A stretch of 13,143 nucleotides of DNA from a virus. Its lineage: Duplodnaviria > Heunggongvirae > Uroviricota > Caudoviricetes. The stretch lies in the IMG/VR virus record IMGVR_UViG_2579778631_000018; one strand, given 5' to 3'. This document shows, piece after piece, positions 1-13,143 of the stretch; within the stretch, counting starts at the first letter, position 1, and each line of letters starts with the position of its first letter. Position numbers and translations under genes: made by a program. The notes below the pieces were generated by a model. The model was not told where the DNA came from. It saw nothing but the letters and a program-made list of their open reading frames with translations, and made no database searches.

Positions 1-996
1 TTATGGACGCATTATGGACATTCCTGACACCGGGTTAAGAGTCACTGCATCTTGTAAGAAATCCGGTGCAAAGTGTGCGTAGGTCATAGTTTGCTGAATG
101 TTAGAATGACCTAGGATGCGCTGCAATGTGATTATGTTACCTCCATTCATTATAAAATGTGTGGCAAATGTATGCCTCAAAACATGCACTGCCTGTCCGT
201 CAGGTAAATCGGGTTTTACTTCCCTGAGAGCGTTACGCACTTTGTAGTAACTGGCATTAAAAAGCCTGCCTGAATTTTTGGTCTTGATCCGTTTAATCAG
301 GTCCTGCGAAACGGGAATTGTCCTGCGCTTTCCGTTTTTAGTTTTCATAAACGTAACCATCTGGTTAATGATGTGTTCAGCTTTTAAATTAGACACTTCA
401 CTCCAGCGTCCACCAGTAGAAAGGCAGACCAGAGTCGCATTTAATTCATCACCATCAAGCATGGATAACAGTCGCGTAATCTCTTCACTGGACAAAAAAG
501 CCATTTCTGTAACAGCTTCACGTAACCGCTTAACCTCACGGAACGGGTTGTGAGAGTGGTATTCACCGGCGTCAATTAACTTGGTGAACATCCCGCTCAT
601 TATTGCCAGATGCCGATTTACGCTGGCTGGTTTTAGACCATCGTTCATCATTACAACGCGATAATCAGTTATCGTTTTCTTTGTTAGCTGGTCAGCTCTG
701 GACACTCCCATTTCTGCAAATTTGGCGATTATTGTCGTTAAACGCCCCCGTTCAATATCTCCACGCTCATGTGATTTTCCGTGATATATCCACCATCTGC
801 CTAACAACTCTGTAAGAGTTCGGCGGTCGGCTGGTTTCTCCAGCCACTCTTTGTTGTGGTAGTTAACCAGTACATGACGTTCGAATGCTTGAGCTTCACC
901 TTTAGTTTTAAATTTTCGCCTGATACGTTTTCCATCTGCACCCTGCGGTCTGACGTCCACTTCATAACGACCATCATCGAGCTTTTTAATAGACAT
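1..996 (-). CDS. int: Tyrosine site-specific integrase, P2-type (331 aa)
   Basis: Complete minus-strand ORF (ATG at 996-994, TAA at 3-1). N-terminus MSIKKLDDGRYEVDVRP... closely parallels phage P2 Int as I recall it. C-terminal catalytic boxes HVLRHTFATH and LGHSNIQQTMTYAHF are typical of tyrosine recombinases. Sits beside the C repressor, as in P2. Confidence 0.9.
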   Translation of the reverse strand: MSIKKLDDGRYEVDVRPQGADGKRIRRKFKTKGEAQAFERHVLVNYHNKEWLEKPADRRTLTELLGRWWIYHGKSHERGDIERGRLTTIIAKFAEMGVSRADQLTKKTITDYRVVMMNDGLKPASVNRHLAIMSGMFTKLIDAGEYHSHNPFREVKRLREAVTEMAFLSSEEITRLLSMLDGDELNATLVCLSTGGRWSEVSNLKAEHIINQMVTFMKTKNGKRRTIPVSQDLIKRIKTKNSGRLFNASYYKVRNALREVKPDLPDGQAVHVLRHTFATHFIMNGGNIITLQRILGHSNIQQTMTYAHFAPDFLQDAVTLNPVSGMSIMRP

Positions 997-1089
997 AAAG
1001 CCCTCCGATGACGCTGTTTACTTCTACTACTTGAAAATTAATGCAATTTTCTTTCGTACATTTACTACACACATATGCTGAATAAATCG

Positions 1090-1389
1090 TCAGCCAGTTT
1101 TCTGGTCTGAGTGGTGCAAGGTTGTTGAGTCTTGCCCAATGTGTGCGAGAGCCGGGGCTATTTGTCCAGCTGCTGGATCTGTTTCATCAAACATGAACCA
1201 GTCACGATACTTGCGAAAGCGTGGATGCTTAAACAGCTTCATACCTGCTTCCATAGGCATTTTTGATTTTCCTGATTCATATCCATGATATGTGTAGTAA
1301 TTAATTCCAATTAATTCAGCAAGTTCCTTAGTTTTAAGGCGTTCGGATTCACGGATGAGCTTTAGTTTTTCACTTTGTTCACTTGACAT
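1090..1389 (-). CDS. C: P2-type immunity repressor C (99 aa)
   Basis: The ORF track begins at an upstream TTG (1407); the in-frame ATG at 1389-1387 with GGAG about 12 nt upstream gives 99 aa. The C-terminal tail GQIAPALAHIGQDSTTLHHSDQKTG matches my recollection of the P2 C tail (GQIAPALAHFGQ...SGQKTG). Divergently oriented to cox, as in the P2 Pc/Pe switch. Confidence 0.8.
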   Translation of the reverse strand: MSSEQSEKLKLIRESERLKTKELAELIGINYYTYHGYESGKSKMPMEAGMKLFKHPRFRKYRDWFMFDETDPAAGQIAPALAHIGQDSTTLHHSDQKTG

Positions 1390-1482
1390 AATTTTGCTAA
1401 TCTCCAATTATATTGTTACTTGGCAATTTGTGATTCACTCAAAAAGGCTCTAGATGGCTCCGGTTGGTGAATCGCAAATCTT
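1390..1482. promoter_or_regulatory. Divergent Pc/Pe promoter-operator region of the lysogeny switch
   Basis: 93-bp gap between the divergent C and cox starts. Contains short repeated elements: ttggcaa/ttggtga, gtgattcac (about 1430-1438), gtgaatcgc (about 1467-1475), and ggctc twice. Operator assignment is positional only. Confidence 0.5.
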
Positions 1483-1854
1483 ATGGAGGATAGCAAAGTG
1501 ACGACAAATGTAGAAATTTCTTGTCCAACTAGCGATGAGGCAAGTTTCGAAAATGAAGCCAAACGTAAAAGCATTCAGATTTCAGAGCGCCCATCTGATT
1601 TGCTGTCGAAAGAAGGTTTTGCTCTTTACATCGGTAAGACACCACGCGCGGTGGCTGAAATGGCTAAAGCAGGAAAGCTGCCAGCCTTCTACATGACAGA
1701 CCCATTAAAACCAAGAGGGAAAGCTGAATTATGGATTAATCGCCGTGAGTGGGACAAGTACGCATCCCAACTGGTTGATGAAGCTCCGACAGAATGGCAT
1801 GACTGGAAAAATCGCATTAGTTACAGCAAATCAAGACATGGCCGTGCGGCTTAA
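1483..1854 (+). CDS. cox: Cox-like excisionase / transcriptional regulator (HTH)
   Basis: First gene of the rightward operon, divergent from C. The segment FALYIGKTPRAVAEMAKAGKLPAFYMTDP resembles the P2 Cox core (AKLIGKSTGAVRRMIDKGKLPVIDMTDP, from memory). The true start may be GTG at 1498, which has a GGAGGA Shine-Dalgarno 7-8 nt upstream; the ATG at 1483 has no obvious SD. Confidence 0.7.
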   Translation: MEDSKVTTNVEISCPTSDEASFENEAKRKSIQISERPSDLLSKEGFALYIGKTPRAVAEMAKAGKLPAFYMTDPLKPRGKAELWINRREWDKYASQLVDEAPTEWHDWKNRISYSKSRHGRAA

Positions 1855-1864
1855 GGTGGAAAGG

Positions 1865-2035
1865 ATGAACGAGCCTCGTTGTATTGCTCAGTTATTGCGT
1901 AACGAAAGCCCCAGGGCGATTGACTTTACCATCACCCACGGGAAGGGACGCAAGGGAATCATTATCCGCACCAAAAAACAGAGTCCGTTAAAGAAGGCTC
2001 TGACCTTTCTGAAAAGCCGGAGGGTCTGGAAATGA
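1865..2035 (+). CDS. Small basic hypothetical protein (56 aa), positional analogue of P2 orf78
   Basis: ATG at 1865 lies just after the cox stop (1852-1854), preceded by aaggtggaaagg. The longer ORF-track frame (1745..2035) overlaps cox and is unlikely to be the real start. Lys/Arg-rich (GKGRKGIIIRTKKQ). No family recognised. Confidence 0.4.
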   Translation: MNEPRCIAQLLRNESPRAIDFTITHGKGRKGIIIRTKKQSPLKKALTFLKSRRVWK

Positions 2036-2532
2036 CAGTGATGACGCTCAATCTCGTTGAAAAACAGCCAGCAACTATGCGCCGGATAATTGGTAAGCAT
2101 CTGGCCGTCCCTCGCTGGCAGGAGACATGCGATTATTATAATCAGATGATGGAACGCGAACGGCTAACGGTTTGCTTTCATGCGCAGTTAAAACAGCGTC
2201 ACGCAACGATGCGTTTTGAAGAAATGAACGACGTCGAACGTGAACGACTGGTATGTGCAATTGATGAATTGCGCGGGGCATTCTCAAAACGCCGTCAGGT
2301 TGGCGCAAGTGAGTATGCATATATTAGTTTTTTAACAGTCAGTCAGCGTCGCACTTTATTTATGCACGCACGACTGACAGAAAAAGAATTTAACCAGCCA
2401 TACTGGCGAATTAATGAAGAGTCATGTTACTGGCGTGATGCTTTATTCCGTGCATTACGTGAATTATTCAGCCTGTTTGAGTATGCACCGACAATTCTGA
2501 CGTCGGTAAAACCAGAGCAATATCTGCATTAA
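2032..2532 (+). CDS. B: Replication protein B-like (166 aa)
   Basis: ATG at 2032 overlaps the upstream TGA (ATGA coupling), with GGAGG 8 nt upstream. Size is identical to P2 gpB (166 aa, from memory) and the position between cox and A matches. The sequence itself is not independently recognised. Confidence 0.6.
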   Translation: MTVMTLNLVEKQPATMRRIIGKHLAVPRWQETCDYYNQMMERERLTVCFHAQLKQRHATMRFEEMNDVERERLVCAIDELRGAFSKRRQVGASEYAYISFLTVSQRRTLFMHARLTEKEFNQPYWRINEESCYWRDALFRALRELFSLFEYAPTILTSVKPEQYLH

Positions 2533-2595
2533 GTAATTAACCAGGGTTTTTAACGCACTTAATTGTGCGGGGCTTCTTTTTGCCTGGAGAAAGTC

Positions 2596-2820
2596 ATGCA
2601 TACAGTTTCTGAAAATCAGTGCGGTAAATACGCATTACTGCTGCAACAGGCCAGAACCGAAGCACAGGCCGACGCGGCGACGCGCTTTTCTTCTCATCTT
2701 GACGCCATGATTCGCCACATCACAAAGGCGGAGTTATCCCGCGTGGAGATAGTCGAGCTGCTCAGTCAGGAGTCGGAAAAATTTCACAATATCGGATTGT
2801 CTCGCGGGGAGGTACTTTGA
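2596..2820 (+). CDS. Hypothetical early protein (74 aa; P2 orf80 position)
   Basis: ATG at 2596 preceded by GGAGAAAG. The ORF-track start at 2563 lacks an RBS. Ends with TGA overlapping the next start. Confidence 0.45.
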
Positions 2821-3119
2821 TGTCCTGTTCTCATTCAGTTGTATTACTGAATAACGCCTTAAAAATCGCCGTTATGAAAAATGGCGATTTGTCTCTTATT
2901 CAACTTTGTCTTGATAAAGAAAAACGCGACATCACTGAATCTGTTATCGCGATTTATCAGAATGAATTAAACCTCCTGTCTGATGTGGTCAATTTACTTG
3001 TTAAACGCGCTGTATTCCACAAGCAAATTTCCTCAGTGGATGAACTGACAAAATTAACGACAGAACTTGCCAGTTATTGCGCTGATGTATCCAGGAAACT
3101 TAACGATAAAAGGAGCTGA
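2820..3119 (+). CDS. Hypothetical early protein (99 aa; P2 orf81 position), low GC
   Basis: ATG at 2820 overlaps the upstream TGA (TGATG). Visibly more AT-rich than the flanking genes. No family recognised. Confidence 0.5.
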   Translation: MSCSHSVVLLNNALKIAVMKNGDLSLIQLCLDKEKRDITESVIAIYQNELNLLSDVVNLLVKRAVFHKQISSVDELTKLTTELASYCADVSRKLNDKRS

Positions 3120-3121
3120 TA

Positions 3122-3346
3122 ATGCCGGACAACGTAGATTTTATTCAGGAACAACAGGCTGAATTACTGGAGCGCCAGATTAACGCGGCAAGGGTAAAAC
3201 ATTGCGGTGCTTCTGCGCTGGTTTGCGAAGAGTGTGACGCGCCAATACCTGCTGCCCGTCGTGCGGCTTATCCGTCAGCCACGCGTTGTGTTTCCTGTCA
3301 GTCAGTCTTTGAAGCAAAAAACAAACATTACCGGAGAACGGCATGA
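3122..3346 (+). CDS. TraR/DksA-family C4 zinc-finger protein (74 aa; P2 orf82-like)
   Basis: AAAAGGAG SD 6 nt before ATG 3122. Four-Cys arrangement C-x2-C ... C-x2-C (VCEECDAP ... RCVSCQSV) in a short protein with an N-terminal coiled region, as in TraR/DksA. Confidence 0.7.
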   Translation: MPDNVDFIQEQQAELLERQINAARVKHCGASALVCEECDAPIPAARRAAYPSATRCVSCQSVFEAKNKHYRRTA

Positions 3347-3618
3347 GTATTCGTATTGAAATTGGCGAACGTTATGTCGTTACCAGTGACAGCTTCCAGT
3401 TTATTCTCCACGAGAAAAAGAGAGCGGAAAGCGGTAAAAACGCCGGTCAGGAATGGCTGGCGGTGGTTGGTTATTACCCGAAATTAAGCCAGCTTGTTTC
3501 CGGCCTGATGCATCACGATATTCTGACCGGAAGCGCAAAGTCTTTTGCTGATTTAAACGCGCAGGTTGAGCAACTCAGCAGGCGTTGTTCAGAGGCTTTT
3601 GGCTCATATGGCCGTTAA
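3343..3618 (+). CDS. Hypothetical early protein (91 aa; P2 orf83 position)
   Basis: Start overlaps the orf82-like stop; its 3' end overlaps the gene A start by 11 nt. No family recognised. Confidence 0.5.
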   Translation: MSIRIEIGERYVVTSDSFQFILHEKKRAESGKNAGQEWLAVVGYYPKLSQLVSGLMHHDILTGSAKSFADLNAQVEQLSRRCSEAFGSYGR

Positions 3619-5731
3619 AGCCTCCGGGCGTTTTGTCCCTCCGTCAGCATTTGCTGCAGGCACCGGTAAGGCGTTTACCGGTGCTTATGCATGGAACGCG
3701 CCACGCGAGGCCGTCGGGCGCGAAAGACCCCTTACACGTGACGAGATGCGTCAGGTGCAAGGTGTTTTATCCACGATTAACCGCCTGCCTTACTTTTTGC
3801 GCTCGCTGTTTACTTCACGCTATGACTACATCCGGCGCAATAAAAGCCCGGTGCACGGGTTTTATTTCCTCACATCCACTTTTCAGCGTCGTTTATGGCC
3901 GCGCATTGAGCGCGTGAATCAGCGCCATGAAATGAACACCGACGCGTCGTTGCTGTTTCTGGCAGAGCGTGACCATTATGCGCGTCTGCCGGGGATGAAT
4001 GATAAGGAGCTGAAAAAGTTTGCCGCCCGTATCTCATCGCAGCTTTTCATGATGTATGAGGAACTCTGCGATGCCTGGGTGGATGCGCATGGCGAAAAAG
4101 AATCGCTGTTTACGGATGAGGCGCAGGCTCACCTCTATGGTCATGTTGCTGGCGCTGCACGTGCTTTCAATATTTCCCCGCTCTACTGGAAAAAATACCG
4201 TAAAGGACAGATGACCACGAGGCAGGCATATTCTGCCATTGCCCGCCTGTTTAACGATGAGTGGTGGATTAGTCAGCTTAAAGGCCAGCGTATGCGCTGG
4301 CATGAGGCGTTACTGATTGCTGTCGGGGAGGTCAATAAAGACCGTTCACCTTATGCCAGTAAACATGCCATTCGTGATGTGCGTGCACGCCGCCAGGCAA
4401 ATCTGGAATTTCTTAAATCGTGTGACCTTGAAAACAGGGAAACCGGCGAACGCATCGACCTTATCAGTAAGGTGATGGGCAGTATTTCTAATCCTGAAAT
4501 TCGCCGGATGGAGCTGATGAACACCATTGCCGGTATTGAGCGTTACGCCGCCGCAGAGGGTGATGTGGGGATGTTTATCACGCTTACCGCGCCGTCAAAG
4601 TATCACCCGACACGTCAGGTCGGAAAAGGCGAAAGTAAAACCGTCCAGCTAAATCACGGCTGGAACGATGAGGCATTTAATCCAAAGGATGCGCAGCGTT
4701 ATCTCTGCCATATCTGGAGCCTGATGCGCACGGCATTCAAGGATAATGATTTACAGGTCTACGGTTTGCGTGTCGTCGAGCCACACCACGACGGAACGCC
4801 GCACTGGCATATGATGCTTTTTTGTAATCCACGCCAGCGTAACCAGATTATCGAAATCATGCGTCGCTATGCGCTCAAAGAGGATGGCGACGAAAGAGGA
4901 GCCGCGCGAAACCGTTTTCAGGCAAAACATCTTAACCGGGGCGGTGCTGCGGGGTATATCGCAAAATACATCTCAAAAAACATCGATGGCTATGCACTGG
5001 ATGGTCAGCTCGATAATGATACCGGCAGGCCGCTGAAAGATACTGCTGCGGCTGTTACCGCATGGGCGTCAACGTGGCGAATTCCGCAATTTAAAACGGT
5101 TGGCCTGCCGACAATGGGGGCTTACCGTGAACTACGCAAATTGCCTCGCGGCGTCAGTATTGCTGATGAGTTTGACGAACGCGTCGAGGCTGCTCGCGCT
5201 GCCGCAGACAGTGGTGATTTTGCGTTGTATATCAGCGCGCAGGGTGGGGCAAATGTCCCGCGCGATTGTCAGACTGTCAGGGTTGCCCGTAGCCCGTCGG
5301 ATGACGTTAACGAGTACGAGGAAGAAGTCGAGAGAGTGGTCGGCATTTACGCGCCGCATCTCGGCGCGCGTCATATTCATATCACCAGAACGACGGACTG
5401 GCGCATTGTGCCGAAAGTTCCGGTCGTTGAGCCTTTGACTTTAAAAAGCGGCATCGCCGCGCCTCGGAGTCCTGTCAATAACTGTGGAAAACTCACCTGT
5501 GGCGATACTTCGTTACCGGCTCCCACACCTTCTGAGCACGCCGCAGCAGTGCTTAATCTGGTAGATGACGGTGTTATCGAATGGAATGACCCGGAGGTCT
5601 TGAAAGTGCTTAATCTGGCATTGAAAATAGAAGCATCACGTAAATGTACAAACAAAGGAGACACACGAGCAGGCATAGTTGGCGAGTCAACCGCGATTTT
5701 CAATGTACAGGATGCTGATAATCAACAATGA
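3608..5731 (+). CDS. A: Replication initiation endonuclease gpA (HUH rolling-circle initiator, 707 aa)
   Basis: ATG at 3608 with AGAGG 12 nt upstream; the ORF-track start at 3566 is an upstream TTG. N-terminus MAVKASGRFVPPSAFAAGTGK matches my memory of P2 gpA. HUH-type metal motif EPHHDGTPHWHMMLF and the double-tyrosine motif GYIAKYISK (compare phiX174 A protein YVAKYVNK) are present. Confidence 0.9.
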   Translation: MAVKASGRFVPPSAFAAGTGKAFTGAYAWNAPREAVGRERPLTRDEMRQVQGVLSTINRLPYFLRSLFTSRYDYIRRNKSPVHGFYFLTSTFQRRLWPRIERVNQRHEMNTDASLLFLAERDHYARLPGMNDKELKKFAARISSQLFMMYEELCDAWVDAHGEKESLFTDEAQAHLYGHVAGAARAFNISPLYWKKYRKGQMTTRQAYSAIARLFNDEWWISQLKGQRMRWHEALLIAVGEVNKDRSPYASKHAIRDVRARRQANLEFLKSCDLENRETGERIDLISKVMGSISNPEIRRMELMNTIAGIERYAAAEGDVGMFITLTAPSKYHPTRQVGKGESKTVQLNHGWNDEAFNPKDAQRYLCHIWSLMRTAFKDNDLQVYGLRVVEPHHDGTPHWHMMLFCNPRQRNQIIEIMRRYALKEDGDERGAARNRFQAKHLNRGGAAGYIAKYISKNIDGYALDGQLDNDTGRPLKDTAAAVTAWASTWRIPQFKTVGLPTMGAYRELRKLPRGVSIADEFDERVEAARAAADSGDFALYISAQGGANVPRDCQTVRVARSPSDDVNEYEEEVERVVGIYAPHLGARHIHITRTTDWRIVPKVPVVEPLTLKSGIAAPRSPVNNCGKLTCGDTSLPAPTPSEHAAAVLNLVDDGVIEWNDPEVLKVLNLALKIEASRKCTNKGDTRAGIVGESTAIFNVQDADNQQ

Positions 5732-5846
5732 TAGCTATTGTGACTATGCTAACCCTATGAATCTATTGTGTGATTATGAGTAATGACTTTTTCTAATATT
5801 TGATTTTTAATGTAGTAACTTAGCTAATTTTAAAATTTGTAAAAGG
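5732..5846 (+). promoter_or_regulatory. AT-rich intergenic leader, putative promoter of the cargo operon
   Basis: 115 bp of very AT-rich sequence between the A stop and the SIR2 start, with several loose -35/-10-like hexamers (TTGATT ... TAAAAT). AAGGA precedes the ATGs at 5847/5853. No exact promoter call is possible by eye. Confidence 0.35.
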
Positions 5847-7100
5847 ATGTTTATGTCGATTTATCAAGGTGGTAACAAGTTAAATGAGGATGATTTTCGT
5901 TCTCACGTTTATTCCTTGTGTCAATTAGATAATGTTGGCGTTCTGTTAGGTGCTGGTGCTTCTGTCGGTTGTGGTGGGAAAACGATGAAAGATGTATGGA
6001 AATCGTTTAAGCAAAACTACCCTGAGCTTTTGGGAGCACTTATTGATAAATATCTTCTGGTTTCGCAAATTGATTCTGATAACAATTTGGTCAATGTTGA
6101 ACTTTTGATAGATGAAGCAACTAAATTTCTTTCTGTAGCTAAAACTAGACGATGTGAAGATGAAGAGGAGGAATTCAGGAAGATATTAAGTTCATTATAT
6201 AAAGAGGTTACGAAGGCTGCATTATTAACAGGAGAACAGTTTAGAGAGAAAAATCAGGGTAAAAAAGATGCGTTTAAATATCACAAAGAGTTAATTTCAA
6301 AATTAATTTCAAATAGACAGCCCGGTCAGTCGGCTCCGGCAATTTTTACAACAAATTATGATTTGGCCTTAGAGTGGGCTGCAGAAGATTTAGGAATACA
6401 GTTGTTTAATGGTTTTTCTGGGCTACATACACGGCAGTTTTATCCCCAGAATTTTGATTTGGCTTTCAGAAATGTAAATGCGAAGGGCGAAGCAAGATTC
6501 GGACATTATCATGCGTATCTCTATAAATTACATGGCTCACTTACGTGGTATCAAAATGATAGCTTGACTGTTAACGAAGTTAGTGCATCTCAAGCATATG
6601 ATGAATATATTAATGACATAATCAATAAAGATGACTTTTATCGCGGTCAACATTTGATTTATCCAGGGGCGAATAAATATAGCCATACAATCGGCTTCGT
6701 TTATGGAGAGATGTTTAGACGTTTTGGGGAGTTTATTTCGAAACCTCAAACAGCGTTGTTCATAAATGGGTTTGGTTTCGGTGATTATCATATAAATAGA
6801 ATAATATTAGGCGCGTTACTGAATCCATCTTTCCATGTTGTTATATATTATCCTGAATTGGAAGAAGCAATTACCAAAGTAAGTAAGGGTGGCGGTTCGG
6901 AAGCTGAGAAAGCTATTGTTACTTTAAAAAACATGGCTTTCAATCAAGTAACTGTAGTTGGGGGAGGAAGCAAGGCATATTTTAATAGTTTCGTAGAACA
7001 TCTACCATACCCTGTGCTCTTTCCACGAGATAATATTGTTGATGAGTTGGTTGAAGCAATTGCTAATCTTTCTAAAGGAGAAGGTAATGTCCCTTTTTAA
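5847..7100 (+). CDS. SIR2-family (sirtuin-like) NAD-binding protein, defence-associated (about 417 aa)
   Basis: Glycine loop LLGAGAS (aa 33-39, nt 5949-5963), TTNYD (aa 168-172) and LHGS (aa 228-231) occur in the order and spacing of the SIR2 fold. Low-GC gene directly upstream of, and overlapping, a HerA-like ATPase. The start could be ATG 5847 or 5853. Confidence 0.8.
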   Translation: MFMSIYQGGNKLNEDDFRSHVYSLCQLDNVGVLLGAGASVGCGGKTMKDVWKSFKQNYPELLGALIDKYLLVSQIDSDNNLVNVELLIDEATKFLSVAKTRRCEDEEEEFRKILSSLYKEVTKAALLTGEQFREKNQGKKDAFKYHKELISKLISNRQPGQSAPAIFTTNYDLALEWAAEDLGIQLFNGFSGLHTRQFYPQNFDLAFRNVNAKGEARFGHYHAYLYKLHGSLTWYQNDSLTVNEVSASQAYDEYINDIINKDDFYRGQHLIYPGANKYSHTIGFVYGEMFRRFGEFISKPQTALFINGFGFGDYHINRIILGALLNPSFHVVIYYPELEEAITKVSKGGGSEAEKAIVTLKNMAFNQVTVVGGGSKAYFNSFVEHLPYPVLFPRDNIVDELVEAIANLSKGEGNVPF

Positions 7101-8919
7101 ACTTACTGAAATCTCGGCTATTGGATACGTTGTAGGATTAGAAGGGGAAAGAATTAGGATAAACCTGCATGAGGGGTTGCAAGGCAGATTAGCATCGCAT
7201 AGAAAGGGGGTGAGCTCAGTAACGCAACCAGGAGATCTTATTGGGTTCGATGCAGGTAATATATTAGTTGTCGCAAGAGTGACAGATATGGCATTTGTTG
7301 AAGCGGATAAAGCGCATAAGGCAAATGTAGGCACATCTGATTTAGCTGATATACCTCTAAGACAAATTATCGCCTATGCAATTGGCTTTGTGAAAAGGGA
7401 GTTAAATGGTTATGTTTTTATATCAGAAGATTGGCGCTTACCTGCATTGGGTTCTTCTGCTGTTCCTTTGACTTCAGATTTTTTGAACATCATTTATAGT
7501 ATTGATAAAGAAGAACTCCCAAAAGCGGTTGAATTAGGTGTGGATTCTCGAACTAAAACCGTTAAGATATTTGCAAGTGTTGATAAATTATTGTCGCGAC
7601 ACTTAGCCGTTCTTGGTAGTACAGGATATGGTAAATCAAATTTCAATGCTTTGTTAACGAGGAAGGTTTCTGAAAAATACCCTAACTCAAGAATAGTTAT
7701 TTTTGACATAAATGGTGAATACGCGCAAGCTTTTACAGGTATTCCAAATGTAAAGCACACTATTCTAGGGGAATCCCCAAATGTTGATAGTTTGGAAAAA
7801 AATCAGCAAAAGGGTGAGCTATATAGTGAAGAGTATTATTGTTATAAAAAGATACCATATCAGGCATTAGGTTTTGCTGGGTTAATTAAATTATTAAGAC
7901 CAAGTGATAAAACACAATTGCCCGCATTAAGAAATGCATTAAGTGCAATTAATCGGACTCATTTTAAAGGCCGTAATATTTACTTGGAAAAAGATGATGG
8001 TGAAACTTTTCTTTTGTATGATGATTGTCGTGACACAAATCAAAGTAAATTGGCTGAGTGGTTGGATTTATTAAGGCGTAGACGTCTTAAAAGAACGAAT
8101 GTATGGCCACCGTTTAAAAGTTTAGCGACTTTGGTTGCTGAATTTGGATGTGTAGCTGCTGACCGTTCTAATGGAAGTAAACGTGACGCGTTTGGTTTTA
8201 GTAACGTGTTGCCATTGGTAAAAATCATACAACAACTTGCAGAGGATATAAGATTTAAATCTATTGTTAATTTAAATGGAGGGGGTGAGCTAGCAGATGG
8301 TGGAACGCATTGGGATAAAGCTATGAGTGATGAAGTTGATTACTTCTTTGGTAAGGAAAAAGGACAAGAAAATGATTGGAATGTTCATATAGTTAATATG
8401 AAAAATTTGGCACAAGATCATGCTCCAATGTTACTTAGTGCATTGTTGGAGATGTTTGCTGAGATACTATTTAGACGTGGGCAGGAACGTTCGTATCCTA
8501 CGGTACTTTTGTTGGAAGAAGCGCATCATTACCTGCGTGACCCTTATGCTGAAATTGACTCACAGATTAAAGCATATGAACGACTTGCTAAAGAAGGTAG
8601 GAAATTCAAATGCTCTTTAATTGTCAGTACTCAGCGACCCTCAGAGCTTTCTCCTACTGTTTTGGCAATGTGTTCAAACTGGTTTTCGTTACGTTTGACT
8701 AATGAAAGAGATTTACAGGCACTCAGATATGCAATGGAAAGCGGTAATGAACAAATCTTAAAACAAATATCAGGTTTACCAAGAGGTGATGCTGTTGCAT
8801 TTGGTTCTGCATTTAATTTGCCTGTAAGAATTTCAATTAATCAAGCAAGGCCAGGGCCAAAATCTTCAGATGCTGTTTTTTCTGAAGAATGGGCTAATTG
8901 TACAGAATTACGTTGTTAA
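7087..8919 (+). CDS. herA: HerA-family P-loop ATPase, defence-associated (about 610 aa)
   Basis: ATG at 7087 with a strong AAAGGAG SD 6 nt upstream; the ORF-track start at 7036 is a TTG. Walker A GSTGYGKS (nt 7615-7638), downstream VIFDINGEY, Walker B VLLLEEAHHY and LIVSTQRPSEL, all typical of HerA/FtsK-type ATPases. An N-terminal region of about 175 aa before the P-loop is consistent with a HAS-barrel. Confidence 0.8.
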   Translation: MSLFKLTEISAIGYVVGLEGERIRINLHEGLQGRLASHRKGVSSVTQPGDLIGFDAGNILVVARVTDMAFVEADKAHKANVGTSDLADIPLRQIIAYAIGFVKRELNGYVFISEDWRLPALGSSAVPLTSDFLNIIYSIDKEELPKAVELGVDSRTKTVKIFASVDKLLSRHLAVLGSTGYGKSNFNALLTRKVSEKYPNSRIVIFDINGEYAQAFTGIPNVKHTILGESPNVDSLEKNQQKGELYSEEYYCYKKIPYQALGFAGLIKLLRPSDKTQLPALRNALSAINRTHFKGRNIYLEKDDGETFLLYDDCRDTNQSKLAEWLDLLRRRRLKRTNVWPPFKSLATLVAEFGCVAADRSNGSKRDAFGFSNVLPLVKIIQQLAEDIRFKSIVNLNGGGELADGGTHWDKAMSDEVDYFFGKEKGQENDWNVHIVNMKNLAQDHAPMLLSALLEMFAEILFRRGQERSYPTVLLLEEAHHYLRDPYAEIDSQIKAYERLAKEGRKFKCSLIVSTQRPSELSPTVLAMCSNWFSLRLTNERDLQALRYAMESGNEQILKQISGLPRGDAVAFGSAFNLPVRISINQARPGPKSSDAVFSEEWANCTELRC

Positions 8920-9076
8920 TTACCTGATGTACATGGCTAGTGCAAGTTGGTAGCGCATGTCTATATGCATTTATTTGCATGTGTTTTATTGAGTGAGCGC
9001 ACAAGCTTGATGACCCGACAGGTATGTATTTAGACTGAATTTACACCTGCATTAAAACCGCCCCACGAAGCGGGCG

Positions 9077-9095
9077 GGCGAGGCGGGGAAAGCAC
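9077..9095. other. cos site: 19-nt P2-type cohesive-end sequence GGCGAGGCGGGGAAAGCAC
   Basis: Exact match to the P2 cohesive-end sequence as I recall it, located between the cargo genes and Q, where cos lies in a P2 prophage. Confidence 0.75.
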
Positions 9096-9235
9096 TGCGC
9101 GCTGGCGGTGGTGCTGATTTTATTTTTTCAGCGTCTGAGCGCGTCGTGATGGCGTTTAGATTGTTCGCCGGGGCGTTGGTGTGTCTGCGGGATGTTTTGT
9201 GCGGTGGTGAGCGTGTGAGGGCGTGATGACAGGGT

Positions 9236-9258
9236 GTAAAAAGCCGCCCGCAGGCGGC
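9236..9258 (-). terminator. Intrinsic terminator downstream of Q (end of the P-Q late transcript)
   Basis: On the minus strand: GC stem gccgcc / ggcggc with a 4-nt loop, followed by TTTTT, immediately 3' of the Q stop codon (9264-9266). Confidence 0.55.
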
Positions 9259-9263
9259 GATGT

Positions 9264-10298
9264 TCAGCCGTTGTCAGTGTCCAGTGAGTAGTTTTTAAAG
9301 CGGATGACCTCCTGACCTAGCCAGCCGTTTATCTCGCGGATCCTGTCCTGTAACGGGATAAGCTCATTGCGGACAAAGACCTTTGCCACTTTCTCAATAT
9401 CACCCAGCGACCCGACGTTCTCCGGCTTGCCGCCCATCAACTGAAAAGGGATGCGGTGCGCGTCCAGCAGGTCTGCGGCGCTGGCTTTTTTGATATTAAA
9501 AAAATCGTCCTTCGTCGCCACTTCACTGAGCGGGATAATTTTAATGCCGTCGGCTTTCCCCTGTGGGGCATAGAGAAACAGGTTTTTAAAGTTGTTGCGG
9601 CCTTTCGACTTCACCATGTTTTCGCGAAGCATTTCGATATCGTTGCGGTCCTGCACGGCATCGGTGACGTACATGATGTATCCGGCATGTGCGCCGTTTT
9701 CGTAATACTTGCGGCGGAACAGCGTGGCCGACTCATTCAGCCAGGCAGAGTTAAGGGCGCTGAGATATTCCGGCAGGCCGTACAGCTCCTGATTAACATC
9801 GGGCTCCAGCAGGTGAAACACGGAGCCGGGCGCGAAGGCTGTCGGCTCGTTGAAGGACGGCACCCACCAGTAAACATCCTCCTCCACGCCACGGCGGGTA
9901 TATTTTGCCGGTGAGGTTTCCAGTCTGATGACCTTACCGGTGGTGCTGTAACGCTTTTCCAGAAACGCATTACCGAACACCAGAAAATCCAGCACAAAGC
10001 GGCTGAAATCCTGTTGCGAAAGCCACGGATGCGGGATAAATGTCGAGGCCAGAATATTGCGTTTAACGTAAATCGGTGAGCTGTGATGCACGGCAGCACG
10101 CAGGCTTTTCGCCAGACCGGTAAAGCTGACCGGTGGCTCATACCATCTGCCGTTACTGATGCATTCGACGTAATTCAGAATGTCACGGCGGTCGAGTACC
10201 GGTACCGGCTCACCAAAGGTGAATGCCTCCATTTTCGGGGCGCTGGCGGTGATTGTTTTTGCCGCAGGTTGCGGTGTTTTCCCTTTTTTCTTGCTCAT
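9264..10298 (-). CDS. Q: Portal protein gpQ (344 aa)
   Basis: 344 aa, identical in length to P2 gpQ (from memory). Its start codon overlaps the P stop (ATGA) and it lies between cos and P, as in P2. Confidence 0.85.
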   Translation of the reverse strand: MSKKKGKTPQPAAKTITASAPKMEAFTFGEPVPVLDRRDILNYVECISNGRWYEPPVSFTGLAKSLRAAVHHSSPIYVKRNILASTFIPHPWLSQQDFSRFVLDFLVFGNAFLEKRYSTTGKVIRLETSPAKYTRRGVEEDVYWWVPSFNEPTAFAPGSVFHLLEPDVNQELYGLPEYLSALNSAWLNESATLFRRKYYENGAHAGYIMYVTDAVQDRNDIEMLRENMVKSKGRNNFKNLFLYAPQGKADGIKIIPLSEVATKDDFFNIKKASAADLLDAHRIPFQLMGGKPENVGSLGDIEKVAKVFVRNELIPLQDRIREINGWLGQEVIRFKNYSLDTDNG

Positions 10299-12070
10299 CA
10301 GTAAAACTCCAGAATGGTGGATGTCAGCGGGGTGCTGATACCGGCGGTGAGTGGCTCATTTAACAGGGCGTGCATGGTCGCCCAGGCGAGGTCGGCGTGG
10401 CTGGCTTCCTCGCTGCGGCTGGCCTCATAGGTGGCGCTGCGTCCGCTGCTGGTCATGGTCTTGCGGATAGCCATAAACGAGCTGGTGATGTCGGTGGCGC
10501 TGACGTCATATTCCAGACAGCCACGGCGAATAACGTCTTTTGCCTTGAGCACCATTGCGGTTTTCATTTCCGGCGTGTAGCGGATATCGCGCGCGGCGGG
10601 ATAGAACGAGCGCACGAGCTGGAACACGCCGACACCGAGGCCGGTGGCATCAATACCGATGTATTCGACGTTGTATTTTTCGGTGAGTTTGCGGATGGAT
10701 TCCGCCTGAGTGGCAAAGTCCATGCCTTTCCACTGGTGACGCTCAAGTATTCTGAATTTGCCACCGGCCACCACCGGCGGTGCCAGCACCACGCATCCGG
10801 CGCTGTCGCCACGGTGTGACGGGTCGTAACCAATCCATACCGGGCGGGAGCCGAACGGATTGGCGGCAAACGGCGCATAGTCTTCCCATTCTTCCAGCGT
10901 GTCGACCATACAGCGTTGCAGCTCCTCGAACGGGAACACCGACGCCTTGTCGTCAACAAATTCACACATGAACAGGTTTTTAAAATCGTCGGCGCTGTTT
11001 TCGCGTTTGAGCTGCTCAATGTCGAACAGCGTGCAGCCGCCTTTCAGCGCGTCCTCAATGGTGACAATCTGCCGCCACTGGCCGTCCGCACAGAGAAGCC
11101 CACCGGCAAGGGCGTTATGACTGACGTCGATTTCCACGCGTTCGGCGGCGCTGGCGCGTCCCCGGTTGAACAGTTCACCCGACCAGAACGGGTAGGCGTC
11201 GTGCGCCAGCGTGGACGGGGTGGAGAAATAGGTCGATCGCAGGTGACTCTGTGAGGCCATACCTGATGCCACCTTACGCAGCACCTGAAAATTCGGGATC
11301 CAGAAAATCTCGTCGACGTACAGGTCGCCGTTATGGCTCTGTGCGGTGTTGGAGTTGGTGCCGAGAAAAATCAGTTTTGCGCCGTTATTGCCCAGGACAA
11401 TCGGGTCACCGGTCAGGTCAACGTCAACCAGCCGGGCAAAGGCGATGATGTATTCGCGGAACACATACGCCTGCGTTTTACTGGCCGACAGAAAAATCTG
11501 GTTATGACCGGTTTTCAGGGCGCGCAGCAGCGCCTCGCGGGAAAAATAAAACGTCGCGCCAATCTGGCGGGATTTCAGGATATCGCGGATGCGGTGCTCA
11601 AGCCCGGCGCGATACCAGTGCAACTGATATTCGAAAGACTGCTCAAAGAAAATCTGCTCCAGCTTTTCGATGGCCTCGTCGCTGAAAAAATTCTTTTTCG
11701 GTTTGCGACGCCCGCCTTTGTTGCGGTTAGCGACGTTCGGATTAAGGTCTGCTTCGTTGCCGGTCTGGCTGTAGCGGTTGACCCGTGCCAGTCGTTCAAT
11801 CTGGCGTCCGAGCAGGTCAATTTCCTTGAAGTCACCGCCGGTTTTCTGCGGTTTGATGATGAGCTGGGTCAGCCGCGCTTCCAGACTCATTTCGACACGG
11901 CTGATGGGGGCAACGCTGTCCCAGCCGTCGCGCTGTTTCCAGCTCTGCACCGTCGGGCGTTTCATCTGCAACATGGCGGCAATCTGCGGCACGGAAAACC
12001 CCTGCCAGTACAGCAGCGCCGCCTGACGACGCGGGTCGTGTAAAAGAGTGGTGTCTGTGGTGATGGTCAT
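10298..12070 (-). CDS. P: Terminase large (ATPase) subunit gpP (590 aa)
   Basis: ATG at 12070-12068 with GAGG 8 nt upstream gives 590 aa, the P2 gpP length as I recall; the ORF track extends to an upstream TTG at 12100. Gene order cos-Q-P is conserved. Confidence 0.85.
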   Translation of the reverse strand: MTITTDTTLLHDPRRQAALLYWQGFSVPQIAAMLQMKRPTVQSWKQRDGWDSVAPISRVEMSLEARLTQLIIKPQKTGGDFKEIDLLGRQIERLARVNRYSQTGNEADLNPNVANRNKGGRRKPKKNFFSDEAIEKLEQIFFEQSFEYQLHWYRAGLEHRIRDILKSRQIGATFYFSREALLRALKTGHNQIFLSASKTQAYVFREYIIAFARLVDVDLTGDPIVLGNNGAKLIFLGTNSNTAQSHNGDLYVDEIFWIPNFQVLRKVASGMASQSHLRSTYFSTPSTLAHDAYPFWSGELFNRGRASAAERVEIDVSHNALAGGLLCADGQWRQIVTIEDALKGGCTLFDIEQLKRENSADDFKNLFMCEFVDDKASVFPFEELQRCMVDTLEEWEDYAPFAANPFGSRPVWIGYDPSHRGDSAGCVVLAPPVVAGGKFRILERHQWKGMDFATQAESIRKLTEKYNVEYIGIDATGLGVGVFQLVRSFYPAARDIRYTPEMKTAMVLKAKDVIRRGCLEYDVSATDITSSFMAIRKTMTSSGRSATYEASRSEEASHADLAWATMHALLNEPLTAGISTPLTSTILEFY

Positions 12071-12243
12071 GAATACCTCGCCGTGATGAATACACGGCAA
12101 GGCTACTGAGTCGCGCCCCGCGATTCGCTAAGGTGCTGTTGTGTCAGTGATAAGCCATCCGGGACTGATGGCGGAGGATGCGTATCGTCGGGAAACTGAT
12201 GCCGACATGTGACTCCTCTAATCACTATTCAGGACTCCTGACA
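12071..12243. promoter_or_regulatory. Divergent late-promoter region between P (-) and O (+)
   Basis: Positional: in P2 this intergenic region carries the Ogr-dependent late promoters for the PQ and ONMLKRS operons. A partial dyad tgtga-N9-tcact is visible at about 12208-12226, but I found no exact TGT-N12-ACA element. Confidence 0.4.
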
Positions 12244-12360
12244 ATGGCAAAAAAAGTCTCAAAATTCTTTCGTATCGGCGTTGCGTATTTTCATGAAAGG
12301 AGATCACTCAATAACTTCCATCGAGATCGGGTAATAACATTTGAACAGATCGCTGAATAA
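12244..12360 (+). pseudogene. O: Capsid scaffold gene O, truncated by insertion (first about 13 codons intact)
   Basis: ATG at 12244 encodes MAKKVSKFFRIGV, which matches the P2 gpO N-terminus as I recall it (MAKKVSKFFRIGVEG...). The frame then reads unrelated sequence and stops at 12358-12360. The ORF-track start at 12178 is an upstream in-frame ATG, probably not used. Confidence 0.65.
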
Positions 12361-12419
12361 CATCGATGGAGATCACTTTTGACTCATTTTGTTATTCAGT
12401 GATCTCCATCAATGTTATT
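12354..12419. repeat. Imperfect inverted repeat of about 22 bp (tgaataacatcgatggagatcac / its complement, 1 mismatch), 20-bp spacer
   Basis: Read directly from the sequence: 12354-12377 versus 12398-12419. A further direct copy of ggagatcact lies at about 12299-12308. Lies in the presumed IS terminal region, upstream of istA. Confidence 0.6.
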
Positions 12420-12474
12420 GGAACTTCACAGGTGTGTTGATCTGTATCTTTTGCCATTCCGGTAAAGGATACCT

Positions 12475-13143
12475 ATGCCAACAGTTCCAATTTCTATGAG
12501 AAAACTTAAAGAAATTCTTAGGCTTAAATACGGTGTTGGACTCAGCCATCGACAAATTGGTCGTAGTCTTGCAATCTCCCCTTCCGTTGTATCCAGATAT
12601 GCTAATCGGGCGGCTCAACTTGGCATAAAGCAGTGGCCCTTACCTACAGGATGGGATGATACAAAACTAAAACATGCGTTCCTTCAGACCCAGGTTAAGA
12701 TGAAGAAGCACTCTCTGCCTGACTGGGCTACAGTACACCGGGAACTGCGTAATAAATGCGTGACGCTGCAGCTACTCTGGGAAGAATACTGTGAGCGTAA
12801 TCCAGGCGGTTTTTACAGCTATAACCATTACTGCCGGATGTACCGTGAATGGCTCAAAACCACTTCACCATCAATGCGTCAGGTACATAAAGCTGGCGAA
12901 AAACTTTTCGTTGATTACTGTGGACCTACCGTTGGCGTTACCGACCCTGAGACCGGAGAAATAAGAACTGCTCAGGTCATCGTAGCTGTTCTCGGGGCAT
13001 CAAGTTACACATGGGCAGAGGCCACCTGGTCTCAGCAGCTTGAAGACTGGGTGATGAGTCATGTTCGCTGCTTCCAGTGGTTGGGTGGCGTTCCTGAACT
13101 TGTTGTTCCGGACAATCTGAAAAGCGCCACATCCAGGGCATGT
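12475..13143 (+). CDS. istA: IS21-family transposase IstA, N-terminal 223 codons (3' partial)
   Basis: ATG at 12475 with AAAGGA 5 nt upstream; the frame is open to the window end. N-terminal HTH MPTVPISMRKLKEILRLKYGVGLSHRQIGRSLAISPSVVSRY is characteristic of IstA, followed by the start of the DDE core (KLFVDYCGPTVGV...). Absent from the ORF track because no stop falls in the window. Confidence 0.8.
   Translation, partial: MPTVPISMRKLKEILRLKYGVGLSHRQIGRSLAISPSVVSRYANRAAQLGIKQWPLPTGWDDTKLKHAFLQTQVKMKKHSLPDWATVHRELRNKCVTLQLLWEEYCERNPGGFYSYNHYCRMYREWLKTTSPSMRQVHKAGEKLFVDYCGPTVGVTDPETGEIRTAQVIVAVLGASSYTWAEATWSQQLEDWVMSHVRCFQWLGGVPELVVPDNLKSATSRAC

Follow-up and report, generated by a model that had tools for sequence, protein, structure and literature searches.

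The closest described counterpart of the locus analysed here is the gpA-gpQ hotspot of P2-like phages (also called the 'tin/old' or TO-region), for which Rousset et al. 2022 (PMC9122126) give 18,150 loci with 1,650 gene arrangements; in the same source SIR2|DUF87 (SIR2+HerA) ranks as the 14th commonest hotspot cargo, at 188 loci, and SIR2+HerA is also among the cargos of the P4 hotspot. In P4 the hotspot is placed across cos from the P2 one, in the gop/beta/cII region, and P2 and P4 are described as almost never exchanging defence genes (PMC13586616). The E. coli SIR2-HerA system, or 'Nezha' (PDB 8J4U, 8SU9), was characterised as a cloned operon, and the passages searched in the SIR2-HerA classification paper are silent on a P2-prophage context. 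SIR2-HerA causes NAD+ depletion in E. coli (bioRxiv 10.1101/2024.02.11.579819). P2 itself bears tin and old at the same locus, presumably in the same role, exclusion of other phages by the lysogen; these genes are read leftward from a promoter ~150 nt left of cos, and P2 keeps a full-length gpA.

Our window, a 13,143-nt stretch of one IMG/VR virus record (IMGVR_UViG_2579778631_000018), represents one arm of a P2-like prophage, int-C-cox-B-A ... cos-Q-P, as judged from backbone comparison, a cos match and Pfam domains (int, cox, gpA, SIR2_2, HerA/DUF87, portal and terminase were called); an Rfam scan of the whole window returned no RNA family. With high confidence we read 5604-9043 as a mobile cassette that brings SIR2-HerA ('Nezha') as cargo into the variable, AT-rich 'tin/old' (gpA-to-cos/gpQ) hotspot of an E. 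coli prophage of the P2-like (Peduovirus) kind. The locus falls between the replication endonuclease gene A and cos with the portal gene Q, and its position, its flanks and its AT-rich variable defence cargo are those of the hotspot of Rousset et al. 2022 (PMC9122126; also PMC13586616). There is no difference in kind; the HerA representative in the Rousset table is another allele. Since the hotspot and its SIR2+HerA cargo are already described there, the annotation is correct but known: hotspot, AT-rich cassette-like cargo and SIR2-HerA as a cargo have all been published, and no new question arises from them. The published hotspot studies work at gene level; nucleotide junctions, a gpA truncation and the TGCAT element described below were not found in the passages searched in PMC9122126 and PMC13586616. 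What is added here is (i) a natural setting for the structurally and enzymologically solved Nezha allele, namely P2-like prophages that occupy the pflA or yegR attachment site; (ii) nucleotide-level evidence for exchange by homologous recombination, with crossovers around the ori and just past cos; and (iii) two side observations, a truncated gpA and a conserved TGCAT array by cos, that lend themselves to inexpensive tests with P2 and P4.

Left and right of the cargo, the backbone shares 96-98% identity with P2-like (Peduovirus) genomes (blastn, eight relatives). The left homologous flank is the conserved core of gene A (3608..5603, plus strand; Pfam Phage_GPA, E=4e-124), which matches eight P2-like phages at 96-98% up to 5603 (5610 for pro483). 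The rolling-circle origin should lie within this core. Its nick site is put at ~5466, a position transferred from the P2 record (nick at 5893) through an alignment offset of 427. The right homologous flank is the portal gene Q (9264..10298, minus strand; Pfam Phage_portal), 96-97% identical to its relatives. Between flanks that are 96-98% identical, the A-to-cos intervals of eight relatives hold eight kinds of unrelated cargo: orf91/tin/old in P2, DUF4238, reverse transcriptases with retron Ec48, Dcm with paraMORC3, a Fic protein, a methyltransferase with a ParB-like gene, cytolethal distending toxin, and DUF4209. This variety bears out the preliminary description, which had called the interval a variable defence hotspot; related prophages do not have these genes as conserved core. 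It had also held that tin and old are absent and replaced by a SIR2-HerA pair, and both points stand: no part of 5604-9043 aligns to P2 by blastn, so that orf91 is missing as well, and the only Pfam and PADLOC matches in the cargo are SIR2 and HerA, an identification on which PADLOC, NCBIfam SIR2_antiphage and near-identity to PDB entries agree.

The SIR2 NADase subunit is encoded at 5853-7100 (plus strand, 415 aa; PADLOC PDLC02186, E=4e-190; Pfam SIR2_2) and the HerA ATPase/helicase subunit at 7087-8919 (plus strand, 610 aa; PADLOC PDLC02185, E=4e-277; Pfam DUF87), the top PADLOC models spanning both proteins end to end. SIR2 is identical at 414/415 residues to PDB 8j4u_A/8su9 and HerA at 608/610 to 8j4u_M, that is, one and two substitutions from the solved system, with the same overlapping two-gene arrangement. 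The SIR2 protein passes the NCBIfam SIR2_antiphage cut-off (507 bits against 500); HerA scores 709 bits, under the HerA_antiphage cut-off of 800, a shortfall that is outweighed by near-identity to the solved protein. The genes for the SIR2-domain protein and the HerA-type ATPase are adjacent and co-oriented, as in the SIR2-HerA family, and the start of HerA overlaps the stop of SIR2 by 14 nt, so the two form an operon. They read rightward, in the direction of gene A, unlike the leftward tin and old, to which they are unrelated in sequence (no alignment). Upstream of SIR2 lies an AT-rich leader (5732..5852, plus strand, 23-31% GC), in which AAGGA at 5843-5847 is the ribosome-binding site. A promoter scan of 5500-9300 gave 11 matches where 10.7 were expected, none of them in the leader; with matches at this background level no promoter was assigned, and expression in the lysogen from a promoter within 5732-5852 is what we infer. 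By analogy with the near-identical proteins in the literature, SIR2 and HerA would assemble into one large complex. Infection by another phage would then release its NADase, nuclease and helicase activities and deplete NAD+, growth of the infected cell would stop and the invading phage would fail. Such an abortive infection outcome would protect the lysogen population, and with it the prophage.

The cassette is sharply set off in composition. GC in 400-nt windows runs at 0.51-0.57 over 3400-5600, 0.335-0.41 over 5600-9000 and 0.54-0.60 over 9000-12200, and a two-change-point maximum-likelihood segmentation on GC alone places the changes at 5599 and 9057 (segment GC 0.529 / 0.366 / 0.566; log-likelihood gain 147 over a single segment). 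The cargo, at 0.366 against a backbone of 0.53-0.57, is thus foreign in composition. GC3 is 0.28 in SIR2 and 0.25 in HerA, against 0.55 in the A core, 0.66 in Q and 0.72 in P, and within-amino-acid codon fractions correlate at 0.31 between phage genes and cargo, compared with 0.71 among phage genes and 0.93 between SIR2 and HerA. The left breakpoint (5599..5603) combines the GC drop with the end of P2-like homology: blastn alignments end at 5603 in seven phages and at 5610 in one, and the nucleotide alignment to relatives diverges directly after ...CCGGAGGTC. On the right, homology picks up again at 9044 or 9049, within a breakpoint region and conserved cos-proximal block (9044..9076) that consists of ACCTGCATTAAAACC followed by a GC hairpin (9058-9077), terminator-like on the minus strand (9077-9058). 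The sharp drop through both cargo genes with recovery near cos and Q, as first described, is therefore real in both GC and codon-usage plots; its start, which had been put after the A stop at 5731, is not there but at ~5600, 128 nt inside A. The right end originally given, 9076, is reasonable, but the space free for cargo stops ~110-125 nt before cos, at the TGCAT repeat.

Of 5,426 complete E. coli genomes, 20 carry this block with these junctions, or ~1% of roughly 1,929 P2-type A loci. Down to the single base, neither junction differs among these 20 genomes, two IMG/VR contigs and one contig from a metagenome-assembled genome (MAG). The carriers have two backbones: the one integrated at yegR has P2-type int/C/cox, and the one at pflA has the integrase and immunity type of the window. 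Some carrier prophages look intact, for instance those of strains EC12 and A17. Between prophages at the two attachment sites the cassette is 99.6-99.9% identical and the adjoining A and Q DNA 96-98%. In mismatches between carriers this comes to 2-14 over 3,440 nt of cassette, 38-54 over 1,996 nt of A core and 35-50 over 1,255 nt of cos-Q, so that divergence is some 10-60 times lower in the cassette than in the neighbouring DNA; the flanks of carriers differ from one another as much as they differ from phages with other cargo. The near-identical tract reaches beyond the non-homologous block and stops at different places from carrier to carrier: on the left, with one window-specific SNP set aside, the mismatch nearest the junction lies at 5068-5419, and on the right the first one lies at 9105-9165. 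This variability of the tract ends indicates exchange by homologous recombination. P2-like genomes swap the cassette through left crossovers in conserved gene A, around and left of the replication origin, and right crossovers just right of cos. With the crossovers in conserved flanks, the block travels with its own replacement end of A and its own cos-distal TGCAT copy. The cassette-like exchange proposed in the preliminary description is upheld by these data, given the shared junctions in 20 genomes, the two backbones and sites, and a cassette less diverged than its flanks.

Low GC may be a poor mark of foreign origin, if selection or mutation bias acts on whatever accessory genes sit here, for instance through nucleoid protein silencing or lysogen-specific expression. 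AT-richness is indeed general here, at 0.32-0.43 GC in 39/39 distinct IMG/VR cargo intervals against 0.53 in the A core, and in the CUVET allele the gpA tail, a decayed form of the canonical one, has drifted toward AT. We nevertheless consider an imposed bias rather unlikely: the SIR2-HerA homologues of marine gammaproteobacteria outside phages have 0.385-0.41 GC, equal to their local background, and a cassette far younger than its flanks cannot have drifted to AT in place. The question concerns only the reason for the AT-richness, and either answer is compatible with a mobile cargo cassette.

The left junction alters gene A. Its last 43 codons (LKVLNLALKIEASRKCTNKGDTRAGIVGESTAIFNVQDADNQQ followed by the stop) make up a replacement gpA C-terminus (5604..5731, plus strand) whose first codon, 5603-5605, straddles the breakpoint. 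With a GC3 of 0.28 these codons are of cargo type, and the tail is physically part of the cassette; among E. coli genomes its DNA is found only in the 20 carriers. The conserved ~90-aa C-terminus of gpA is thus swapped for 43 cargo-like residues, giving a protein of 707 aa against 761 aa in P2. Likeness to the canonical tail is limited to the first ~9 residues, with no remnant of it in any reading frame past the first 16. Among IMG/VR gpA loci, 2/63 have the replacement tail and 49/63 keep a canonical tail of 87-106 aa. NCBI's annotation pipeline (PGAP) labels this A a pseudogene, 'missing C-terminus'; the canonical tail has no Pfam domain, and gpA no NCBIfam match. Left junctions vary by cargo type: most fall in the last 5-15 codons of A and the present one ~290 nt deeper. 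One idea is that a low-GC P2-like phage was the source of the cassette, by way of that phage's gpA allele; the CUVET allele does have a decayed canonical tail, but in the tail of the window gpA can be recognised over no more than about 30 nt. Neither the tail nor the leader gave a match that would indicate origin, in tblastn against phages at E<=10 or in blastn against plasmids. The removal of the conserved ~90-aa C-terminal region of an essential replication protein by the left crossover may be a previously unreported detail. Despite this truncation the cassette is found in two backbones and many E. coli lineages. Perhaps the C-terminal region of gpA is dispensable, or perhaps the cassette mostly rides replication-defective, domesticated prophages.

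At the other end, the cos cohesive-end 19-mer GGCGAGGCGGGGAAAGCAC (9077..9095, plus strand) matches P2 exactly (chance expectation 0); the P2 record lists the same 19 bases as its cosR feature, and the P4 sequence begins with them. Upstream of it lies a TGCAT repeat array (8941..8980), with TGCAA at 8941, CGCAT at 8954 and exact TGCAT copies at 8966-8970 and 8976-8980. The exact TGCAT-N5-TGCAT pair (8966-8980) begins at -111 from cos. A pair at the same offset is present at 11 loci with different cargo and on the psu side of satellite P4, which has the cos core and TGCAT-N5-TGCAT at -111 in common with this locus. It lies at -113..-110 in 41/46 distinct IMG/VR spacer clusters, with essentially no other offsets except a further repeat 10 nt upstream. 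Between the pair and the conserved cos block, the spacer (8981..9043) is fixed in length and free in sequence, varying with cargo type; the version found here is linked to this cassette, and the stretch 8920-9043 occurs among E. coli genomes only in the same 20 carriers. From this pattern of conservation, the array probably forms the far portion of the P2/P4 packaging (cos) signal and marks where, in functional terms, the cargo space ends on the right. The packaging signal common to P2-like phages and P4 may reach as far as a phased TGCAT-N5-TGCAT array, ~111 nt away from where cos is cut, and this too may be unreported. Papers citing Ziermann and Calendar 1990 for the published extent of the P2/P4 cos site name no coordinates.

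A different route of exchange is reportedly that of Nilsson and colleagues, who are said to have proposed site-specific recombination for this region in 2004: a dedicated recombinase would swap the cargo integron-style, with the TGCAT repeats together with 5603 and 9044/9049 as crossover sites. The same breakpoint nucleotides do recur in many phages, and a conserved short repeat does lie close to the right boundary. We find it very improbable all the same. The near-identical tract ends at different points in different carriers, outside the non-homologous block; the left junctions differ by cargo type; and P4 conserves the TGCAT pair just as well, on the side of cos that faces psu and away from the P4 hotspot. 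A repeat search found no direct or inverted repeat that pairs the two junctions, the sole junction-associated repeat being a 14-nt direct repeat inside gene A. ORFs and Pfam show no recombinase or transposase gene in or beside the cassette, from A to Q, and hence nothing that would make it an integron, transposon or site-specific cassette.

The founding of the cassettes is a separate matter from their exchange by homologous recombination. Homology of the window to the other SIR2-HerA alleles begins only at 5841. The three E. coli alleles have 76-83% protein identity to each other and differ in their junctions, so the original insertions, unlike the later exchange, must have used some other route. 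An alternative to movement between P2-like genomes is that the same SIR2-HerA DNA entered each backbone separately, through illegitimate recombination with a chromosome or plasmid as donor. In its favour, the diverged alleles, three from E. coli and one from Scandinavium, share only the ORFs and differ in junctions, from which several founding insertions must have happened, and homologues in Vibrio, Photobacterium, Shewanella and Marinomonas lie outside P2 contexts. For the present allele it can be given hardly any weight: the junctions agree to the last base in all carriers, the two ends bear P2-specific features (a gpA-like start of the tail and a correctly spaced TGCAT pair), and the allele is in no plasmid or phage record. 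The best matches to the SIR2 of the window are at most 32% identical in isolated phage records and at most 43% in plasmids.

Held jointly, the two side observations give a reading that we offer tentatively, as conceivable rather than probable: the TGCAT array extends the packaging signal, and either the gpA C-terminus is dispensable or the cassette is found mostly on replication-defective, domesticated prophages. If the packaging part were true, the presence of its own TGCAT copy in every cassette would explain how cassettes circulate among cos-bearing elements.

The capsid gene O of this prophage is interrupted by an IS element, ISEc12. With that insertion and a gpA that lacks the conserved C-terminus, this particular prophage looks defective, so 'phage-borne' may here mean 'carried on a decaying prophage'.

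Gene calls and domain matches identify a P2-like prophage, of which the window covers the left arm, with int (1-996, minus strand), C (1090-1407, minus), cox (1483-1854), B (2032-2532), orf80-83 (listed between B and A) and A (3608-5731), followed by two plus-strand genes, a perfect match to the 19-nt cohesive end of P2 (cos, 9077-9095), Q (9264-10298, minus) and P (10298-12100, minus). GC content is 0.51-0.57 across A, 0.335-0.41 from ~5600 to 9000, and 0.54-0.60 beyond; likelihood segmentation, using G+C only and two change points, placed these at 5599 and 9057, with segment GC of 0.529, 0.366 and 0.566. The phage genes have higher GC3 values (A core 0.55, Q 0.66, P 0.72) than SIR2 (0.28) and HerA (0.25), and the synonymous codon choices of the cargo are weakly correlated with theirs (r = 0.31; controls 0.71 and 0.93). 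The low-GC island reported in the preliminary description is therefore real and far beyond chance, with a discontinuity in both GC and codon usage. Cargo GC is likewise 0.32-0.43 in 39 distinct IMG/VR intervals, every one well under the A core (0.53).

The two cargo genes encode a known, thoroughly characterised defence system whose structure is solved and published. Their proteins give full-length hits to the PADLOC models for SIR2 (E = 4e-190) and HerA (E = 4e-277), match NCBIfam SIR2_antiphage and, at 709 bits against a cut-off of 800, HerA_antiphage, and are nearly identical to the chains of PDB 8j4u/8su9 (414/415 residues for SIR2, 608/610 for HerA). 8J4U goes by the name 'Nezha' in a classification of SIR2-HerA systems from E. 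coli (2026). SIR2-HerA was independently demonstrated to deplete NAD+ in infected E. coli (bioRxiv 10.1101/2024.02.11.579819). The solved proteins begin at the ATGs at 5853 (SIR2) and 7087 (HerA), so the two genes overlap by 14 nt.

Eight relatives in the phage collection share 96-98% identity with the window as far as 5603 (5610 for pro483) and again from 9044/9049, and none of them has any similarity to it between those breakpoints. Each carries a different cargo: orf91/tin/old in P2, DUF4238 in pro483, two reverse transcriptases and retron Ec48 in pro147, Dcm and paraMORC3 in PhiR44_1, a Fic protein in STYP1, a methyltransferase and a ParB-like gene in 12474III, cytolethal distending toxin in 'P2' magyaro, and DUF4209 in 569R9. 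Thus tin and old are indeed absent here, with SIR2-HerA in their place, and the assignment to the variable tin/old hotspot is right and already in the literature: Rousset et al. 2022 (PMC9122126) describe the same hotspot at 18,150 loci that hold 1,650 gene arrangements, and their Table S5B lists 'SIR2 | DUF87 = SIR2 + HerA (Gao et al., 2020)' at rank 14, with 188 loci. A 2026 NAR study of P2 and P4 hotspots (PMC13586616) names gpA-gpQ as the main P2 hotspot, with very rapid swapping. Both the hotspot and the defence system in it, whose structure is solved, had thus been published, and the window is much as first described, except at one boundary.

That boundary is the left one, which had been set at the A stop codon; the true edge lies 128 nt to the left, inside A. 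In gpA the final ~97 residues are conserved among seven of the eight relatives, which differ there only over the last 5-15. The window gpA diverges past ...EWNDPEV and stops 43 residues on, and only the first ~9 of these look canonical (LKVLNLALK versus VRALRGALK). The 43 tail codons have a cargo-type GC3 of 0.28, and among complete E. coli genomes the tail DNA is present only in those bearing the cassette. Among 63 IMG/VR gpA genes adjoining cos, 49 have a canonical tail of 87-106 aa, eight belong to a second gpA lineage whose tail begins FIHG or FVHG, two have a diverged tail (92 aa or 100 aa), two a pro483-type tail (59 aa), and two the 43-aa window-type tail, both with an identical A stop-to-cos distance of 3,345 nt. 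NCBI's PGAP annotates A as a pseudogene without its C-terminus in 5/5 carriers inspected. Searches of the phage collection (tblastn) and of plasmids (blastn) gave no other match to the gpA tail and leader. By alignment, the P2 origin nick would fall at ~5466, 137 nt left of the breakpoint. The linkage of a truncated gpA to the cassette, outside the original claim, is possibly new. An exact 14-nt direct repeat, AGTGCTTAATCTGG, lies at 5548-5561 and 5605-5618, the copies being 57 nt apart, in frame and both encoding VLNL; the second begins at the left breakpoint, and the repeat looks as though a short upstream patch had been copied to the start of the replacement gpA tail.

The right boundary is more structured than a single breakpoint. 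At ~111 nt left of cos, TGCAT-N5-TGCAT is present in all loci examined, irrespective of cargo, and one or two extra TGCAT-like boxes at ~10-nt spacing often precede it; in the window the array spans 8941-8980, with the exact pair at 8966-8980, so that the cargo space proper stops only ~20-45 nt past the HerA stop (8919). The pair lies at -113 to -110 in 41 of 46 distinct IMG/VR spacer clusters and at essentially no other offset, and the ~63 nt between it and the conserved cos-proximal block are kept in length, not in sequence. The leftward old-tin promoter of P2 abuts the motif. Satellite P4, which has the cos region alone in common with P2, carries the same pair at the same offset (about 11513-11527), on the psu side of cos, away from its own hotspot. 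Its retention in P4, and in the window despite the opposite reading direction of the cargo, makes the motif a probable component of the packaging signal. This fixed-phase array beside cos also goes beyond the original claim and is possibly new. Between cos and the Q end, a small hypervariable patch (9150-9171) shows dense mismatches among otherwise similar carriers.

The whole 3,440-nt block, from gpA tail to right spacer, was found in 20 of 5,426 complete E. coli genomes, always chromosomal, single-copy and 99.6-99.9% identical; as 1,679 such genomes have the conserved A 3' core, at 1,929 places in all, the cassette occupies ~1% of loci. The carriers represent at least two backbones: EC12, O121 201805972, O18 and XH987 have P2-type int/C/cox adjoining yegR, and in A17, as in the window, int and cox are of another type and adjoin pflA. 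Mismatches between window and carriers number 2-14 in the 3,440 nt of the cassette versus 38-54 in 1,996 nt of A core and 35-50 in 1,255 nt of cos-Q, the same flank divergence as against phages with unrelated cargo. The near-identical tract extends beyond the non-homologous block to end points that vary by carrier, the last mismatch on the left being at 5068, 5284, 5410 or 5419 (excluding a window-private SNP at 5491) and the first on the right at 9105, 9129, 9150 or 9165. Cassette-like exchange, as first proposed, is borne out by the two backbones, the far lower divergence of the cassette than of its flanks, and the variable tract ends. A site-specific cut was rejected as the route, given those variable ends and the finding of neither a recombinase gene nor repeats pairing the two junctions in or beside the cassette. 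Since the ends vary within homologous flanks, the cassette instead moves by homologous recombination in the conserved flanks, and their positions (5068-5419 and 9105-9165) imply that the exchanged unit usually includes ori and cos.

Two more alleles of SIR2-HerA are found in this hotspot, in 26 other complete E. coli genomes; they share 73% nucleotide identity with the window, limited to the ORFs (5841-8892), and the three alleles are mutually 76-83% identical at the protein level. With the ET210-type allele gpA is full-length (770 aa); with the CUVET16-819-type its canonical tail has decayed, with a premature stop (706 aa). Some copies of these alleles are themselves decaying: HerA of CUVET16-819 (locus positions 5747-7561) has an internal stop, and strain T16R has an IS903B insertion beneath the allele match. 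A fourth allele (86% protein identity) lies in a Scandinavium lactucae P2-like prophage, with a full-length A on one side and Q on the other; there a 401-aa ORF (10673-11878, minus) is stacked as a second cargo gene between HerA and Q and, given a cos-like site at 10205, sits between cos and Q. Homologues at 56-61% occur in Vibrio, Photobacterium, Shewanella, Marinomonas and Paraferrimonas, with no P2 genes within 7 kb; their GC (0.385-0.41) equals that of their surroundings, so the family is compositionally at home in AT-richer gammaproteobacteria.

In this prophage copy, homology to all relatives ends at 12283, and 12284-13143 is the IS21-family element ISEc12 (istA), with its junction near 12270-12283. 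The insertion interrupts the capsid-scaffold gene O ~39 nt past its ATG at 12245, so capsid building is probably lost in this prophage; with gpA truncated as well, the copy would seem unable to make particles. The defence cassette is intact. A second mosaic boundary lies within 1-1865: homology in int-C-cox is lost left of about 1851-1865, where identity to most relatives and to the carriers at the yegR site is no more than 65-71%, over parts of the module. The integrase/immunity module thus swaps independently of the cargo. A 7-kb contig labelled 'MAG: Bacillota bacterium' (JAEYGZ010000011.1) carries the cassette at 99.5% identity, with a divergent int-C-cox fused directly to the last ~127 gpA codons, so that the stretch from B into the greater part of A is lacking. 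The contig represents either a deleted element or a chimeric assembly, and its assignment to Bacillota almost certainly reflects a binning error.

What the first reader, a model, noticed from the sequence alone, without database searches (positions are those of the whole stretch)
5847..8919. SIR2 + HerA (Nezha-type) anti-phage defence operon carried as prophage cargo
Two co-directional, overlapping genes. The first has the SIR2 motif triad in canonical order: LLGAGAS glycine loop, TTNYD, and LHGS with the catalytic His. The second has HerA hallmarks: Walker A GSTGYGKS, FDINGEY, Walker B EEAH and STQRP. SIR2+HerA is a described defence class (first listed by Gao et al. 2020, later called Nezha) that acts through NAD+ depletion and nuclease activity; the mechanism is established knowledge, not something the sequence shows. 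The pairing sits in the best-known defence hotspot of P2-like prophages. I cannot tell whether this is a typical member or a divergent subtype. If the first protein proves to be DUF4297-like rather than SIR2, the alternative is the DUF4297-HerA class.
Basis: partly seen in the sequence, partly recalled or inferred. Interest (0 to 1): 0.85.

Follow-up and report, generated by a model that had tools for sequence, protein, structure and literature searches.

The report
Known E. coli SIR2-HerA (Nezha) defence operon
This is the already well-studied E. coli SIR2-HerA ("Nezha") anti-phage system, differing by only three amino acids from the proteins whose structures are solved, and it sits in the usual defence hotspot of a P2-like prophage, so it is real but ordinary.

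Summary
Two co-directional, overlapping genes encode a SIR2-family protein (window 5853-7100, 415 aa) and a HerA ATPase (7087-8919, 610 aa).

- **Profile matches.** Both match their defence-specific profiles overwhelmingly: PADLOC SIR2 4e-190 and HerA 4e-277. The Pfam families SIR2_2 and DUF87 both score above their cut-offs.
- **Not a divergent subtype.** SIR2 is 414/415 identical, and HerA 608/610 identical, to the E. coli chains in PDB 8J4U, 8SU9 and related entries. These are WP_021577683.1 and WP_021577682.1 of strain NCTC11129. That system was tested against phage by Gao et al. 2020 and later characterised biochemically and by cryo-EM.
- **Motifs.** All catalytic motifs are intact. The three substitutions lie outside them.
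- **Setting.** The 3.4-kb, low-GC cassette lies between replication gene A and the cos site/portal gene Q of a P2-like prophage. Rousset et al. 2022 already list "SIR2 | DUF87" as the 14th commonest cargo at this hotspot.
- **Corrections.** SIR2 starts at the second ATG (5853). HerA starts at ATG 7087, not TTG 7036, so the overlap is 14 nt.

The cassette replaces the last ~88 codons of gene A, and the prophage is defective because ISEc12 is inserted in gene O. Novelty: already known. Interest: low.

The parts
5604..9047 (.). Cargo cassette in the P2-like hotspot. It is a low-GC segment (about 37%, against 48-56% in the flanks) that is absent from P2-like prophages carrying other cargo.
   Evidence: Homology to the EC45 P2-like prophage stops at 5603 and resumes at 9048. 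Homology to P2-type phages resumes at about 9044. GC profile.
5853..7100 (+). SIR2-family NADase gene (415 aa). It is 414/415 identical to PDB 8J4U chain A / WP_021577683.1; the one difference is E337 in place of K.
5943..5963 (+). SIR2 glycine-rich NAD-binding loop, LLGAGAS (aa 31-37).
   Evidence: identical in the solved chain.
6348..6362 (+). SIR2 TTNYD motif, containing active-site N168.
   Evidence: N168 is named as a conserved NADase active-site residue in an alignment to E. coli SIR2 in PMC11559045.
6528..6539 (+). SIR2 LHGS motif, containing catalytic H227.
   Evidence: PMC11559045.
7087..8919 (+). HerA ATPase/helicase gene (610 aa). It is 608/610 identical to PDB 8J4U chain M / WP_021577682.1; the differences are N239 in place of K and G295 in place of S. 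Its start overlaps the SIR2 stop by 14 nt.
7615..7638 (+). HerA Walker A motif, GSTGYGKS (K183).
8515..8526 (+). HerA Walker B motif, (LLL)EEAH (E477/E478).
8626..8640 (+). HerA STQRP motif. It is conserved in the HerA of the Paenibacillus SIR2-HerA system.
   Evidence: alignment.
3608..5731 (+). P2 replication endonuclease gene A (707 aa). It forms the left flank of the hotspot. The canonical last ~88 residues are replaced by ~34 unrelated residues that belong to the cassette.
   Evidence: RefSeq marks the same gene 'missing C-terminus' in CP66-6 and NCTC11129.
9077..9095 (+). Exact match to the 19-nt sequence I recalled as the P2/P4 cohesive end (cos), GGCGAGGCGGGGAAAGCAC. It lies immediately right of the cassette.
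   Evidence: 0 mismatches and 0 hits in 200 shuffles. The pattern itself comes from my own knowledge. The cos-proximal location of the hotspot is described in PMC9122126.
9264..10298 (-). Portal protein gene Q, the right flank of the hotspot.
   Evidence: TIGR01540, 2.7e-74; annotation of homologous loci.
10298..12070 (-). Terminase ATPase subunit gene P.
   Evidence: Annotation of 98%-identical loci.
12284..13143 (+). Left end of an IS21-family ISEc12 element. It is inserted after codon 13 of scaffold gene O, whose ATG is at 12244, so the prophage is defective.

Best explanation
Window 5853-8919 is a two-gene SIR2-HerA (Nezha) anti-phage operon. It is an allele of the E. coli NCTC11129 system that has been characterised experimentally.

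**Mechanism, from published work on proteins that differ from these by three residues.** Twelve SIR2 and six HerA subunits assemble into a ~1 MDa complex. Assembly switches on the SIR2 NADase, which splits NAD+ into ADP-ribose and nicotinamide. It also switches on the ATPase/helicase activity of HerA. The complex has a DNA nuclease activity that ATP inhibits. On infection NAD+ is depleted, the infected cell stops supporting phage replication, and the infection aborts. How infection is sensed is not settled; a fall in ATP has been proposed.

**Shown here.**
- Gene order, the 14-nt overlap and intact reading frames.
- Intact catalytic residues: SIR2 N168 and H227; HerA Walker A K183 and Walker B E477/E478.
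- Near-identity to the solved chains.
- Location as a 3.4-kb low-GC cassette between gene A and cos/gene Q of a P2-like prophage.

**Inferred.**
- This allele (SIR2 K337E; HerA K239N, S295G) is active.
- It is expressed from its own promoter in the lysogen.
- It still protects the host even though the prophage is crippled by an IS in gene O.
For: - **Defence-specific profiles.** PADLOC SIR2 PDLC02186 4.4e-190 and HerA PDLC02185 3.7e-277, both end to end.
- **General profiles.** Pfam SIR2_2 and DUF87 are above their gathering scores. NCBIfam SIR2_antiphage scores 507 bits against a cut-off of 500.
- **Solved structures.** SIR2 matches 8j4u_A (also 8su9, 8sub, 8suw, 8sxx, 8uae, 8uaf) at 6e-284 with one substitution. 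HerA matches 8j4u_M at E=0 with two substitutions. The residue differences were confirmed against NCTC11129.
- **Link to the studied system.** The NCTC11129 locus is annotated WP_021577683.1 + WP_021577682.1. PMC11472057 used exactly those accessions for EcSIR2-HerA. PMC11514289 states that Sir2-HerA of E. coli NCTC 11129 protects against lambda, citing Gao et al. 2020.
- **Mechanism.** 12:6 stoichiometry with NADase, helicase and nuclease activities, from PMC11559045. ATP-inhibited nuclease activity also shown for EcSIR2-HerA, from PMC11472057. The ATP-sensing model is from PMC11514289.
- **Context.** gpA on the left; exact P2 cos; portal and terminase on the right.
- **Hotspot literature.** The hotspot is described in PMC9122126 and PMC9519451. 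'SIR2 | DUF87 - SIR2 + HerA (Gao et al., 2020)' is listed as P2-hotspot system no. 14 with 188 occurrences.
Against: - Nothing contradicts the identification.
- No convincing sigma-70 promoter was found in the 5732-5852 spacer by the consensus scan, so expression in the lysogen is assumed rather than shown.
- The HerA score against NCBIfam HerA_antiphage (709 bits) is below that model's curated cut-off of 800. The model is still by far the best match, and the reference protein is nearly identical, so this reflects the cut-off rather than the protein.
- K337E is a charge reversal of unknown effect.
- The activity of this exact allele has not been tested.
Confidence: 0.95

Rival explanations
1. 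The first gene is a DUF4297-type effector, making this a DUF4297-HerA system.
For: HerA partners with either effector in known defence systems (PMC12198126 title and abstract). The window HerA has weak similarity to HerA chains from other solved complexes.
Against: Pfam reports only SIR2_2 for protein 1 and no DUF4297. All 25 listed PADLOC hits for protein 1 are SIR2 or Aga_SIR2 models. NCBIfam SIR2_antiphage is above its cut-off. The protein is 414/415 identical to a chain deposited as 'SIR2-like domain-containing protein'.
Confidence: 0
2. The operon is a decaying, non-functional copy that merely survives in a dead prophage.
For: The prophage is defective. ISEc12 interrupts gene O after codon 13, and gene A lacks its canonical C-terminus. 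The allele carries three substitutions relative to the studied one, including a charge reversal, K337E. No clear promoter was found.
Against: Both reading frames are full length with no frameshift or stop. All catalytic motifs are intact. The substitutions fall outside the motifs. G295 also occurs in the divergent P2-hotspot HerA printed in Rousset's table ('RTHFEGSNFY'), and N239 occurs in strain CP66-6. DNA identity to the 20 other genomic copies is 99.3-99.6% over the whole cassette, including the upstream spacer.
Confidence: 0.04
3. The pair has a housekeeping or phage-lifecycle role, for example HerA-type DNA end processing or DNA pumping during replication or packaging, with a sirtuin-type protein deacylase, rather than a defence role.
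For: HerA belongs to the FtsK-HerA pumping ATPases. There are weak hits to repair-type HerA (NF040819, 95 bits; PDB 4d2i) and to TrwB/FtsK families. The genes lie next to cos and the packaging genes.
Against: The scores to repair HerA models are an order of magnitude below their cut-offs (95 against 970), and no NurA partner is present. The cassette is absent from almost all P2-like prophages and from all 50,697 phage records, so it is accessory rather than part of the lifecycle. The near-identical proteins have published NADase-based anti-phage activity.
Confidence: 0.01

Closest known systems
E. coli NCTC11129 SIR2-HerA, 'EcSir2-HerA' / Nezha (WP_021577683.1 + WP_021577682.1; PDB 8J4U, 8SU9, 8SUB, 8SUW, 8SXX, 8UAE, 8UAF)
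   Same: Gene order, 14-nt overlap and protein lengths (415 and 610 aa) are the same. All motifs are the same. Cassette DNA is 99.4% identical. The insertion site between gpA and cos/gpQ of a P2-like prophage is the same, and so is the cassette-linked replacement of the gpA C-terminus.
   Different: Three amino-acid substitutions: SIR2 K337E; HerA K239N and S295G. The carrying prophage has a different integrase/immunity region (window 1-1864 is not matched in NCTC11129) and an ISEc12 insertion in gene O.
Other solved SIR2-HerA systems: Paenibacillus sp. 453MF (8W9L, 8WLD and related) and Staphylococcus aureus (8YHO, 8YHX)
   Same: Two-gene architecture, SIR2 NADase plus HerA ring, and supramolecular assembly.
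   Different: They are only distantly related in sequence. SIR2 E-values are 1e-10 to 1e-17 over the core; HerA E-values are 1e-25 to 1e-32. Reported stoichiometry and activities differ: PsSIR2 forms a 14-mer in the complex, and no ATPase activity was detected for SaSir2-HerA.
The divergent SIR2 | DUF87 variant listed for the P2 hotspot by Rousset et al. 2022 (Table S5B, system 14)
   Same: Same hotspot and same architecture, and a clearly homologous HerA (MSHFKLSELSAIGYVVGLEGEKIRINLHEGL...).
   Different: The representative printed there differs at many positions from the window's HerA, so several alleles of this system circulate in P2-like prophages.
old and tin of phage P2
   Same: They occupy the same cos-proximal gpA-gpQ locus and are likewise accessory phage-exclusion genes carried by the prophage.
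   Different: The proteins and mechanisms are unrelated.

Membership tests
SIR2-HerA (Nezha) defence system | Two adjacent, co-directional genes: a SIR2-like gene followed by a HerA gene. | tested here: met
   5853-7100 (+) and 7087-8919 (+), with a 14-nt overlap.
SIR2-HerA (Nezha) defence system | Protein 1 matches SIR2-like domain profiles above the curated thresholds. | tested here: met
   PF13289 40.3 bits against 24.5. NF042942 SIR2_antiphage 507 against 500. PADLOC SIR2 4.4e-190.
SIR2-HerA (Nezha) defence system | Protein 2 matches HerA/DUF87 profiles. | tested here: met
   PF01935 73.6 bits against 23.2. PADLOC HerA 3.7e-277 over the full length.
SIR2-HerA (Nezha) defence system | Protein 2 reaches the NCBIfam equivalog cut-off for 'anti-phage-associated helicase HerA'. 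| tested here: not met
   NF042943 is the best match at 709.4 bits, below the cut-off of 800. The structurally solved reference protein is 99.7% identical. RefSeq names it only 'ATP-binding protein', so the shortfall reflects the model's cut-off and not the protein.
SIR2-HerA (Nezha) defence system | Catalytic residues are present: SIR2 Asn/His of the NADase site, and HerA Walker A Lys and Walker B acidic residues. | tested here: met
   N168 (TTNYD), H227 (LHGS), K183 (GSTGYGKS) and E477/E478 (EEAH). All align identically in the solved chains. N168/H227 are named as conserved active-site residues in PMC11559045.
SIR2-HerA (Nezha) defence system | Close sequence relationship to an experimentally validated member. 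| tested here: met
   414/415 and 608/610 identity to the NCTC11129 / PDB 8J4U proteins. Validation is reported in PMC11514289 and PMC11472057.
SIR2-HerA (Nezha) defence system | 12:6 supramolecular assembly, assembly-activated NADase activity, and phage protection. | not testable with these tools
   Published for the reference allele. Not measured for this allele.
DUF4297-HerA defence system | The HerA partner carries a DUF4297 domain. | tested here: not met
   There is no DUF4297 hit; the partner is SIR2.
HerA-NurA DNA-end-resection machinery | HerA is paired with a NurA nuclease and reaches the repair-HerA equivalog score. | tested here: not met
   There is no NurA gene. NF040819 scores 95.5 bits against 970, and NF040937 scores 93.5 against 800.
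Cargo of the P2-like gpA-gpQ (old/tin) defence hotspot | Located between replication gene A and cos/portal gene Q of a P2-like prophage. The backbone is conserved on both sides and the middle is variable. | tested here: met
   gpA is 98% identical to the EC45 copy up to residue 673. Exact P2 cos at 9077-9095. Portal and terminase on the right. EC45 carries different cargo (Dcm methyltransferase, a hypothetical protein and a ParB-N protein) between the same flanks. The hotspot is defined in PMC9122126.

The most novel reading that the evidence does not exclude
The least ordinary reading not excluded concerns the cassette-linked replacement of the last ~88 residues of replication protein gpA. 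This replacement is found only, and always, with this SIR2-HerA cassette: the same 20 of 5,426 complete genomes hold both.

It might be functionally meaningful rather than a neutral recombination scar. For example, it could alter prophage replication, or couple cassette expression to the early operon. Alternatively, the three-residue allele (SIR2 K337E; HerA K239N, S295G) could change regulation or phage range relative to the studied allele.
Probability: 0.07. Interest if true: 0.3.

Novelty: already known. Interest (0 to 1): 0.08.

Why it matters
It matters little for discovery. The system, its structure, its enzymatic activities and its residence in the P2 hotspot are all published.

Its value is as a clean annotation. 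It identifies the window as a defective P2-like prophage carrying an intact allele of the reference Nezha system. It also provides natural variants (SIR2 K337E; HerA K239N, S295G) that could be compared with the studied allele.

It shows in addition that RefSeq still labels the HerA partner only as 'ATP-binding protein', because the protein falls under the NCBIfam cut-off.

Tried and rejected
- **DUF4297-HerA alternative.** Rejected on the profile searches.
- **Rfam scan of the whole window.** No RNA family reached its gathering score, so there is no known RNA component.
- **Promoter and terminator scan of 5600-9300.** The number of promoter-like sites was no higher than in shuffles (11 against 11.2). 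None lay in the 5732-5852 spacer, and there was no clear terminator directly after HerA. The operon's own promoter therefore remains unidentified.
- **Search of 50,697 phage records.** Neither DNA nor protein searches found any isolated phage carrying this system. Only the backbone right of 9044 matches P2-type phages, and the HerA protein hits were distant terminase-like ATPases.
- **Shen et al. 2023 (PMC11418745).** The paper is not held, and Tang et al. 2023 was not available either. Their findings are cited second-hand through PMC11559045, PMC11514289 and PMC11472057.
- **Structure prediction and the large homology searches.** I did not run these. Solved structures of proteins at least 99.7% identical make them redundant.
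Full report

Yes. The six-frame ORF list shows two long + strand ORFs at 5847-7100 and 7036-8919.

- In SIR2 (415-aa numbering): LLGAGAS at aa 31-37, TTNYD at 166-170 and LHGS at 226-229.
- In HerA: GSTGYGKS at 177-184, FDINGEY at 206-212, EEAH at 477-480 and STQRP at 514-518.

Two starts need correcting. For SIR2, the ATG at 5847 overlaps the ribosome-binding site AAGGA (5843-5847), while the ATG at 5853 lies 5 nt downstream of it. The RefSeq annotations and the crystallised or cryo-EM chain both begin at MSIYQ. For HerA, the TTG at 7036 is merely the first possible start. The ATG at 7087 follows AAAGGAGAAGG and is the start of both the annotated and the solved protein. The genes therefore overlap by 14 nt (7087-7100), which suggests translational coupling.

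**2. What is it?**

Profile searches are unambiguous.

- Pfam: SIR2_2 (PF13289) 4.3e-10 and HerA central domain DUF87 (PF01935) 3.3e-20, both above their gathering scores.
- PADLOC defence models: SIR2 PDLC02186 4.4e-190 (aa 2-414 of 417) and HerA PDLC02185 3.7e-277 (aa 7-605 of 610).
- NCBIfam: SIR2_antiphage NF042942 at 507 bits against a cut-off of 500. HerA_antiphage NF042943 is by far the best HerA model, but at 709 bits it is below its cut-off of 800. That explains why RefSeq calls the protein only 'ATP-binding protein'.

The decisive result is the comparison with solved structures. SIR2 matches chain 8j4u_A (the same sequence as in 8su9, 8sub, 8suw, 8sxx, 8uae and 8uaf) at 6e-284, with one substitution over 415 residues. 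HerA matches 8j4u_M at E=0, with two substitutions over 610.

The same cassette occurs in E. coli NCTC11129 at 99.4% DNA identity (H16). There the genes are annotated WP_021577683.1 and WP_021577682.1. A direct comparison gives SIR2 E337 in place of K, and HerA N239 in place of K and G295 in place of S, and nothing else.

PMC11472057 states that it used exactly those two accessions as 'E. coli SIR2-HerA'. PMC11514289 states that Sir2-HerA of E. coli NCTC 11129 protects against lambda, citing Gao et al. 2020, and that the EcSir2-HerA structures revealed assembly-mediated activation. So the window carries an allele of the reference system, not a divergent subtype.

**3. Surroundings.**

The window is a P2-like prophage. 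Its parts, from left to right:

- tyrosine integrase (1-996, - strand);
- an HTH repressor-like gene (1090-1407, - strand);
- early genes;
- replication endonuclease gpA (3608-5731);
- the cassette;
- the exact 19-nt P2 cos sequence at 9077-9095 (0 hits in 200 shuffles);
- portal gpQ (9264-10298, - strand; TIGR01540 2.7e-74);
- terminase gpP (10298-12070, - strand);
- the start of scaffold gene O (ATG at 12244).

Gene identities are supported by the annotation of ~98%-identical loci.

The cassette boundaries are 5603/5604 and 9047/9048. They come from comparison with the EC45 P2-like prophage, which carries quite different cargo between the same flanks: a Dcm methyltransferase, a hypothetical protein and a ParB-N protein. 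GC content is about 37% inside the cassette against 48-56% outside.

This is the cos-proximal gpA-gpQ hotspot described by Rousset et al. 2022 (PMC9122126) and by Vassallo et al. 2022 (PMC9519451). Rousset's Table S5B lists 'SIR2 | DUF87 - SIR2 + HerA (Gao et al., 2020)' as the 14th most abundant system of the P2 hotspot, with 188 occurrences. Its representative HerA is a more divergent relative of the one here.

In the complete-genome collection, 20 of 5,426 E. coli genomes carry this cassette at 99.3-99.6% identity, all on chromosomes. None of 50,697 phage records does, whether searched by DNA or by protein.

**4. How it works.**

The following rests on published work with the near-identical proteins and was not shown here.

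- Twelve SIR2 and six HerA subunits form a ~1 MDa complex.
- Assembly activates the SIR2 NADase and the HerA ATPase/helicase.
- The complex also has a nuclease activity that ATP inhibits.
- NAD+ depletion is the critical step, because SIR2 active-site mutants (N168A, H227A) and herA deletion abolish defence in a homologous Vibrio system (PMC11559045; PMC11472057).
- The infection signal is unresolved. A drop in ATP has been proposed (PMC11514289).

The sequence itself shows intact frames, intact catalytic residues and substitutions outside the motifs. G295 also occurs in the divergent hotspot variant, and N239 occurs in strain CP66-6. Both are natural variants.

Three things are inferred. The allele is active. 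It is expressed in the lysogen, although no convincing promoter was found. And it still serves the host even though the prophage is dead.

**5. Rivals.**

- DUF4297-HerA is refuted.
- A decaying copy in a dead prophage is possible but unlikely, given full-length frames and 99.3-99.6% conservation across 20 genomes.
- A housekeeping or packaging role is contradicted by the accessory distribution and by scores far below the repair-HerA cut-offs.

**6. Novelty and verdict.**

Already known. However, both the system and its P2-hotspot location are established, and this copy is within three residues of the structurally solved reference. Interest is low (0.08).

The only mildly unusual points are side observations:

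- the cassette-linked replacement of the gpA C-terminus;
- the identical ISEc12/gene O junction shared with a prophage that carries different cargo;
- the NCBIfam cut-off that leaves the reference HerA unnamed.

Noticed in passing
window 5604-5731 (3' end of gene A, 3608-5731): The canonical last ~88 residues of P2 replication protein gpA (761 aa in EC45) are replaced by ~34 unrelated residues that belong to the low-GC cassette. This junction sequence occurs in exactly the same 20 complete E. coli genomes that hold SIR2-HerA. RefSeq marks the gene as a pseudogene ('missing C-terminus') in CP66-6 and NCTC11129. It is unknown whether the 707-aa gpA is functional.
   Followed up: partly
window 12244-13143: An IS21-family ISEc12 element is inserted after codon 13 of scaffold gene O, with the junction at 12283/12284, so this prophage cannot make capsids. 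Strain EC45 has the identical junction but carries different hotspot cargo. Its flanking backbone is only 97.5-98.2% identical to the window. This suggests either cargo or segment exchange by recombination among P2-like prophages, or a preferred IS target.
   Followed up: partly
window 1-1864: The integrase/immunity end (integrase 1-996, HTH repressor-like 1090-1407, and the 123-aa ORF 1483-1854) is not shared with most SIR2-HerA-carrying prophages. Their homology starts at 1865, and only strain A17 matches from position 1. The cassette therefore sits on mosaic P2-like backbones with different immunity and integration modules. The 105-aa and 123-aa proteins gave no NCBIfam hit.
   Followed up: partly
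window 7087-8919: This HerA is 99.7% identical to the structurally solved reference. It nevertheless scores 709 bits against NCBIfam NF042943 'anti-phage-associated helicase HerA', whose cut-off is 800, and RefSeq names it only 'ATP-binding protein'. The model's cut-off excludes the archetype.
   Followed up: no
window 5604-9047 against the phage collection: No isolated or deposited phage genome among 50,697 records carries this cassette or a close HerA relative, although it is a recurrent P2-prophage cargo. Together with the altered gpA, this raises the question of whether prophages carrying it are still viable phages.
   Followed up: partly
window 9058-9114: GC-rich hairpins flank the cos site: CCGCCCCACGAAGCGGGCGG at 9058-9077, which on the - strand is followed by a T-run, and GCGCTGGCGGTGGTGC at 9099-9114, followed by TGATTTTATT on the + strand. 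They may serve as terminators for the converging HerA and gpQ transcripts, or be part of the cos recognition region.
   Followed up: no

Follow-up and report, generated by a model that had tools for sequence, protein, structure and literature searches.

A putative complete P2-type cos site, its adjoining inverted repeat and an ISEc12 insertion in gene O of a P2-like prophage

The window, by which the whole analysed stretch of 13,143 nucleotides is meant, holds the left-hand portion of an integrated P2-like prophage, which runs from int to A, through a hotspot holding SIR2-HerA, and on through cos, Q, P and a gene O interrupted by ISEc12. Positions around cos are also given relative to its first base, 9077 being +1 and 9076 being -1. 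The features, with the evidence for them, are as follows.

1-996, minus strand: int
Between int and A: C, cox and B
3608-5731: A, replication gene, 707 aa
5847-7100, plus strand: SIR2, 417 aa (PADLOC E=4e-190; Pfam)
7087-8919, plus strand: HerA, 610 aa (PADLOC E=4e-277; Pfam)
9048-9102: conserved cos core, 55 bp, -29 to +26 (comparison of P2, P4 and 186; 103 IMG/VR cos regions)
9058-9077: inverted repeat CCGCCC-N8-GGGCGG, present, its pairing not conserved
9069-9077, plus strand: proposed top-strand nick half-site AGCGGGCG^G (near-invariant in 107 aligned cos regions)
9077-9095: cos, 19-nt cohesive end of P2/P4 type (exact match; cosL/cosR of P2; ends of P4)
9095-9103, minus strand: proposed bottom-strand nick half-site AGCGCGCA^G (mirror of the top strand)
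9243-9258, minus strand: tQ, the intrinsic terminator that ends the leftward late operon of P and Q (stem and T-run, fold z, P2 annotation)
9264-10298, minus strand: Q, portal protein, intact, 344 aa (Pfam Phage_portal)
10298-12070, minus strand: P, terminase large/ATPase subunit, intact, 590 aa (Pfam Terminase_5, Terminase_6N, Terminase_6C)
12244-12281, plus strand: 5' stump of O (capsid scaffold), about 13 codons (comparison with intact O; EC45 junction)
12277-12281: target site GGCGT, 5 bp, at the end of the O stump
12282-13143, plus strand: left part of ISEc12 (IS21 family), istA from 12475, running off the window (Pfam rve)

The cos site lies between the variable hotspot on the gpA side and tQ, Q and P, which is the canonical position for P2-like elements. 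Q and P had been called intact in an earlier note written from the letters of this DNA, and this was borne out by the Pfam domains found for both and by the identity of Q to the P2 protein at 340 of 344 residues. The exact P protein occurs in many full P2-like prophages, the exact-match look-up having returned uninterrupted ones only, and HerA was called as 610 aa on other contigs also. The SIR2-HerA anti-phage defence pair is variable cargo of the P2 hotspot between A and cos, a defence hotspot adjoining P2 cos having been described (PMC9122126). This hotspot ends at the cos core, and the SIR2-HerA cassette adjoins an identical core in 19 complete E. coli genomes. The site fixes the annotation of the window as a P2-like prophage, and its core marks the exact right-hand boundary of the defence hotspot at 9048.

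The A protein of the window matches the usual A proteins of 759-762 aa up to residue 673. Its last 34 residues are unrelated to these, since 5603, a position within the 3' end of A (5603-5731), is where the DNA ceases to be homologous to other P2-like phages. For phage 186 the annotated A gene spans 26744-28828, or roughly 694 codons by our own arithmetic.

The 19-mer GGCGAGGCGGGGAAAGCAC was found at 9077-9095 on the plus strand with no mismatches and as a single copy in the window. No match was obtained in 200 shuffles with up to three mismatches permitted, and the agreement is far beyond chance. In the RefSeq record of phage P2 (NC_001895) positions 1-19 are annotated as 'cosL; left cohesive end' and positions 33575-33593 as 'cosR', both being GGCGAGGCGGGGAAAGCAC, and the same sequence is given as the 5'-protruding cohesive end of P2-related phages (PMC3931495). 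The statement in the earlier note that these 19 nucleotides are the P2 cohesive end was thereby confirmed. The identical 19-mer is found at the genome start and ends of P4 (NC_001609). Among the matches listed, at least 14 phage records begin exactly at the base equivalent to 9077, for example fiAA91-ss, in which it is annotated as cosL, L-413C, S164 and P24A7b. The layout across cos in the window reads ...CATTAAAACCGCCCCACGAAGCGGGCG|GGCGAGGCGGGGAAAGCAC|TGCGCGCTGG..., and the geometry assigned to it is that stated in the annotation of phage 186. On this basis the top strand is expected to be nicked between 9076 and 9077 and the bottom strand between 9095 and 9096.

In order to delimit the conserved region, 120 IMG/VR loci carrying the exact 19-mer were reduced to 103 distinct cos regions from P2-like and P4-like elements. 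The stretch conserved at 90% or more spanned about -35 to +26, and conservation dropped steeply on either side. P2 and P4 have exactly -29 to +26 in common, a block of 55 bp that fits the '55-bp cos region' of the literature, which is described both as the sole homology between P2 and P4 (PMC9122126, PMC9594776) and as the region needed for packaging (PMC3931495, PMC9594776). The core of the window (9048-9102) is identical to that of P2 at 53 of 55 positions, and 9047-9110 matches Escherichia phage 10W, which came from E. coli lysogens, with 100% identity. Homology with the prophage of E. coli EC45 starts exactly at 9048. In an alignment of 107 cos regions the window carries the consensus base at every invariant position, and TGCGCGC at +20 to +26 is invariant or almost so. 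A megablast search with 9040-9110 as the query returned a similar cos region in 2138 of 5426 complete E. coli genomes. By its 19-mer, its 55-bp core and its genomic position the site is assigned to the P2/P4 cos family, and we consider it very probable that it is the complete P2-type cos of a P2-like (Peduovirus) prophage, for which cleavage is predicted.

To the left of the core, ATGCAAC at -36 to -30 extends the conserved block in most natural cos regions, including those of P4 and 186. Within it TGCA at -35 to -32 is at least 90% conserved and together with the core makes TGCA-AC-TGCA. The extension is absent from P2, which has TTAAGG; the window has TTACACC at 9041-9047, with an A where the conserved G at -34 is expected.

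Alignment with the cos regions of P2 and 186, which the earlier note had proposed as a check, showed the P2 19-mer to be identical and the conserved flanks to be present. P2 shares the cohesive end, the core and the position of the site relative to tQ, Q and P, and differs within the core solely at -12 and -11, in the 'loop' of the inverted repeat, where the window has AC and P2 has GT. Left of -29 the two are unrelated, the cargo being SIR2-HerA in the window and old/tin in P2. P4 has the same 19-mer and the core from -29 to +26 in common with the window, with GCA at -12 to -10 and C at +20, whereas its sequence past +26 is unrelated. Phage 186 (NC_001317) is built alike, with the left block TGCATTAAAACC, GCGCGC to the right and an annotated cut geometry, but its 19-mer is GGCGTGGCGGGGAAAGCAT, which differs from GGCGAGGCGGGGAAAGCAC at 2 of 19 positions, and two of the six pairs of the inverted repeat are unpaired. 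The cos of phage lambda (cosQ-cosN-cosB), at which terminase makes staggered nicks in a partly two-fold symmetric nick site flanked by asymmetric recognition elements, works alike in outline, the symmetry of the window cos having been computed here. It is without sequence relation to the P2 type and leaves ends of 12 nt as opposed to 19 nt; lambda terminase uses concatemers whereas that of P2 prefers circular monomers. Knowledge of the P2 cos sequence goes back to the 1970s and that of its 55-bp core reportedly to 1990, the year of the primary paper by Ziermann and Calendar. As a discovery the site carries little weight, being an ordinary and already known P2-type cos, and its value is practical. 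Nothing is new about the site itself; the additions made here are the survey of natural variants and the half-site symmetry proposed below.

The cohesive end is adjoined on its left by an inverted repeat, whose arms CCGCCC (9058-9063) and GGGCGG (9072-9077) are reverse complements of each other around the 8-nt loop CACGAAGC. The final G of the stem is cos base 1, and TTTTAATG comes after the stem when the minus strand is read. The GC stem of 6 bp, the loop and the minus-strand tail described in the earlier note are thus all present in the sequence, and two roles had been suggested there for them, namely a leftward terminator or a part of the terminase recognition region. Folding of the 61-nt region was no better than that of dinucleotide shuffles (z of -0.46 on the minus strand and -0.76 on the plus strand), and the minimum-energy fold of the minus strand was another pairing of 9 bp, in which the left arm joins bases inside cos. 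All six pairs were kept in 45 of the 103 distinct natural cos regions and at least one was broken in the other 58, the commonest variants being one-sided and pair-breaking: C to A at -16 (36/103) and G to A at -1 (28/103). A pair-breaking C to A at -18 occurs naturally as well. Double changes were confined to a single stem pair in 2 of the 107 aligned sequences. In the same alignment 85.7% of cells were paired, compared to 85.5% in shuffles, and the covariation score was matched by 73 of 500 shuffles. The arms are moreover unequal, the right arm (GGGCG) being almost invariant and the left arm tolerant. The dyad beside cos is not under selection as a structure, and its bases are conserved as linear sequence; a hairpin as a conserved structure was rejected on the fold z-scores, the pair tally over the 103 regions and the pair count with its controls. 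An alternative register of 4 bp, CCCG/CGGG, was likewise rejected: it pairs in P2, P4 and 186 and is broken in the window and at 79 of the 103 sites.

These results bear on the possibility that terminase recognises the inverted repeat itself, whether as a dyad or as a hairpin or cruciform extruded from the DNA. The repeat abuts the top-strand nick, its last stem base being the first of cos, and the six pairs are all intact in P2, P4 and the window. Recognition of such a structure is nevertheless extremely unlikely, given that 186, a working phage, carries unpaired left-arm variants, that natural cos regions with the exact P2 19-mer have A at -16 or at -1 at the frequencies given above, and that neither covariation nor an excess of pairing over shuffles was observed. 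The suggestion that the stem belongs to the terminase recognition region stands insofar as its bases lie inside the 55-bp core; it does not hold for the pairing, these bases being conserved linearly. That the survey of natural variants shows the dyad to be unselected can help in designing minimal P2/P4 cosmids.

The second role would have the stem-loop at 9058-9077 act in minus-strand RNA as an intrinsic terminator or insulator that halts late transcription before the cargo region. Read on the minus strand from 9077 to 9050, the sequence consists of the 6-bp G-C stem, the 8-nt loop and a tail that is only UUUUAAUG, and it passes a loose terminator scan, in which it is listed with six G-C pairs, the 8-nt loop and the tail TTTTAATGCA. 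The A-run at -23 to -20 is at least 90% conserved. The tail however has just four U, the fold is no more stable than shuffles with a minimum-energy structure that pairs otherwise, and the pairs broken in natural sites are not compensated. Furthermore, leftward P-Q transcription meets tQ roughly 165 bp before it reaches cos. This terminator, GCCGCC-TGCG-GGCGGC followed by TTTTT (9258-9243, minus strand), comes immediately behind the stop codon of Q; P2 has a homologous site with the annotation tQ, and the fold z of -3.48 marks the present one as strong. A strong terminator is hence already in place upstream on the same transcript, and termination at the stem beside cos is very unlikely; that part of the earlier note was not upheld.

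On the plus strand, a weak stem lies to the right of cos (9093-9120). It can be drawn as ACUGCG/CGGUGG or, in the pattern scan, as GCGCTGG/CGGTGGTGC, and is followed by TGATTTTATTTTTT. The stem at 9093-9110 with its T-run is weakly stable (fold z -1.45) and is kept among P2-like elements and not among P4-like ones. Cargo transcripts heading rightward could be halted by it ahead of Q, into which they would otherwise run in antisense.

Conservation of the repeat as linear sequence leaves the invariance of its right arm to be accounted for, and here the symmetry of the two nick sites was considered. Read 5' to 3' towards the nick, the top strand is AGCGGGCG^G (-8 to +1) and the bottom strand AGCGCGCA^G (the complement of +27 to +19). 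The mirror match between the half-sites was 7 of 10 at -9 to +1, a level met by 0.44% of window positions and by 7 of 474 (1.5%) of the G+C-rich position pairs in the window, the latter figure counting against the two-fold model. The common motif GCGSGCR^G is invariant or almost so on both strands in the 107 aligned sequences. The sole variable half-site position is -1, which is G or A, and the mirror position is correspondingly A or G. The invariant right arm of the dyad is therefore, we infer, most likely the top-strand nick half-site. Partial two-fold symmetry is expected where one enzyme nicks both strands of a site, and this would explain why +20 to +26 are conserved to the same degree as the cohesive end. 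The left block TGCATTAAAACC (-29 to -18) is without a mirror partner, and this asymmetric block is likely a terminase binding or recognition element or a termination element.

Taken together with the annotation of P2 and 186 and the literature, from which the cleavage positions are drawn, this suggests the following course of events. After excision and replication, terminase, composed of the large subunit P and the small subunit M, would recognise the core of about 55 bp and nick it 19 bp apart, in the top strand before 9077 and in the bottom strand after 9095. The outcome would be a packaged genome with the 5'-protruding cohesive ends GGCGAGGCGGGGAAAGCAC. The bases of the 'hairpin' would act as part of a linear recognition sequence, with the left arm serving as a tolerant spacer.

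Whether such cleavage could take place in the present prophage depends on the genes beyond P. O is broken at codon 13 by ISEc12, and the prophage is on that account probably defective. The inserted sequence (12282-13143) is 100% identical to ISEc12 of E. coli CE0021a. The only identical O::ISEc12 junction found, in the same orientation, was that of E. coli EC45 (locus 9654-12246), a prophage with other hotspot cargo; a search with the 34-nt junction gave no match in GTDB representative genomes or JGI metagenomes. The EC45 element is complete, being 2.59 kb long with both terminal inverted repeats, the ends TGCGTATT...AATACGCA and a 5-bp duplication of the target GGCGT. Downstream of it lie the rest of O, annotated as a pseudogene, and then N, M, L, the lysis genes and the tail genes. 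In P2-like prophages O, N, M and L follow one another in one direction. By analogy with EC45 we infer that the late genes continue likewise after the IS in the present prophage, the window ending inside the IS, and that M, the terminase small subunit gene, lies beyond ISEc12 and outside the window.

The sequences of EC45 and the window show 74 differences (mismatches and gaps) across cos, Q and P up to 12183 and none in the IS. The shared junction may reflect either a single insertion that spread by recombination or a preferred target.

The insertion raises the question of whether the cos is still in use. It is reasonable to regard the element as being without capsid function, O being destroyed and N, M and L lying downstream in the same direction. 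One reading, to which we give about an even chance, is that the cos is intact and stranded, a recent relic that is never cut in this strain, ISEc12 in O blocking capsid assembly and probably being polar on M. The break of O at codon 13, the single direction of O-N-M-L in P2-like prophages and the pseudogene left of O at the identical EC45 junction all point this way. Being stranded is at the same time compatible with a true cos. Sequence decay was not observed, the core being 100% identical to that of the 10W phage genome, and a helper could conceivably make use of the site. The earlier note had proposed such use, in that the element with its intact cos, Q and P might still be packaged if a P2-like helper supplied capsid functions in trans. 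In principle such helper packaging is plausible, there being a precedent in plasmids with a P4 or P2 cos, which P2/P4 package in trans (PMC2231350, PMC9594776).

Several requirements would nonetheless have to be satisfied. Excision of the prophage and its replication as a circle are needed, as is a helper that is not shut off by the resident repressor. P2 lysogens are not known to be inducible, and the circular monomer is the substrate that P2 terminase prefers. M is probably not expressed and hence would be needed from the helper as well. The altered C-terminus of A is a further obstacle. Due to the IS, the genome is 2.6 kb longer than that of the uninterrupted prophage, which may exceed the capacity of the head. 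A further reading is that the disrupted prophage is not simply decaying and would persist as a helper-dependent, satellite-like carrier of SIR2-HerA, packaged by a co-resident or superinfecting P2-like phage, with a kept set of functions consisting of a perfect cos, int, cox, B, A with its altered C-terminus, Q and P. We regard such persistence as very improbable. If true, two prophages with different cargo and with differences across Q-P would share their O::ISEc12 junction as the mark of a lineage repeatedly exchanging cos-adjacent cargo.

Insertions of ISEc12 in P2-like prophages are not confined to one site. The copy in E. coli CE0021a (6001-8600) lies inside the hotspot of a different P2-like prophage, where it has a cassette with a retron-type reverse transcriptase on one side and the portal gene on the other. 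A 273-bp ORF (8586-8858) is called there between istB and the portal gene.

Follow-up and report, generated by a model that had tools for sequence, protein, structure and literature searches.

The question that this locus raises is why gene O, the first gene of a P2-like late operon, breaks off shortly after its start, and whether the defective prophage is kept by its host for the sake of the defence genes that it carries. The window analysed here is the whole stretch of 13,143 nucleotides of the Caudoviricetes record IMGVR_UViG_2579778631_000018 (IMG/VR). It represents the left half of a P2-like prophage and comprises the following features upstream of gene O:

1-996, minus strand: integrase gene, followed by C, cox and B
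3608-5731: gene A, an open reading frame of 707 amino acids
5847-7100: SIR2 gene of the putative defence pair
7087-8919: HerA gene of the putative defence pair
9077-9095: cos, the exact P2 19-mer
9264-10298, minus strand: portal gene Q, 344 amino acids, same length as in P2
10298-12070, minus strand: terminase ATPase gene P, 590 amino acids, intact and divergent from O (Pfam Terminase_5/6N/6C)
12134-12164, plus strand: putative Ogr activator binding site, common to the divergent late promoters pP and pO (31/31 bases identical to P2, NC_001895, positions 3057-3087)
12204, plus strand: predicted start of O-operon transcription (12194-12214 is identical to the 21 bases surrounding the P2 start at 3127)

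Gene order, sequence, cos and the divergent promoters pP and pO place this DNA among the P2-like prophages (Peduovirus). The window begins exactly at the integrase stop codon and its cox gene is of the longer type (123 amino acids). In relatives the integrase gene adjoins pflA, and judged from them the attachment site of this prophage probably lies there as well. The P protein has the length known from P2 and an identical protein is very widespread (26,576 index blocks); in ten of the ten places listed it is adjoined by an intact O of 284 residues. The function of the Ogr site is carried over from the P2 annotation and remains putative here, and the bases around the start site of pP are also identical to those of P2. 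In the pO promoter region a single-base difference is found at 12183, 21 bases upstream of the predicted start: the window and loci L011 and L012/L013 are on one side, most other P2-like prophages including that of Escherichia coli EC45 on the opposite one.

It was originally predicted that int, C, the replication genes, cos, Q, P and the SIR2-HerA operon are intact. This holds for cos, which is exact, for Q and P with their P2 lengths, and for the full-length SIR2 and HerA genes, but among the replication genes gene A is altered. Its product is homologous to P2 gpA (761 amino acids) over residues 1-675 only, and the last 86 residues of the P2 protein are replaced by 32 unrelated ones (window 5604-5731). 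The same ending occurs in relatives with SIR2-HerA that are free of the insertion, and PGAP flags gene A as incomplete in the IS-free relative strain A17. The cargo module thus appears to begin inside gene A. The phage collection searched contained no phage that combines the SIR2-HerA cargo with such a 3' end of gpA, and therefore the viability of the lineage is unproven even without the IS.

The break in gene O can be located to the base. The features around it are:

12244-12281, plus strand: native 5' end of the capsid scaffold/protease gene O (identity to P2 and strain A17)
12277-12281: GGCGT, the last five native bases of O and left copy of the expected target duplication
12244-12360, plus strand: chimeric open reading frame of 38 codons (O codons 1-13 plus IS sequence), no function expected

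Gene O starts with the ATG at 12244 and reads MAKKVSKFFRIGV, which in a translation comparison is the same as residues 1-13 of P2 gpO; its DNA matches P2 up to 12281 and from 12282 the left end of an insertion sequence follows. The native portion comprises 12 codons and two bases (translated as MAKKVSKFFRIG(V)), and the third base of codon 13 is the first T of the IS. Alignments to IS-free relatives end at 12283, although the native DNA of O ends at 12281, because the first two bases of the IS (TG) coincide with the native ones. Strain A17 aligns without any break from 1 to 12283 and then not at all. In a five-way alignment P2 and A17 read on as GGCGTTGAGGGTGACACC at the point where the window departs. 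The fused frame from 12282 reads AYFHERRSLNNFHRDRVITFEQIAE and has its stop codon at 12358-12360, so that the chimeric O frame ends at codon 39. An identical product of 38 residues is annotated in two draft assemblies sharing this junction. Compared with a full-length gpO (PF05929, with the protease at residues 1-141 and the scaffold at 195-284) the window holds only codons 1-13 before the IS. This means that O starts correctly and diverges after about 13 codons, exactly as had been proposed.

The inserted DNA itself can be identified, and it comprises:

12282-13143, plus strand: left 862 bases of ISEc12 (IS21 family), ending with the window (862/862 identity to 11 E. coli copies)
12282-12474, plus strand: left terminal region of the IS, with a terminal inverted repeat starting with TG and internal direct and inverted repeats containing GGAGATC
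12292-12308, 12361-12377 and 12398-12419: the GGAGATC-containing repeats, the third one inverted
12475-13143, plus strand, same direction as O: istA transposase gene, codons 1-223 of 513 (NF033546, Pfam rve)

In RefSeq the 11 fully identical copies bear the name ISEc12. The complete element is 2581 bp long and contains istA and istB, and its copies differ mutually at 0-4 positions. The terminal repeat TGCGTATTTTCATGAAAGGAGATC stands at the start of the IS from 12282; a second GGAGATCACT copy lies at 12361-12377 and an inverted copy at 12398-12419. These internal repeats of the left region are presumed to be binding sites of IstA. The inverted-repeat match between left and right ends is seen in the complete copy of EC45; the TG...CA termini with internal repeats are found with the left end in the window and the right end in EC45 and other complete copies. 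What had been described as repeat-rich DNA in front of a transposase gene is therefore the left terminal region, with istA following from 12475. The IstA fragment of 223 residues scores 183.9 bits against the NCBIfam model NF033546 (“IS21 family transposase”, cut-off 160). Of the architecture of an IstA transposase, with N-terminal HTH and DDE/rve catalytic core, the Pfam rve domain begins at residue 139 and the catalytic core is cut by the window end. Together with the junction at 12282 this score above the IS21 cut-off bears out the proposal that an IS21-family element breaks O. ISEc12 is a common, currently active and recently spreading element of E. coli; in genomes that carry it the number of matching places is 2 at the median and reaches 14. 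Since the IS bases of the window are identical to those of 11 other copies, the insertion must be recent.

Target duplications of 5 bp are common and typical for IS21 members, strong target sequence specificity is reported to be absent, and target selection is described as structure-based (PMC11208146). Matching duplications of 5-8 bp flank ten of the ten other complete ISEc12 copies examined. The copy at locus L002 has an 8-bp duplication, GCTGTTTG, at 12593-12600 and 15182-15189; two other copies have an apparent duplication of 6 bp and the remaining ones of 5 bp. Either the length of the duplication is variable in ISEc12 or the matches were lengthened by chance. As the top BLAST matches ran 12-15 bases into the flank, a shared target motif (TTCGTA..CG..T) or an IS carrying part of O was considered as well. 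After extraction of 11 distinct sites no target consensus emerged, and the motif was rejected as an artefact of ranking by coverage.

The window ends in codon 223 of the 513 codons of istA, and its right-hand side was read instead in E. coli EC45 (NZ_CP059125.1). There ISEc12 is complete with 2581 bp, an istA of 513 amino acids and an istB whose product scores 269 bits against NF038214 (cut-off 200), and its right end is ...GGTAATACGCA. GGCGT is present on both sides of the element as a 5-bp duplication. To the right of the IS follow codons 12-284 of O and then N, M, L and the lysis and tail genes, all of them intact. This remainder of O has no start codon, and an in-frame TAA stands 9 bases ahead of it; in the public complete genome the remainder is already annotated as a partial gene. 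A rescue of O via a fusion start in the right end of the IS is excluded at an EC45-type site by this TAA. By contrast, at the site in strain 4114 PGAP annotates a fusion open reading frame from the IS right end into O. Because the identical junction of EC45 comes with a complete IS, a duplication and the remainder of O, a simple insertion is most likely in the window, too. By analogy, the genome from which the window derives would most likely contain the complete IS, the GGCGT duplication, codons 12-284 of O and the late genes, and the native DNA after the right IS end would most likely continue as GGCGT followed by TGAGGGTGACACC.

We therefore consider it very probable that a recent simple transposition of ISEc12 into gene O of a P2-like prophage has caused an incidental knock-out and left the prophage stranded. 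According to this scheme, a copy of ISEc12 (istA-istB, 2581 bp) would have jumped into O at base 38 in the same direction as the gene. O is split, and its 5' piece, joined to IS sequence, terminates after 38 codons. Without gpO no viable P2 capsids would be formed and P4 satellites would likewise be unable to use this helper. Untranslated O RNA in front of N would give Rho-dependent polarity on the late genes, and the genes expressed in lysogeny, including the SIR2-HerA pair in the hotspot between A and Q, are left untouched.

The consequences for the late region can be specified further. The protein gpO is reported to be essential for viable P2 and P4 virions, with residues 1-141 as N-terminal maturation protease and residues 195-284 as C-terminal scaffold (PMC7552001). 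As gpO is essential and O is split, particle production should be lost, and this almost certainly is the case in the prophage described here; the original prediction of a prophage unable to make particles agrees with the essential role of gpO and with the EC45 remainder, which lacks a start codon and has a TAA just upstream. In P2 the O operon is annotated as comprising O, N, M, L, X, Y, K, lysA, lysB, R and S. ISEc12 begins 78 bases downstream of the predicted pO start and 38 bases into O. No intrinsic terminator on the plus strand is predicted inside ISEc12, and transcripts may therefore in part read through to N. Nevertheless, as approximately 960 bases of untranslated O remainder would separate istB from N, it is likely that N, M, L and, farther down the operon, the lysis and tail genes are subject to Rho-dependent polarity. 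That lysis and tail-completion functions are lost as well is plausible. Concerning an experimental check by induction, P2 is described as non-inducible in the title of Bertani & Bertani 1970 as given in the reference list of PMC5009727; going by that title, a negative result with mitomycin C would probably be uninformative.

The second part of the original prediction was that the prophage is retained as a defence island. As to the cargo, PADLOC models match both proteins end to end (SIR2 630 bits, HerA 919 bits); with the NCBIfam models SIR2_antiphage reaches 507 (cut-off 500) and HerA_antiphage 709, which is under its cut-off of 800 with a full-length alignment. These two adjacent full-length genes are thus predicted to form a SIR2-HerA system. 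In RefSeq HerA carries only the label “ATP-binding protein”. The pair occupies the A-Q hotspot, the place of old/tin in P2, and viable P2-like phages as a rule carry defence cargo there (Rousset et al. 2022, PMC9122126).

Could the knock-out of O then be kept by selection, so that the prophage has become a grounded defence island for SIR2-HerA? The undamaged state of the lysogeny genes, cos, Q, P and SIR2-HerA would be in line with this, as would the repeated hits of ISEc12 on P2-like prophages and the presence of the same junction in three cargo contexts. The distribution among genomes, however, points in the other direction. A comparison of the whole window with complete E. coli genomes revealed the SIR2-HerA prophage without the IS in at least 20 of them and with the IS in none. 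A probe of 1200 bases, with the insertion point in its middle, finds the P-O region in 1522 complete genomes, and in 1505 of these it runs through without interruption; of 1525 records, only 17 have a stretch that is not intact. Furthermore, the IS portion is identical to other copies and shows no sign of age, and there is no further decay except for the replacement of the gpA C-terminus, which is common to IS-free relatives. If P2 is non-inducible, as the title cited above has it, induction probably kills lysogens only rarely and little would be gained from inactivation. Selective retention is thus quite improbable. IS-free copies are the norm, cargo between A and Q is normal, and nothing indicates selection for the defective state; this part of the original prediction is not supported. 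The knock-out of O is sporadic and recent, with no sign of long-term domestication.

Another reading takes the IS as the boundary of a rearrangement, formed by recombination between copies or by IS-mediated deletion or inversion. The remainder of O and the late genes would then be gone or displaced and the window would show the edge of a prophage remnant. The right side does lie beyond the window, and the multiple ISEc12 places per genome offer substrates for recombination. Nevertheless, we consider this very improbable, since EC45 as the sole complete genome with the same junction shows a clean insertion with duplication and full late region, and the duplications match on both sides in all ten other complete ISEc12 copies examined. 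An assembly artefact, in which a contig end was wrongly joined to a repeated IS copy, is scarcely conceivable: IS copies are the usual places of misassembly, but the same junction recurs base-exact in the complete genome of EC45 and in two draft assemblies, and the terminus of the IS is correct.

The insertion recurs in P2-like prophages. The same junction in O is known from three cargo contexts, namely SIR2-HerA in the window, a methyltransferase/ParB-N cargo in EC45 and retron Ec48, which together with reverse transcriptase genes is the cargo of the two sibling draft assemblies. The positions of this junction and the further ISEc12 sites in other P2-like prophages are:

window 12277-12283; locus L001 9654-9660 and 12235-12244; locus L012 10034-10040: positions of the same junction
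O base 54: ISEc12 in strain 4114
O at about base 256: ISEc12 in OkiPb01716
P-O intergenic region: ISEc12 in 98207
gene A: ISEc12 in E302 and SCEC020022
Q/P boundary: ISEc12 in 18044
orf91: ISEc12 in PEC209
L002 12601, L006 9184, L007 12205, L008 8141, L009 12859, L010 6835 and L011 10051: coordinates of the further sites just named (seven or more)

Four of the ISEc12 sites, including that of the window, lie within approximately 430 bp around pO and the 5' end of O. The searches for recurrence were biased toward this region and joined only same-strand pieces, and as found by them all sites have the same orientation. A structure-based IstB/IstA hotspot at the P2 late-promoter region, by which ISEc12 would repeatedly and independently ground P2-like prophages, can be proposed from this clustering and from the identical base and orientation in three cargo contexts but is rather unlikely. 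Independent events would mean that an IS family reported to be without strong target sequence specificity has a local hotspot here. As pO reads directly into istA, Ogr or P4 delta from a superinfecting phage might, in such a hotspot, also turn on the transposase. Alternatively, a single ancestral insertion may have been spread by recombination among P2-like prophages. The Q-P regions of the prophages sharing the junction are about 2% divergent from each other and no closer than those of IS-free prophages. Within the IS no SNPs were found that would tell one event from several, all copies being the same over their first 862 bases. On the left flank there is almost no variation across P2-like prophages in the 470 bases that precede the junction, and the sole SNP there, that at 12183, sets EC45 apart from the window and is too weak to decide between one and several events. 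A junction 30-mer gave no match in species-representative genomes or metagenome contigs, and exact matches to the SIR2 protein were confined to contigs of 3.7-4 kb.

The prophage should be annotated as particle-defective and unusable as P4 helper, yet still be counted among the carriers of SIR2-HerA. In prophages, knock-outs of morphogenesis genes by IS elements are commonplace, and the consequence mainly concerns annotation. The O::ISEc12 allele is already present in public genomes and represents a known IS in a phage gene known to be essential. Beyond this, only the repeated occurrence of ISEc12 at and near the O site in P2-like prophages is of mild interest.

Finally, the locus can be compared with known systems. 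With P2 (NC_001895) the window has in common the gene order int-C-cox-B-A-[cargo]-cos-Q-P/O and approximately 97% identity over 1851-5603 and 9077-12283, with cos, pO and the activator site being exact. It differs from P2 in the integrase and immunity region (window 1-1854, about 66-69% nucleotide identity), in the truncated homology of gpA and in the interrupted O. With ISEc12 it shares all 862 bases, the TG terminus, the multiple terminal repeats and the N-terminus of IstA, and there is no difference in the portion seen. The O::ISEc12 prophage of EC45 has the same insertion point, orientation and junction. In contrast with the window, its cargo consists of a cytosine methyltransferase and a ParB-N protein instead of SIR2-HerA, its Q-P region diverges by 2% and a single SNP (12183) lies 99 bases from the junction. 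Other ISEc12-disrupted P2-like prophages contain the same IS in the same orientation, but their insertion points differ and some of them keep O intact.
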